Source: Burkholderiales bacterium (GTDB lineage Bacteria; Pseudomonadota; Gammaproteobacteria; Burkholderiales; Burkholderiaceae_F). Taken from it: DNA of 64,000 nt. Both the position numbers and the translations under genes were made by a program. Below the pieces are notes generated by a model. The model was not told the origin of the DNA and did no database searches. It worked only from the letters and a program-made list of their open reading frames with translations. The stretch is taken from positions 2,058 to 66,057 of the forward strand of contig JBBISD010000002.1 in NCBI GenBank assembly GCA_037441485.1, given 5' to 3'. Shown piece after piece: positions 1 through 64,000 of this stretch; within the stretch, counting starts at the first letter, position 1; each line of letters starts with the position of its first letter.

Positions 1-2
1 GG

Positions 3-383
3 CAACCCTGGCGCCGCGCGATGTTCGCCGCGGTGCCCGGCGAGCAGCACACGCTGGGCCTGTCGATGATCGTGCAGTACTTCCTGCGTGCCGGCTGGGA
101 CGCATCGATGCTGCCCAGCGCGGCCGGACAGGACCTGCCGCAGCTCGTTCAGCAGGAGCGCGTGGCCCTGGTCGGCCTGTCGATGAGCCGCGCGGAGCAC
201 GCGCCGATCATCAAGGCGCTGATCCGGCGCATCCGCACCGGCTCGTGCAATCCGGCCGTGCGCGTGATGGTCGGTGGCGTGGCGTTTTCCCGCGATGGCG
301 GGCTGGCGGAGCAGGTTGGCGCCGACGGCACCGCCACCGATGCTGCGCAGGCTGTCAATCTAGCTCAACAACTGGTATTGTAA
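3..383 (+). CDS. ppaA: AerR/PpaA cobalamin (B12)-binding antirepressor of PpsR, 5'-truncated by the window edge
   Basis: GEQHTLG (E-x-H-x-x-G) B12-binding motif, LVGLS strand, VMVGG motif; directly upstream of ppsR; frame open to the window start. Confidence 0.88.
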   Translation, partial: QPWRRAMFAAVPGEQHTLGLSMIVQYFLRAGWDASMLPSAAGQDLPQLVQQERVALVGLSMSRAEHAPIIKALIRRIRTGSCNPAVRVMVGGVAFSRDGGLAEQVGADGTATDAAQAVNLAQQLVL

Positions 384-396
384 GCGCTTAAGTATC
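353..396. promoter_or_regulatory. PpsR/CrtJ operator: perfect TGT-N12-ACA at 353-370 plus a degenerate second site 8 bp downstream at 379-396
   Basis: TGTcaatctagctcaACA-actggtat-TGTaagcgcttaagtATC, an AT-rich patch spanning the 3' end of aerR and upstream of ppsR. Confidence 0.7.
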
Positions 397-483
397 CAGT
401 TGACCCTTGGCCGTCCTCGGTCCGTGGCGCCTCGGTCCATGGCCCCGCCGCCGGGGCAACCGTCATAGGGGAAGGAAAGCGCT

Positions 484-1914
484 TTGCCGCAGCCGTTTCG
501 AACGCCGGGGAAGAGCCTTGCCGGCATGGACGCCGATTCTGCCTCGCGGGTGATCTCGGCGGCCGCGGACCTGGCACTGGTGCTCGACGATCGCGGCAAC
601 ATCCGCGATCTCTCCGTCGGCACCGACGAACTGGTCGAGGACGACTTCGGCGGGTGGATCGGCCGTCCCTGGATCGACACGGTCACGGCCGAGAGCCGCC
701 CCAAGATCGAGGCGCTGATGACCGGCGCCCGGCAGTCGCAGGTACCGACCTGGCGCCAGATCAACCACGCCGGCGCGCGTGGCGGCGATATCCCGCTGCT
801 GTATTCCGCGGTCAAGGGCGGCAAGGCCGGCACGGTGATCGCCCTCGGGCGCAGCATGCGCAACGTGGCCGCCCTGCAGCAGCGCCTGGTGCACGCCCAG
901 CAGTCGCTCGAGCGCGACTACGAATTCCTGCGCCAGGCCGAAACGCGCTATCGGATGCTGTTCGACCTGGCGCTCGAGGCCGTGCTCATCCTGGAGGCCG
1001 GGTCGCAGAAGATCGTCGATGCCAACCCGGCGGCCGGCCGCCTGCTGGGTCAGGGCGTGCGTTTCATGATCGGCCGCACCTTCCCCGAGGGTTTCGACGA
1101 GGAGGGCACGCGCGCCATCCAGGACCTGATCGGCGCGATCCGCGTCGCCGGTCGGGCGGGCGAAGTCGTCGTGCAGCTCAACGCCGATGAGCGTCGTTTC
1201 GTCGTGTCGGCCTCGCCCTTCCGCCAGGACAATGCCTCGCACATCCTGCTGCGCCTGGTGCCGCTGGCTGCCAGCGAGCCGGTGAGCGGCGAGGCGGAGC
1301 GCAACCGCCTCACCGCGGTGCTCGAGCGCCTGCCCGACAGTTTCGTGCTCACCGATCCGGGCGGCCGGATCCTCACCGCCAACCGCTCGTTCCTCGATCT
1401 GGTGCAGCTCACGTCCGAGGGGCAGGTCCGCGGCGAGCCGCTCGAGCGCTGGCTCGGACGCTCGGGGGTCGACCTGAGCGTGCTGCTGGCCAATCTCAAG
1501 GAGCACGACTCGATCCGGTTGTTCTCGACGACCGTGCGCGGCGAATATGGCGCGATGTCCGACGTCGAAATCTCCGCGGTTACCGCGCCGGATGCGGATC
1601 CGCCCTGCGTGGCCTTCTCGATCCGCTCGATCGCCCGGCGCCTGCCCGAGCAGGTAATGGGCGCGGGGCGCGAACTGCCGCGCTCGGTCCAGCAGCTCAC
1701 CGAGTTGATCGGCCGCGTGCCCCTCAAGGACGTGGTGCGCGAGACCACCGACGTGATCGAGCGCCTGTGCATCGAGGCCGCGCTCGAGCTCACCGGCGAC
1801 AACCGCGCGTCGGCCGCCGAAATGCTCGGCCTCAGCCGGCAGAGCCTGTACGTCAAGCTGCACCGCTACGGCATCGCCGACACCGCGGCCAGCGGCGCCG
1901 GTTCCGGCCAGTAG
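484..1914 (+). CDS. ppsR: Photosynthesis gene regulator PpsR/CrtJ (N-PAS, Q-linker, two PAS domains, Fis-type HTH)
   Basis: QQRLVHAQQSLERDY Q-helix; canonical C-terminus IERLCIEAALELTGDNRASAAEMLGLSRQSLYVKL including the Cys; TTG start after a purine-rich SD. Confidence 0.95.
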   Translation: MPQPFRTPGKSLAGMDADSASRVISAAADLALVLDDRGNIRDLSVGTDELVEDDFGGWIGRPWIDTVTAESRPKIEALMTGARQSQVPTWRQINHAGARGGDIPLLYSAVKGGKAGTVIALGRSMRNVAALQQRLVHAQQSLERDYEFLRQAETRYRMLFDLALEAVLILEAGSQKIVDANPAAGRLLGQGVRFMIGRTFPEGFDEEGTRAIQDLIGAIRVAGRAGEVVVQLNADERRFVVSASPFRQDNASHILLRLVPLAASEPVSGEAERNRLTAVLERLPDSFVLTDPGGRILTANRSFLDLVQLTSEGQVRGEPLERWLGRSGVDLSVLLANLKEHDSIRLFSTTVRGEYGAMSDVEISAVTAPDADPPCVAFSIRSIARRLPEQVMGAGRELPRSVQQLTELIGRVPLKDVVRETTDVIERLCIEAALELTGDNRASAAEMLGLSRQSLYVKLHRYGIADTAASGAGSGQ

Positions 1915-1951
1915 TCCCCCTTCCGGTTTGCCGGCGCGGCACCGGGACGGG

Positions 1952-1972
1952 CCGTCCCGGGACGGTTTTTTT
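1952..1972 (+). terminator. Probable intrinsic terminator after ppsR
   Basis: ccgtc-ccgg-gacgg hairpin followed by T7. Confidence 0.55.
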
Positions 1973-1982
1973 CGCGCCGTCG

Positions 1983-2026
1983 TGTCAATACAAATTGACA
2001 TTCTCAAGTGTAATGAGTTAGCCTGA
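1983..2026 (+). promoter_or_regulatory. bchG promoter with a PpsR operator overlapping the -35 box
   Basis: TGTCAatacaaatTGACA (1983-2000) is a perfect TGT-N12-ACA; TTGACA at 1995-2000 and TAGCCT at 2019-2024; a degenerate second TGT site starts 8 bp after the first. Confidence 0.8.
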
Positions 2027-2031
2027 TTTCC

Positions 2032-2907
2032 ATGAAAGCCCCGTCGCCGGCCACGGTCCTGGAACTTTTGAAACCTGTCACGTGGTTCCCGCCGATGTGG
2101 GCGTTCGGCTGCGGCGTCGTCTCGGCCGGGGTCTCGGTGGCCGACCACTGGGGGCTCGCGCTGGCGGGCATCGCGGTGGCCGGGCCCATGGTGTGCGGCA
2201 CGAGCCAGGCCGCCAACGACTGGTTCGATCGCAAGGTCGATGCGATCAACGAGCCGCTGCGGCCGATTCCGTCCGGGCGCATACCCGGGCGCTGGGGCCT
2301 GTACATCGCGCTGGCCTGGACGCTGGTGTCGCTGCTGGCCGCCTCGGTGCTGGGCACCTGGGGCTTCGGTGCCGCGATCTTCGGCCTGGTGCTGGCCTGG
2401 GCCTACAGCGCGCCGCCGGTCCGTCTCAAGCAGAACGGCTGGTGGGGCAACGCCGCCTGCGGCCTGTGCTACGAGGGGCTGCCGTGGATCACCGGCTGGG
2501 CGGTGATGGTGGCGGGGGGAACCTCGCCCTGGCGCGTGCTGCCGATCGCCGCGCTCTACAGCATCGGCGCGCACGGCATCATGACCCTGAACGACTTCAA
2601 GTCGGTCGAGGGCGACCGCCAGGTGGGCATCGGTTCGCTGCCGGTGCAGCTGGGCGTCGACCGCGCCGCGCGCGTCGCCTGCGCGGTGATGGCCGGCGCG
2701 CAGCTCGCCGTCATCGCACTGCTCGTGCTGTGGGGCGCGCCGGTCCACGCCGCCTGCGTGGCGCTGGTCCTGGCGGTCCAGGTGGCGCTGATGCGCCGTT
2801 TCCTCAGTGATCCGAGCCGCTACGCGGTTTGGTACAGCGCCATCGGCGTCAGCCTGTACGTATCGGGCATGCTGGTCAGCGCGTTTGCCTTGCGCCAGGG
2901 GGTCTGA
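2032..2907 (+). CDS. bchG: Bacteriochlorophyll synthase
   Basis: LLKPVTWFPPMWAFGCG, NDWFDRKVDAINEPLRPIPSGR, LNDFKSVEGD motifs. Confidence 0.96.
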   Translation: MKAPSPATVLELLKPVTWFPPMWAFGCGVVSAGVSVADHWGLALAGIAVAGPMVCGTSQAANDWFDRKVDAINEPLRPIPSGRIPGRWGLYIALAWTLVSLLAASVLGTWGFGAAIFGLVLAWAYSAPPVRLKQNGWWGNAACGLCYEGLPWITGWAVMVAGGTSPWRVLPIAALYSIGAHGIMTLNDFKSVEGDRQVGIGSLPVQLGVDRAARVACAVMAGAQLAVIALLVLWGAPVHAACVALVLAVQVALMRRFLSDPSRYAVWYSAIGVSLYVSGMLVSAFALRQGV

Positions 2908-2908
2908 G

Positions 2909-4201
2909 ATGCAACCAAGCGATACGAGAACGCCGGCCGCCCGCCGCAGCGACGATGCCGACACCTACGATGCCATCGTCATCGGTGGCGGACCGGCCGG
3001 TGCCACTGCCGCCACCGACCTGGCGCGGCGCGGGCGGCGCGTGGCCATGGTCGACCAGGCCGGGCGCATCAAGCCCTGCGGCGGCGCCATACCGACGGCC
3101 CTCATCGAGGAGTTCGCCATTCCCGACGACCTGCTCGTGGCGCGGGTCACCGCGGCGCGGATGGTCTCGCCGCGGCGCCGCCAGGTCGGCATGCCGATCA
3201 GCGAGGGCTTCGTCGGCATGGTCGATCGCGAGCATTTCGACGAATGGCTGCGACAGCGCGCCGCCACCACAGGGGCCCAGCGCATCACCGCGGCCTTCGA
3301 GCGGGCCGAACGGATCGAACCGGCGTCCGCCGGCCCGGCGCACCCGCCGACACTGCGCGTGCATGTGCGCGAGGCCGACGGCCGCCGGCGGGTGCTGCAG
3401 ACACGTTCGCTCATCGGCGCCGACGGCGCGCGCTCGCGCGTTGCCCAGCAGTGCATCCGCGGCGCGGACAAGGCGCGCTTCGTGTTCGCCTATCACGAGA
3501 TCGTCGCCTCGCCCCAAGCGCTGCCCGCGCCGGCCACGGCCGCGCCGGCGCTGTCTGCCACCGCCCCGGGCGGCTTCGACGGCAAGCGCTGCGACGTCTA
3601 CTACAGCGGCGAGATCTCGCCGGATTTCTATGGCTGGATCTTTCCGCACGGCGCCACGACCAGCGTCGGATCGGGCAGCGCACGCCAGGGATTCTCGGTG
3701 CGCCGCGCCGTCGACGCGCTGCGCGGCGAGGCTGGCCTGGCCGGCGCGGCGACGCTGCGCCGCGAAGGCGCGCCGATCCCGATGCGGCCGCTCGACCGCT
3801 GGGACAACGGCCGCGACGTCGTTCTGGCCGGCGATGCCGCCGGCGTGGTCGCGCCGGCGTCCGGCGAGGGCATCTATTACGCGATGGCCGGCGGCCAGTT
3901 CGCAGCCGAGGCCGTCGAACAGTTCCTCGCCACCGGCAATGCGCGCTGCCTGGCGCAGGCGCGGCGCCAGTTCATGAAGCGGCACGGCCGGGTGTTCTGG
4001 GTGCTCGATATCATGCAGCGCTTCTGGTACTCGAGCGACAAGCGGCGCGAGCGCTTCGTCAGCATCTGCGCCGATCCCGACGTGCAACAGCTCACCTGGC
4101 AGGCCTACCTGCGCAAGCGCCTGGTGCGCTCGCGGCCGATGGCGCACGTGCGCATCTTCTTCAAGGACCTGGGTCACCTGCTCGGCGTCGTGCGGACGTG
4201 A
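2909..4201 (+). CDS. bchP: Geranylgeranyl reductase
   Basis: GGGPAG FAD motif, KPCGGAIP, GDAAGVVAPASGEGIYYAM; ATG at 2909 directly after the bchG stop. Confidence 0.95.
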   Translation: MQPSDTRTPAARRSDDADTYDAIVIGGGPAGATAATDLARRGRRVAMVDQAGRIKPCGGAIPTALIEEFAIPDDLLVARVTAARMVSPRRRQVGMPISEGFVGMVDREHFDEWLRQRAATTGAQRITAAFERAERIEPASAGPAHPPTLRVHVREADGRRRVLQTRSLIGADGARSRVAQQCIRGADKARFVFAYHEIVASPQALPAPATAAPALSATAPGGFDGKRCDVYYSGEISPDFYGWIFPHGATTSVGSGSARQGFSVRRAVDALRGEAGLAGAATLRREGAPIPMRPLDRWDNGRDVVLAGDAAGVVAPASGEGIYYAMAGGQFAAEAVEQFLATGNARCLAQARRQFMKRHGRVFWVLDIMQRFWYSSDKRRERFVSICADPDVQQLTWQAYLRKRLVRSRPMAHVRIFFKDLGHLLGVVRT

Positions 4202-4506
4202 AATTGGGGGCGATCGTGTCGCTCGGCAGCCTGATCGACCTGATCCTCGCCGGCGTCGTGCTCGAGGCCCTGGTGCTGCTGGCGGTGCGCCGGCGCAGCG
4301 GGCGCGGACCGGCCCCGGCGGCGCTGCTCGCCAGCCTCGCGGCGGGCGCCAGCCTGATGCTGGCCGTGCGCCTGGCGCTGTCGGCCGATGCCGCGGCGTG
4401 GATCCCGGCCTGCCTGATCGTGTCGCTGCTGGCCCACCTCGCCGACCTGGCGTTGCGCTGGCGGCGCGCTCCCGCACTGGTACCGGGCCGCGTGCCGCAG
4501 CGCTGA
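4198..4506 (+). CDS. Small multi-TM hypothetical membrane protein of photosynthesis clusters
   Basis: GTG start overlaps the bchP stop (GTGA); hydrophobic 102 aa protein with LEAL, LAAG..LMLA and AHLADL.RW segments. Confidence 0.7.
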   Translation: MKLGAIVSLGSLIDLILAGVVLEALVLLAVRRRSGRGPAPAALLASLAAGASLMLAVRLALSADAAAWIPACLIVSLLAHLADLALRWRRAPALVPGRVPQR

Positions 4507-4554
4507 TGCCGCAGCGCCGAGCGGCGCATCGTAGCGCCGGCGGCGCGGCACGCG

Positions 4555-5274
4555 ATGGCCCGGTGGGCGCCGGTATCATGGCCGCAAATGCCAAGCCCTG
4601 CGCACCGCAACGAAGTGCCCGAACGGCTGGATGACGCGCTGCGGACGGGCACGCGCGCGCTGCACGCCATGGTCGAGCGCGCCGGCGTGATGCCGGCGCT
4701 GCTGGGCGGGCGCATCGACCGGCCGACCTACTGCCGGCTGCTGCGCAACCTGGCGGCCATCTACGGCGCGCTCGAGACCGCGCTCGGGCGCCACCGCGCG
4801 CAGCCGCGGCTCGCGGCGCTGGCGCTGCCGGGGCTGGCGCGGGCGCCGGCGCTGGCCGACGATCTGGCGGTACTCCACGGTCCCGACTGGTACGACGCCC
4901 TGCCGGTGCAGCCGGCGGCGCTGCGCTACGTCGCGCGGCTGCAGGACCTCGAGCGCGCGGCGCCCGAACGGCTCGCGGCGCACGCCTACGTGCGTTATCT
5001 GGGCGACCTGAGCGGCGGGCGCATGCTGCGCGCGATCGTCGCGCCCAGCCTGGGATTGGACGCCGCGGCCGGCATGCGCTTCTACGATTTCGGCGACCCG
5101 GACGGCGCGCCGGCGCTGGCGCGGCAGTTCCGCGCCGGGCTGCGCGCGGTCCCGATCGACGCCGCCGGCATCGATGCGCTGGTGCGCGAGGCCCAGTGGA
5201 GCTTTGCCTGCCACGGCGAAATGTTCGAGGAGATCATGGCCGCCGCGGCAATGGCAATGGCCCCTCGTCCGTGA
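4555..5274 (+). CDS. Biliverdin-producing heme oxygenase (HO1/HmuO type); start may be 4588
   Basis: LRTGTRALH proximal His, AHAYVRYLGDLSGG distal helix; adjacent to a bacteriophytochrome gene. Confidence 0.9.
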   Translation: MARWAPVSWPQMPSPAHRNEVPERLDDALRTGTRALHAMVERAGVMPALLGGRIDRPTYCRLLRNLAAIYGALETALGRHRAQPRLAALALPGLARAPALADDLAVLHGPDWYDALPVQPAALRYVARLQDLERAAPERLAAHAYVRYLGDLSGGRMLRAIVAPSLGLDAAAGMRFYDFGDPDGAPALARQFRAGLRAVPIDAAGIDALVREAQWSFACHGEMFEEIMAAAAMAMAPRP

Positions 5275-5343
5275 ATGTCTTGCCAACCCGCACCCCGGCG
5301 CTCTGCCGCGGGAGAGAGCGTACAAGGTCGCAGGGGCCGACGG

Positions 5344-7548
5344 CTAGTCCGGTGCCGCCGCCGCGTGTTCCCGGATGCGCCGGTACAGTGCCGTTGCGCG
5401 CTGGATGGACGCCTCGAGTTCCTCGATCAGCGGCGCCACGGTCGGGGCGCTGGCCGCGTCGGAGATGTCCATCGCCGCCATGCTCGCATTGGCGAACAGC
5501 GCCCCGATCACCTCGTCGCCGGCCGGCGGGCGCTGGGTGTCGGCGCCGGGCATGGCCGGCCCCAGGGCGCCTTGCGACAGCGACTGCTCCAGGTGCTGCA
5601 GCGCGACCGCCGCGCGGCGCCGCTCGGTGCGGTCGAGCACGATCACGATGAAGCCGAGCACCGCGCCGTCGCGGCCCGGCACGACCTCGGCGCGCACGCT
5701 CACCGGCACGCTGCCGCCGTCGGGCCGCGCGATCTGCGCGTCGCCGCGCCAGGACTCGTGCCGGGTGCGCAGGCGGGCCAGCATGACCGCCGCGGCATCG
5801 CGCTCGCAGAACAGCGCGGCCAGCGCGTCGATGCCGTCGCGGGCCGCGTCGGCCAGCGCCGCCGCGCTGCGCCCGGCCAGCGCGCAGAACGGCGGATTGG
5901 CGAAGGATGCCGCGCCCGCGGCGCCTACCACCAGCACCGGTTCGGTGGAACTGGCGATGGTGCCGCGGATCTGCCCAATCTGGTGTTCGGCGATCAGCAG
6001 GCGTACCGCGTTCACCTGGGCGATGATGTCCACCAGGGCCGAGCCGATGGCCTGCGCGAAGAGCAGTTCCTTGCGCGACCAGGGCAGGGCGGTGCCGCGG
6101 ACGATCTCGGACCAGGCGGCGAACGAGCGCCGCGGCGACAGTTCGAGCGGGTCGTCGCGCACCACCGGCTTGGTCGGATCGCCCGCCCACGTGACCGTCT
6201 GCAGCTGCTCCTTGCGGAACCAGACGAGGTAGTCGGGACGGGCATCGGACAGGCGCACCGCCAGCACGCCGCTGGCCGTGGGGGTCAGCGAGGCCAGCGC
6301 CGGGTTCTCGCGCTCGACCGACGAGCACTGGAACAGACCTTCGGCGGCGCGCCCGTCGAACCAGTCGAGCAGGGTCCGCAGTTCGGGCGTCGAGGGCACC
6401 TCGCCGCCGGTGAGGATCTCGCCCTCGTAGTACAGCGCCGCCCCGGTGGCCTCGAGCGGCTGCAGCAGCGTGCGCGGATTGCGGAACAGCGCCAGGCGCC
6501 AGTCGCCCTCGGTGGAGGTGGCCTCGACCAGCCGCTGCTCCAGGCGGCGCACCAGCAGGTCGACCTGGGCGTGGGCGTAGTTCTCGATCGCGGCCAGGCG
6601 GGTGGCGATCGCCTCGGCGAGCATTTCGCACGCGGCGCGCACCGGATAGCGCAGGTTGCGCGGGCTGTCGTGGTGGCAGGCGATCAACCCCCACAGGCGG
6701 CCCTCGCGCACCAGCGAGACCACCAGCGTGGCATTGACGCCCATGTTCTTCAGGTACTGGATGTGCAGCGGCGACATGCTGCGCAGGTAGCACAGCGACA
6801 TGTCGAGTTCGCGGCCCGTATGCGGCTGCAGGCGCGGTTCGACCGGCACCGGCTGGTAGTGCACGTCGACCAGCACGCGCACGCGGGTGCGCAGGTACAG
6901 CTCGCGCGCGCGCTGCGGAATGTCGGACGCCGGGTAGTGGTGCCCGAGCAGCGTGTCCAGGCGCGGATGCCGCGCCTCGGCAACGATCTTGCCGTGCCCG
7001 TCGGGGTCGAATTTGTAGGCCATGACGCGGTCGTAGCCGGTCAGGTCGCGGAAGATCTGCACCACCGCGTCCAGCAGCACGCCCTGGTTGGCAGAGTCGC
7101 CGATGCGCTGCACGGCGGCCGCGATGGTGTCCATCAGGTGCGGGGCGGCGAAGCTGACGGTCTCGGGCCCGTCCGGGTCCGGCGCCAGCGATTCAAGCTC
7201 GAGGATCAGGCCCTGCTCGGGATGGCGGTGGACCGTGCCCTCGAACGCGCTGCCGCTGCCGTCCAGGCGCGTGCGCAGCGGGCGGCTCTCCTCGGGCCCG
7301 AGCCCGGCGGCCGCGCGATGCAGTTCGCCGGCCAGCGCGGTGCCCAGGCGCTCCAGCGGCTGTCCCAGCAGCGCGGTTGCCGGGATGCCGAGGACGGCCG
7401 CGCAGTTGGCGCTGGCCTGGATGACCGTGAAATTGGCCGGTTCGATGACCAGCAGTGCACCATGCGGCTGTATGGACCCGGCAAGGTGGATGAGCTCGCG
7501 CTCGCAATTGCTCAGGTCTGCCTCGCCAAACGCCGGGCTGCTAAGCAA
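5344..7548 (-). CDS. bphP: Bacteriophytochrome, RpBphP1-like (PAS-GAF-PHY-PAS/PAC-HOS, no histidine kinase)
   Basis: N-terminal DLSNCERE biliverdin-binding Cys, GSIQPHG, ASDIP, SPLHIQY, PHY tongue PRRSF, C-terminal PAS plus helical tail; TTG start with GGAG SD. Confidence 0.93.
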   Translation of the reverse strand: MLSSPAFGEADLSNCERELIHLAGSIQPHGALLVIEPANFTVIQASANCAAVLGIPATALLGQPLERLGTALAGELHRAAAGLGPEESRPLRTRLDGSGSAFEGTVHRHPEQGLILELESLAPDPDGPETVSFAAPHLMDTIAAAVQRIGDSANQGVLLDAVVQIFRDLTGYDRVMAYKFDPDGHGKIVAEARHPRLDTLLGHHYPASDIPQRARELYLRTRVRVLVDVHYQPVPVEPRLQPHTGRELDMSLCYLRSMSPLHIQYLKNMGVNATLVVSLVREGRLWGLIACHHDSPRNLRYPVRAACEMLAEAIATRLAAIENYAHAQVDLLVRRLEQRLVEATSTEGDWRLALFRNPRTLLQPLEATGAALYYEGEILTGGEVPSTPELRTLLDWFDGRAAEGLFQCSSVERENPALASLTPTASGVLAVRLSDARPDYLVWFRKEQLQTVTWAGDPTKPVVRDDPLELSPRRSFAAWSEIVRGTALPWSRKELLFAQAIGSALVDIIAQVNAVRLLIAEHQIGQIRGTIASSTEPVLVVGAAGAASFANPPFCALAGRSAAALADAARDGIDALAALFCERDAAAVMLARLRTRHESWRGDAQIARPDGGSVPVSVRAEVVPGRDGAVLGFIVIVLDRTERRRAAVALQHLEQSLSQGALGPAMPGADTQRPPAGDEVIGALFANASMAAMDISDAASAPTVAPLIEELEASIQRATALYRRIREHAAAAPD

Positions 7549-7614
7549 TGGTTTTCTCCGAGCCCGGTGCGCGAAGGATCGCGCGCGCCGGGCGGCAAAT
7601 GCCGGACACGAGGC

Positions 7615-9048
7615 CTAGCCCGGGTTCTTTGGACCCGGATCGGCGGCCCTGTCGGGCGAAGGGGGATCCTGACGCAGCCGCGCCTCGAGCTGATCGGGAC
7701 TCAGGCCCAGCATCCGCGCGGCGGTCTGGCGATCGCGCTCGGAGATCTGCATCGCGGTCTGCACGAAATAGCGCTCGGCCTGCGCCGATACCCGGGCGAG
7801 CAGCTCCGGCAGTTCCATCTGGCCGAGCTGGCGGGTCAGCGATTCGATCGCGCGGACGAGTTCGGCATTCTTCTGCGGCCGCTGCAGGCTGCGCAGGGTG
7901 TCCTGGTCCTGTACGCGGATGGTCAGGCCGATGCACTCCTGCTCCTCGTCGGCCAGCAGCGCCGCCGATACGTCGATGCGCGCCGTGCGCCCGCGCAGGC
8001 CGCGCATCGACAGCGAGCGGCGGGCGCCGATGCCGTGTTCGCGCGCCTGGGCGATGACATCGGCCAGGCCGGTGTCGATCAGGTCGACCAGGTGCTGCCC
8101 GCGGGCGTGGTTGTCGTCGGCGAATTGCGCCAGCTCGATGAAGGCCGGATTGGCCATCAGGATGCGCCCGCCGGTGTCGGCCACGACGACCGAGTCGGGG
8201 GTGCATTCGACCAGCTTGAGCAGCGTCCAGCTCGCGTCGCCCGCCTCGGCGTGCGCATCGGCCGCGCGGGCGCGCAGCAGCAGCAGCATGCCGTCGGCCG
8301 ACCGGAACGGCGTCGCCGAAAGGCGCACGCTGAGGCGGCGCCCGGCCAGCCAGGCGCGGGTCTCGGCCGCCAGGCCGGTGGCGCGCGTGCTGGCGAGCAT
8401 TTCGCCGACCGCGGGCCGCGACGCGCGGTCGATGCAGGACACGGTATCCATGCCGATCAGGCGGTCGAGCGCGATGTCGAACAGCGTGCCGGCCGCGTGG
8501 TTGGCGTCGACGATGCGCAGGGTCTCGGCGTCGACCACCAGCACGGCGTCGGTGGCCACCTGGAACAGCACGCGGTAGCGCGCTTCGGCCTGCCGGTGCT
8601 TCCAGTATTCGCGCTCGATCTCCTGCTGCGCATCGACGAACTGCTGCTGGATGGCGCCGATGGCGCGCAGGTCGCGGCCCACGGCCAGCACCGGACCGTC
8701 GGCGCCGAGGCGCACCGCGGCATACGACACGGGGATGTCGACGCCATCGGGAGACGGATGGTTGATCTCGCGGCGCCGCGAGATGCCGGTGGTGTCGGCC
8801 TCGCGCAGCAGCTCCTCGACCTTGGTGCGGGTTTCGCCGGTGACGGTGTCGGCCCAGGCGCGGCCAACCCAATCGCGGGCGCCGGGCGCCAGCTGCCCGC
8901 TGCCGCCCAACGCGACCTTGTCGATCACGCCGTGCGAATCGATGACCAGCGCGATATCGCTCGCCAGCGAGACGAAGGTCTCGGCCAGTTCCGGTGCGTG
9001 CTTCGAGAGGGCCGCCAGATCGGCGGTGGACCCCGAACGCTGGTTCAC
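7615..9048 (-). CDS. ppsR2: Second PpsR-family protein (PpsR2-like) with a degenerate HTH
   Basis: SDIALVID N-PAS, QQQFVDAQQEIEREY Q-helix, two PAS domains; C-terminus AARMLGLSPDQLEARL; GTG at 9048 with GGAG SD; co-oriented just upstream of bphP. Confidence 0.85.
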   Translation of the reverse strand: MNQRSGSTADLAALSKHAPELAETFVSLASDIALVIDSHGVIDKVALGGSGQLAPGARDWVGRAWADTVTGETRTKVEELLREADTTGISRRREINHPSPDGVDIPVSYAAVRLGADGPVLAVGRDLRAIGAIQQQFVDAQQEIEREYWKHRQAEARYRVLFQVATDAVLVVDAETLRIVDANHAAGTLFDIALDRLIGMDTVSCIDRASRPAVGEMLASTRATGLAAETRAWLAGRRLSVRLSATPFRSADGMLLLLRARAADAHAEAGDASWTLLKLVECTPDSVVVADTGGRILMANPAFIELAQFADDNHARGQHLVDLIDTGLADVIAQAREHGIGARRSLSMRGLRGRTARIDVSAALLADEEQECIGLTIRVQDQDTLRSLQRPQKNAELVRAIESLTRQLGQMELPELLARVSAQAERYFVQTAMQISERDRQTAARMLGLSPDQLEARLRQDPPSPDRAADPGPKNPG

Positions 9049-9382
9049 GTCAGTGACTCCGCTGCGGGTTGCGGCGCGGGCACCGGCTGCTGCCGGCGCG
9101 GACCAGGTCCCGGTGTGGGTTCCGCCGCCGTGTCCGGGGAACGCATGCAACGGGGGCCTGTTGCCAGACGCGTCGCTGACCGCACGTTGAAAACGGGATT
9201 CTAGACCATGGGAATCGTCGCCGGGGCGCTGGCGCGCGGGGAATTTGCGGCCTGCCGGGGGATTGTCGCGTGGCGGTCACGCCGTGGCCGGTGCCGATCC
9301 GGGCGCCACCCCGGCGCGCTGCCGCGACCCGCTGCGCGTTGCGCGATGTCCGGCCGGCAGCCGGCGATCGCCGCGGGCCGGT

Positions 9383-10330
9383 TCACGCGGCGCCGGTGTG
9401 GTCCGCGGCGCCGCCCGGCGCGTCGCCGGCCGGCGCGGCAATGGGAGGCGATTCGAGCTGCCGGACGAGGGCATACAGCGCGTGGTTGGCCGGCGCGGGC
9501 ACGCCACGCTCGCGGCCCCGCCGCACGATGATGCCGTTCAGGTGATCGATTTCGGTGCGCCGACCGCGCGCCAGGTCGTGCGCCGTCGACGACACCTGGG
9601 TCGGCATCGTCGCGGCGATGTGCTCCACCGCCGCCCAGGTCGTGTCCGGCAGCGCGACGCCCTCGGCGCGCGCCACGGCGCCGCATTCGTCGACCACGGC
9701 CTGCATCAGCGCGCGCACCTCCGGGTCCTGGAACAGCGGCCCGTACGGCCGCTGCGTGATGGCCGACAGCGCGTTGTAGGCGCAGTTGATCGCCAGCTTG
9801 GTCCAGAGCGCGGCGTCGATGCCGGCCGACACCGTGACGGGGACCCCGGCGGCGCCAAAGGCGGCCACGATGGCGGCGTCGCCCGGCGAGGGCGCGACCA
9901 CGAGCTCGCCGCGACCGTGGTGCCGAACGTGCCCCGGCCCGGCCATCTGCGCGGCGACGTAGACCGCGGTGGCCACGACCGGTTGCGCCAGCAGCGCCTG
10001 CAGGCGCGCGGCGTTGTCGACCCCGTTCTGCATGCTCATGACGATCGCCGTCGCGTCCAGGTGCGGCGCCAGTGCCCGCGCGGCGGCCTCGGAGTCGGCC
10101 GACTTCACGCAGCACAGCACCAGCGCCGCGCCGCGCACCGCGGCCGCATCGGTACTGGCGTGCAGCGCGACGTGGGTGTCGAGATCGCGGGTCTGCAGGC
10201 GCAGGCCGCGCGCGGCGATGGCCTCGACGTGGCGGGTCCGTCCGACCAGCACGACGTCGTGGCCGGCGCGGGCCAGCAACGCGCCGAAATAGCAGCCGAC
10301 GGCGCCGGCGCCGAAGACGGCGATCTTCAC
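9383..10330 (-). CDS. panE: 2-dehydropantoate 2-reductase (ketopantoate reductase family)
   Basis: GAGAVG, VKS, QNG, WTKLAINCAYN, SSTAHDL, TEIDHLNG. Confidence 0.88.
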   Translation of the reverse strand: MKIAVFGAGAVGCYFGALLARAGHDVVLVGRTRHVEAIAARGLRLQTRDLDTHVALHASTDAAAVRGAALVLCCVKSADSEAAARALAPHLDATAIVMSMQNGVDNAARLQALLAQPVVATAVYVAAQMAGPGHVRHHGRGELVVAPSPGDAAIVAAFGAAGVPVTVSAGIDAALWTKLAINCAYNALSAITQRPYGPLFQDPEVRALMQAVVDECGAVARAEGVALPDTTWAAVEHIAATMPTQVSSTAHDLARGRRTEIDHLNGIIVRRGRERGVPAPANHALYALVRQLESPPIAAPAGDAPGGAADHTGAA

Positions 10331-10749
10331 GGGTGCGCGCCTGGCGCCGGCGGCACCGGGCGCCGCAGCGCGAAGATGGCCGCCGCCAGCGCCAGGATGA
10401 GCGCCGCGATGCCCACCAGTATGGTCCAGGGCTTGTCCGCCAGGTCCATGGTGATCACCTTGTTGCAGAGGGCGATCAGCGCCGTCTGCACGACCAGCGT
10501 GGTATCGACCTCGTGCGCGAGGCGCAGGTGGCGCAGGATCTTGAGCAGTTCGACGCCGACCAGTACCGCAACGAACAGGCCGAAGACGTCGAACAGCGCC
10601 TTGGGTTCGGCAACCAGGTCATGCACCGAGATCAGGTCCTGCGCCAGCGACCATGCGGTGATGGCGGTGCCGAAAAGGATGGTCGCCATCAGCAGCACCA
10701 TCAGCGCGCTGACGGCGAGGCGCTCGAATTGTCCGGCCAGTTTTTCCAT
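10327..10749 (-). CDS. PsiE-family (phosphate-starvation-inducible E-like) membrane protein
   Basis: Four TM segments with LVGVELL and ALIALCNKVI patterns; overlaps the panE start by 4 bp. Confidence 0.7.
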   Translation of the reverse strand: MEKLAGQFERLAVSALMVLLMATILFGTAITAWSLAQDLISVHDLVAEPKALFDVFGLFVAVLVGVELLKILRHLRLAHEVDTTLVVQTALIALCNKVITMDLADKPWTILVGIAALILALAAAIFALRRPVPPAPGAHP

Positions 10750-10810
10750 CGGTGCTCGCCTCGTCGGGATCGGTGCGCGACGCCGATCATACGGCGCGCC
10801 GGCCTGCCGG

Positions 10811-11833
10811 TCAGGGGCCGCGCGTCAGGCCGAAGGCGTTCCACAACGCGGCCGTGAACAGCAGCACGGCCCCGGCCTGGTGGGCCGCGGCCAGCGGCAG
10901 CGCCACGCCCGACAGCAGGGTCGCGACACCCAGTGCCAGCTGCACCAGCAGGGCCAGCAGCAGCATGCCGGCCGCCGGCCGCGCCCCGCGGCGCCAGGCC
11001 TGGCGGGCCAGCGCGGCCACGGCCAGCAGGACGACGAGCGCCAGCGCGCGGTGCAGGAACTGTATGGCCGTCAGGTTATCGCGCAGGTTGTCGTACCATG
11101 GGCTCAGCGCCAGCAGCCCGTCGGGCAACAGGGCGCCGTTCATCAGCGGGAACGTTCGATAGGCCAGTCCGGCGTGCGCGCCGGCCATCAGTCCGCCGCT
11201 GAGTATCATTGCCAGCACGACCAGCACCGCGGCGCCGGCCAGTGGCGGCAATGTCCGGCGCGGCGTGCCGGCGGCGCGCAGTGCCCAGGCGTTCCACAGC
11301 AGCAGGCCGATCAGCAGCAGCGCCATCCCCAGGTGGGCGCTCAGGCGCAGCGGACTGACGCGCGGATCGCTGGCCAGGCCGCTGGCCACCATGTACCAGC
11401 CCAGCGCTCCCTGCAGCGCGCCCAGCGCGAAGATGGCCGCCAGCCGCAGCGGCAGGCCGCGCGGCAGGCGCCGGCGGGCGGCGAACCAAAGCAGCGGCAG
11501 CAGGAACGCGAGTCCCGCGATCCGCGCCAGCAGGCGGTGCGCGTATTCCCACCAGAAGATGGTCCGGAAGCCCTCGATATCCATGTCGGGATTGACGAGG
11601 CGGAACTCCGGCGACGCCTGGTATTGCGCGTACGCCCGTGCCCAGTCCGCTGCCGACAGCGGCGGCAGCACGCCGGTCACGGGCTGCCACTGCACGATCG
11701 ACAGCCCGGCGTGCGTCAGCCGCGTGATGCCGCCGACCAGCAGCACCACGACCACCAGCGCCGCGCAGGCCTGCAGCCAGCGCCCCGGCGCCGCGTGGCC
11801 GGCGGGCGGACCGCCCGGCGCATCGCTTTTCAT
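10811..11833 (-). CDS. ctaA: Heme A synthase (COX15/CtaA)
   Basis: GGITRLTHAGLSI, WEYAHR, QGALGWYMVASGL, SAHL, QFLHR, AAHQ; all four conserved His present. Confidence 0.92.
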   Translation of the reverse strand: MKSDAPGGPPAGHAAPGRWLQACAALVVVVLLVGGITRLTHAGLSIVQWQPVTGVLPPLSAADWARAYAQYQASPEFRLVNPDMDIEGFRTIFWWEYAHRLLARIAGLAFLLPLLWFAARRRLPRGLPLRLAAIFALGALQGALGWYMVASGLASDPRVSPLRLSAHLGMALLLIGLLLWNAWALRAAGTPRRTLPPLAGAAVLVVLAMILSGGLMAGAHAGLAYRTFPLMNGALLPDGLLALSPWYDNLRDNLTAIQFLHRALALVVLLAVAALARQAWRRGARPAAGMLLLALLVQLALGVATLLSGVALPLAAAHQAGAVLLFTAALWNAFGLTRGP

Positions 11834-12561
11834 CGTGCGGCGGCCGCCGGCGGGGGCCGGCGCAGCACCCCGACCACGGCAGCGCCGGCCATCGCCGCCA
11901 GCGCGTACCAGGTAATGGCATACGCCAGATGGTTGTCGTTGAAGCGCACGACGGTCAGGCCGCCGACCGGCCCGTCGGGGGCGGCCGGGCCGTCCGCATC
12001 GAGGAAATAGGGTGCCACCGTGCCCAGGCCGCGGGCCGCGGCGATGGACGCCACGTCACGCGAATACCAGCGGTCGTGCACCGGATCATTGCGATGCAGG
12101 AAGCCGCCGCCGGGCTCGCTCAGGCGCAGCAGCCCGCTGACGCGGACCGTGCCGCCGGGCCCGCCGCCGGCCGGTTGCTGCCATCCGGGCCCGACGAACC
12201 CGCGGTTGACCAGGATGACGGTGCCGTCGCCGGCCTGCAGCGGCGTGAGGACCCAGTAGCCGGCGCCCAGTTCCGTCGCCGCCTGCACCAGGGTCTGGCG
12301 CTGGTGGATCCAGACGCCGCTGGCCAGTACCCGGCGGTATTCGTCGTGCGCGGCATCCACCTGCGGCCATTGCGCCGGTCCGGGCGCCGGCACCGGTGCG
12401 GCCTGCAGGCGTGCGTCGACGCGGGCGATGAGCTCGTGCTTCCAGGCGCGGCGGGCGACCTGCCAGGTGCCCAGCAGCACGAAGCCGAGGCAGGCCAGTG
12501 CGGCGAGCAGCGCCAGGGCGCGGCGCGCCGCCGGCGGACGCGGTGCGGAGGCGGCGCTCAT
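11830..12561 (-). CDS. SURF1-family oxidase assembly protein
   Basis: LGTWQVARRAWK, GYWVLTPL, LVNRGFV, HLAYAITWY; ATG at 12561. Confidence 0.9.
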   Translation of the reverse strand: MSAASAPRPPAARRALALLAALACLGFVLLGTWQVARRAWKHELIARVDARLQAAPVPAPGPAQWPQVDAAHDEYRRVLASGVWIHQRQTLVQAATELGAGYWVLTPLQAGDGTVILVNRGFVGPGWQQPAGGGPGGTVRVSGLLRLSEPGGGFLHRNDPVHDRWYSRDVASIAAARGLGTVAPYFLDADGPAAPDGPVGGLTVVRFNDNHLAYAITWYALAAMAGAAVVGVLRRPPPAAAAR

Positions 12562-12598
12562 GGCCTGGACGGGCACCGGTACGGCGCGCGGCTCACTG

Positions 12599-12639
12599 CC
12601 CTCACCCCAAGGACCTCTCCTGCCGGCGCAAGCGGGGGG
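12599..12639 (+). repeat. Degenerate copy of a CCCTCACCCC...CCTCTCC...GGG REP/BoxC-like intergenic repeat
   Basis: CCCTCACCCCAAGGACCTCTCC...GCAAGCGGGGGG, similar to the copy at 41163-41200. Confidence 0.45.
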
Positions 12640-12698
12640 TTCCTCCGCGGATCGGCCGCGCTCGCGCAATGCAAACAGGACGTCCGGCAGCGGGCCAT

Positions 12699-13085
12699 CT
12701 ACGGCATGTTGCGCATCTGCTGCGTCGACAGCGGCATCATGTTCTCGTTGAGGTGGTACATCACCCAGAGCGAACCGCTCAGGGTGATGAGCACCAGGAC
12801 GAGGGTGAAGATCAGCGCCAGCAGGTTCCAGCCGCCCTCGGAGGAGGCGTTCATGTGCAGGAAATAGACCATGTGCACGACGATCTGCACCGCGGCGAAA
12901 GCCAGCAGCACGAAGGCCGCCAGCCGTGGATTGGCGATGGCCTTGCCCATTACCAGCCAGAACGGGATCGCGGTCAGGACCACCGACAGCACGAATCCGG
13001 TCAGGTAGCCCTGGAGGGTGGCTTGGCCGGCGTCGCCGTGGGCGTCGTCGCCGTGACCACCGGCGTGCGGATGCAGTGCGCTCAC
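12699..13085 (-). CDS. cyoD: Quinol oxidase subunit IV
   Basis: [35 protein letters not shown]; GTG overlaps the cyoC stop. Confidence 0.93.
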
Positions 13086-13723
13086 GGCAGGACTCCCATC
13101 AGGTAGACGAAGGTGAACACCCCGATCCAGACCACGTCCAGGAAATGCCAGAACATGGACAGGCACATCAGGCGCCGGCGATTGGTCTCGTTCAGGCCGT
13201 GGCGCAGCACCTGGACCATCAGCGTCAGCAGCCAGACGATGCCGACGCTCACGTGCAGGCCGTGGGTGCCCACCAGCGTGAAAAACGACGACAGGAAGGC
13301 GCTGCGCTGCGGCCCCGCGTCCTCCTGGATCAGGTGCGCGAATTCCTGCAGCTCCACCGTGACGAACCCGGCGCCGAGCAGGCCGGTTATGGCCAGCCAC
13401 GCCAGGGTCGCGCCGCGCTGGTGGCGCTGCATGTGCAGCACCGCAAAGCCATAGGTGATCGAGGACAGCAGCAGCAGCGAGGTGTTGAGCGCCACCACCG
13501 GCAAGTCGAAGATCTCGGCGCCGGTCGGGCCGCCGGCATAGCTGCGCCCCAGCACGCCGTAGCAGGCGAACAGGCAGGCGAAGAGCAGGCAGTCGCTCAT
13601 CAGGTACAGCCAGAAGCCGAGCAGCGTGCCGTTGGCGGCGTGGCGCTCCTCGCTCAGGTGGAAGCGGGTCGGCTGGCCGGGCGCAGCGGCCCCGGGTCCG
13701 GCCATGACGGTGGTATCAGACAT
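13082..13723 (-). CDS. cyoC: Quinol oxidase subunit III
   Basis: [32 protein letters not shown]. Confidence 0.95.
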
Positions 13724-15719
13724 GTTGGCCCAGCAGGCGGGTGCGGGATTCTTCCGTGCGGGCGACCTCGTCGGCCGCAATGTGGAAGTCCCGTGCGTAG
13801 TTGAAGGTGTGGACGATCGTGGCCACGATCAGCGCGGCGAAAGTGGCCGCCACGAGCAGCCACATGTGCCAGATCAGCGCAAAGGCGCAGGCCGTGCTGA
13901 TCATCGCCAGCACGAAGCCGGCCGCGGTGTTCTTCGGCATGTGGATGGCCCGGTAACCGCCGAGCGGGCGCACGTAGCCGCGGCGCTTCATGTCGTACCA
14001 CGCATCGCTGTCGTGGACCAGCGGCGTGAAGGCGAAGTTGTAGCCCGGTGGCGGCGAGGCGGTCGACCACTCGAGCGTGCGGCCGTTCCACGGGTCGCCC
14101 GTGACGTCGCGCAGCGCCGCGCGCCGCAAGAAGCTCACGACCAGCTGGACCAGGAAGGCGGCGATTCCGAGCGCGATCAATGCGGCGCCGAAGGCGGCCA
14201 GCTGGAACCAGATCTGCAGCGTCGGATCGTCGAAGTGGCTCAGCCGGCGGGTGACGCCCATCAGGCCGAGCACGTACAGCGGCATGAAGGCGAAGTAGAA
14301 GCCCACCAGCCACAGCCAGAACGAGCACTTGCCCCAGAACGGGTCGAGGCGGTAGCCGAACGCCTTGGGAAACCAGTAGGTGATGCCGGCCATCGCGCCG
14401 AAGACCACGCCGCCGATGATCACGTTGTGGAAATGGGCGATGAGGAACAGGCTGTTGTGCAGCACGAAGTCGGCCGGCGGCACCGCCAGCAGCACGCCGG
14501 TCATGCCGCCGATGACGAAAGTCACCATGAAGCCCATGGTCCAGAGCATCGGCAGTTCGAAGCGGATGCGGCCCCGGTACATCGTGAACAGCCAGTTGAA
14601 TATCTTGGCGCCGGTGGGGATCGAGATGATCATCGTGGTGATGCCGAAGAACGAATTGACGCTCGCCCCCGAGCCCATCGTGAAGAAGTGGTGCAGCCAG
14701 ACCAGGTAGGAGAGCACGGTGATCACGACCGTGGCGTACACCATCGAGGCGTAGCCGAACAGCCGCTTGCCGCAGAAGGTGGCGACCACCTCGGAGAAGA
14801 CGCCGAAGACCGGCAGCACCAGGATGTACACCTCGGGGTGGCCCCACACCCAGATGAGGTTCACGTACATCATCGCATTGCCGCCCAGGTCGTTGGTGAA
14901 GAAGTGCGTCCCGACATAGCGGTCCATCGACAGCAGCGCCAGCACGGCCGTGAGCACCGGGAAGGCGACCACGATCAGCGCGTTGGTGCACAGCGCCGTC
15001 CAGGTGAACACCGGCATGCGCATCATCGTCATGCCGGGTGCGCGCATCTTGACGATGGTCGCGATCAGGTTCACGCCCGAGAGCATCGTCCCCACCCCGG
15101 CCACCTGCAGCGACCATATGTAGTAGTCGACGCCCACGTCCGGGCTGTACGCCAGTCCCGACAGCGGCGGATAGGCCAGCCAGCCGGTACGCGCGAACTC
15201 GCCGACGAACAGCGAGACCATGATCAGCGCCGCGCCGCCGACCGTCATCCAGAAGCTGAAGTTGTTGAGGAAGGGGAAGGCCACGTCGCGCGCGCCGATC
15301 TGCAGCGGCACGACGAAGTTCATCAGGCCGGTCACCAGCGGCATCGCGACGAAGAAGATCATGATGACGCCGTGCACCGTGAACAGCTGGTCGTAGTGGT
15401 GCGGGGGCAGGAAACCGGTGGCATCGCCGAACGAGACCGCCTGCTGGGCGCGCATCATCACCGCGTCGCCGAAGCCGCGCAGCAGCATCACGACGGCCAG
15501 CACGATGTACATGACGCCGATCTTCTTGTGGTCGATGCTGGTGATCCAGTCGCGCCACAGCGGACCCCACAGCCGGAAATAGGAGATCGCGCCGAGCACC
15601 GCCAGGCCGCCCAGCGCGACGGCGACGAACGTACCCACGACGATGGGCTCATGCAGCGGCAGGGCCTCGAGGCTCAGGCGGCCGAGGAGGAGCTGGGTCA
15701 GTTGGGACGGATCGAACAT
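13716..15719 (-). CDS. cyoB: Heme-copper quinol oxidase subunit I
   Basis: RGFGD and HHYDQ quinol-site residues, WGHPEVY, WLHH, AHFH. Confidence 0.96.
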
Positions 15720-15809
15720 GGCGAGGCTGCTTTCGCGGTGTTGCCCGGGCGGGCCCGGCATGGGGAGGAGTCGATGGCCAATCCCGGCAGGGGCGGTCCG
15801 GCGCGGGCC

Positions 15810-16781
15810 TCAGTCGTGGCCGGCGTGCGCCGTGGCCGCGTCCATCGGCATCATGTCGCGCATGCACCGGGCGCCGGGCGCGACGCAGCGGTTGACGATG
15901 GCGTCGTACAGGTCGGGGGCCACGCTGGCATAACGGCGCACCGGCTCGCGCATGCTCGGGCGGCTCAGCTGTTCGTAGCCCTCGCGCCCCAGGCTGCCGC
16001 CGGCCGCGCGCACGTCCTGCACCCACCGGTCGAAGCCGGCGGCGCTCAGGCCGCGGAAGCGAAAGCGCATGTGCGAGAAGCCCGCGCCGCTGTAGTTGGC
16101 AGAGAAGCCCTCGTAGTCGCCCGCATGGTTGATGACCGCGTTGAGCCGGGTTTCCATGCCCGGCATCGCGTAGATCTGGCCGGCCAGCGCCGGCACGTAG
16201 AACGAGTTCATCACCGACTCGGCGGTGATGCGGAACTCCAGGGGCACGTCGACCGGCGCGGCCAGCTCGTTGACGACCGCGATGCCCTGGTCCGGATAGA
16301 CGAACAGCCATTTCCAGTCCAGCGCCACGACCTCGACCGTCAGCGGCCGCACGTAGCCGGTCACCGGGCGCTGCGCATCGATGCGCCCCAGCGGCCGGTA
16401 CGGATCGAGCGTATGGGTGCTGATCCAGGTGAGCGCGCCCAGCGCGATGACGATCAGCAGCGGTGCCGCCCAGATCACCAGCTCTAGCTGGATGGAATGG
16501 TCCCACTCGGGGGCGTAGCGTGCATCGGCATTGCCCTGCCGATAACGCCAGGCGAAGAAGAAGGTAAGGACGATCACCGGCACGATGATGAGCAGCATCA
16601 GGACGGTCGAGACCACGATCAGGTGGCCTTGCTGCTCGGCAACATCACCGGAAGGGCGCAGCAGCACCAGCTTGCAGCCCCCGAGCAGCGCGGCGGCACC
16701 GGCCGCTACCAGCGACCGGCAAAGACGGGCGGGCGACAACATGCGGTCAGCCACGGCGCGCTCAATCCGTGGAGAAGCCAT
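15810..16781 (-). CDS. cyoA: Quinol oxidase subunit II (no CuA site); start could be 16742
   Basis: LLGGC lipobox-like segment, DWKWLF, SANYSGAGFSHM in place of CuA ligands. Confidence 0.93.
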   Translation of the reverse strand: MASPRIERAVADRMLSPARLCRSLVAAGAAALLGGCKLVLLRPSGDVAEQQGHLIVVSTVLMLLIIVPVIVLTFFFAWRYRQGNADARYAPEWDHSIQLELVIWAAPLLIVIALGALTWISTHTLDPYRPLGRIDAQRPVTGYVRPLTVEVVALDWKWLFVYPDQGIAVVNELAAPVDVPLEFRITAESVMNSFYVPALAGQIYAMPGMETRLNAVINHAGDYEGFSANYSGAGFSHMRFRFRGLSAAGFDRWVQDVRAAGGSLGREGYEQLSRPSMREPVRRYASVAPDLYDAIVNRCVAPGARCMRDMMPMDAATAHAGHD

Positions 16782-16990
16782 AATGCAGGTACATTGGGTG
16801 ACCTCTGTTGCGGAATATTTTTGCTGTATAGCAACATTCTACATAGGTAAACGCCCGGCTCGCTCTTGCACAATCGTGCATATGCCGGCGACCGGCGTTC
16901 TTGCACTGGCCTGCATATGCAATGAAGGCAGGCATTATTCGCCTGCGGCGATTATTGGCAATCGCCGCAATCCACTACACCGACGCGCCC

Positions 16991-18322
16991 ATGATGAGCA
17001 CCAGCATCGCCCAGACTTCGGACCTTCCGCCCCAACGGGGCGACCATATCGGCGCCGAGGGACATTCGGCGGTGCGGCCCAACGACATCGCCGTGGGCGT
17101 GGTGATCGGCCGCGTGTCCGAGTACTTCGACTACTTCGTGTACGGCATCGCCTCGGTGCTGGTGTTTCCCGCGGTCTTCTTCCCGTTCGAGACGCCGCTC
17201 GACGGCACGCTGTACGCGTTCGTCGTCTTCTCCTTCGCCTTCATCGCGCGGCCGATCGGCTCGTTCCTGTTCCTGGTGATCCAGCGCCGCTACGGGCGCG
17301 CCGCCAAGCTGATCCTGGCGCTGCTGCTGCTGGGCATCTCGACGGCGGGCATCTCTTTCCTGCCGGGCTACGACCACCTGGGCCTGCTGGCCATCGTCCT
17401 GCTGTCGGTGTTCCGCATCGGGCAGGGTGTCGCGCTGGGCGGTTCCTGGGACGGCCTGCCCTCGCTGCTGGCGCTGACCGCGCCGGCCAACCGGCGCGGC
17501 TGGTACGCGATGATGAGCCAGCTCGGCGCCCCGATCGGCTTCATCATGGCCAGCGGGCTGTTCGCCTTCCTGTATGCCAGCATCTCGCAGGAGGACTTCC
17601 TTTCCTGGGGCTGGCGCTATGCGTTCTTCGTCGCCTTCGCGATCAACGTGGTGGCGCTGTTCGCGCGCCTGCGCCTGGCCGTCACCAGCCAGTTCGAGCA
17701 GCTCTTCCGGGAGCGCGAGCTCATGCCGGCCGACAGCCGCGAATTCTTCCGCACCCAGGGCCACGTGGTGATCATCGGCGCGTTCGGCGCGCTGGCGAGC
17801 TACGCGCTGTTCCACCTGGTGACGGTGTTTCCGCTGTCGTGGATCCACCTATATTCGAAGCAGTCGATCAGCCAGTTCCTCGGCGTAGAGATCTTCGGCG
17901 CCTTGCTCGGCGCCGGCGGCATCGTCGCCTCGGGCCTGATCGCCGACCGCTACGGCCGGCGCCGCACGCTGGGCACGCTGGCCATCCTGATCGCCATCTT
18001 CAGCGGCTTTGCGCCCACGCTGCTCGATGGCGGCATCCTGGGTGAGGACGTGTTTCTGCTCGTGGGCTTCATCCTGTTGGGGCTCTCCTATGGCCAGTCG
18101 GCCGGGGCGATGAACGCCAGCTTCGAGGCGCGCTTCCGCTACACCGGTGCGGCGCTGACCAATGACCTGGCCTGGCTGGTCGGCGCGGGGTTTGCGCCGC
18201 TGGTCGCGCTGTTCCTGTCGGCGCATTTCGGGCTGGGCTACGTCAGCCTCTACCTGCTGTCGGGCGCGGGCTGCACGCTGGCCGCGCTGTGGATCAATCG
18301 CGCGATGAAGGTGCGCGACTGA
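16991..18322 (+). CDS. MFS transporter (metabolite:H+ symporter family), divergent from cyoA
   Basis: SEYFDYFVYG, ARPIG, QGVALGGSW, WGWRY, ADRYGRR. Confidence 0.9.
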   Translation: MMSTSIAQTSDLPPQRGDHIGAEGHSAVRPNDIAVGVVIGRVSEYFDYFVYGIASVLVFPAVFFPFETPLDGTLYAFVVFSFAFIARPIGSFLFLVIQRRYGRAAKLILALLLLGISTAGISFLPGYDHLGLLAIVLLSVFRIGQGVALGGSWDGLPSLLALTAPANRRGWYAMMSQLGAPIGFIMASGLFAFLYASISQEDFLSWGWRYAFFVAFAINVVALFARLRLAVTSQFEQLFRERELMPADSREFFRTQGHVVIIGAFGALASYALFHLVTVFPLSWIHLYSKQSISQFLGVEIFGALLGAGGIVASGLIADRYGRRRTLGTLAILIAIFSGFAPTLLDGGILGEDVFLLVGFILLGLSYGQSAGAMNASFEARFRYTGAALTNDLAWLVGAGFAPLVALFLSAHFGLGYVSLYLLSGAGCTLAALWINRAMKVRD

Positions 18323-18358
18323 TCCGCCGGTGCGCCGCCGCGGCGGCGCACCGGCGCC

Positions 18359-18832
18359 CTACTTGGAGGGCACCAGGCAGTCCCAGATGTCGAATTTCAC
18401 CGCCGTGTTCGGGCAGCGGGTCATGACGGCCGTGCGCGGCGGCTCGTTGCCGCCGGCGAACTCCACCTGGAAATCCCCGTGCGGTACGTTTTCCAGGTCG
18501 AAGGTGGAGTGCGCCGAGCAGTTCGGCAGCGTGGAGCCGACCGGCGCCGGGCTCAGGTCGTAGCGCAGCACGATCTTGCCGGGCTTGATCTCGAAGCGCG
18601 CGTTCAGCGGCTTCTGGCCGCAGAAGATAGGGTCGACGACGACCACGATGACCCGGTCCTCGGCCCGATACGGCAGCACCTTGTGCGTCGGCTCGCCGAA
18701 CTTCTCCGCGATCGGGATCGAATTGAAGGTCAGCTTGGTGTACGCGCCCAGCTCATCGGCACGCGCGGGATGGGCGGCAGCCACTGCCACGAGCAGACTC
18801 GAGGCGAGCAGGGTCCTGCAGGTCGTCGTCAT
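18359..18832 (-). CDS. Hypothetical exported protein
   Basis: Signal peptide ending PARA, GGAG SD, four Cys in the mature region. Confidence 0.7.
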   Translation of the reverse strand: MTTTCRTLLASSLLVAVAAAHPARADELGAYTKLTFNSIPIAEKFGEPTHKVLPYRAEDRVIVVVVDPIFCGQKPLNARFEIKPGKIVLRYDLSPAPVGSTLPNCSAHSTFDLENVPHGDFQVEFAGGNEPPRTAVMTRCPNTAVKFDIWDCLVPSK

Positions 18833-19106
18833 GGTGTTCTCCAGAGAGTTTTCTTGTTGTGAATCGCCCCCCGGCAACACCGGCGCCGCTGGGGCCGGGC
18901 GATCGGACAAGATTATGCGGGCGGCGGACCGGTGCGGCCTTGTTCCCTGTCAATGGCGCAGCGCGCCGCGGCCCACCAGGCCAGGGTGCCGCAACCTGCG
19001 CCAGCACTGCGAATCGACCTGTCCTGGACATAATCGCGGTGCCCACCTACGCTGGCGCGTCGGCCCACGCCGCCCGGACCGGCAGCCGCCCGGCGGGCGC
19101 GCGGCC

Positions 19107-20084
19107 TCAGGGCACGCCGTCGGTCGACACGGCGGTGACCTCGGCGGCCGACAGTGCCGGCGCGCTCGCCGGTGCGCGGCGCCCGAGCAGCGCGACGCCC
19201 AGCAGTACGAGCACGGTGCCGGCAAGCAGCGGCAGCGTGAACGGTTCCTGCAGCAGCCACACGGCCAGCAGCACGGTCGACAGCGGGCCGATCATGCCTA
19301 TTTGTGCCGTATGCGCGGCACCGATGAGTTCCATCGAACGCATCACCATCCAAATCGGCAGTACCGTGCACGCGGTCGCGTTGACCAGCGACAGTTCCCA
19401 GACCGCCGGGGTGAAGTCGAGCCAGGCATTCCAGGGGCGCAGCGCGCAGAACTGCAGTACGCAGAGCAGGCAGGCGACACCGGAGGCGAGCCCGATGAGG
19501 CGCATCGACCCATAGCGCCCCACGGTCTCGGCGCTTAGCACGAGATAGATGGCGTACGAGACCGCGCTGCCCAGCACCAGGGTGGTGCCCCACAGGACGC
19601 GCGCGCCCGGTTGCTGCAGCGAGACGCCCGCTTCATAGCCGAAGGCCAGCAGCACGCCGGCGTAGCTCACCGCCAGGGCCAGCGCCTGGCGGCGCGTGAC
19701 CGGTCGGCGTCCGCGCACGGCGGTGATCAGCACGACGATGGTCGGGTAGACGAAAAGGATCAGCCGCTCGAGCGATGCGCTGATGTACTGCAGGCCGGCG
19801 AAGTCGAGCTGGCTGGCCAGGTAATAGCCGCTGATGCCCAGCACGAGGATGCGGCCGCGCTCGGGCGGCGTGACCGCCGGCTGGCCGCGGCCGCCCCACC
19901 AGGCCATGGCGATGAAGAAGGGCCAGGCCAGCAGCATGCGCAGCGCCACGGCCGCCAGCGCGTCGATGCCGTGGCGGTACAGCAGCTTGGCGACGATGGC
20001 CTTGCCGGAGAAGGCGATCGCTCCGACCACCGCCAGGGCGATGCCTGCCGCCGGTACCCGGTGGTGCGCGTCCGCGGCCTTCAT
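19107..20084 (-). CDS. DMT/EamA family transporter
   Basis: About 10 TM segments, DFAGLQYISASLERLILFVYP, duplicated EamA architecture. Confidence 0.9.
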   Translation of the reverse strand: MKAADAHHRVPAAGIALAVVGAIAFSGKAIVAKLLYRHGIDALAAVALRMLLAWPFFIAMAWWGGRGQPAVTPPERGRILVLGISGYYLASQLDFAGLQYISASLERLILFVYPTIVVLITAVRGRRPVTRRQALALAVSYAGVLLAFGYEAGVSLQQPGARVLWGTTLVLGSAVSYAIYLVLSAETVGRYGSMRLIGLASGVACLLCVLQFCALRPWNAWLDFTPAVWELSLVNATACTVLPIWMVMRSMELIGAAHTAQIGMIGPLSTVLLAVWLLQEPFTLPLLAGTVLVLLGVALLGRRAPASAPALSAAEVTAVSTDGVP

Positions 20085-21148
20085 TGTCCGACCCCGCCCG
20101 CATCGGCGCTGCCGCTCACCATCTGCGACGACACCCAGAACACGTAATTCACCAGCAGCCCGGCGCTGAACACGAAGTCACGCCGCACCAGCGGGCTGTC
20201 CTCGAAGGCGGCGCCGCCGACACTGCCGAACTGCAGGAAGCCGGCCACGCGCAGCCGGTCGAAGCGGCGCGACGAGAATACCGTGGCCTCCCAGCCGCCA
20301 TAGCCGCCGGGTGCGTCGTATGCCGGCCGCGTCGCCGTGGCATTGCGCTGCGGCACCTGGTAGAAGTACTGGTGGTAGCTGCGGGTATTGAAGTAGGCAC
20401 CCAGGTCAGCATCGACGTTCCAGTCCTCGCCGAGCCAGCGGAACTTCTGCTTCCAGTTCACGTGCGGATAGGACACGTTGCCGACCTGCACGAAATGGCC
20501 GTTGGTCCAGGTGACGGAATGGCGCACCGGTACGTGCAGGTTCCATTCGTAGCGGCGCGAGCCTTCGTCGGCGTCGTCGCGCGCCAGGTGCACGCGCAGC
20601 TCCGGCCCGATCTCCAGGGTTGCCGGCAGGTCGGGCATGCCGCGCCGGGCATCGCTGTCATCGCTCGGTACCGGCGGCGTGCCGCCCAGCGAGATGTCGA
20701 ACTCGAAGCGTCCGCCCTGGGCGAACTGCGCGCGCACGCCATCGCGGTCGGCCTTGAAGATCTCGCCGCGATAGATCACGTAGGGCAGCGGCAGCACGTA
20801 GTTCTGCGTCTGGTCCGCGCCGGGATAGTTGGGAATGCTCACGGCGCCGATACCCAGGCCCAGTTCCCAAAGCGGCAGGTGCTTCTGGACGGGGGCGTCG
20901 TCGGCCGGCGCCGGCGCATCCTGGGCGACTGCCGGCCACGCCATCGCGGCCAGCAATGGCGCGAGCAGCCGCGCGAGCAGCCGCGCTAACCTCGGCGCAA
21001 GCCGCGATGAAAGCCGCGATGCATGCCGCGACGCGCGGTGCGCCTCGGGCAAAACAACGGCACAGCACGGCGCGCGGCGGGCCGCAGCCAGCATCATCAT
21101 GGTGGGGTTCGACAAGGGGAAAAGGCAACGGGCCATCGACTGCAGCAC
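20081..21148 (-). CDS. MipA/OmpV family outer-membrane protein; true start probably downstream of 21148
   Basis: PLWELGLG, PNYPGA, PYVIYRG, RRGMPDL, EIGP, YDAPGGYGG, SPLV; signal-like AWPAVA. Confidence 0.8.
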   Translation of the reverse strand: MLQSMARCLFPLSNPTMMMLAAARRAPCCAVVLPEAHRASRHASRLSSRLAPRLARLLARLLAPLLAAMAWPAVAQDAPAPADDAPVQKHLPLWELGLGIGAVSIPNYPGADQTQNYVLPLPYVIYRGEIFKADRDGVRAQFAQGGRFEFDISLGGTPPVPSDDSDARRGMPDLPATLEIGPELRVHLARDDADEGSRRYEWNLHVPVRHSVTWTNGHFVQVGNVSYPHVNWKQKFRWLGEDWNVDADLGAYFNTRSYHQYFYQVPQRNATATRPAYDAPGGYGGWEATVFSSRRFDRLRVAGFLQFGSVGGAAFEDSPLVRRDFVFSAGLLVNYVFWVSSQMVSGSADAGGVGQ

Positions 21149-21226
21149 GAAGCTTGCCAGTTGCGGCGCCGCGGCACAAGTCGGCGGGCGCCCGGCGCCG
21201 CTGCGCAGGGGCCTGCCCCGCGGCGC

Positions 21227-21976
21227 TCAGCGGCGCAGCGTCACCACGAGCACGTCGCGGTAGCCTGGTTCCCGCGCCTGCAGCGGCACGATCGGGGTCA
21301 CGCCATGGAACACGCGGCTGTCGTCGACCAGGGCGGTGTCCATCGGCGTGGCCAGCACGAACTGCCCCAGCGGCTGGCGGGCGAGGTCCAGGATGGTCGT
21401 GGTACCACTGGCGACGTTGTGCCGCCCCACCAGCAGCACCAGCACCCAGTCGACGCCATCGCGGTGCATGCCCTCGGGCGTCGGCAGGCCCGGCTGTCCG
21501 GCACGCGCCTCGACGCGGAACTGGTGCACTTCCGCATGCCAGGCGGCGGGCCGCGTTGCCGCCGGGGTGAGCGCATCGAAGATGTCCAGCGCCGTACGCA
21601 GGACCGCGTGCAGCGCGGGGTGCTCGCCGATGGCCGTGGTGATCGGCTGGAACCAGCGCTCCAGCCCGCCGTTGAGCGGGTTGTAGTCGCGGCTCTGGTA
21701 ATGCGGCTGGTGCGGCTTGCGCACGATCGCGCCGGCACCGAGCGCGAACGCCGCGTGCCGGCGGCGCCGGTAACGGCCGCCATCGGCCATGTAGCTGTCC
21801 AGCCCGAGGTCGTTCCAGCTGGCGGCGAATCCGTCCCAGTCCTGCAGTCCCGCGGCCGCCAGGCGCTGTTGCATCTGCGCGCCGGGAACGAACGCGAAGC
21901 CGCCGCGGGCCAGCGCCGCGGTCGCCTCCGCTGCAGCATCGGGCGCCGGTACCGGCACGGCGGATGGCCGGTTCAT
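21227..21976 (-). CDS. 2OG-Fe(II) dioxygenase (BsmA/isoleucine-dioxygenase-like family)
   Basis: YMADGGRYRRRR, PEGMHRDG (HxD), FHGVT (distal His), RDVLV (2OG-binding Arg). Confidence 0.85.
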   Translation of the reverse strand: MNRPSAVPVPAPDAAAEATAALARGGFAFVPGAQMQQRLAAAGLQDWDGFAASWNDLGLDSYMADGGRYRRRRHAAFALGAGAIVRKPHQPHYQSRDYNPLNGGLERWFQPITTAIGEHPALHAVLRTALDIFDALTPAATRPAAWHAEVHQFRVEARAGQPGLPTPEGMHRDGVDWVLVLLVGRHNVASGTTTILDLARQPLGQFVLATPMDTALVDDSRVFHGVTPIVPLQAREPGYRDVLVVTLRR

Positions 21977-23154
21977 ACGTCTGGCGCGCCGCGGTGCAGG
22001 TCGTGCGTCACGAACGGCTGTGCGTCGCCGGGCGTGTCGAGCCAATCGGGGTGGCGCAGCGTCGCGCGCAGGTCGGCGACGCCGCGCTGCCAGTGTTCGT
22101 CCATCGTCAGCAGGCTGAACTGGAAGTCCTTGGCGTAGTTTTCGTAGGGTTTGTCGCGGTAGATCAGGTGGATGACATTGCGGTGCGCGGTGCAGGCCAG
22201 CGCCTGGGCCCGGCGATACCAGTCGCCCTGGCGTGCGGACTCCGGCACGCGGGTGATCGCCTCGTGCAGCAGGCGCCGGCATTCCTGCTCCTCGGCCATC
22301 GTGGTCGTCACCATCCGCGTGCGGCTCGAATACTGGATGTCCTTCTGCCGTTCGGCCACCTGCAGCAGGTTCTTGGGCAGTTCGCCGCGGGCGCTCCACA
22401 GGTCGATCTGGAAGATCAGGGCGTCGCGCCGCGGCTGGGCGGTGAGCACCTGCTGCAGCGGCGTATTGGAGACCAGTCCGCCGTCCCAGTAGGACTCGCC
22501 GTCGATCAGGACCGCGGGAAAGCCCGGTGGCAGCGCCGCCGATGCCATGAAATGCTCCGGCCGCAGGCGCTGCTCGGTATTGTCGAAGTACACGAAGTTG
22601 CCGGTCCGCACGTTGACCGCCCCGACGCACACACGCATCGCCGTCACGTTGTTGATGCGCTCGAAATCGGCGAAGCGCTCGAGCGTGGCGTGCAGCGGAC
22701 GCGTGTCGTAGAAGCTGGCGGTTTGCGCATCGCCCGGCGTCCGGTTCAGCGCGTACCAGGGGCGCGGCACGAAGAAGCCGTTCTGTCCTTCGAGCAGCGC
22801 CCGCGTGGTCGCCAGCGAATCGACGAAGGTGCGCCAGGCCTCGGGCAGCGGCAGGGCGTCGCCGCCGGGCATCGACTGCAGCGGCGGCCACCAGGGCTGG
22901 CGGCAGATCGTCTCCCAGAAGGCGCGCAGCTGCGCCGCGCGGCGCTCGGGCGGGTTGCCCGCGATGACCGCGGCATTGAGGGCGCCGATCGAGATCCCGG
23001 CGACCCAGTTCGGGTGGATGCCGGCCTCGGCCAGGCCCTCGTAGACGCCCGCCTGGTACGAGCCGAGCGCGCCGCCGCCCTGCAGCACCAGGGCGACGAC
23101 CGGATAGGCGGCCGCGCGCTGCGCGAGGCGGCCGTTGTGGCTGGCCTGGGGCAC
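21973..23154 (-). CDS. Patatin-like phospholipase/esterase with a DUF3734-like C-terminus
   Basis: GGGALG, GISIG nucleophile elbow, WDGG, KDIQYSSRTR. Confidence 0.88.
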   Translation of the reverse strand: MPQASHNGRLAQRAAAYPVVALVLQGGGALGSYQAGVYEGLAEAGIHPNWVAGISIGALNAAVIAGNPPERRAAQLRAFWETICRQPWWPPLQSMPGGDALPLPEAWRTFVDSLATTRALLEGQNGFFVPRPWYALNRTPGDAQTASFYDTRPLHATLERFADFERINNVTAMRVCVGAVNVRTGNFVYFDNTEQRLRPEHFMASAALPPGFPAVLIDGESYWDGGLVSNTPLQQVLTAQPRRDALIFQIDLWSARGELPKNLLQVAERQKDIQYSSRTRMVTTTMAEEQECRRLLHEAITRVPESARQGDWYRRAQALACTAHRNVIHLIYRDKPYENYAKDFQFSLLTMDEHWQRGVADLRATLRHPDWLDTPGDAQPFVTHDLHRGAPDV

Positions 23155-23161
23155 GGCCGCG

Positions 23162-23944
23162 CTACTGCATGTACCAGCCGTGGCTGACCACGACCGACTG
23201 CCCGGTGAGGGCCGCCGAGGGGAACGCGCACAGGAACAGCGCGGTCTGCGCGACATCGTCGACCGTGGTGAAGATGCCGTCGACCGTGCCGCCCAGCATC
23301 ACCCGGCGCACCACCTCTTCTTCCGTGATGCCGAGTTCGCGCGCCTGCTCCGGGATCTGCTTGTCGACCAGCGGTGTGCGCACGAAGCCCGGGCAGATGA
23401 CGTGGGACCGCACCTGGTGGGCCGCCCCTTCCTTGGCCAGCACGCGCGCCAGTCCCAGCAGACCGTGCTTGGCGGTGACGTAGGCCGACTTCAGCGGCGA
23501 GGCCTCGTGCGAGTGCACCGAACCCATGTAGATGACCGTGCCGCCGCGATTGCCGGCGTACATGTGGCGCAGCGCCGCGCGGGTCGTGAGGAAAGCGCCG
23601 TCGACGTGGATTGCCATCATCTTCTTCCAGTCGGCGTACGAATAGTTCTCGATCGGGTTGACGATCTGGATGCCCGCATTGGAGACCAGGACGTCGAGGC
23701 CGCCGAACGCCTGGACCACGCGGTCCGTGCCGGCATTGACCGCCTCTTCGCTGGTGACGTCCATTGCCACGCCCATGGACTTGCCGCCGGCGGCGGCGAT
23801 GCCCGCGGCGACACCCTGCGCGGCGGCCAGGTTGAGGTCGGCAATGGCCACGGCGGCACCCTCGGCCGCCAGCAGTTCCGCGATGGCCTTGCCGATGCCG
23901 CTGGCCGCGCCGGTGACGATCGCCGATTTGCCCGTGAGTTTCAT
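23162..23944 (-). CDS. bdhA: D-3-hydroxybutyrate dehydrogenase (SDR)
   Basis: [48 protein letters not shown]. Confidence 0.92.
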
Positions 23945-24002
23945 GGATATGCCCCCGATGACGAAACGGCCTCAACGATACGCCGGCCGGCGCCCGCCTG
24001 CC

Positions 24003-24805
24003 TCAGGGCGGCGGTAGTTCGCTGGCGTGCCAACCGCCGAGTACCGCGCGGCTCAGCAGGGCCATCGCCGCAAACAGCGCGACGCCGGTCGCCGAAATGA
24101 GCAGCAGTGCGGCGAACATCCGCGGGATGTTGAGCTGGAAGCCGGCCTGCATGATCTGGTAGGCCAGTCCGGCGCCGGCGCCGCCAGTGCCGGCGACGAA
24201 TTCCGCGACGACCGCACCGATCAGCGCCAGGCCGCTGGAAATGCGCAGGCCACCGAAGAAATACGGCAGCGCGCTGGGGATCCGCAGGCGCAGCAGCGTC
24301 TGCAGGCGGCTGGCGCCATGCAGGTGGAACAGGCTGAGCAAATCGGGGTCGACGCTGCGCAAGCCCAGCGTCGTGTTGGCGATCACGGGAAAGAGCGCGA
24401 CCAGCGCCGCGCAGATCACCATGGCAGCGGCCGGATCCTGCACCCAGACGATGATCAGCGGCGCGACGGCGACGATCGGGGTGACCTGCAACAGCACCGC
24501 GAACGGGAAGAACGCCGCCTCGACCAGGCGGCTCTGGACGAACGCAAACGAGATCAGCACGCCGGTGGCCGTTGCCAGCGCGAAGGCCAGCAGCGTGATG
24601 CGCACCGTTACCAGCAGCGCGGCGCCGAGCGCGCGCCAATCGGCCGCCAGCGTGCGCGCCACGAGCACCGGCGTCGGAACCAGGTAGGGCGGCAGGTCCA
24701 GGCCAGTGACCACGCCCTGCCACAAGGCGAGCGCCGCTATGCCCACGACGACGGGAAACGCGATGCGCCGTGCGGTGGCGCGCGCCGGCGCGCGGCCGCT
24801 GCCGA

Positions 24806-24809
<4 letters not shown>
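24003..24809 (-). CDS. NitT/TauT family ABC transporter permease
   Basis: LQVTPIVAVAPL, GASRLQTLLRLRIPSALP, GAVVAEF. Confidence 0.9.
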
Positions 24810-25629
<820 letters not shown>

Positions 25630-25633
<4 letters not shown>

Positions 25634-26679
25634 GGAAGGATCTTGAGATCCCGGACGAATTCCGTCGTGTACGTGCTGGCCAGGTCGACCGCGGCCGGAT
25701 CGACCAGGTGCGCCGAGACGAGGAAGTCGAAGCTGGCGCGGATGCGCGCATCGGTGAGGATGCCGATTCCCAGGCGCGCCGCGTCGCCCGAGGTCACCAG
25801 ACCGGTCTCGCGGATGCGGCGCACGCTGTACGCGAGCTGGGCGTCGCTCATGTCCGGGTTCTCGCGCCGGATCAGCGCATTGCCGGCGGTCGGGTCTGCC
25901 AGGTAATGCTTCCAGCCCAGGGCCGAGGCGCGAACGAAGGCGGCCACGGCCGCGCGGCGCCGCTGCAGGGTATTTGCCATGCACACGATGGTGGTCGAAT
26001 AGGCCGGGTAGCCGTAGTCGCTGAGCAGGAAGGCGTGCGATTTCACGCCGGCCTGCTCCAGCGCGTACGGCTCGGACGTGATGTAGCCCTGCTGGACGAG
26101 CGAGTGGTCGGCAACGAAAGGCTGCACGTTGAACGTGTAGGGACGGGCCTGCGCGTCGGTGAAGCCGTAGCGTTCCTTGAGCCACGGCCAGAAATTCTGG
26201 TACGACGCCGGCGCCAGCAGGATCGTGTGCCCGCGCATGTCCTCCAGGCGCCGGATGTCCTCGTGGCCGATCAGGGCGTCCGGGTCCTTCTGGAACATGG
26301 CCGCCACGGTCACCAGCGGCACGCCGTTGGCGCGTGCCAGCACCACCTGCAGGTCGCTCGACCCCATGATGCAGTCGGCCTGGCCGGCGGCCAGCAGCTG
26401 CACGATATTGACCTGGGCGCCGCCCATGCGGATGCCGACGTCCAGCCCCGCCTGGCGATACAGGCCCTCGGCCAGCGCCTGGTAGAAGCCGCCGTGCTCG
26501 GCCTCGGCGTACCAGTTGGTCATGAACATGAAGGGCTCGGCGCCGTGCGCCGCGGCCATGCCGGCAAGCCCGGCGGCCAGCGCCAGCAGCCGGCCGCGGA
26601 CGCCCGCGCGCCGCCGCACCGACCACGGACGCAACCGGGCGAAGCGCCGCATGCGCGGCGTCATGGGTATCGCGATCAT
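25630..26679 (-). CDS. ABC substrate-binding protein (NMT1/THI5-like)
   Basis: TNWYAEAEHGGFYQA, QQGYITSEP; signal peptide. Confidence 0.88.
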
Positions 26680-26734
26680 CGTGGGTCGCCTTCCGCAAGC
26701 CTGCGGCCGCTGTCGCGCGGCCGCCAGGCTGCCG

Positions 26735-27838
26735 TCAGCGCGCCGCTTTCAGCGTCGATTGTCGCCGGTGTTCCGCGACCGAGACAATCCGCCGCGCATG
26801 GGTATCCCACAGTATGCAACGCAGGGCCGCCGGTACCTGCGCAAGGCGGATGCGCGTGACGGTCGTGAAACGTTCGGCCAGCGCATCGTGGCATTCGACG
26901 AGGCGGTAGTTGGGAATGCGGGCGCACAGGTGATGCACGTGGTGATAGGCAATGTCGGCGGTGAACCAGTTGAGCCAGCCGGGCAGCACCAGCAGGCTGG
27001 TGCCGTCGACGGCGGCGCGTATCGGGTCCCAGCCGGCGTCGGCACTGGCGTAGGAATTCTCGAAGTTGTGCTGCACGGTGAACAGGATGATGGCCATGCC
27101 GCCGGCCAGGCCCAGGCTGGCGAGATAGCAGGACAGGAAGAGCCCGGGGCCGGCCAGCGTGCTGCCCAGTGCCAGCAGGCCGAGCAGCGCGACGTTGTTC
27201 CAGAACATGTGGGCGTAGTTCTGCAGCGACGCGCAGCATGGCGCCCGAAACGCCCCGGCCGCGCCGCCGTCGGGCGCGGCATTGGCGCGGCAGCGGTGGC
27301 GGACCAGCGCGGCGGTGGCGCGCACGAAGTTGATGCGCGGCCAGGCAAACAGGTAGAGCAGGCCGCCCAGGGGCGCCAGCCAGATATTGCGCAGCAGCCG
27401 GTAGCGCCGCTGCTGGCCGCGGTCCAGCGCGTCATAGTCGTCGACGCCGATGATGTTCAGCGGACCCCGATAGCGTTGCCAATTGCCGTTGGTGGCGTGG
27501 TGGTACTGGTGATTCTGCGACCACACGAACTGCGGTATCGCCGCCAGCACGCCGAAGGCGAAGCCGCAGCGCCGGTTCAGCGCGGGCGAAAGAAACAGGC
27601 TGCCGTGGCCGCAGTCGTGCATCAGCACGAATACCCGCAGCAGGAACAGCGCCAGCAGCACCGTCGCCGCGAGCGTGAGCGCGGCGTGGTCGCCGCCGTC
27701 GCCGATGATGAGCGCCCACAGCCCGGCGATCGGCAGCAGCGTGGTCATGGTCTGCAATGCGGCGCGCCCGTCGTCGGCGCGCGCATGGCGCTCGACGATC
27801 GCCCGCCGGTCGCGGGCGAGCCCGGCTACCGCGGGCAT
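26735..27838 (-). CDS. Membrane fatty acid desaturase
   Basis: His boxes HDCGH, HQYHH, HHVHH. Confidence 0.9.
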   Translation of the reverse strand: MPAVAGLARDRRAIVERHARADDGRAALQTMTTLLPIAGLWALIIGDGGDHAALTLAATVLLALFLLRVFVLMHDCGHGSLFLSPALNRRCGFAFGVLAAIPQFVWSQNHQYHHATNGNWQRYRGPLNIIGVDDYDALDRGQQRRYRLLRNIWLAPLGGLLYLFAWPRINFVRATAALVRHRCRANAAPDGGAAGAFRAPCCASLQNYAHMFWNNVALLGLLALGSTLAGPGLFLSCYLASLGLAGGMAIILFTVQHNFENSYASADAGWDPIRAAVDGTSLLVLPGWLNWFTADIAYHHVHHLCARIPNYRLVECHDALAERFTTVTRIRLAQVPAALRCILWDTHARRIVSVAEHRRQSTLKAAR

Positions 27839-27860
27839 GCCGGCCAGCGCCGTTGCGGCC

Positions 27861-28265
27861 TCACGCCGCCGGGTCCCGCGGCGCTTCGGCGCCCTGGAAC
27901 TGGCGCCAGATCCAGCGTTCGCCCTGGCGCTGGATGACGCCGCCGAGGCGATACGGCTGGCGCCGCTCGCGCTCGTCCTCGGTCAGCACGACGGTGCCGT
28001 CGGCGATGAACCACGCGATGTCGCCGTGCCCCGACGCGCGCAGGTCGTGCCAGTGCCACGCGGCGCTGCCGGGCTGGGCGAACGCCTTCTGCAGCAGTGC
28101 GCGGATCTGCGCCGCGCCCTCGGCGATTTCGCCCGTCGCGGCGTTCACCATCACCGCGTCGTTGGCGAAGTCGGCCATGATGGCCAGGTCCTTGCGCGCG
28201 ACCCGCTCGCTCCAGCGGGCCAGCAGCGCCTCGATATCGTTTTCCACCGTACCGCGTGCAGCCAT
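27861..28265 (-). CDS. SnoaL/NTF2-like family protein
   Basis: Short alpha+beta pattern: DLAIMADFANDA, EGAAQIRA, GDIAWF, RWIWRQFQGAE. Confidence 0.7.
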   Translation of the reverse strand: MAARGTVENDIEALLARWSERVARKDLAIMADFANDAVMVNAATGEIAEGAAQIRALLQKAFAQPGSAAWHWHDLRASGHGDIAWFIADGTVVLTEDERERRQPYRLGGVIQRQGERWIWRQFQGAEAPRDPAA

Positions 28266-28476
28266 CGCCTCGACTTTCCGTGGGCGACCAAGTCGCCGAA
28301 TCCAGCCTACCACTCTAGCAGCATGGCGGGTGCGCCGCTCGGCCGATTGGCGCATCGGGTATCGCCGGTGCCCGTCGCAATGGCCGGCCCGCGGCGGGCA
28401 CGGCGTTCATGTTGCGGTGCGTATAATTCGCGCTCCGCCCCGCAGGGCCCTTGCCGGGGCCGTCGCCGCGCCCACC

Positions 28477-29421
28477 ATGAGATTCGCCGTCCCGTCGCCC
28501 GGATTTTCCGCCCATCGGCTGCCACTGCACGAATTCGTGCAATTGGTCAAGCCAGGCATCGTGATCGGCAACCTGTTTTCCTTCACCGGCGCGTATTTCC
28601 TGGCCGCGATGGGCGGCGCCGAGCCGGGGCGCTTCCTGTTGACCGCGCTGGGCATCGCGCTGGTCATGGCGTCGGGCTGCGCGGCCAACAACCTGATCGA
28701 TCGCGACATCGACCGGCGCATGGAGCGCACGCGCCGCCGCGGCCTGGTCACCGGCGTCATCCGTCCGGCCAACGCGCTGGCCGTCGCCGCGCTGCTGGGC
28801 ATCGCCGGCGTCGCGCTGCTCGCCGTGTACGGCGGCGCGCTGTCCGCCGGCGTCGCGCTGCTGGGCTATGTCAATTACGTGGTCGTCTACAGCCTGTACT
28901 GGAAGCGCCGCTCCATCCACGGCACCCTGGTCGGGACGCTGTCGGGCGCCACTGCGCCCGTGGTCGGCTACTGCGCGGCCAGCGGGCGTCTCGACGGCGA
29001 GGCGTTGCTGCTGCTGCTCATTTTCTGCCTTTGGCAGATGCCGCACGCCTATGCGATCGCGATCGCGCGCCTGCCCGACTACGCGCGCGCGGCGATCCCG
29101 GTGCTGCCGGCCCGCCGGGGCATTGCCACGACCCGGCGCCACATGCTGGCCTACATGGCGCTGTTCCTGGCCGCCGCCCTCGCGCTGCCGCTGCTGCACT
29201 ATGTCGGCTGGTGCTATGGCGCGGTCATCGCGATCTGCGGTGCGTTGTGGCTGCGGCTGGCCGGGAGCCGGCGGCATGCCGGCGACGACCGCGCCTGGGC
29301 GCGCGGCGTATTCGCCTTCTCGTTGCTGGTGGTGCTGGCGCTGAGCCTGATGATGGCAGTCGATTACCGCCTGCCTGCCGGGTCCGACGCCGTGGCGATG
29401 GCGCTGCGGCCGCCCGGCTAA
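28477..29421 (+). CDS. cyoE: Heme O synthase (protoheme IX farnesyltransferase)
   Basis: KPGIVIGN, NNLIDRDIDRRMERTRRR, WQMPH. Confidence 0.93.
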   Translation: MRFAVPSPGFSAHRLPLHEFVQLVKPGIVIGNLFSFTGAYFLAAMGGAEPGRFLLTALGIALVMASGCAANNLIDRDIDRRMERTRRRGLVTGVIRPANALAVAALLGIAGVALLAVYGGALSAGVALLGYVNYVVVYSLYWKRRSIHGTLVGTLSGATAPVVGYCAASGRLDGEALLLLLIFCLWQMPHAYAIAIARLPDYARAAIPVLPARRGIATTRRHMLAYMALFLAAALALPLLHYVGWCYGAVIAICGALWLRLAGSRRHAGDDRAWARGVFAFSLLVVLALSLMMAVDYRLPAGSDAVAMALRPPG

Positions 29422-29610
29422 GCGCGACGCGAGCAGCGCGGCGCCATGACCGGTCCGCGAACTTGATACAATGGCCCGTTAATCACGCGTGCCACCGGTA
29501 GGACCGGCCCTCCGAACGAGCTGGAGTCGCCGCGGGGCAGGCTGCACGTCGTTTGGCGTGCGGCACCGCGGCAGCGATGCAGCCCAAATACTTACGAGAC
29601 GTTCATCACA

Positions 29611-30915
29611 ATGCGATCCGTTACGAAAATCTTGCTCTGCGCCGCCGGCGCGTTGGTAGCCAGCGTCCTGACGGCCTGCGGCAGCGGCAACACGACGACG
29701 ATTCCGGCGCAGATCCGCATGGTCAACGACACCACCTCGCAGCTGTCGCTCTACCTGAACGGCGGACAGTTCGTTCCCAATGTGGCGGTGCAGACTTCCA
29801 GCATCTACGTGCCGATCCCCCCGGGAACGTACACGCAGAGCGTGGCCAGCTCCACCGGCAGCGTGTCGTCGACCACCAATACGCTGGGCCTGGGCACGGC
29901 GCAGAATTACACGACACTGGCCTACCAGCGCAACAATGTCGTCTACTCGGCGACCTATACCGACAGCCAGGCGCTGCCGACGCCGGGGTACTCTTCCGTG
30001 AACATCGCCAACGTTTCGCCGGATGCCGGATCGCTGGATATCTATCTGGTGCCGCATCCCTATACGAGCCTGGCAGGCCTGTCGCCCAGCTTCCAGTCGG
30101 TGCAGGGGCTGTCGACCGCGATCACGCTGGCGTCGACCAATCCCGGCGCCACGCCGCCGATCGCCTATGACGTCGTCATCACCGGGGCCGGCAAGCCCAG
30201 CGATATCCGCCAGGTCCTGTCGAACCCCAACTTCGCCTCGTCGCAGCCATATACGCTGGCGCTGACCAGCACGACCGGCGGCGCGCTGGTCAATTCCGTG
30301 CTGATCCCCCAGGGCATCCCGATCCCGGCCAGCGCGTTCGTGCCGGCGACCATGGCGCGCGTGCGCGTGATGTCGGCGCTGCCGGTGGCCAGTTCGATCG
30401 CCGTCAGCGCCACCGTCGGCGGCGTCACGCTGCCGACCGATTACGCACCGTCGCCGACGCATTACCAGCTGGTCAACGGCGGCTCGACCATCAGCGCCCT
30501 GACGACCAGCGCCGGCACCATCGCGGCGATCCCGGCGACGACGTTCGTTGCCGGCGGCGACTACACCATCCTCGTATACGGCACCGCATCGCCCTACACG
30601 GCGGTCGTGCTGGTCGACTCCAACCAGGTCATTCCCAACTACGCCAGCATCCGCGTGATCAACGCCGCTGCCAACGGTGGCACGGGTGTGACCCTGTTTG
30701 TCAGCGGCTCGCAGGCCGCCAGCGACGTGCTGTACGGTACCGATGGGGCGCCCAACGCCTACTCCGGCGTCACGCCCGCATCCGGCGCCACCCTGCAATT
30801 GATCGGCGCGGGCTACAACCAGACGGCCACAGGCGTGTCGCTGGTCACGGGTTCGGTCAATACCGTGCTGATCTACGACACGACCCTGCCGCCGCTGGTC
30901 ATCTCCGACCGGTAG
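29611..30915 (+). CDS. DUF4397-like repeat lipoprotein
   Basis: LTAC lipobox; repeated beta modules (IRMVN, ANVSPDAGSLDIY, RVRVMSA, IRVINAA); Thr/Ser-rich. Confidence 0.75.
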   Translation: MRSVTKILLCAAGALVASVLTACGSGNTTTIPAQIRMVNDTTSQLSLYLNGGQFVPNVAVQTSSIYVPIPPGTYTQSVASSTGSVSSTTNTLGLGTAQNYTTLAYQRNNVVYSATYTDSQALPTPGYSSVNIANVSPDAGSLDIYLVPHPYTSLAGLSPSFQSVQGLSTAITLASTNPGATPPIAYDVVITGAGKPSDIRQVLSNPNFASSQPYTLALTSTTGGALVNSVLIPQGIPIPASAFVPATMARVRVMSALPVASSIAVSATVGGVTLPTDYAPSPTHYQLVNGGSTISALTTSAGTIAAIPATTFVAGGDYTILVYGTASPYTAVVLVDSNQVIPNYASIRVINAAANGGTGVTLFVSGSQAASDVLYGTDGAPNAYSGVTPASGATLQLIGAGYNQTATGVSLVTGSVNTVLIYDTTLPPLVISDR

Positions 30916-30929
30916 GCCGGCGCGCACGC

Positions 30930-30960
30930 AAAAAGCCGGGCGTGCGCCCGGCTTTTTTTT
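30930..30960. terminator. Bidirectional intrinsic terminator
   Basis: aaaaagccgggc-gtgc-gcccggctttttttt between convergent genes. Confidence 0.85.
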
Positions 30961-30982
30961 CGTTCCGTTGGGGCGTCGCCGC

Positions 30983-31444
30983 TCAGCCCAGCAGGCGCCC
31001 GGCGGTGGCCGCCGCTATGGTGAGCAGGCCCAGGACCAGGTTGACTCCCACCAGGCGCCGCACGCGGGCCAGCGCCGCGCCGCCGGCCGCCCAGTCCTGC
31101 GCCGCGACCGCGCGCCGCAGCGCGGCGTACGGCGCGAGGTAGACGACGACGAAGACCGCGATCATCAGCACGCCGCCCGCCAGCATCACATGCCAGTGCA
31201 GCGGGGCACGGCGCAGGCCGACGCCCAGCAGCATCGCGAGCCCGCTGGCGGCGATGAGCGCCACGGCCAGCCAGACCCAGCCGAAAAAGCGCTGCAGAAC
31301 CGCCTGCCACAGCCGCAGGCGCTCCGGCGGCGCGAGCAGTGCGGCGGCCGCCGGGCGCAGGCACTGGTAGGCGAAGAACATGCCGCCGACCCAGACGGCG
31401 ACGCTGGCGACATGCAGCATCAGCAGCAGTGGGTACGGGTTCAT
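30983..31444 (-). CDS. CopD-like integral membrane protein
   Basis: LHVASVAVWVGGMFFA, four TM segments, RRLVGVNLVLG. Confidence 0.75.
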   Translation of the reverse strand: MNPYPLLLMLHVASVAVWVGGMFFAYQCLRPAAAALLAPPERLRLWQAVLQRFFGWVWLAVALIAASGLAMLLGVGLRRAPLHWHVMLAGGVLMIAVFVVVYLAPYAALRRAVAAQDWAAGGAALARVRRLVGVNLVLGLLTIAAATAGRLLG

Positions 31445-31464
31445 CGTGCGGCGGCGCGCGCGGC

Positions 31465-32736
31465 TCAGGGATACAGGCCGCGTTCCTCGCGCGCCATCAG
31501 CACGCGCTCGCAGGCCACCACAAAGGCCGCGGTGCGCAGCGGGATCTTGTGCAGCTCGGCCGTTTCCCAGATGCGCCGGTAGGCACTGACCAGGATCTTC
31601 TCCAGCCGCACGTTGATCTCGTCCTCGGTCCAGAAAAAGCTGGAGAAATCCTGCACCCACTCGAAATACGAGACGATCACGCCCCCGGCATTGGCCATGA
31701 CGTCGGGTACCACGGCAATGCCGCGCCGTGCCAGGATGGCGTCGGCCTCGGCGACCGTCGGGCCGTTGGCGCCTTCGAGCAGGATGCGGGTCTGCAGGCG
31801 CCGGGCGCGTTCGGCCGTCACCTGGCCTTCGAGGGCCGCCGGAATCAGGAAGTCGGACTCGACGTCCCAGAACTGCTCGTCGGGAATGCGTTCGCCGCCG
31901 GGGAAATTGCCGATGCCGCCATGGGCGCGCCAGTGCGCCATCAGGTTGGAGATATCCAGCCCGCCGTGGTTGAAGATGCTGCCGGTATGGTCCTGCACCG
32001 CGACGATGCGCGCGCCATTGCCCGCAAAGAGTTCCGCGGTGGCTGATCCGACATTGCCGAAGCCCTGGATCGCCACCCGCGCGTTATCGAGACCGACCCC
32101 CATGCGCCGGGCGGTTTCGCGCCCGACCACGAAGACTCCGCGGCCGGTGGCCTTGACGCGGCCCAGCGAGCCGCCCAGGGCGATCGGCTTGCCGGTGACG
32201 ACGCCGGTCGCGGTGGCGCCGACGTTCATCGAATACGTGTCCATCATCCACGCCATGATCTTGGCGTTGGTGTTGACGTCGGGGGCGGGGATGTCCTGCT
32301 GCGGCCCGATGATGATGCCGATCTCGCTGGTGTAGCGGCGGGTGAGCTTCTCGAGCTCGCGCTCGGACAGCCGCGTCGGGTCGACCCGCACGCCGCCCTT
32401 GGCGCCGCCGAAGGGCAGGTTCACCGCCGCGTTCTTGATGGTCATCCAGGCGGCGAGCGCCATGACCTCCTCGAGCGTGACGTCGGGGTGGTAGCGCACG
32501 CCGCCCTTGCCGGGCCCGCGCGTCAGGCTGTGCTGGACGCGAAAGCCCTCGAAGTGGGCGATGCTGCCGTCATCGAGCTCGATCGGGATATCGACGCAGA
32601 GCGCGCGCTTGGGGCGACGCAGGGTCTCCGACCAGCGGGCCAGGCGGCCGAGGTAGGGAACGACTTCGTCGATCTGCGACTGGTAGGTGGCCCAGGGTCC
32701 ATCCGGCGGGGCGTTGACGTACGAAAGATTCGGCAT
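31465..32736 (-). CDS. gdhA: Glutamate dehydrogenase (Glu/Leu/Phe/Val family)
   Basis: [34 protein letters not shown]. Confidence 0.93.
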
Positions 32737-32863
32737 GACAGGGCCTTGGCATCGGCGGTGAGTGGGACCTGGCGCGGCACCCGATGCCCGTGGCGGTGCC
32801 GCGCGCCGGAAAGCGGCCGCTGGGCAGGCATTCTGCACCATTCGCGGCGCGGCGAGGGCCCGA

Positions 32864-33781
32864 TCAGATTCCCGCCCGCATCAGGTCGTCGGCTTCGCGC
32901 AGCAGGTACTGGTGGAATTCGGCCGCCGCCGGGGTCAGGTTGCGCAGCCGCGAGTGCACGACGAACCACTGGCGCCGCAGCGGCAGGCCCGCCACGCGCA
33001 GCGTCACCAGGCGGCCGGCGGCCTGCTCCAGGCGCACCGTGTGCAGCGAAAGCATGCCGATGCCGATGCCGGCCATCACGGACTGCTTGATCGTCTCGTT
33101 GCTGTCGGCCTCCATCACGGTCTTGATGTTGACGCCGACGTCGGCGAAGTAACGGTCCATCGCCATGCGCGTGCCCGATCCGGGTTCGCGGACGATGAAC
33201 GGCTCGTCTTCGAGGTCCTCGGGCGGGATCTGGTTGCGCAGCGACAGCGGGTGCGACGGGGCGGCGACGATGGCCAGCGGATTGGGCGCGAACGGCGTGC
33301 CCACGAGGCTCGCGCCTTCGGGCGGCTGTCCCATGATGCCCAGGTCGATCGCATAGGACTGCAGCTGCTCGATGATGTGTTCGCGGTTGTAGACGTTGAG
33401 CTTGAGGTCGAGCCCGGGGTGCGCCTTCAGGAACAGCGCCAGTAGCCGCGGCGCGAAGTACTTGGCCGTGCTCACCACGCCCAGGCGCACGCGGCCGCGG
33501 CGCACTCCGCGCAGCTCGCGCGCCGCCACGGTGAAATCGTCGAGGCGCAGCAGCAGTTCGGCGGCGAGGCCGGCGAGCTCGCGCCCCGGCTCGGTGATCT
33601 GCAGGCCGCGTCCGACGGGCTCGAACAGCGATATCTCCAGATGTTCCTCCAGCTGGCGCAATTGCATCGACACGGCCGGCTGGGTGAGGTGCAGGGAACT
33701 GGCGGCGGCCGTGACGCTGCCCAGGCGGCCGACCGCGTCCAGGACTTCAAGCTGTCGAACGGTCATTTGGCGTCGTGACAT
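32864..33781 (-). CDS. cbbR: LysR-type regulator CbbR
   Basis: [39 protein letters not shown]; divergent from cbb genes. Confidence 0.9.
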
Positions 33782-33826
33782 AAGTAAATATTATTCTATT
33801 TCTCAGAATAATTTAATAGACCTTAT
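33780..33826. promoter_or_regulatory. CbbR operator array (three TNA-N7-TNA sites)
   Basis: ATAA-N7-TTAT at 33780-33794, TCA-N7-TTA at 33803-33815, TTA-N7-TTA at 33813-33825, in an AT-rich island. Confidence 0.75.
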
Positions 33827-33920
33827 CTAATTGACATCCCAGAATGGTCTTTGTCCGGCGAATCCCGATGGTGTGCCCCGCTTGGCGCTCCCGGGCCGGC
33901 TTCCGCTTGCGGTGGTGCCC

Positions 33921-34706
33921 ATGCTTAAGGCAATTTTGTTCGACGTCGATGGCACGCTCGCGGAAACCGAGGAGTTCCATCGCCGTGCGTTCAATAGTGC
34001 ATTTGCCCTGGACGGCCTGGCGATCGAATGGTCGCAGGACCAATACCGGGACCTGCTGAAGGTTACCGGCGGCAAGGAACGCCTGGCGGCCTTTTTTCGT
34101 GCCAGCGCCATGTCCATGCCGGACGAGCGCATCCGCGCGCTGCACCGGTCGAAGAACGCCCTGTATGCCCAGGGCCTCGCCAGCGGTGCGGTGGGCCTGC
34201 GCCCGGGTGTGCGGCGCCTGATGCACGCGGCCCGCGACGCGGGCGTGCGGCTGGGCATCGCCACAACCACCTCGGCCGAGAACCTCGACGCGCTGCTGCG
34301 GCCGCTGTTCGGCACCGCCTGGGCGGACGATTTCGCCAGTGTCGTCGCGGGCGACCAGGTGCCGCGCAAGAAGCCGGCGCCGGATGTCTATCTGGAGTGC
34401 CTGCGCCAGTTGCAGGTGGCCGCCGGCGACGCCGTCGCCATCGAGGACTCGGCCGCTGGCGTGCGTGCCGCGCGGGACGCCGGCGTCGGCGTGCTCGCCA
34501 CACCCAGCCAGTACACCGACCACGACGATTTCTCGCAGGCCGACGGCGTGGTGCCGCATCTGGGGGACCCGGAGCATCCGTGGGAGCGGCCGCAGGCGGG
34601 CTTTGCCCGGCCCTTCGTGCTACTGGAAGACCTCGGGCGGCTGGGCCGCGACTGGTCGGGGGCGCCCGGATCGACTCCGGCCGCCGCCTCTTTCACGTTG
34701 CCCTGA
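33921..34706 (+). CDS. cbbY: CbbY HAD phosphatase
   Basis: FDVDGTLAETEEFHRRAFN, TGGKER, KKPAPD, IEDS. Confidence 0.88.
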   Translation: MLKAILFDVDGTLAETEEFHRRAFNSAFALDGLAIEWSQDQYRDLLKVTGGKERLAAFFRASAMSMPDERIRALHRSKNALYAQGLASGAVGLRPGVRRLMHAARDAGVRLGIATTTSAENLDALLRPLFGTAWADDFASVVAGDQVPRKKPAPDVYLECLRQLQVAAGDAVAIEDSAAGVRAARDAGVGVLATPSQYTDHDDFSQADGVVPHLGDPEHPWERPQAGFARPFVLLEDLGRLGRDWSGAPGSTPAAASFTLP

Positions 34707-34873
34707 GGTGGCGCAAACCCTGGTCGTGCCGGCAATGCGAGCATCGGCGCAGTATGTGTCGGTGCCGCCCGGACCGGAATAAGAAGAGCAGGGCCCGCAG
34801 GGGCGGCCCACCGGCCGGCCTGGATGCGCAAGGTCCTTTGCCGCAGCCGCGGCATTGTGCGAAGGAGGGGGAG

Positions 34874-35941
34874 ATGTTGACGAAGTCCAAGACCCTGACG
34901 CAGTTCCTTATCGAGGAGCGGCGGCGGTTTCCCCAGGCCTCGGGGGCCTTCAACAGCCTGGTGCTGGGGGTCGCGCTGGCCTGCAAGTCGCTGTCGCGGC
35001 GCGTGGCCTACGGTGCGCTGCGCGGCCTGCACGGCGGCGTCGGCGAAACCAATGTCCAGGGCGAGGCGCAGCAGAAGCTCGACGTTATCGCCAACGACAC
35101 CTTCCTGCACTGCCTGCAGTGGAGCGGCTACGCGCGCGGCCTGCTCTCCGAGGAGATGGAGGATCCGTGGATCAGCGAGGACGTGGGCGGCGACTACCTG
35201 CTGGCCTTCGATCCGCTGGACGGCTCGTCCAACATCGACGTCAACGTGTCGGTCGGCAGCATCTGGTCGCTGCTGCGCGCCCCGGCCGAGCGCAAGCGCA
35301 CGGTCGCCGCCGATTTCCTGCAGCCCGGCACCGAGCAGGTGGCCGCCGGCTACGCGATCTACGGCCCGACGACGATGTTCGTGCTGACGGTGGGCCGGGG
35401 GGTCTTCGGATTCACGCTCGATCCGGAGATCGGCGAATTCCTGCTGACCCACCCCAACATGACGATTCCGCCCCAGACGAAGGAATTCGCCATCAACGCC
35501 TCCAACAGCCGCTTCTGGGAGCCGCCGATCCGCCGCTACGTGGAAGAGGCGCTGGCCGGCAGCAAGGGACCGCGCGGCAAGGACTTCAACATGCGCTGGA
35601 TCGCCTCGCTGGTGGCCGAGGCGCACCGCATCCTGACGCGCGGCGGCGTGTTCATGTATCCGCGCGACACCAAGGACCCGGGCAAGCCGGGTCGGCTGCG
35701 GCTGCTCTACGAGGCCAACCCCATCGGCATGCTGATCGAGCAGGCCGGCGGCCGGGCCTCGACCGGCGCCAGCCCGATGCTGCAGGTCAGGCCCGAGGCG
35801 CCGCACCAGCGCATCGGCCTGGTCTTCGGCTCGCGCGAGGAGGTCGAGCGCATCGAGCGCTACCACACCGAGTCGCCGCCGCCCGGGCAGGACGACACGC
35901 CGCTGTTCAACATGCGCGGCCTGTTCCGCGCCGGCAACTGA
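34874..35941 (+). CDS. cbbF: Class 1 fructose-1,6/sedoheptulose-1,7-bisphosphatase
   Basis: SEE, FDPLDGSSNID, RLLYEANP; strong SD before the ATG at 34874. Confidence 0.95.
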   Translation: MLTKSKTLTQFLIEERRRFPQASGAFNSLVLGVALACKSLSRRVAYGALRGLHGGVGETNVQGEAQQKLDVIANDTFLHCLQWSGYARGLLSEEMEDPWISEDVGGDYLLAFDPLDGSSNIDVNVSVGSIWSLLRAPAERKRTVAADFLQPGTEQVAAGYAIYGPTTMFVLTVGRGVFGFTLDPEIGEFLLTHPNMTIPPQTKEFAINASNSRFWEPPIRRYVEEALAGSKGPRGKDFNMRWIASLVAEAHRILTRGGVFMYPRDTKDPGKPGRLRLLYEANPIGMLIEQAGGRASTGASPMLQVRPEAPHQRIGLVFGSREEVERIERYHTESPPPGQDDTPLFNMRGLFRAGN

Positions 35942-35967
35942 ACTTCCCTGCGAGAAGGAAATCCGCC

Positions 35968-36852
35968 ATGTCCGAGAAGCATCCCATTATCGCCATCACC
36001 GGATCGTCCGGGGCCGGCACCACCTCGGTGACGCGCACCTTCCAGAAGATCTTCCGCCGCGAGCAGATCAAGGCCGGCCTGATCGAGGGCGACAGCTTCC
36101 ACCGCTTCGACCGCAAGGAAATGCGCCGCGCGATGGCCGAGGCCGAGAAGGCCAACCGCAACGACTTCAGCCACTTCGGCCCCGAAGCCAACCTGTTCGA
36201 GGAGCTCGAGGGCGTGTTCCGCGAATACGGCGAGACCGGCAATGGTCGGCACCGCAAGTACCTGCACGATTCCGAGGAGGCGCGGCCCTACGGCCAGGAG
36301 CCGGGCACCTTCACCGCCTGGGAACGCTTCGAGGAGAACACCGACCTGCTGTTCTACGAGGGCCTGCATGGCGCGGTCGTCGCCGACAAGGTCAACGTCG
36401 CGCGCCACGTCGACCTGCTGGTGGGCGTCACGCCGGTCATCAACCTGGAATGGATCCAGAAGATCCACCGCGACAAGGCCAGCCGCGGCTATTCGACCGA
36501 GGCGGTGACCGACGTGATCCTGCGGCGCATGCCCGATTACGTCAACTACATCTGCCCGCAGTTCAACCGAACGCACGTCAATTTCCAGCGCGTGCCCACC
36601 GTGGACACGTCCAACCCCTTCCAGTCGCGCGACATCCCCACGCCCGACGAAAGCTTCCTGGTGATCCGCTTCGCCAATCCCCAGGGCATCGACTTCCCCT
36701 ACCTGCTCAACATGCTGCACGATTCCTTCATGTCGCGGCCCAATACAATCGTGGCTCCGGGCGGCAAGATGGAGCTGGCGATGCAGCTGATTTTCACGCC
36801 ATTCATATGGCGCCTTATGGAACGGCGCAACAAGATAATCGGACGCAGCTAA
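35968..36852 (+). CDS. cbbP: Phosphoribulokinase
   Basis: [42 protein letters not shown]. Confidence 0.95.
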
Positions 36853-36865
36853 GGGGATACCGCAG

Positions 36866-38875
36866 ATGACGCAAGACCAGACCGCCGGCGAGTCGCTCGC
36901 CGCCAACGCGATCCGCATGCTGGCGGTCGACGCCGTGCAGCAGGCCAATTCCGGCCATCCGGGCATGCCGATGGGCATGGCCGACATTGCCATCGCCCTG
37001 TGGCAGCGGCACCTCAAGCACAATCCGGCCGACCCGTCCTGGGCCGACCGCGACCGCTTCCTGCTGTCCAACGGGCACGGTTCGATGCTGCAGTACGCGC
37101 TGCTGCACCTGAGCGGCTACGCGCTGCCGATCGAGGAGCTCAAGCGCTTTCGCCAGCTGCATTCAAAGACGCCCGGCCACCCCGAGGTCGGCGTCACGCC
37201 CGGCGTGGAGACCACCACCGGCCCGCTTGGCCAGGGACTTTCCAATGCGGTGGGCATGGCACTGGCCGAGCGCATCCTGGCGCAACGCTTCAACAAGCCC
37301 GATGCCACGATCGTCGACCACCACACCTACGTCTTCCTGGGCGACGGCTGCCTGATGGAGGGCATCTCGCACGAGGTGTGCAGCCTGGCCGGCACGCTGC
37401 GCCTGAACAAGCTGATCTGCCTGTACGACGACAACGGCATCTCGATCGACGGCAAGGTCGAGGGCTGGTTCACCGACGACACGCTGGGCCGCTTTCGCGC
37501 CTACGGCTTCCACGCCGAGCGCGTCGACGGCCACGACATCGAGGCGGTGTCGGCGGCCATCGCGCGCGCGCGCCAGTCCGACCGCCCCTCGCTGATCGCC
37601 TGCAAGACCGTCATCGGCAAGGGCAGTCCCGACAAGGCCGGTACCGCCGGCATCCACGGCGCCGCGCTGGGCGCCGAGAGTGTCGCCAGGGCGCGTGCCG
37701 AGCTTCACTGGGAGCATCCGCCCTTCGAGATCCCGGCCACCGTGTATTCGCTGATGGACGCGCGCCCGCGCGGCAAGGAGGCCCAGGAGGCGTGGAACCA
37801 GCGCCTGGCCAAGTACCGGGCGGCCTATCCGGCCGACGCCGCCGAATTCGCCCGCGTGATGCGCGGCGAGCTGCCGGCGGGCTTCGCCGCGCACTATGCC
37901 GACTACGTCGCACAGGTGCTGGCCAAGGGCGAGAAGCTGGCCACGCGCCAGGCCTCGCAGCGGGCGATCGGCGCGCTCGCGCAGGGGCTGCCCGAACTGC
38001 TCGGCGGCTCGGCCGACCTGTCCGAGTCCAATCTCACGCACTGGAAGGCGGCGACCACGTACACGGCCGGCCAGCCGGGCAACTACCTGAGCTTCGGCGT
38101 GCGCGAGTTCGGCATGGCCGCGATCCTCAACGGCGTGGCGCTGCACGGCGGACTGATCCCCTTCGGCGGCACCTTCCTCACCTTCTCCGACTATTCGCGC
38201 AATGCGATCCGCATGGCGGCGCTGATGCACCTGCGCGTGGTGCACGTCTTCACGCACGACTCGATCGGCGTGGGCGAGGACGGCCCGACCCACCAGCCGG
38301 TCGAGCATGCCTCCAGCCTGCGGCTCATTCCCGGCCTGGACGTATGGCGCCCCTGCGACGCGACCGAGACCGCGGTGGCGTGGCGCTGCGCGGTGGAGCG
38401 GCGCGACGGTCCCAGCGCGCTGCTGCTGACGCGCCAGGCGCTGCCGGCCATGGTCAAGACGGCCGAGCATGCGGCGGCGGTCGAGCGCGGCGGCTACCTC
38501 CTGCACGAGACGCCCGGCAGGGCACCGCGGATCGCCTTGCTGGCCACGGGCTCGGAGGTGCACGTGGCCGCCGAGGCGGCGCGCGTGCTCGAGGAGCGGG
38601 GCATCGGCGTGCGCCTGGTGTCGATGCCCTGCTGCGAGCGCTTCGACCGGCAGGATGCGGCCTACCGGCAGGCGGTGCTGGGCAAGGGCCTGCCGGCGAT
38701 CGCCATCGAGGCCGGGGTGACCCGCCTGTGGTACCAGTACGTGGGCAATGCCGGCCGCGTGATCGGCATCGACCGCTTCGGCGAATCGGCGCCGGCGGGC
38801 GAGCTGTTCAAGTACTTCGGGCTGACGGCCGAGCGGGTGGTCAATACGGCCGCGGAGCTGCTGGGCGGCGCCTGA
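36866..38875 (+). CDS. cbbT: Transketolase
   Basis: [36 protein letters not shown]. Confidence 0.96.
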
Positions 38876-38887
38876 GCCGCGGCGCCG

Positions 38888-39376
38888 CTAGCGGCGCGGC
38901 GGTACGTCGCGCCAGGGATCGGCGGGACGGTTCCTGGCTTGTTCCAGCGGGTTGGCACCGTAGAACGTCGATAGGTTGCGCCCGGGCCGATGCGGCAGGA
39001 TGGCCTGGTGCACCCGCGACAGCAGCATGAGCTCGGACATCGCATCCGGATCGATCGGGCCGTGCTGGCCGTCGGCAATCCACAGGCGGTCGAAGTAGTC
39101 GTTCATCTCCGGATAGCCCCACAGCAGCGCGATGGCCCGGGCGATGTCGGGATGACGTTCCTCCAGGACCGAGGTCTGCACCGGATCGGCCGGGCGCCCC
39201 GCGCGGGCGACGAGGGGCGCCGGCCGAGCGGCAGTGCTGGCCGCCCGCGCCGGGACCGGGCCCGGACCGTCGCGCGCCGTGGTGATATCGGGCGTGAGCA
39301 CGGTGTCGGCCCAGGCGTCGGCGGCCCGCGCCTGGAAGGAGCGGCTTGGCCGGGCGTTGCGATAGGGACTGCTCAT
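38888..39376 (-). CDS. Hypothetical protein
   Basis: Disordered N-terminus plus a helical core LEERHPDIARAIALLWG...YFDRL; convergent with cbbT. Confidence 0.65.
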   Translation of the reverse strand: MSSPYRNARPSRSFQARAADAWADTVLTPDITTARDGPGPVPARAASTAARPAPLVARAGRPADPVQTSVLEERHPDIARAIALLWGYPEMNDYFDRLWIADGQHGPIDPDAMSELMLLSRVHQAILPHRPGRNLSTFYGANPLEQARNRPADPWRDVPPRR

Positions 39377-39492
39377 GGCATCGCATGATAGCAATGCACA
39401 ATGAAAATCACGCATATGCGTGATGGGAAATCACCTGCCATTTCGTCCGGACGGTCGGTTTTCGACGATGGGCGGCAGGGCGCCGCCGCGCA

Positions 39493-39993
39493 TCAGTCGC
39501 GGAAGTTGTCGAAGCTCAGCGGCACGTCGGTCACCTGGGCCCGCAGCATGGCCATGCATTCCTGCAGGGCGTCGCGCTTGGCGCCCGTCACGCGGACCGC
39601 GTCGCCGTGGATGCTGGCCGTAAGCTTGGCCTTGCTGTCCTTGACCAGCTGCACGATCTTCTTGGCCACCGTGGACTCGATGCCGGCGCGCACCTTGACC
39701 GTCTGCTTGCGCTTGTCCATGCCGACCTTTTCGGGCGCGGCGCTGTAGTCGAGAAAGCGCGGATCGACCGAGCGCTTGGCCATCTTCGCGAGCAGGACGT
39801 CGCGCACCTGGCCGAGCTTGAAATCGTCGTCGGCGAACAGCGTCAGTTCGCAGTCCTTGCCTTTCTCGCTTTGTTCGACCCGGGCGTCGGAACCCTTGAA
39901 GTCGAAGCGCGTCGAGATTTCGCGGTTGCTCTGGTCCACGGCATTGCCGACCTCGACCAGGTCGGGCTTGCAGACGACATCGAAGCTGGGCAC
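39493..39993 (-). CDS. yajQ: YajQ family nucleotide/c-di-GMP-binding protein
   Basis: [28 protein letters not shown]. Confidence 0.95.
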
Positions 39994-40081
39994 GGCAACT
40001 CCTCGCAGGGTGGCGGATCGCGGTCCGCCACCGCCGGGCGGGGCAGGGCGGACGCGCCGGGAACGCCAATATAATCGTTCA

Positions 40082-41140
40082 ATGTCCTGCCTGCTCCGCC
40101 AGAGCGTCTCCCTCCTTCCCCTGAACACCTTCGGCCTCGATGCACGGGCCGCGTGGTTCGCCCGCGTCGAGTCGGCCGATGACCTGCGCCAGCTGCTCGA
40201 CGACCCACGGGTGCGCGACCTGCCGCGCGTCGTGCTGGGCGGCGGCTCCAACGTCCTCTTTGCCGGCGATGTCGACGGCCTGGTGATCCAGCCGGCACCG
40301 CGCGGCATCGAGGACCTGGGCCTGCACGACGGGGCCCAGCGCATCCGGGTGGGCGCCGGCGAACCCTGGGCCGACGTGGTCGCCCGGCTGGTGCGGACCG
40401 GCATGCCGGGCCTGGAGAACCTCGCGCTGATCCCGGGCCTGACGGGGGCCGCCCCGATCCAGAACATAGGCGCCTACGGCCTGGAGCTGGCCGAGCGCCT
40501 GCACAGCGTGGCCGTCTGGGAGCCCGCCACGGGCGCGGTGCGTGAACTTACGCCGGACCAATGCGGGCTCGGCTATCGCGACAGCGCCTTCAAGCGCGAG
40601 TCCGCGTCCGGGGGCGCCGCGCGCCGCATCGTCCTGGGCCTGACGCTGCGCCTGCCGCGGCCCTGGACCGCCGTGACCGGCTATGCCGAACTCGAGCGCG
40701 AGCTGGCGCTGCGCGCCTGCCCGCAGCCCGGACCGGCGGATATCTTCGGCGCCGTCTGCGCGCTGCGCCAGCGCAAGCTGCCCGATCCGGCGATCACCGC
40801 CAACGCCGGCAGCTTCTTCAAGAATCCGATCGTCGACCGCGCGCAGCATGCCCAGCTCATCGAACGCTTTCCGTCCATCGTCAGCTATCCGCTGGCCGGC
40901 GGCCGCTTCAAGCTGGGGGCTGGCTGGATGATCGAGTCCTGCGCCCTCAAGGGCATGACGCGCGGGTCCGCGGCGGTCTACGAGGGCCAGGCGCTGGTGC
41001 TGGTCAACCGCGGCGGCGCCCGCAGCGCCGACGTGCTGCGCCTGGCGCGCGAGGTGCAGCAGCGCGTGCTCGACCGCTTCGGCGTGCGCCTGGAGCCCGA
41101 GGTGCAGATCATCGGCGGCAGCGGCGCCGAACTGCTGTAG
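40082..41140 (+). CDS. murB: UDP-N-acetylmuramate dehydrogenase
   Basis: [41 protein letters not shown]. Confidence 0.95.
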
Positions 41141-41162
41141 CGGCACGCGGACAGGCGTTGCG

Positions 41163-41200
41163 CCTTCCCCCCTCCCCGCGGGAGAGGGCCGGGGTGAGGG
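41163..41200 (-). repeat. REP/BoxC-like intergenic element
   Basis: Minus strand CCCTCACCCCGGCCCTCTCCCGCGGGGAGGGGGGAAGG between convergent murB and bciA. Confidence 0.65.
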
Positions 41201-41203
41201 TCG

Positions 41204-42232
41204 TCAAAACACCGCATGGTCCCCGCGTTCCGGCCCCGCCGCGCCGTTGACGAGCCGCGCATAAAACTCGAACAGCGTTTCGGTTCCGGCAGACGGCGTC
41301 GCCGCCGCGTCGTAGCGGCCCGTCACCGGATCGAGCACCAGCATCGATTCGGTCGCGTAATACCGGCCGATGCGCGCCAGCTCGGCCTTGTCGGCCAGCG
41401 CCGGGACGATGCGCCCGAGCATGCCCAGACCGCCGGCAATCGCGTCGAGCATACCCACCGGCACCTGCCGCAGGCGCGGCGCCCGCCCCAGCAGCGCGAA
41501 CAGGTGTTCGCCCTGTTGCCGCGGCGTTATGGCCGCGCCGGGTCCGCCAATGGGCAGCACCCGGTTGCGCCGCTGCGGATCGTCCAGGCAGTCGGCGATA
41601 TAGGCCGCGAGGTCGCCGTCGCTGATCGGCTTGCACGCCGTCAGCGTGCCGTCGCCGAACACCAGGAAGGGACGGCCGCGCCGGACCCGATCAACCTGGC
41701 CGGACAGCGACTTGAAGAACGCCGTGGGTCGCACGATGGAATAGGCCAGGCCCGATCCGGCAAGCAGCGTCTCGAACGCCAGCTTCGCCTGCTGGAACGC
41801 CAGCAGCGGCTTTTGCACGCATATGGCCGACAGCAGCACGAACTGCCGCACGCCGGCCGCGCGCGCGGCGTCCAGTACGTGCGCGTGCGCCTGGTAGTCG
41901 ATCGCCCACGCGTCCCGCGGCGCACCCGTGCGCGACGCCAGGCAGGACACGACCGCATCGAAAGGTTCGCCGCGAAATCCGTCGCGTGCCAGCGATGCCG
42001 GATCGCGCACGTCGCCGAAGCGGACGGCGGCGCCGGCCAGCAGTTGCGCGCTGTCGTCCGGCTGCAGCCGGCCGCCGACGCCGGCACGCGGGCGCACGAA
42101 GCACACGACCTCGTGGCCGCGTACGACCAGCGCGCGCGCGGTTGCCTGGCCGATGGTGCCGGTGGCCCCCAGCAGCAGCACGCGCCGGCGCACGGCGGGT
42201 GCAGCCAGGACCGAAGTCGATGCCAGAGTCAT
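41204..42232 (-). CDS. bciA: 3,8-divinyl (proto)chlorophyllide 8-vinyl reductase, NADPH-dependent
   Basis: GATGTIG, SCLASRTG, LSAICVQKP, RPTAFFKSL, CKPIS, RIGRYYATESM. Confidence 0.9.
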   Translation of the reverse strand: MTLASTSVLAAPAVRRRVLLLGATGTIGQATARALVVRGHEVVCFVRPRAGVGGRLQPDDSAQLLAGAAVRFGDVRDPASLARDGFRGEPFDAVVSCLASRTGAPRDAWAIDYQAHAHVLDAARAAGVRQFVLLSAICVQKPLLAFQQAKLAFETLLAGSGLAYSIVRPTAFFKSLSGQVDRVRRGRPFLVFGDGTLTACKPISDGDLAAYIADCLDDPQRRNRVLPIGGPGAAITPRQQGEHLFALLGRAPRLRQVPVGMLDAIAGGLGMLGRIVPALADKAELARIGRYYATESMLVLDPVTGRYDAAATPSAGTETLFEFYARLVNGAAGPERGDHAVF

Positions 42233-42406
42233 GACGGGTTCCCGATGGCCGCTACGGCAGGCGCCGATACAAGTGATTACAGCCTGAGGGGCAAAGTTAC
42301 CGAAAATCGGTGAGCGCTTGGGTGGTTTGGCGCGTTAATCGAAGCACGGTCGCGACCGTCGCGGCCTTAACCCTGCAGAAATTGCTGGCAATTCGAGGAG
42401 AACGTC

Positions 42407-42745
42407 ATGCCGAATCGCACCCGCACGCTCGTATCGATCGTCCTTTTGTCGGCATTCGCCGCCGCCGCCGGCAACGCGCTGGCCGATGAAACCCAGTGGG
42501 ACAAGACCCATCCCCGCCGTGACCAGGTCAATGACCGCCTGGCCAATCAGAACCAGCGCACCAACCAGGAAGCGCGGCAGGGCGAGATCTCCCCGGCCAA
42601 GGCGGCCAGGCTGCACAAGGAAGACCGGCAGATCCGCAAGGAAGAGCGCGCCATGGCCTCGCAGAACAATGGCCACATCACCAAGCAGGAGCAGCGCACG
42701 CTCAACCAGCAGGAGAACGCGGTCAGCCGGCAGATCGGGCACTGA
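42407..42745 (+). CDS. Hypothetical secreted Gln/Asn/Arg-rich helical protein
   Basis: GAGGAG SD, signal peptide ending ALA, HPRRDQVNDRL, GHIT repeat-like segment. Confidence 0.75.
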   Translation: MPNRTRTLVSIVLLSAFAAAAGNALADETQWDKTHPRRDQVNDRLANQNQRTNQEARQGEISPAKAARLHKEDRQIRKEERAMASQNNGHITKQEQRTLNQQENAVSRQIGH

Positions 42746-42808
42746 TCCGCGCGCCCCGCGGGGACGGTGCCGGCGCCACCGGCGGCCGTCACCGCTCCCG
42801 GCGCGGCC

Positions 42809-44029
42809 TCAGCGGCGCGAGAACGTGAGCGGGCCGCGCAGCCGCAGCACAACCAGCGCGGCGATCGAGAACAGCGCCCCGGCGGCAAAGGTCGACGGCG
42901 CACCGTACCGGTCCCACAGCGCGCCGGCGATCGCGCTTGCCAGGAGCACCGCCATCCCGCTGGCCAGGTTGAAGCAACCGAATGCGGTGCCGCGCAGGTC
43001 GGCGGGCGCGGTGTCCGCCACCATGGTCGCCAGCAGACCCTGGGTGATGCCCATGTGCAGGCCCCAGAGCGCGATTCCGGCCCAGACCCAGGCCGGGTGG
43101 GCCGACTGTGCCAGCAGCAGGTCGGCGCCGATGAGCACCAGCAGTCCGAGCGCCAGCAGCGTGCCGTGGTCGACGCGGTCGGACAGGGCGCCGAACGGAT
43201 AGGCCGCCAGCGCGTAGACCAGGTTCATGCCGATAAGCACCAGGGGTGTCAGTGCCAGCGGCAGGCCGCCCTGGTTGGCGCGCAGTACGAGAAACGCCTC
43301 GCTGAAGCGTGCCAGCGTGAAGACCGCGCCGATGCCCACCACCCACCAGTAGCGACCGGACAGCCGGCGCAGGTTTTCGAGCCGCAACGGGTTGACCACC
43401 GGCCGGGCCGCGTGCTCCGCCGGTTCGCGCACGCCGACCATCAGCAATCCGACGGCGAGGAAGGCCGGGATGACGGCCACGCGGAACGCCGCCCGGAAGT
43501 CACTGGCCCACAGGAACATCAACACCATGGCCAGCAGCGGACCGAGAAAGGCGCCAACCGTGTCCAGTGCCTGGCGCAGGCCGAACGCCGCGCCGCGCAC
43601 CGCGGCCGGGGCGATGTCGGCCACCAGTGCATCGCGCGGCGCGTCGCGGATGCCCTTGCCGATGCGGTCGGTCAGCCGGGCGCCGAGTATCCAGCCGGCG
43701 GTCGGCGCCAGGGCAAACAGCGGCTTGGAGAGCGCGCCCAGCCCGTAGCCGAGCAGGGCCAGCGGCTTGCGCCTGCCCCAGGCGTCGGAGAGAACGCCCG
43801 AGAAGACCTTGACGATCAGTGCCGTGGCTTCCCCCGCGCCTTCGATGAGGCCTACCGCAAGGGCGCTGGCGCCCAGGGTCGTGACGAGGAAGACCGGCAG
43901 CAGGCTGTGGATGAGTTCCGAGGAGACGTCCATCAGCAGGCTGACGGCGCCCAGCGCCCAGACGGCGGCGGGGATGCGTGCCGGTGCGTGATCCGCGCCC
44001 TGGCTGGGAGCCGGCCCGTTTGACTTCAC
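42809..44029 (-). CDS. MFS transporter
   Basis: SLLMDVSSE, SDAWGRRK, DRIGKGIRDAPRDA, about 12 TM segments. Confidence 0.9.
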   Translation of the reverse strand: MKSNGPAPSQGADHAPARIPAAVWALGAVSLLMDVSSELIHSLLPVFLVTTLGASALAVGLIEGAGEATALIVKVFSGVLSDAWGRRKPLALLGYGLGALSKPLFALAPTAGWILGARLTDRIGKGIRDAPRDALVADIAPAAVRGAAFGLRQALDTVGAFLGPLLAMVLMFLWASDFRAAFRVAVIPAFLAVGLLMVGVREPAEHAARPVVNPLRLENLRRLSGRYWWVVGIGAVFTLARFSEAFLVLRANQGGLPLALTPLVLIGMNLVYALAAYPFGALSDRVDHGTLLALGLLVLIGADLLLAQSAHPAWVWAGIALWGLHMGITQGLLATMVADTAPADLRGTAFGCFNLASGMAVLLASAIAGALWDRYGAPSTFAAGALFSIAALVVLRLRGPLTFSRR

Positions 44030-44122
44030 GCACGGATTCTAGCGGTTGATGGATGCATACACGCGCAGGCAAGTTCCGCACGCGCATCCGCACGGCGCTT
44101 GCATGCCGGGTTTAGCAGCGAC

Positions 44123-45001
44123 TCAGGGCATCTGGGCGACGTCCACCGGCGCTTGGCGTGCCCCGAGCACCGTCCCGACGGACGCCGCGACGATCGCCAC
44201 GATGGCCAGCCACTGCGGCGCGTCCAGGTGCTCGCCGAGCAGGGCGAGGCCGAGCAGCGCGCCCACCGCCGGCTCGATGCTCATCAGGATGCCCACGGTG
44301 CGCGCCGGCAGGCGCGTCAGCGCGTACATCTCCAGCGAATACGGCAGCGCCGAACTGAGCGCCGCCACGCCCAGCGCGCAGGGCAGCGCGGCCGGCGACA
44401 GCAGTGCCGCGCCGGCATGTGCAATGCCCACCGGCACGGCGACCAGCGCGCCGATTGCCAGGCCCAGCGCGACCGTGTCGGCGCCGAAGGCCGCACCGGC
44501 GCGGCGGCCCAGCAGGATGTAGCTGGCCCAGCCGACGGCCGAGCCCATCGCGTACAGCACGCCGGTGCCATCGAGCGCACGGGCCTGCGCCGGCCAGGGC
44601 AGCAGCAGGACGAGTCCGACCAGCACCAGGCCGGCCCAGAGCAGGTCCCGCAGGCGCCGGGACCCGGCAAAGGCGATCGCCAGCGGACCCAGGAATTCCA
44701 GCGCCACCGCGATGCCCAGCGGGATCGTGCGCAGCGCCATGTAGAAGCACAGGTTCATCAGGCCGAGCGTGAGCCCGTAGCCCCACAGCCAGGGCCAGCC
44801 GGCGCGACCCGACAGGTGCCGCCACGGCCGCCGCACCAGCCACAGCAGCAGCGTCCCCAGGCCCAGGCGCACGGCGGTCGCGCCCTGCGCACCCATGAGC
44901 GGATAAAGCTGCTTGGCCAGCACCGCGCCGCACTGGAACGAGAGCATCGCCAGCAGCAGCGCGCCGACCGGGACCAGGGGCGAATCGCGATGCAAAGGCA
45001 T
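44123..45001 (-). CDS. rhtA: RhtA-like EamA amino acid exporter
   Basis: IPLGIAVALEFLGPL, SSALPYSLEMYAL, MSIEPA. Confidence 0.82.
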   Translation of the reverse strand: MPLHRDSPLVPVGALLLAMLSFQCGAVLAKQLYPLMGAQGATAVRLGLGTLLLWLVRRPWRHLSGRAGWPWLWGYGLTLGLMNLCFYMALRTIPLGIAVALEFLGPLAIAFAGSRRLRDLLWAGLVLVGLVLLLPWPAQARALDGTGVLYAMGSAVGWASYILLGRRAGAAFGADTVALGLAIGALVAVPVGIAHAGAALLSPAALPCALGVAALSSALPYSLEMYALTRLPARTVGILMSIEPAVGALLGLALLGEHLDAPQWLAIVAIVAASVGTVLGARQAPVDVAQMP

Positions 45002-45073
45002 GGCGCGGCGGCGGGCCGTGCGCCGCCGTGCACCCCGGCACCGCCGCGCAGGCCGGGCCGGGGGCAGGGCGCG

Positions 45074-46408
<1,335 letters not shown>

Positions 46409-46472
46409 CGTACTTGCCTCCGAATGTCACCCGTTCGACGGATCGCCGTCACCCATGTTGCTGTTCCTGCGC

Positions 46473-47399
<927 letters not shown>

Positions 47400-47406
47400 G
47401 ATGGTG

Positions 47407-49464
47407 CTATTTTGCCGCGCGGCGCGGCGCCGCGCGCGCGCGCCGGGCCTTGCGCGCGGGGGCGGCGCCGAAGCCGCCCAGGCGCGCCTCTTCGTCGGCG
47501 TCGAGCACGCGGATGGCCGGAAGGTAGCCCTGGAACACCACGCCGTGCAATTCCACGTTGCCGTAGACGCGCAGCGTGCGCACCAGGAACTCGACGACCT
47601 TCTCGTTGATGCGCTGCCCCGGCACCAGCACCGGAATGCCCGGCGGGTAGGGCACGATCTGGTCGGCGCAGACCCGCCCGACCAGGCGCGGATTGACCTG
47701 CTCGTTGTCGTCGAGCAGCCCGACCAGCTCGCCAGTGCTGTAGTAGGCGTCGCGCGGCAGGCAGCACAGCTCGGTGAACGGCGGCAGCACCGGGGCGCGG
47801 TACAGGCGCCGGGGCGCGCGCCGCTCGTGGGCGATGCGCCGCAGCGCGTCGTACAGGCGCGAGCACTTGGAGCGCGTCGTGCCGATCGTCAGCAGCAGCG
47901 TGATGGTGTTGAAGGTGGACTTCTCGACCGTGATGTTGAAGCGGTTGAAGAGTTCGTCGCGCAGTTCGTCCACCGTCAGGCCGCAGGCCGAGATGTCCAC
48001 CGTGATCTTGGTCGGGTCGAGGCGGATCTGGTCGCCCTTGACCTCGTCGGGCAGCAGCTCGTCCAGCGGCAGCGCCCGGAAGGCGCCGGTCGAGTCGATC
48101 TGCTCGCGCAGCTCGGCGGCCAGCGCCAGCGTGCGCTGCAGCAGCTTGTAGCCTTCCATGACCGCCTGGCGGCGCCCCACGTCCAGGCTGGCGATCATGC
48201 TGTACATCGGGCTGGTCGACGTATGCATGTTGAAGTTCTCGCGGAAGATGTGGTCGTCCAGGTCCGGATCGTTGACGTGGATCAGCGCGCCCTGCGAGAA
48301 GGCCGACAGCGTCTTGTGGGCCGACTGGGTCACGTAGTCGGCGCCGGCCTCGAGCGCCGTGGGACGCAGGTCCGGATGAAAGCGCGCGTGGCTGAACCAG
48401 GCCTCGTCGATCAGTACCTTGATGCCGCGCGCGTGCGCAGCCTCGACGATGGGGCGCAGTTCGTAGCGCAGGCCGTCGTAGGTGCAGCTGGTGAGCACCA
48501 GCAGGCGCGCGTCGGGGTGCGCGGCGATGCCGGCCAGCACGGTGGCCCGCGGAACCGGTCCGAAGATGCCGTATTGCCGGTTGACGCTCGAGTCCAGGTA
48601 TACCGGCCGCGCCCCGGACAGCACCACGCCGTGGTGGATCGACTTGTGGCAGTTGCGGTCGAGCAGCAGCTTGTCGCCGGGGCGCACCAGGGTCTGCAGG
48701 ATGACCTTGTTGGCCGTCGACGTGCCGTTGGTGGCGAACAGCGTGCGGCGCGCCCCGAAGGCCTTGGCGGCCATTTGCTGCGCCTCGGCGATGACGCCGA
48801 CCGGTTCCATCAGCGAGTCGAGCGCCTTCACCGACACGGACAGGTCGGTGGTGAAGACGTTCTCGCCCATGAACTGGTAGAAGTCGTCCACCCAGGGGCT
48901 GCCGCGCAGCGAATCGCCGCTGAAGTGCCCGGGGGTGTGCCACGCGTCCTTGGCCGAAGCCACGTACGAGCGCAGCGCGTCGAAGAACGGCGTGCGGGCG
49001 CGCTCGGCGACCTGGGCGTTGAGGATGCGGAACATGCCGCGGTAGTCGTGCTCCTCGCGGTAAAAGTAGCCGTGCACCGCATCGGCGAACAGCGGTTCGG
49101 CGCCCTGGTCGGCGGTGGCCCGCTCGATCAGCACGTAGATTTCGAGTTCGGGGCGCAGCGCGGAGATCTGCTGCACCAGGTTGGCGGGGGCGTCGGCGGC
49201 GGCACGCCGGTCGCGGCGTTTGCGGCCCGCGCCGCCCGCGGCAGGGGCCGACGCGGCCGCCAGCTTGTCGTCGACGATGACCAGCTGCACGTCGCCGTCG
49301 TCGCGGATCCGCTCCAGGGCCTCGCGGGGCGTGGCGGTGCCGACGAACGAGATGCCGAAGGGGTTGTCCTGCGAACGCGCGGCCGCGTTCAGCCCCTTGA
49401 GAAGTTCCTTGAGTATGAGAGGGTCGTCGTTGATGACGACGACCCTGGATGCCGGCTTGGGCAT
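47407..49464 (-). CDS. PLP-dependent Orn/Lys/Arg decarboxylase with an N-terminal receiver-like domain
   Basis: HTPGH, NGTSTANK, DRNCHKS, TYDG, DEAW, QSAHK (PLP Lys), STSP, PYPPGIP. Confidence 0.9.
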   Translation of the reverse strand: MPKPASRVVVINDDPLILKELLKGLNAAARSQDNPFGISFVGTATPREALERIRDDGDVQLVIVDDKLAAASAPAAGGAGRKRRDRRAAADAPANLVQQISALRPELEIYVLIERATADQGAEPLFADAVHGYFYREEHDYRGMFRILNAQVAERARTPFFDALRSYVASAKDAWHTPGHFSGDSLRGSPWVDDFYQFMGENVFTTDLSVSVKALDSLMEPVGVIAEAQQMAAKAFGARRTLFATNGTSTANKVILQTLVRPGDKLLLDRNCHKSIHHGVVLSGARPVYLDSSVNRQYGIFGPVPRATVLAGIAAHPDARLLVLTSCTYDGLRYELRPIVEAAHARGIKVLIDEAWFSHARFHPDLRPTALEAGADYVTQSAHKTLSAFSQGALIHVNDPDLDDHIFRENFNMHTSTSPMYSMIASLDVGRRQAVMEGYKLLQRTLALAAELREQIDSTGAFRALPLDELLPDEVKGDQIRLDPTKITVDISACGLTVDELRDELFNRFNITVEKSTFNTITLLLTIGTTRSKCSRLYDALRRIAHERRAPRRLYRAPVLPPFTELCCLPRDAYYSTGELVGLLDDNEQVNPRLVGRVCADQIVPYPPGIPVLVPGQRINEKVVEFLVRTLRVYGNVELHGVVFQGYLPAIRVLDADEEARLGGFGAAPARKARRARAAPRRAAK

Positions 49465-49504
49465 GCGCGGGTTGCCGCGCTCCAGGGCGGCAGGGGCCTG
49501 ACGG

Positions 49505-49768
49505 TCAGGCCATCGCCTTGACGGCGGCGGCCAGGCGGCTCTTGTTGCGGGCCGCGGCGTTCTTGTGCACGAGCTTCTTGTCGGCGATCGAGTCGATCAC
49601 GCTCATCGAACGGCGCAGCGTCTCGGCCGCGGCGGCCTTGTCGCCGGCGGCAACCGCCTTGCGCACGGTCTTGATGGCGGTGCGCAGGCGCGAGCGCTGG
49701 GCGGCGCCCTGGGCGTTGCGGGCGCGGGCCTGGAGCGCCCGCTTCTTGGCCTGTTTGGTATTTGCCAT
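49505..49768 (-). CDS. rpsT: 30S ribosomal protein S20
   Basis: [31 protein letters not shown]. Confidence 0.96.
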
Positions 49769-49951
49769 GCCAAATCCTCTTGGGGTATGCGGTACTGCGT
49801 GTTCGGTGCCGCCCGATGCGGCGCTCGCTGCGGCCCGGCGTGCGCCGCGGTACTTTGCGCGGCGGACAACGTGCAGCAAAGCTTTACACTATAACAGAAT
49901 GATCCCTATAAAACCAGTGATTTGGCCCGCCCCGGCGGCGCCGGCGCCCCG

Positions 49952-51499
49952 GTGAACCTGCTGCGGGCGGCCGCCCGCATCAGCGGGCTGACCATGCTCT
50001 CGCGCATCACCGGCCTGGCACGCGACCTGCTCATCGCCCGGGTGTTCGGCGCCGGCGCCGAGATGGATGCCTTCACGGTCGCCTTCCGCATTCCCAACCT
50101 GTTGCGCCGGCTGTTCGCCGAAGGGGCCTTCGCCCAGGCCTTCGTGCCGATTTTCGCCGAGGTCAAGTTCAGCCAGGGCCCGGAGCGCACCCGGCTGCTG
50201 CTGTCGCACGTCTTCTCGGGCCTGTTCTGGGTGCTGCTGGCGGTCTCCGTGCTGGGCGTGCTGGCCGCGCCGCTGCTGGTGGCCGGCATCGCCACCGGCT
50301 TTGCGCACTCGGTGTCCTTCGACCTGGCTACGCTGCTGACGCGCTGGATGTTCCCGTACATCTTCTTCATGTCGCTGATCGCCTGTGCCGGCGGGGTCCT
50401 CAATGCCTACGGTCGCTTCGCCGTGCCGGCCTTCACGCCGGTGCTGCTGAACGTCTCCATGATCGGGCTCACGCTGCTGCTGGGCCGCCGGCTGGATCCG
50501 CCGGTGCTGGTACTCGGCGTGGCGGTGCTGCTGGGCGGCGCGCTGCAGCTGGCCATGCAGCTGCCGGCGCTGGCCCGCATCGGCATGCTGCCCCGGATCG
50601 GCGGCGTGCGCGAGGCCTTTGCCGACCCGGTGGTCCGGCGCATCCTGCGCCAGATGCTGCCAGCCGTATTCGCCGTTTCCGTGGCGCAGCTCAGCCTGAT
50701 CATCAACACCAATATCGCCTCGCGCCTGGGAACCGGCAGCAACGCGTGGCTCTACTACGCCGACCGCCTGATGGAACTGCCCACGGCGCTGCTGGGCGTG
50801 GCCATCGGCACCGTGCTGCTGCCCAACCTGTCCAGGGCGCACGCGGCCGCGCAGACCGAGCATTACCGCGAACTGCTCGACTGGGGCCTGCGGCTGACCT
50901 GCCTGCTGGCGCTGCCAGCGGCCCTTGGCCTGGCGATGCTGGCCGACGGCCTGATCGGTGCGCTGTTCCAGGGCGGGCGCTTCACGCCCAACGACGTCGC
51001 GCAGTCGGCGGCGGCACTGCGCGGCTACGCCGGCGGCCTGCTCGGGATCATCGGCATCAAGATCCTGGCGCCGGGCTTTTATGCCCGGCAGGACATCCGC
51101 ACGCCGGTGCGCATCGGCCTGCTGGTCCTGGTGGCGACGCAGGCAATGAACCTGCTGCTGGTGCCCTGGCTGGCCCATGCCGGCCTGGCCTGGTCGATCA
51201 GCCTCGGGGCCCTGGGCAACAGCGCCATGCTGCTATGGGGACTGCACCAGCGCGGCATCTATTCGCCGGGTCCGCAGTGGCGCGGGTTTTCCTGGCGCCT
51301 GCTGCTGGCGCTTGCGGGGCTGGCCGGTGCACTGCTGGCGGCCAAGTGGGCATGGCCATACGAGCGCGTCGCCGGCGCCGCCTGGCCGATGCGCGGCGCG
51401 TGGCTGGCGGCCGCGATCGGCTCGGCCGCCGCCGTCTACGCCGGCATGCTGTGGCTGCTGGGCTTTCGGCCGCGCGACGTCATCCTGCGGACGACGTGA
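49952..51499 (+). CDS. murJ: Lipid II flippase
   Basis: SRITGLARD, PNLLRRLFAEGAF, YYADRLMELP. Confidence 0.95.
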   Translation: MNLLRAAARISGLTMLSRITGLARDLLIARVFGAGAEMDAFTVAFRIPNLLRRLFAEGAFAQAFVPIFAEVKFSQGPERTRLLLSHVFSGLFWVLLAVSVLGVLAAPLLVAGIATGFAHSVSFDLATLLTRWMFPYIFFMSLIACAGGVLNAYGRFAVPAFTPVLLNVSMIGLTLLLGRRLDPPVLVLGVAVLLGGALQLAMQLPALARIGMLPRIGGVREAFADPVVRRILRQMLPAVFAVSVAQLSLIINTNIASRLGTGSNAWLYYADRLMELPTALLGVAIGTVLLPNLSRAHAAAQTEHYRELLDWGLRLTCLLALPAALGLAMLADGLIGALFQGGRFTPNDVAQSAAALRGYAGGLLGIIGIKILAPGFYARQDIRTPVRIGLLVLVATQAMNLLLVPWLAHAGLAWSISLGALGNSAMLLWGLHQRGIYSPGPQWRGFSWRLLLALAGLAGALLAAKWAWPYERVAGAAWPMRGAWLAAAIGSAAAVYAGMLWLLGFRPRDVILRTT

Positions 51500-51514
51500 C
51501 GCGAGTCCGAATCC

Positions 51515-52021
51515 TCAACCGATCTGCCGCAGCAATGTCTGCGCGTCGCTGATCTCGAGCTTGCCGCCTTTTTCGACGTTGAGCTGCTTGACCACGCCGT
51601 CGTCGACCAGCATAGAGAAGCGCTGGCAGCGCACGCCCAGACCGCCGGCGCTGAGGTCGAACTCCAGCCCCAGCAGCTTGGTATAGGCGGCCGCGCCGTC
51701 GGCAATCATGCGGATCCTGCCGCCGACCTTCTGGTCGCGGCCCCACGCGCCCATGACAAAGGCGTCGTTGACGGAAAAGCACCAGATCTCGTCGATGCCC
51801 TTGGCCTTGAGTGCGTCATGGTTGGCGAGGTAGCCCGGGACGTGCTGCGCCGAGCAGGTCGGCGTGTAGGCGCCCGGCAGGCCGAAGATGGCGATCTTCT
51901 TGCCGCGGACGAGGTCCTGCACCGCGAAGGTGTTGGGTCCGATCGAGCAGCCGGCCGACTCGACTTCCACGTATTCCTGAACCTTGCCATCGGGCAGCTT
52001 GTCGCCCACCTTGATCGTCAT
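51515..52021 (-). CDS. Peroxiredoxin (Prx5 type)
   Basis: PGAYTPTCSAQH, SVNDAFVM. Confidence 0.92.
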   Translation of the reverse strand: MTIKVGDKLPDGKVQEYVEVESAGCSIGPNTFAVQDLVRGKKIAIFGLPGAYTPTCSAQHVPGYLANHDALKAKGIDEIWCFSVNDAFVMGAWGRDQKVGGRIRMIADGAAAYTKLLGLEFDLSAGGLGVRCQRFSMLVDDGVVKQLNVEKGGKLEISDAQTLLRQIG

Positions 52022-52143
52022 CGTGCTTCTCCTTCGTCATGAACGGAAAATCGGCCGTGCGCCGCGTCCAGCGCCAAGTCTACGCGTGCCCCGTGGCCGA
52101 ATCCTTGATCTGCGCAGGGTTTACCGGGTGCGGCCGGCGGGCC

Positions 52144-52902
52144 TCAGCGCGGCCCCATGCGCAGCGCGCCATCGAGCCGGATGACCTCGCCGTTGAGCAT
52201 CACATTGCCCAGCACGTCGACGACCAGGCGCGCGAATTCGGCCGGCTGGCCCAGCCGCGCGGGGAAGGGCACCTGTTCCTCGAGCGCCTGGCGCTGCGGC
52301 GGCGTCAGGCCCTGCGTCATCGGCGTTTCGAAGAGGCCCGGCGCGATGGCCATGCAACGGATGCCGTGGCGCGCGAGGTCGCGTGCGATCGGCAGCGTCA
52401 TGGCAACGATGCCACCCTTGGAGGCCGCGTAGGCGGCCTGGCCGACCTGGCCGTCGAAGGCGGCCGCCGACGCGGTGTTGATGATGACCCCGCGCTCGCC
52501 GTCGGCCTGCGGCGCCGATGCGGCCATCGCCGCGGCGGCCAGCCGCAGCAGGTTGAAACTGCCGACCAGGTTGACCGCGATGACGCGCTCGAAGGCGGCC
52601 AGGCCGTGGGGCCCGTCGCGCCCGAGGGTCTTGTGCGCGGCCAGGATGCCGGCGCAGTTGATCAGGCCGCGCAGCGGTCCCAGCGACCCGGCCAGCGCTA
52701 TCGCGGCGGCGCAGTCGGCCTCGCGGGTGATGTCACCGCGCTGCCAGTGCACCGCCGGGTCCCGGTCGGCCGGCGCCCGGGCGTCCTCGCGCAGGTCCAT
52801 GGCGACGACGCGTCCGCCGCGGGCCGCCAGCAGGCCGGCAGTTGCGGCGCCGAGGCCGGAGGCCGCGCCGCTCACCAGAAAGACGTTGCCGGCAATTTCC
52901 AT
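52144..52902 (-). CDS. SDR, 3-hydroxyacyl-CoA dehydrogenase type II-like
   Basis: GAASGLG, GERGVIINTAS, GQAAYAASKGG, NGEVIRLDGA. Confidence 0.9.
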   Translation of the reverse strand: MEIAGNVFLVSGAASGLGAATAGLLAARGGRVVAMDLREDARAPADRDPAVHWQRGDITREADCAAAIALAGSLGPLRGLINCAGILAAHKTLGRDGPHGLAAFERVIAVNLVGSFNLLRLAAAAMAASAPQADGERGVIINTASAAAFDGQVGQAAYAASKGGIVAMTLPIARDLARHGIRCMAIAPGLFETPMTQGLTPPQRQALEEQVPFPARLGQPAEFARLVVDVLGNVMLNGEVIRLDGALRMGPR

Positions 52903-53195
52903 GTTCGCTGGCCCTTTTAATGTCGTTGCCGCCGTGGCGGGCGACGCGCCAGCCCGTGCCGGCATGCCCGCACCATTCTGGCCCCAATTTTCGACCGGCG
53001 TGCCGCCCGCCGCCGGCCCTTTGGTTACGGGGGACGCCGAGCGGTACTTTTCCCGGTCAATTTTGGCGATCGGTGGTGCGCATCTCCCGGCAATCTTACC
53101 GGTGCGTAATACCGCATTCGGATGCCTGGGTGGACTAGCGCCGCCGGGGCCGCCGCAGCGGAGCGTCGGTGCACCGACAGGGTCAACCAACCACC

Positions 53196-55793
53196 ATGGC
53201 TAAACGATTGAACGCGATGAAGCTGCAGGCGCTGCGGGTGTTTCGCAGTGCGCTGGGCCAGCGCACGATCGGGCTTTTCGTGGCAGCTGCCGTGCTGCCG
53301 CTGGGCGCACTGGCCGCCGTGCTGTTGATGCAGGACGCGCTGGCGCCCGGCGCACTGCAGCCGGTGCTGGCGATCGGCGCGGTCGGCGCGCTGGCAGCTG
53401 CCGTCGCGGGCATGGTGCTGAGCGTCGGGGTGCTCGGGCGCATCGAGCGCCTGCTCTCGTCCGTGCGGCGCATGGCGCGGCAGGACTTTTCCGTCGCGCT
53501 TCCGGTGACGGGAGCCGACGAACTTTCCCAGCTCACGCAGGCCTTCAACGACATGGCGCGCCACCTGGGCACCAGCCTGTCGGTGCAGAGCGTGCTGGCG
53601 CAGATGGACGACGCCATCCTGACCAAGCTCGACGTCGGCGCGCTGATCCGCAGCGCGCTGCGCTGCCTGCAGATGGTGTCCAAGGCCGACGTCGTGGTGC
53701 TCGGCCTGTTCGAGTCGGACAGCGCCAACGCCATGCGTGTCTTTGTCCTGCAAAAGGGCGAGCGCAACCGTATCGACAGCCGCAAGCTGGAGCTCACGGC
53801 CGAGCTCAAGCGGCGCATTCCGCTAAAGCCGACCCAGAAGAGCGGACCGGAATGCCCGTTCCCCGAGGACTTCGAAAACGAATTGCGCGAGCAATGCGGC
53901 GTCGAACATTACTTTCCGCTGCCGATCTCGCGCGGCAGCCGCGCCTGGGGCGTGATGGTGTCCTGCCATGCGGCGCCGGTCGAGCTCTCCAGCACTCAGA
54001 TGAACCTGCTGGCCGGCGTGGCCAACCGCCTGATCGCCGGCTTCAGCAGTTCCGAGCGCGACCAGAAGCTGCATTCGCTGGCCTACGTCGATCCGCTGAC
54101 GGGCCTGCCCAACCGCGTGGCGATGCAGTCGCTGCTGGCCGACGAACTGGCCAGCGCCCAGCGCTCCGGCGCGCTGGCGGCGATCCTGTTCATCGACCTG
54201 GACCGCTTCAAGCAGGCCAACGACACGCACGGCCACGCCTTCGGCGACCGCCTGCTGATCCAGGCGGCCAACCGCATCCGCAACAATGTCCGCGAGGACG
54301 ACGTCGTGGCGCGCATCGGCGGCGACGAATTCACCGTGATCCTGCCCGGCGTCAAGTCGCCGCGCGAGGCTGCCTCGGCGGCGCGCAAGCTGATCCAGGC
54401 GCTGTCGCGCCGCTTCGAGATTGACGGCCACACCATCTATACCGGCGCCAGCGTCGGCATCGCGATCTACCCGGACGATGGCGTGCGCGGCCCCGAGCTG
54501 CTCAAGATGGCCGACACCGCCATGTACCGCGCCAAGAGCGCCGGGCGCAGCCGCTTCGCGTTCTACGAGGAGCCGATGAACGCCGAGAGCAAGCGGCGCA
54601 CCGTGCTCGACGGCGAACTGCGCAGTGCGCTGGCGCAGCGCCAGCTGGTGCTGCATTACCAGCCGCAGATCGACCTCAAGACCGGGGCGCTGTGCGGGGT
54701 CGAGGCGCTGGTGCGCTGGCAGCATCCGACCCGCGGCCTGCTGTACCCGATCGACTTCATCGACTACGCCGAGGAGATCGGCCTGATCCCCGAGATCGGC
54801 GCCTGGGTGATGATGGAGGCCTGCCAGCAGTTCCAGCTCTGGCGCCAGCAGGGCGTGCGCGTGCCGCGCGTCTCGGTCAATGTCTCCAACGGCCAGCTGC
54901 CGCGCAGCAACTTCGTGCCGACCGTGCAGCAGCTGCTGGCCCAGACCAACATGCCCACCGGCGCCCTGGAGATCGAGGTCACCGAGTCGATGCTGGTCGA
55001 GGGCGGCAAGCCGGCGATGGAGGCGCTCAATCAGCTGGCCAAGGACGGCGTGCTGATCGCGATCGACGATTTCGGCACCGGCTATTCCTCTTTCAGCTAT
55101 CTCAAGACGATGCCGGCCCAGGTGCTCAAGCTGGACATGAGCTTCCTGGTCGACGCACGGCTGGACAACGACGCCGGCAAGATCGTCGCCGCCATCATCA
55201 ACATGGCGCATGCGCTGCAAAAGGAGGTCGTCGCCGAGGGCATCGAGCGCGTCGACCAGCTCAAGCTGCTCAAGACGCTGGGCTGCGAGCGCGGCCAGGG
55301 CTACCTGTTTGGCAAGGGGGTGCCGGCCGACAGCATCGCCCGCACGTTCCGCAAGCGCAGCGAGCCGCCGACGCTGCCGGTGCGCGCCAACGCGCCGGCG
55401 ACGCCTGCCGACCTGATCGCCGCCGCATCGCTGCCCGATCCGACGCCCTCCGAGGACGAGGCCGCCATCGAGCGGGCGCTGGCCATGGCCGAGCCGGTTG
55501 AAATCGCCGCGCAGAAGGCGGCGGAGCAAAGCAGTCTGCCGGCGCTGGCCATGGCGGCCAGGGCGCCGGCGCTGCCCGGCGAACGCGCGACGGCACTCGA
55601 GGAGGACGCCAGCCCCGGTCCCCGCACCACCGACGGGCACCCGCGCACCTGGTCCGGCGCGCCCGAGACCGTCGAGATGGTGCTCGATACGACCGACGGG
55701 CACTTTTCCTTCCTGACAGCGTCGCCGGTGCCGGATGTCGATTCGCCGGTGACCGCGGCGCCGGCGGACGCCACCGCCTCGGCCGCGCACTAA
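53196..55793 (+). CDS. Membrane HAMP-GAF-GGDEF-EAL diguanylate cyclase/phosphodiesterase
   Basis: Two TM segments, DELSQL HAMP, RxxD I-site plus GGDEF, EALVRW, DDFGTGYSS. Confidence 0.93.
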   Translation: MAKRLNAMKLQALRVFRSALGQRTIGLFVAAAVLPLGALAAVLLMQDALAPGALQPVLAIGAVGALAAAVAGMVLSVGVLGRIERLLSSVRRMARQDFSVALPVTGADELSQLTQAFNDMARHLGTSLSVQSVLAQMDDAILTKLDVGALIRSALRCLQMVSKADVVVLGLFESDSANAMRVFVLQKGERNRIDSRKLELTAELKRRIPLKPTQKSGPECPFPEDFENELREQCGVEHYFPLPISRGSRAWGVMVSCHAAPVELSSTQMNLLAGVANRLIAGFSSSERDQKLHSLAYVDPLTGLPNRVAMQSLLADELASAQRSGALAAILFIDLDRFKQANDTHGHAFGDRLLIQAANRIRNNVREDDVVARIGGDEFTVILPGVKSPREAASAARKLIQALSRRFEIDGHTIYTGASVGIAIYPDDGVRGPELLKMADTAMYRAKSAGRSRFAFYEEPMNAESKRRTVLDGELRSALAQRQLVLHYQPQIDLKTGALCGVEALVRWQHPTRGLLYPIDFIDYAEEIGLIPEIGAWVMMEACQQFQLWRQQGVRVPRVSVNVSNGQLPRSNFVPTVQQLLAQTNMPTGALEIEVTESMLVEGGKPAMEALNQLAKDGVLIAIDDFGTGYSSFSYLKTMPAQVLKLDMSFLVDARLDNDAGKIVAAIINMAHALQKEVVAEGIERVDQLKLLKTLGCERGQGYLFGKGVPADSIARTFRKRSEPPTLPVRANAPATPADLIAAASLPDPTPSEDEAAIERALAMAEPVEIAAQKAAEQSSLPALAMAARAPALPGERATALEEDASPGPRTTDGHPRTWSGAPETVEMVLDTTDGHFSFLTASPVPDVDSPVTAAPADATASAAH

Positions 55794-55817
55794 GCCGCGG
55801 CGCGGGCCTGCCTGCGG

Positions 55818-56369
55818 TCAATGCACGCTGCAGCGTGCCGACAGTGAAACGTTGGCGCGCGAACTGCTGCCGGCGAACGTGGAGCGCATCTTCATCAGCG
55901 GGGCGGTGCAGGCGGTCGCGTCGATGCCGGCCAGCCGCAGCCAGCCGCGCAGCGCGTCCGAGGAATTGCCCAGCGCAAACTGCGGGCGCAGGAAGACCTG
56001 CTGCGCCGCCTGGCCCGACGGCCGGTTGGCCGACAGCTCGACGAAGTGCGCGACCGCCGGCACGTTGTTCCAGGCCGGCGGCGGGGCCGTCGCGGCCAGC
56101 GAATAGTCCGGCCGCGAGTTGGGCAGGCGCACGAGCGAGGTCCAGCGCGTTTCCAGCACTTCGGGGGTGACGGTCAGGCTGGTTTCAAGCTGCAGCCAAC
56201 CGGGCTGGGAGGAATCCAGCGGTGGCGCGGACACGGGCGGCGCTGCGGCCGCGGCAATGGCGGCGGCGCCGGTGATGGCCCAGGCGCCCTGCAGCAGCAG
56301 CGCGCCCACCGGACGCTGCGCGCGACCGGCGCCTGGCAACCGCAGCGACCAGTGCCGTGATCTGTCCAC
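55818..56369 (-). CDS. Hypothetical protein, possibly exported
   Basis: ORF filling the gap between the hppA terminator and the convergent gene; Ala-rich signal-like N-terminus; two C-terminal Cys. Confidence 0.5.
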   Translation of the reverse strand: MDRSRHWSLRLPGAGRAQRPVGALLLQGAWAITGAAAIAAAAAPPVSAPPLDSSQPGWLQLETSLTVTPEVLETRWTSLVRLPNSRPDYSLAATAPPPAWNNVPAVAHFVELSANRPSGQAAQQVFLRPQFALGNSSDALRGWLRLAGIDATACTAPLMKMRSTFAGSSSRANVSLSARCSVH

Positions 56370-56437
56370 CTTGCGCCTCGCGGATTCGAGAGGGGATGAG
56401 AAGCATCATCCCCGCTGGTCTGGCCGGCGGTAGACAT

Positions 56438-56465
56438 GAAAAAGGGCCGGAATCGGCCCTTTTTC
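56438..56465. terminator. Intrinsic terminator downstream of hppA (symmetric)
   Basis: gaaaaagggccg-gaat-cggccctttttc. Confidence 0.85.
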
Positions 56466-56514
56466 GGGTGCAACACGGCCATCGCGCGCCGCCGCGGCGG
56501 CACACCGCCGGCGC

Positions 56515-58704
56515 TCAGGGGTGGCCGACGCGCGCCGGGAACGTGGCGCTTTGGCCGTGCGCCGTCAGCGCCGATGGCGCCAGCACAGCGCGGCTCGCGT
56601 GCGCTGCCGCATGGGCGACCGGCGCGGCCGCCGGCAGCTGGGCGCTGGCGCCGCTGCCGTGCAGCGAGGCGAGGATCGGAACGATCAACAGCGCGACGAT
56701 GTTGATGATCTTGATCAGCGGATTGACCGCCGGACCGGCCGTGTCCTTGTACGGATCGCCGACGGTGTCGCCGGTCACCGCGGCCTTGTGGGCGTCGGAG
56801 CCCTTGCCGCCGTGATGGCCCTCCTCGATGTACTTCTTGGCGTTGTCCCACGCACCGCCGCCGGTCGTCATCGAGATGGCAACGAACAGGCCGGTGACGA
56901 TCGTGCCCATCAGCACGCCGCCCAGGGCGGCTGGCCCGAGGACGACGCCGACGACGATGGGCACCAGCACGGGCAGCAGCGACGGGATCATCATCTCCTT
57001 GATCGCCGCCGTGGTGAGCATGTCGACCGCGCGCGAGTAATCGGGCTTGGCCGTGCCTTCCATGATGCCCTTGATCTCGCGGAACTGACGCCGCACTTCC
57101 TCGACCACGGCGCCGGCCGACCGGCCCACCGCTTCCATGGCCATTGCGCCGAAGAGGTACGGGATCATGCCGCCGATGAACAGGCCGACGATGACGCGCG
57201 GATTGGACAGGTCGAAGGTGGTGTGCAGCCCTTCCTGATCAAGCGCGCGGGTGTAGTCGGCAAACAGCACCAGCGCGGCCAGGCCGGCCGAGCCGATCGC
57301 GTAGCCCTTGGTGACCGCCTTGGTGGTGTTGCCCACCGCGTCCAGCGGATCGGTGATGTTGCGCACTTCGGGGGGTAGCCCGGCCATCTCGGCGATGCCG
57401 CCGGCGTTGTCGGTGATCGGGCCGTAGGCATCGAGCGCGACGATGATGCCGGTCATCGACAGCATCGCCGTGGCGGCCACCGCGATGCCGTAGAGGCCGG
57501 CCAGCCAGAACGAGGCCAGGATCGCCAGGCAGATGACGACCACCGGCCAGGCGCACGCCCGCATCGACACGGCGATGCCGGCGATGATGTTGGTGGCGTG
57601 GCCGGTCGTCGAGGCCTTGGCAACGTGCTGCACCGGCGGGAAGTCGGTGCCGGTGTAGAACTCGGTGATGTAGACCAGCGCGGCCGTGAGCGCCAGGCCG
57701 ACGATGGCGCAGCCGTAGAGCTTGACGACCGACAGGCCGGCGGCCGCCGCGACCGGGCCCAGCAGCCAGTTGGTCACGAACCAGAACAGCACCAGCGAGA
57801 TGACGCCGGCCACCAGCAGGCCGCGGTACAGTGCGTTCATGATCTTGCCGCCCTCGCGCGCCTTCACGAAATAGCAGCCGACGATGGAAGCCAGGATCGA
57901 CACGCCGGAGATCGCCAGCGGATAGACCATGCCGGCATCGCTGCCCGCGAAGGTGAAGGCGCCCACCAGCATCGTGGCCACGACGGTCACGGCGAAGGTC
58001 TCGAACAGGTCCGCGGCCATGCCGGCGCAGTCGCCGACGTTGTCGCCGACGTTGTCGGCGATGACCGCCGGATTGCGCGGGTCGTCCTCGGGAATGCCGG
58101 CCTCGACCTTGCCGACCAGGTCGGCCCCGACGTCGGCGCCCTTGGTGAAGATGCCCCCGCCCAGCCGCGCGAAGATCGAGATCAGCGACGAGCCGAAGGC
58201 CAGGCCGATCATCGGGTGCAGCATCGCACGGGTATCGCCCCCGCTGGCGTGCTGCCCGGACAGCACGGCGTAGAAGCCGGCGACGCCCAGCAGGCCCAGG
58301 CCCACCACCAGCAGGCCGGTGATGGCGCCGCCACGGAACGCGACGTCGAGCGCCGGATTGAGCCCGCGCGTGGCCGCCTGAGCAGTGCGCACGTTGGCCC
58401 GCACCGACACGTTCATGCCGATGTAGCCGGCGGCGCCCGACAGCACCGCCCCGAGGACGAAGCCGGCGGCGGTCAGCACGCCCAGCTGCGGTATGGCGGC
58501 GATGATGATCGCCAGCACGACGCCGACGATGGCGATGGTGCGGTACTGGCGGTTAAGGTAGGCCTGGGCGCCCTGCTGGACCGCCAGCGCGATCTCCTGC
58601 ATGCGGGCGTTTCCCGGATCCTGCTTGAGGATCCAGGCCGTTGAAAATGCGCCGAACAGCACGGCGGCGAGTCCACAGAGCAGGGCAAGCGAAACACCAG
58701 ACAT
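56515..58704 (-). CDS. hppA: Membrane H+-translocating pyrophosphatase, K+-independent type
   Basis: [36 protein letters not shown]. Confidence 0.95.
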
Positions 58705-58820
58705 GCAGGGCTCCTTTCGTTTTGCCGCAATCGCTTGCGGCTTTGCAACGTGCAGCGATGAAATCGGTGGTGCCGGCGCCGGCGCCGCTGACGGCCCCGG
58801 CGGACCAAAGGCGGGTGCGG

Positions 58821-59588
<768 letters not shown>

Positions 59589-59664
59589 TTACCCGGAACC
59601 GGGCGTGCTCCGCTGCGACCGCGGCATGCGGCCATGGCGCAGCGCAACCGGCCGTTGGATCTGT

Positions 59665-60513
59665 CTAGGGCCGATCCTCGGCCGGCGGGCGGGGCTGATG
59701 GCCGTGCCCCGGTGCGTGCGTCGCGGCAAAGCCGGCGCGTACCCGATCCAGGTCGGCCGGCGTGTCGACGCCCGCCGGCAGCGGCACATCGAGTTCGATG
59801 ACGGCGATGGCACAGCCGTGGTACAGCGCGCGCAACTGTTCGAGGCTTTCGTGCGCTTCGATGGCCGGCCGCGCCAGCGCCGGAAAGCGCCGCAGGAAGG
59901 ACACGCGATAGGCATACAGCCCGACATGGCGCAAGGCCGGCAGTCCGTCGGGCAGGCCGCCGGGGACGACCGGCGCCGCGGCGAATGCGTCGCGCGCCCA
60001 GGGAATCGGCGCGCGCGAGAACAGCAGCGCGCGGCCCCGGACATCGCGCACCACCTTGACGACATTGGGATCGAACAGCTCGGTGCGCTCGTGCAGCGCG
60101 TGCGCCGCGGTGGCGACATCGCACTGCGGATCGGCGCGCAGCGCCGCCGCCACGTCGCGGATGACGCTGGGCGGGATCAGCGGTTCGTCGCCCTGGACGT
60201 TGACGACGATGGCGGCGTCGTCGAGCCCGAGCAGCTGGCAGGCCTCGGCCAGGCGGTCGGTGCCGGTCGGATGAGCGCTGGCCGTGAGTATCGCCTCGAC
60301 GCCGTGGTGGCGGCAGGCCTCGACGATGCGCATGCTGTCGGCGCAGACCACGACGCGTGCGGCGCCGCTGGCCGCGGCCCGCCGGGCCACGCGCACCACC
60401 ATCGGCAGGCCGCCGATGTCGGCCAGCGGCTTTTCGGGCAGGCGGGTGGATGCCAGGCGTGCCGGTACCAGCGCAATGAAGCCGGCGCCGCCGGCCGGCG
60501 CGCCGGCCATCAT
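59665..60513 (-). CDS. kdsB: CMP-KDO synthetase
   Basis: [30 protein letters not shown]. Confidence 0.95.
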
Positions 60514-60716
60514 CCGCGCGGCTCGTGGCCTGCCGGGTGCTCGCGCTCGTCGTCGTCCAGGCGCCGCGCTTCGCTCTCGAGCAGGATGGGGATGGCGTCG
60601 CGCACCGGGTAGGCCAGTCCGGCGGCCGTCGACACCAGCTCCTGGCGCACGCGGTCGTAGCGCAACGGCCCCTTGGTTACCGGGCAGACGAGGATTTCAA
60701 GCAGCTTCGGATCCAT
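60510..60716 (-). CDS. ycaR: Trm112/YcaR family protein
   Basis: [23 protein letters not shown]. Confidence 0.9.
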
Positions 60717-61773
60717 GCGACCTTCCCTTGAGCCGCGCGGTCAGGAATTCGACCAGCGCCGTATCGAGCTGCGTGTGCAGCGGCACCACCCAGAGGCGCG
60801 GGTCCTGCGCCAGCTGCGCATCGCGCTGGCATTTTACGGCGTCCTTCTCGGTCATCAGGATGCGGTCGTAGCGGCCGCCTGGCACGACGGTGGCGTCGAT
60901 TTTCTCGTGATCGGGCAGCGCCAGGGTGTCGATCTGCAGTCCCTGGTCGCGCAGCATGGCGAAGAAGCGCTCGGGGCTGCCGATGGCGCACAACGCCAGC
61001 AGCCGCAGCGGGCGCGCCCGCTGCTCGCCGGCAAGGTCGGCGAGCGCGATGCGCTTGCCCGGCGCCGACAGGCTGACCGCATCCCGCACCCGGGTCTGCA
61101 TGCGGAAGAAGGGCGAATGGATGCGCACCGGCGGCACGATGCCGTGCAGTATCACCGCGTCGACGTGCTGCAGGCGTTCGGGCGGATCGCGCAGCGGGCC
61201 GGCGGGCAGCAGCAGGCCGTTGCCGACGCCGGCGCCGTTGACCACTACGACCTCCAGGTCGCGGCCCAGCCGCCGGTGCTGCAGTCCGTCGTCGGCCAGC
61301 AGCAGGTCGCAGCGCGCGTTCGACGCCAGCAGCAGCTGCGCGGCGGCGATGCGGTCGCGCCCGACGGCAACCGGGCAGCCCGACGCCTGGCGGATCAGCA
61401 GCGGCTCGTCGCCACACAGTGCCGGATCGCCGCCGGGCTCGACGAGCAGCGGGCCCTCGGCCTTGCCGCCGAAGCCGCTGGCCACGACACCCGGCGTCCA
61501 GCCGCGGGCCAGCAGCTGGCGGGCCAGCTCGATGACCAGCGGCGTCTTGCCGGTGCCGCCGACGCTCAGGTTGCCGATGACGATGACCGGCACGGGCAGC
61601 TGCACGGGGCGCGCCAGCCCCAGCCGCTGGCCGACCGCGCGCACGCCGCGCCAGCCGCGGTGTACCGCATGCAGCGGCAGCATCAGGTAGGCGAGCAGGC
61701 CGCGGTGCTGCCAGGCGCGCCGGACCCGCCGGTGGGCCCAGCTGCGCAGCGCCACGCCCAGGCTCGGGCTCAT
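60697..61773 (-). CDS. lpxK: Tetraacyldisaccharide 4'-kinase
   Basis: [35 protein letters not shown]. Confidence 0.94.
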
Positions 61774-62195
61774 CGCGGCGCGGGAGAACGGCGCTGCGTG
61801 GCGAAGCTCAGCCGCGCCAGACCGGCATTGCGCGCCGCCTCCATGACGGTAATCACCGACTGGTGCGGGGCCTGCGCGTCGGCATTGATGACCACGATCG
61901 GGTCCTGCATCCGGGCGGCCGCGGCGCGCAGCAGCTCGGCCAGCGCCGGCGCGTCGCTCACCGGCAGCACCGTGTGCCCGATCGCGAAGCGGCCATCGGC
62001 GCTGACGCCGACCTGGATCTCCTGCGGGCGCACGGCCGAGGGGCTCGAATCGGCCGAGGGCAGCTCGATCTGCAGCTGGGCGAAGCGCGAGTAAGTGGTG
62101 CTCACCGCCAGGAAGATCAGCACCACCAGCAGCACGTCGATCAGCGGGATCAGGTTGATGTCCGGATCCTCGGCGAAGCCGCGCCGGAATTTCAT
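61770..62195 (-). CDS. exbD: ExbD/TolR family protein
   Basis: INLIPLIDVLLVVLIF, INADA. Confidence 0.9.
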   Translation of the reverse strand: MKFRRGFAEDPDINLIPLIDVLLVVLIFLAVSTTYSRFAQLQIELPSADSSPSAVRPQEIQVGVSADGRFAIGHTVLPVSDAPALAELLRAAAARMQDPIVVINADAQAPHQSVITVMEAARNAGLARLSFATQRRSPAPR

Positions 62196-62205
62196 GGCCG
62201 GGTCC

Positions 62206-62826
62206 TCATGCGGCGGCGCGTGCCGGGCGGATGTCGGTGTACAGCGCCTCGACCAGGCGCTGCGCCTGCTGCTCGAGCTCGACCAGGAAATCGTCGATGC
62301 GGGCACGGAAGATGCGGTAGGACAGTACCGAGGGCACCGCCACGATGATGCCGAAGGCGGTCGAGTACAGCGCGATCGAGATGCCCTGCGCCAGCTGCTG
62401 CGGGTTGGAGCCGGCCTGCTGCGACGCGAAGATGTCGATCATGCCCACGACGGTGCCCAGCAGCCCCAGCAGCGGCGCGATCGAACCGATGGCGCCCAGC
62501 AGCGTGAGGTAGCGCGACAGTTCGTGCGCGACGTGGCCGCCGGCCACCTCGATGACCTTGGTCGTCACGTCGCGCGACGCGCCGGCGCTGCGCAGGCCGG
62601 CGGCAAACAGGAATCCCAGCGCCGAGCTGTTCTCCAGGCGGTCCAGCACCTCCAGCGTGATCTGCCGTCGGGTATAGAGGCTGAGCACGTCCCCGAGCAG
62701 CTTGTCGGGCAGCACGCGTGCGCGACGCAGCGCGAGGCTGCGTTCGATGATCAGCGCCAGGGCGACGATCGATGCGATGATCAGGGGCCAGATCGGCCAG
62801 CCGAGGGTTTGTACGATGGCGAGCAA
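62206..62826 (-). CDS. exbB: MotA/TolQ/ExbB proton channel protein
   Basis: APLLGLLGTVVGMI, GISIALYSTAFG. Confidence 0.9.
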   Translation of the reverse strand: MLAIVQTLGWPIWPLIIASIVALALIIERSLALRRARVLPDKLLGDVLSLYTRRQITLEVLDRLENSSALGFLFAAGLRSAGASRDVTTKVIEVAGGHVAHELSRYLTLLGAIGSIAPLLGLLGTVVGMIDIFASQQAGSNPQQLAQGISIALYSTAFGIIVAVPSVLSYRIFRARIDDFLVELEQQAQRLVEALYTDIRPARAAA

Positions 62827-63033
62827 GGCAGGGGCTTTCCGCAGCGTAAAAAACGGCAAGTGTAGAGCCTGCGCCGGCGGGACCCGCGCCGACCGGCACC
62901 AGCCGATCGGATGGCAGGGATGTACCGGGACCGGTGCCGGAGCGCATCGCGCGGCGCTCCGCGCTGCGGCGCCGCGCGGCGTGGGGGTTTGCTCCGGCGG
63001 CCGCACGTGCGCCTGGTGGCACGCCGGCAAGCC

Positions 63034-63219
63034 TGTGGAAAAGTTTGTGGAGAACCGCCCTAAGCTGGTTCCAAATAAGGCGCCAGCCGGCGCCTGCTAA
63101 CTGCGCAGCCTTTGGGCGCGTGCTAAAATGTCTATATTTATCATATAGTTATACGGATACTCCGGCGTCTTGCGCAATTCCGGGTGGCGCACTGCCAGCG
63201 CCGGCAATTTTGTGGAAAC
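63034..63219. promoter_or_regulatory. DnaA-box-like cluster with an IHF-like site
   Basis: TGTGGAAAA at 63034, TGTGGAGAA at 63046, TGTGGAAAC at 63211; TATCATATAGTTA at 63139-63151. Confidence 0.5.
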
Positions 63220-63238
63220 CTTGCAGGCGGCCCATACC

Positions 63239-64000
63239 ATGGAACCCGAACACGACCGGCAAAACCTTGAATTGGCTAAGGATTGCCTGACCGTCGGACA
63301 GTTGAACCGGCTGGTTGCGGGGGCGCTGGAGCGCGGCTTCGGCACGCAGCGGGTGCGCGGGGAAATCGCCTCGATGACGCGCGCCGCCAGCGGACACTGG
63401 TACTTCACGCTCAAGGACGCGGCCGCGCAGGTGCGCTGCGTGATGTTCCGCGGCCGCAACGTCCAGGTGGATTTCGCGCCGCGTGACGGCGACGAGGTCG
63501 AGGTGCGCGCCGCGGTCGGCCTGTACGAGGCCCGCGGGGAGTTCCAGCTGAGCGTGGAGAGCATGCGCCGCTTCGGCGCCGGCCGGCTGTGGGAGCAGTT
63601 CCTGCGGCTGCGCCAGCGTCTGGCCGCCGAGGGCCTGTTCGATACCGCGATCAAGCGGCCGCTGCCGGCGCTGCCGCGCCGCGTCGGCGTGGTGACCTCG
63701 CTGCAGGCGGCGGCACTGCGCGATGTGCTCACGACGCTGCGCCGGCGCGCGCCGTACCTGCAGATCGTGCTCTATCCGGTACCGGTGCAGGGCGCGGAGG
63801 CCGGCGCGAAGATCGCCGCGATGCTGGCCACCGCGGCGCGGCGCGCCGAGGTCGACGTGCTGCTGCTGGTGCGCGGTGGCGGTTCGCTCGAGGATCTCTG
63901 GGCGTTCAACGAGGAGGCCGTGGCCCGCGCGATCCGCGCCTGCACGGTGCCGGTGATCGTCGGCGTCGGGCACGAATCGGATTTCACGATCGCCGATTTT
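63239..64000 (+). CDS. xseA: Exodeoxyribonuclease VII large subunit, 3'-truncated by the window edge (absent from the ORF track)
   Basis: Manual translation: [53 protein letters not shown]. Confidence 0.95.

Follow-up and report, generated by a model that had tools for sequence, protein, structure and literature searches.

A PpsR paralog termed PpsR2, encoded beside a bacteriophytochrome gene in a Burkholderiales bacterium, has, judging from its sequence, about an even chance of being a BphP-controlled regulator that works mainly via protein contacts, probably on the canonical repressor PpsR1. The window (the whole stretch of 64,000 nucleotides analysed here) contains both paralogs, and the reading builds on gene order, domain content, the pattern of conservation and the existence of relatives that lack the HTH. 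Since the DNA-reading helix of PpsR2 is not conserved and some relatives have no DNA-binding domain, the light signal is probably relayed by protein contacts and not through the usual operator.

The genes lie on the margin of a Burkholderiales photosynthesis gene cluster, which also contains aerR-ppsR1. The window start clips the B12-binding antirepressor gene aerR/ppaA, leaving its 3' part (3..383, + strand; PF02310, E 1.7e-13), and ppsR1 (484..1914, +; TIGR02040, HTH_8) encodes a canonical PpsR that has both the redox Cys and the recognition helix SRQSLYVKL; the order aerR-ppsR1 recurs in the related loci that were compared. Further along lie bchG (2032..2907, +; PF01040, E 3.7e-35), coding for a UbiA-family bacteriochlorophyll synthase, and a bchP-like gene for an FAD-dependent reductase (2948..4201, +), which matches FAD_binding_3 and Lycopene_cycl and occupies the same place in the related loci L007-L009. 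The heme oxygenase gene hmuO (4555..5274, +; PF01126, E 1.8e-49), whose product would yield biliverdin for the phytochrome, precedes bphP (5344..7548, -) and ppsR2 (7615..9048, -), and it is found close to bphP in the majority of related loci. The gene order is ppsR1 (+), hmuO, bphP (-) and ppsR2 (-). In our best reading, held as a whole at about even odds, ppsR2-bphP and the adjoining hmuO form a cassette that senses far-red and near-infrared light, comparable to RpBphP1/PpsR2.

The bphP product of 734 amino acids matches PAS_2, GAF and PHY (E 7e-23, 4e-15 and 7e-51, respectively), and its output part consists of a PAS domain (residues 527-645) followed by a conserved helical tail of about 85 residues, termed HOS; a domain search of the 734-residue protein gave no match to HisKA or HATPase. 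BphP thereby combines both features of the type 3 architecture, i.e., a photosensory core with the Cys and PAS9 plus a two-helix HOS instead of a kinase. The biliverdin Cys (Cys15, NCERE motif) is invariant among 66 orthologs, and the closest solved structure is RpBphP1 (4gw9, E 2.6e-176, residues 3-646), in agreement with the BphP1-type photoreceptor of the preliminary description. A phylum-wide sample of 400 genomes yielded only one further BphP1-type gene, which stands in the same order as in the window.

The two PpsR copies, previously described as lying about 6 kb apart, are separated by approximately 5.7 kb and share 34% identity. PpsR1 (476 amino acids) scores 503 bits against TIGR02040 (PpsR-CrtJ) and 42 bits against HTH_8, and its HTH, reading ERLCIEAAL...LGLSRQSLYVKL, is canonical as proposed. 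PpsR2 (477 amino acids) also matches the PpsR/CrtJ family model over its full length (296.9 bits, residues 60-494 of the long ORF; curated cut-off 275.4 bits), and N-PAS, Q-linker, PAS1 and PAS2 are all intact, as had been noted. Its HTH (residues 412-460, encoded by 7669..7815, -) remains below the HTH_8 gathering cut-off of 22 bits, with 17.0 bits for the whole protein and 19.7 bits for the C-terminus alone. Here, PpsR2 reads ERYFVQTAM...LGLSPDQLEARL, departing from the canonical motif LGLSRQSLY[V/A]KL and from the Cys of ERxCI; within helix 3 (residues 450-460, encoded by 7669-7701, -) the recognition helix has indeed been replaced by one with a Pro and acidic residues (SPDQLEARL). Four of the nine canonical recognition-helix positions are retained, and the net charge of the helix-3 stretch (residues 450-462) is -1, compared with +3 or +4 in PpsR1. 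In an AF2 model the PpsR2 HTH nevertheless keeps a Fis-type fold despite its sub-threshold score: three helices are predicted (pLDDT 85-91), and the DNA-binding domains of Fis and NtrC are the top structural matches, Fis being the best. The PDB search, which found PpsR structures of R. sphaeroides PpsR only, aligned residues 13-378 of PpsR2 with 4hh2 (E 3e-37).

Across the Burkholderiales the arrangement is fixed. Where 600 nt or more of sequence is available downstream of ppsR2, bphP follows directly in 75 of 75 loci (median gap 67 nt), and the ppsR2 reading frame is unbroken in the window and throughout the 75 Burkholderiales loci whose ppsR2 was read over its whole length. Species-representative genomes contain about 420 pattern-confirmed stretches that match PpsR2, and the cultured strains that carry the cassette include Variovorax sp. 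KK3, Methylibium sp. Root1272, Ideonella alba, I. aquatica and Pseudaquabacterium pictum W35. All 50 genomes in which HTH decay was compared with the presence of a second PpsR carry both types, with scores of 456-550 bits for the canonical PpsR and of 275-370 bits for the single PpsR2-type copy; 49 of them have exactly two PpsR matches, and one (G025) has a third match in the canonical range. A large protein collection yielded no fused PpsR2-BphP proteins, which is weak evidence; one locus (L074) contains an in-frame ppsR2-bphP fusion ORF. The literature library searched yielded no paper connecting ppsR2 with Burkholderiales.

The distribution of constraint differs between the paralogs. Mean pairwise identities among 11 genomes with both copies are higher in PpsR2 than in PpsR1 for N-PAS (0.64 versus 0.53) and PAS1 (0.62 versus 0.51) and similar for the Q-linker (0.72 versus 0.75), whereas they are far lower for HTH helix 1 (0.46 versus 0.87), helix 2 (0.55 versus 1.00) and helix 3 (0.32 versus 0.96). 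By these values, constraint in PpsR2 is shifted from the HTH to N-PAS, Q-linker and PAS1, the predicted oligomerisation and partner-binding part, which is under strong constraint, and the putative DNA-reading helix is freed from the constraint that fixes its counterpart in PpsR1. Between the two paralogs of one genome the Q-linker is most alike (0.51 identity), and helix 3 reaches 0.22. The check suggested in the preliminary description, whether HTH degeneration is conserved while the Q-PAS1 region stays constrained, thus came out in its favour.

How the helix varies bears on whether PpsR2 still binds DNA. The Arg of SRQS, which aligns with the DNA-contacting Arg85 of Fis, is retained in 21 of 77 PpsR2 proteins; only 1 of the 18 proteins from the window's clade has it, and the initial Asn of helix 2 is changed to Asp in 54 of 77. 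PpsR2 probably no longer reads the canonical operator, as far as residues can tell. Rather unlikely, though the strongest alternative, is that PpsR2 is a classical DNA-binding repressor antagonised by BphP in far-red light, as in R. palustris, with a changed specificity for an operator other than TGT-N12-ACA that possibly differs by lineage. In its favour, PpsR2 retains a Fis-type fold and the HTH_8 signature (64 of 76 PpsR2 C-termini still match at E <= 0.01), the basic residues R457 and R459/R460 are common in helix 3, and the 18 proteins of the window's clade conserve L454, an acidic residue 455 (17/18), R457 (15/18), L458, and R459 (14/18). This derived pattern, L-[E/D]-x-R-L-R, appears to be under purifying selection, and its Glu and two Arg could read a different operator. 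In addition, a bphP-linked, Cys-less relative (L012) has a fully canonical HTH, and PMC9614035 describes repression by RpPpsR2 alone in E. coli, citing Ong et al. 2018. Yet helix 3 is by far the most variable part of the protein although partner and gene context are fixed, the DNA-facing Arg has been lost and acidic residues gained, and several lineages have dropped the whole HTH while keeping the link to bphP.

The DNA upstream of ppsR2 also argues against a changed specificity. No PpsR box is present there in the window, L007, L008 or L009, and no alternative conserved palindrome was seen in these four related loci. Common to them is only a promoter-like word, TGGTCTAGAAT, located in the window some 150 nt ahead of where ppsR2 starts (9198..9208, -); it or a near-identical word recurs in the other three despite differing upstream genes. 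Elsewhere in the window, candidate sites comprise an exact TGT-N12-ACA match upstream of ppsR1 (353..370, TGTCAAT...) and a perfect extended palindrome, TGTCAAT-N4-ATTGACA, before bchG (1983..2000), a candidate PpsR-type operator. Exact sites are not enriched over the window (6 found, 3.9 expected), and a scan allowing one mismatch was set aside as noise.

Because the helix has a derived, acidic face that the window's clade preserves, it is not in neutral decay, and L-[E/D]-x-R-L-R could equally reflect a novel function, a changed DNA specificity or a loss. The divergent helix, which might have been neutral or a peculiarity of this genome, is a family trait that extends over hundreds of Burkholderiales species. 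The earlier proposal that PpsR2 has lost DNA recognition stands as regards the altered helix; given the retained fold and the conserved clade pattern, the loss itself is one reading among several that fit equally well.

PpsR2-type proteins that lack the HTH entirely (385-411 amino acids) make up ten clusters at 50% identity. In two of three loci examined, the HTH-less ppsR2 immediately precedes bphP: L093 has the order aerR, ppsR1, HTH-less ppsR2 and, after 27 nt, bphP, and L097 has the pair again. As an HTH-less ppsR2 stands in front of bphP, once directly behind ppsR1, canonical DNA reading is likely dispensable in this lineage. In a PpsR tree computed without the HTH region, Cys-type PpsR is followed by Cys-less canonical forms and then by the HTH-less and variant clades (the variant clade has a support of 0.998, and the outgroup steps have 0.97-1.0), and the HTH was completely lost at least three times. 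The nearest canonical relatives of the Burkholderiales PpsR2 family are Gemmatimonadota-type and other Cys-less PpsRs; a homolog search with a canonical bphP-linked form (P0061) likewise led to Gemmatimonadota-type PpsRs.

A further alternative, which we consider improbable, holds that the C-terminal helical domain of PpsR2 is retained mainly so that the HOS helices of BphP can dock onto it in a hetero four-helix bundle, such that HTH variability would reflect co-evolution with BphP instead of DNA reading. A SAXS-based RpBphP1-RpPpsR2 model does pair the HOS helices with the PpsR2 HTH (PMC6899989), and in an exploratory partial Mantel analysis of 66 gene pairs HTH and HOS co-varied (r = 0.22, reached by 0 of 300 permutations; Q-PAS1 versus HOS, -0.02). 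However, Mantel tests are unreliable on related sequences and all comparisons with PAS9 were positive too; because the signals are weak and non-specific, we treat them as exploratory only. Moreover, QPAS1 alone binds BphP1 (PMC9120076), and the bphP paired with an HTH-less ppsR2 is full length, matching residues 2-728 of the 734 in the window BphP, HOS tail included. That ppsR2 is a decaying duplicate without function, as its sub-threshold HTH_8 and barely sufficient TIGR02040 scores might suggest, is hardly conceivable given the intact frames in the window and 75 loci, the roughly 420 matching stretches, the fixed bphP synteny and an N-PAS and PAS1 better conserved than in PpsR1; neutral decay was rejected on this domain conservation together with the clade's helix pattern.

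The reading of PpsR2 as a BphP-controlled paralog acting through protein contacts draws on systems described elsewhere. RpBphP1 in the Pr state binds RpPpsR2, for which the Q-linker-PAS1 fragment (QPAS1) suffices (PMC9120076; PMC6899989). With RpBphP1-RpPpsR2 and with BrBphP-PpsR2 of Bradyrhizobium ORS278 the window shares a kinase-less, predicted bathy-type PAS9-HOS phytochrome whose gene adjoins that of a PpsR paralog lacking the Cys, a further copy, PpsR1, which has the Cys and is encoded at another place in the photosynthesis gene cluster, and a heme oxygenase gene nearby; PpsR2 thus stands in an RpPpsR2-type context. The loss of the redox Cys, to which the preliminary description had drawn attention, was found but is not special, as the Cys is also missing from the majority of PpsR2 proteins in wild Rhodopseudomonas palustris (PMC6899989). 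According to PMC6899989 and PMC9614035, RpPpsR2 is itself a DNA-binding repressor. In contrast, in the Burkholderiales family, sampled here through an alignment of 75 PpsR2 loci and about 420 matching stretches, the recognition helix varies free of constraint, is frequently acidic, or is missing, a difference drawn from the literature and not from an alignment; the two proteins are compared by context and literature, and orthology is not assumed.

Compared with canonical PpsR/CrtJ (Rhodobacter sphaeroides PpsR, 4HH2; R. capsulatus CrtJ), PpsR2 has the same N-PAS, Q-linker, PAS1, PAS2 and Fis-type HTH, but lacks the redox Cys, carries SPDQLEARL in place of SRQSLYVKL and remains sub-threshold for HTH_8. 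As in AppA-PpsR and AerR-CrtJ, where a light- or cofactor-sensing protein acts on the PpsR oligomer by contacts, aerR lies here beside ppsR1; the go-between, however, would be a PpsR paralog and not an unrelated sensor. Eukaryotic Id proteins, paralogs of bHLH factors without DNA binding, titrate their DNA-binding partners. By analogy, and with no homology implied, PpsR2 may be a paralog that has given up reading DNA but retained its module for oligomerisation.

Homology and the fixed adjacency of the genes suggest that BphP binds PpsR2. In the proposed mechanism, BphP loaded with biliverdin from HmuO would bind PpsR2 in one light state, PpsR2 would not read TGT-N12-ACA itself, and its protein contacts would alter photosystem gene expression. 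The target is most plausibly PpsR1, the canonical repressor, whose oligomers PpsR2 would enter or leave, and PpsR2 could act as a co-repressor or an anti-repressor. More tentatively, and as a possibility we hold at somewhat below even, PpsR2 of Burkholderiales phototrophs might generally be a phytochrome-controlled, non-DNA-binding PpsR subunit that tunes PpsR1 by hetero-oligomerisation.

The BphP1-PpsR2 pair is the model of far-red photosystem control and underlies near-infrared optogenetic tools that are in wide use, and to our knowledge PpsR2 has been taken as a DNA-binding repressor throughout this work. A large natural family departs from that picture, its helix being free to vary or deleted with a canonical PpsR1 alongside. 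The variable or deleted helix beside a constant PpsR1 points to a second, protein-to-protein route for the phytochrome signal, and tool builders could draw on the family for natural BphP partners that are small or lack the HTH. If PpsR2 does tune PpsR1, far-red light (via BphP), B12 and light (via AerR) and redox (via the PpsR1 Cys) would all feed into one repressor bound to DNA, the same trend would culminate in the HTH-less relatives, and a textbook regulator of photosynthesis would have been newly wired in several hundred species.

The window opens within the terminal part of a photosynthesis gene cluster, where the 3' part of aerR (3-383), ppsR1 (484-1914), bchG (2032-2907), a bchP-like gene (2948-4201) and hmuO (4555-5274) lie on the forward strand, followed on the reverse strand by bphP (7548-5344) and ppsR2 (9048-7615). 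The cluster's border is ppsR2 itself, beyond which the housekeeping genes panE, psiE, ctaA (heme A synthase) and those for cytochrome oxidase subunits III, I and II are located, all on the reverse strand within 9383-16781. The gene content at this border differs strongly in related loci, e.g., RuBisCO genes cbbLS-cbbX are found in L009. The host assembly (2.6 Mb, 143 contigs, 70% G+C) encodes the reaction-centre L and M subunits on a different contig and, at 84% completeness, contains exactly two PpsR copies.

PpsR1 matches TIGR02040 with 503 bits and HTH_8 with 42 bits, and its HTH reads ERLCIEAAL...LGLSRQSLYVKL. The bphP-linked paralog PpsR2 reaches 297 bits against TIGR02040 (cut-off 275), stays below the HTH_8 cut-off (17-19.7 versus 22 bits) and reads ERYFVQTAM...LGLSPDQLEARL. 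BphP is composed of PAS_2-GAF-PHY-PAS domains and a conserved helical tail, and the domain search detected no kinase domain. Its closest solved structure is RpBphP1 of Rhodopseudomonas palustris (4gw9, E 2.6e-176, 592 bits; runner-up, 357 bits), the match including PAS9. The preliminary description, which had reported a canonical HTH in PpsR1 and an altered one in the PpsR2 beside bphP, was right in all details of this sequence observation. The redox Cys is indeed absent from PpsR2, but its loss carries little information, since most wild R. palustris PpsR2 proteins also lack it (PMC6899989).

The altered HTH is a family trait and not a peculiarity of this genome. Scanning a single genome for each species yielded approximately 420 stretches encoding PpsR2-type proteins, the best 80 of which all belong to Burkholderiales, with the genera Rhizobacter, Piscinibacter, Methylibium, Variovorax, Ramlibacter, Rhodoferax, Ideonella, Rubrivivax, Aquabacterium and Caldimonas. 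Carriers in culture include Variovorax sp. KK3 and Methylibium sp. Root1272. In each of the 75 loci whose downstream sequence spans 600 nt or more, ppsR2 is followed next by bphP (median gap 67 nt), whose product is 56-76% identical to the window's BphP, and hmuO is mostly nearby. All 50 genomes searched contain a canonical PpsR (456-550 bits) and one PpsR2-type copy (275-370 bits); one of them (G025) harbours an additional, second canonical-range match. The window shares the order ppsR2, bphP, hmuO ... bchP, bchG, ppsR1, aerR with its closest relatives (L007-L009, 61-68% identity). In L074, which comes from a MAG of an uncultured beta proteobacterium, a single stop-free frame of 1311 codons (9869-13801) covers both ppsR2 and bphP, and the PpsR2 tail passes directly into the BphP N-terminus. 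This frame is either a natural fusion or reflects a stop codon lost by sequencing error, and no other fused PpsR2-BphP form was found in the large protein collection searched.

The distribution of constraint was compared as mean pairwise identity in 11 genomes with both paralogs in hand. HTH helices 1, 2 and 3 show identities of 0.87, 1.00 and 0.96 in PpsR1, versus 0.46, 0.55 and 0.32 in PpsR2; therefore, the DNA-reading helix 3 is fixed in the former and nearly unconstrained in the latter. Conversely, N-PAS (0.64 versus 0.53) and PAS1 (0.62 versus 0.51) are better conserved in PpsR2 than in PpsR1, while the Q-linker is about equal (0.72 and 0.75), a pattern that agrees with the proposed degeneration of the HTH alongside a constrained Q-PAS1 region. 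Within one genome, no other segment is as similar between PpsR1 and PpsR2 as the Q-linker (0.51). The Arg of SRQS, which aligns with the DNA-contacting Arg85 of Fis, is retained in 21 of 77 PpsR2 proteins, and the Asn starting helix 2 is replaced by Asp in 54 of the 77. The net charge of the helix-3 stretch is +3 or +4 in PpsR1, ranges from -2 to +5 in PpsR2 and amounts to -1 in the window's PpsR2. Some groups of PpsR2 proteins have a common helix-3 type, such as TPESLSLRLxRHGL.

The domain itself persists. HTH_8 is still matched at E <= 0.01 by 64 of 76 PpsR2 C-termini, and AlphaFold2 predicts three helices (pLDDT 85-91) for the last 95 residues of the window's PpsR2, for which the top Foldseek matches are all Fis, then NtrC DNA-binding domains (probability 1.0, TM 0.5-0.6, but E 0.05). 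Within the window's own clade, 18 PpsR2 proteins at >=58% identity, L454 and L458 of helix 3 are conserved, position 455 (Tyr in PpsR1) is acidic in 17, R457 and R459 occur in 15 and 14 proteins, respectively, and D439 is invariant. Judged from this alignment, the pattern reflects purifying selection on a derived surface, not the neutral evolution of the helix that the preliminary description had named as a potential refutation. Such a surface has some role, either in protein contact or at a different DNA site. The latter would suit a PpsR2 that is a repressor with altered operator specificity, the main alternative, to which we give rather less than an even chance. The sequence ...LLN terminates many full-length PpsR2 proteins, an HTH-less one (P0230) retains ...RLN, and members of the main HTH-less clade terminate in ...[V/L/M]H; such conservation of the final residues hints at a short motif at the C-terminus.

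In some relatives the HTH is missing altogether. When 1.8 billion cluster representatives were searched with a profile, the matches listed comprised 147 further representatives, approximately 68 of which were classed as variant-helix PpsR2 clusters, as well as ten clusters of 385-411 residues that end after PAS2 and lack an HTH. Locus L093 has the order aerR, ppsR1, a 401-aa ppsR2 without HTH and, at 27 nt, bphP; an HTH-less ppsR2 is again paired with bphP in L097. These HTH-less proteins partnered with full-length BphPs speak against the notion, taken from the SAXS model, that the HOS helices of BphP dock onto the PpsR2 C-terminal helices; such docking is improbable despite a weak signal in an exploratory co-variation test. 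On the metagenome scaffold L098, a PpsR2-type gene has separately lost its HTH and bphP is not directly downstream; this phytochrome-orphaned form adjoins crtB and hemB.

In a tree of residues 21-380, i.e., excluding the HTH, Cys-type PpsRs are outermost, followed by Cys-less canonical forms and then by the HTH-less clade and the variant clade containing the window's PpsR2 (support 0.998); outright HTH loss occurred at least three times. The Cys-less canonical forms comprise aerR-adjacent sole PpsRs (L094-L096; the L094 genome, the one searched, has one PpsR) and the bphP-linked PpsR of L012 (on a GCA_973786675.1 contig). When the tree is rooted within the broadly distributed Cys-type group, the change runs from canonical to Cys-less canonical, to bphP-linked with a relaxed helix and to no HTH. 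The HTH of the L012 protein is fully canonical and Cys-less, the named proteins closest to it are PpsRs from Gemmatimonadota, and in this locus bchG lies directly behind aerR, the usual site being devoid of ppsR; the arrangement may be the one from which the cassette arose, with a single PpsR.

In front of bchG, the sequence TGTCAAT-N4-ATTGACA (1983-2000) forms a perfect 7+7 palindrome, and a second TGTCAAT... site lies within the aerR 3' end ahead of ppsR1 (353-370); each probably serves as an operator for PpsR1. The word TGGTCTAGAAT (9198-9208, reverse strand), upstream of ppsR2, looks like a -10 region, and near-identical words precede ppsR2 in L007, L008 and L009, where the upstream genes differ. 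No PpsR box accompanies this word upstream of ppsR2, and therefore, ppsR2-bphP may escape PpsR control.

The system belongs to a known kind, BphP1-PpsR2 plus PpsR1; the literature searched contained no description of a large Burkholderiales family whose DNA-reading helix is unconstrained or missing. In R. palustris, far-red light converts RpBphP1 to Pr, which binds RpPpsR2 and lifts repression, and a Q-linker-PAS1 fragment is sufficient for binding (PMC9120076, PMC6899989, PMC9614035). The partner-binding parts of RpPpsR2 are the best-conserved parts of the Burkholderiales PpsR2. With roughly even confidence, we propose that PpsR2 is still under BphP control and would act chiefly through protein contacts, for which PpsR1 oligomers are the most plausible setting, and not through recognition of TGT-N12-ACA.
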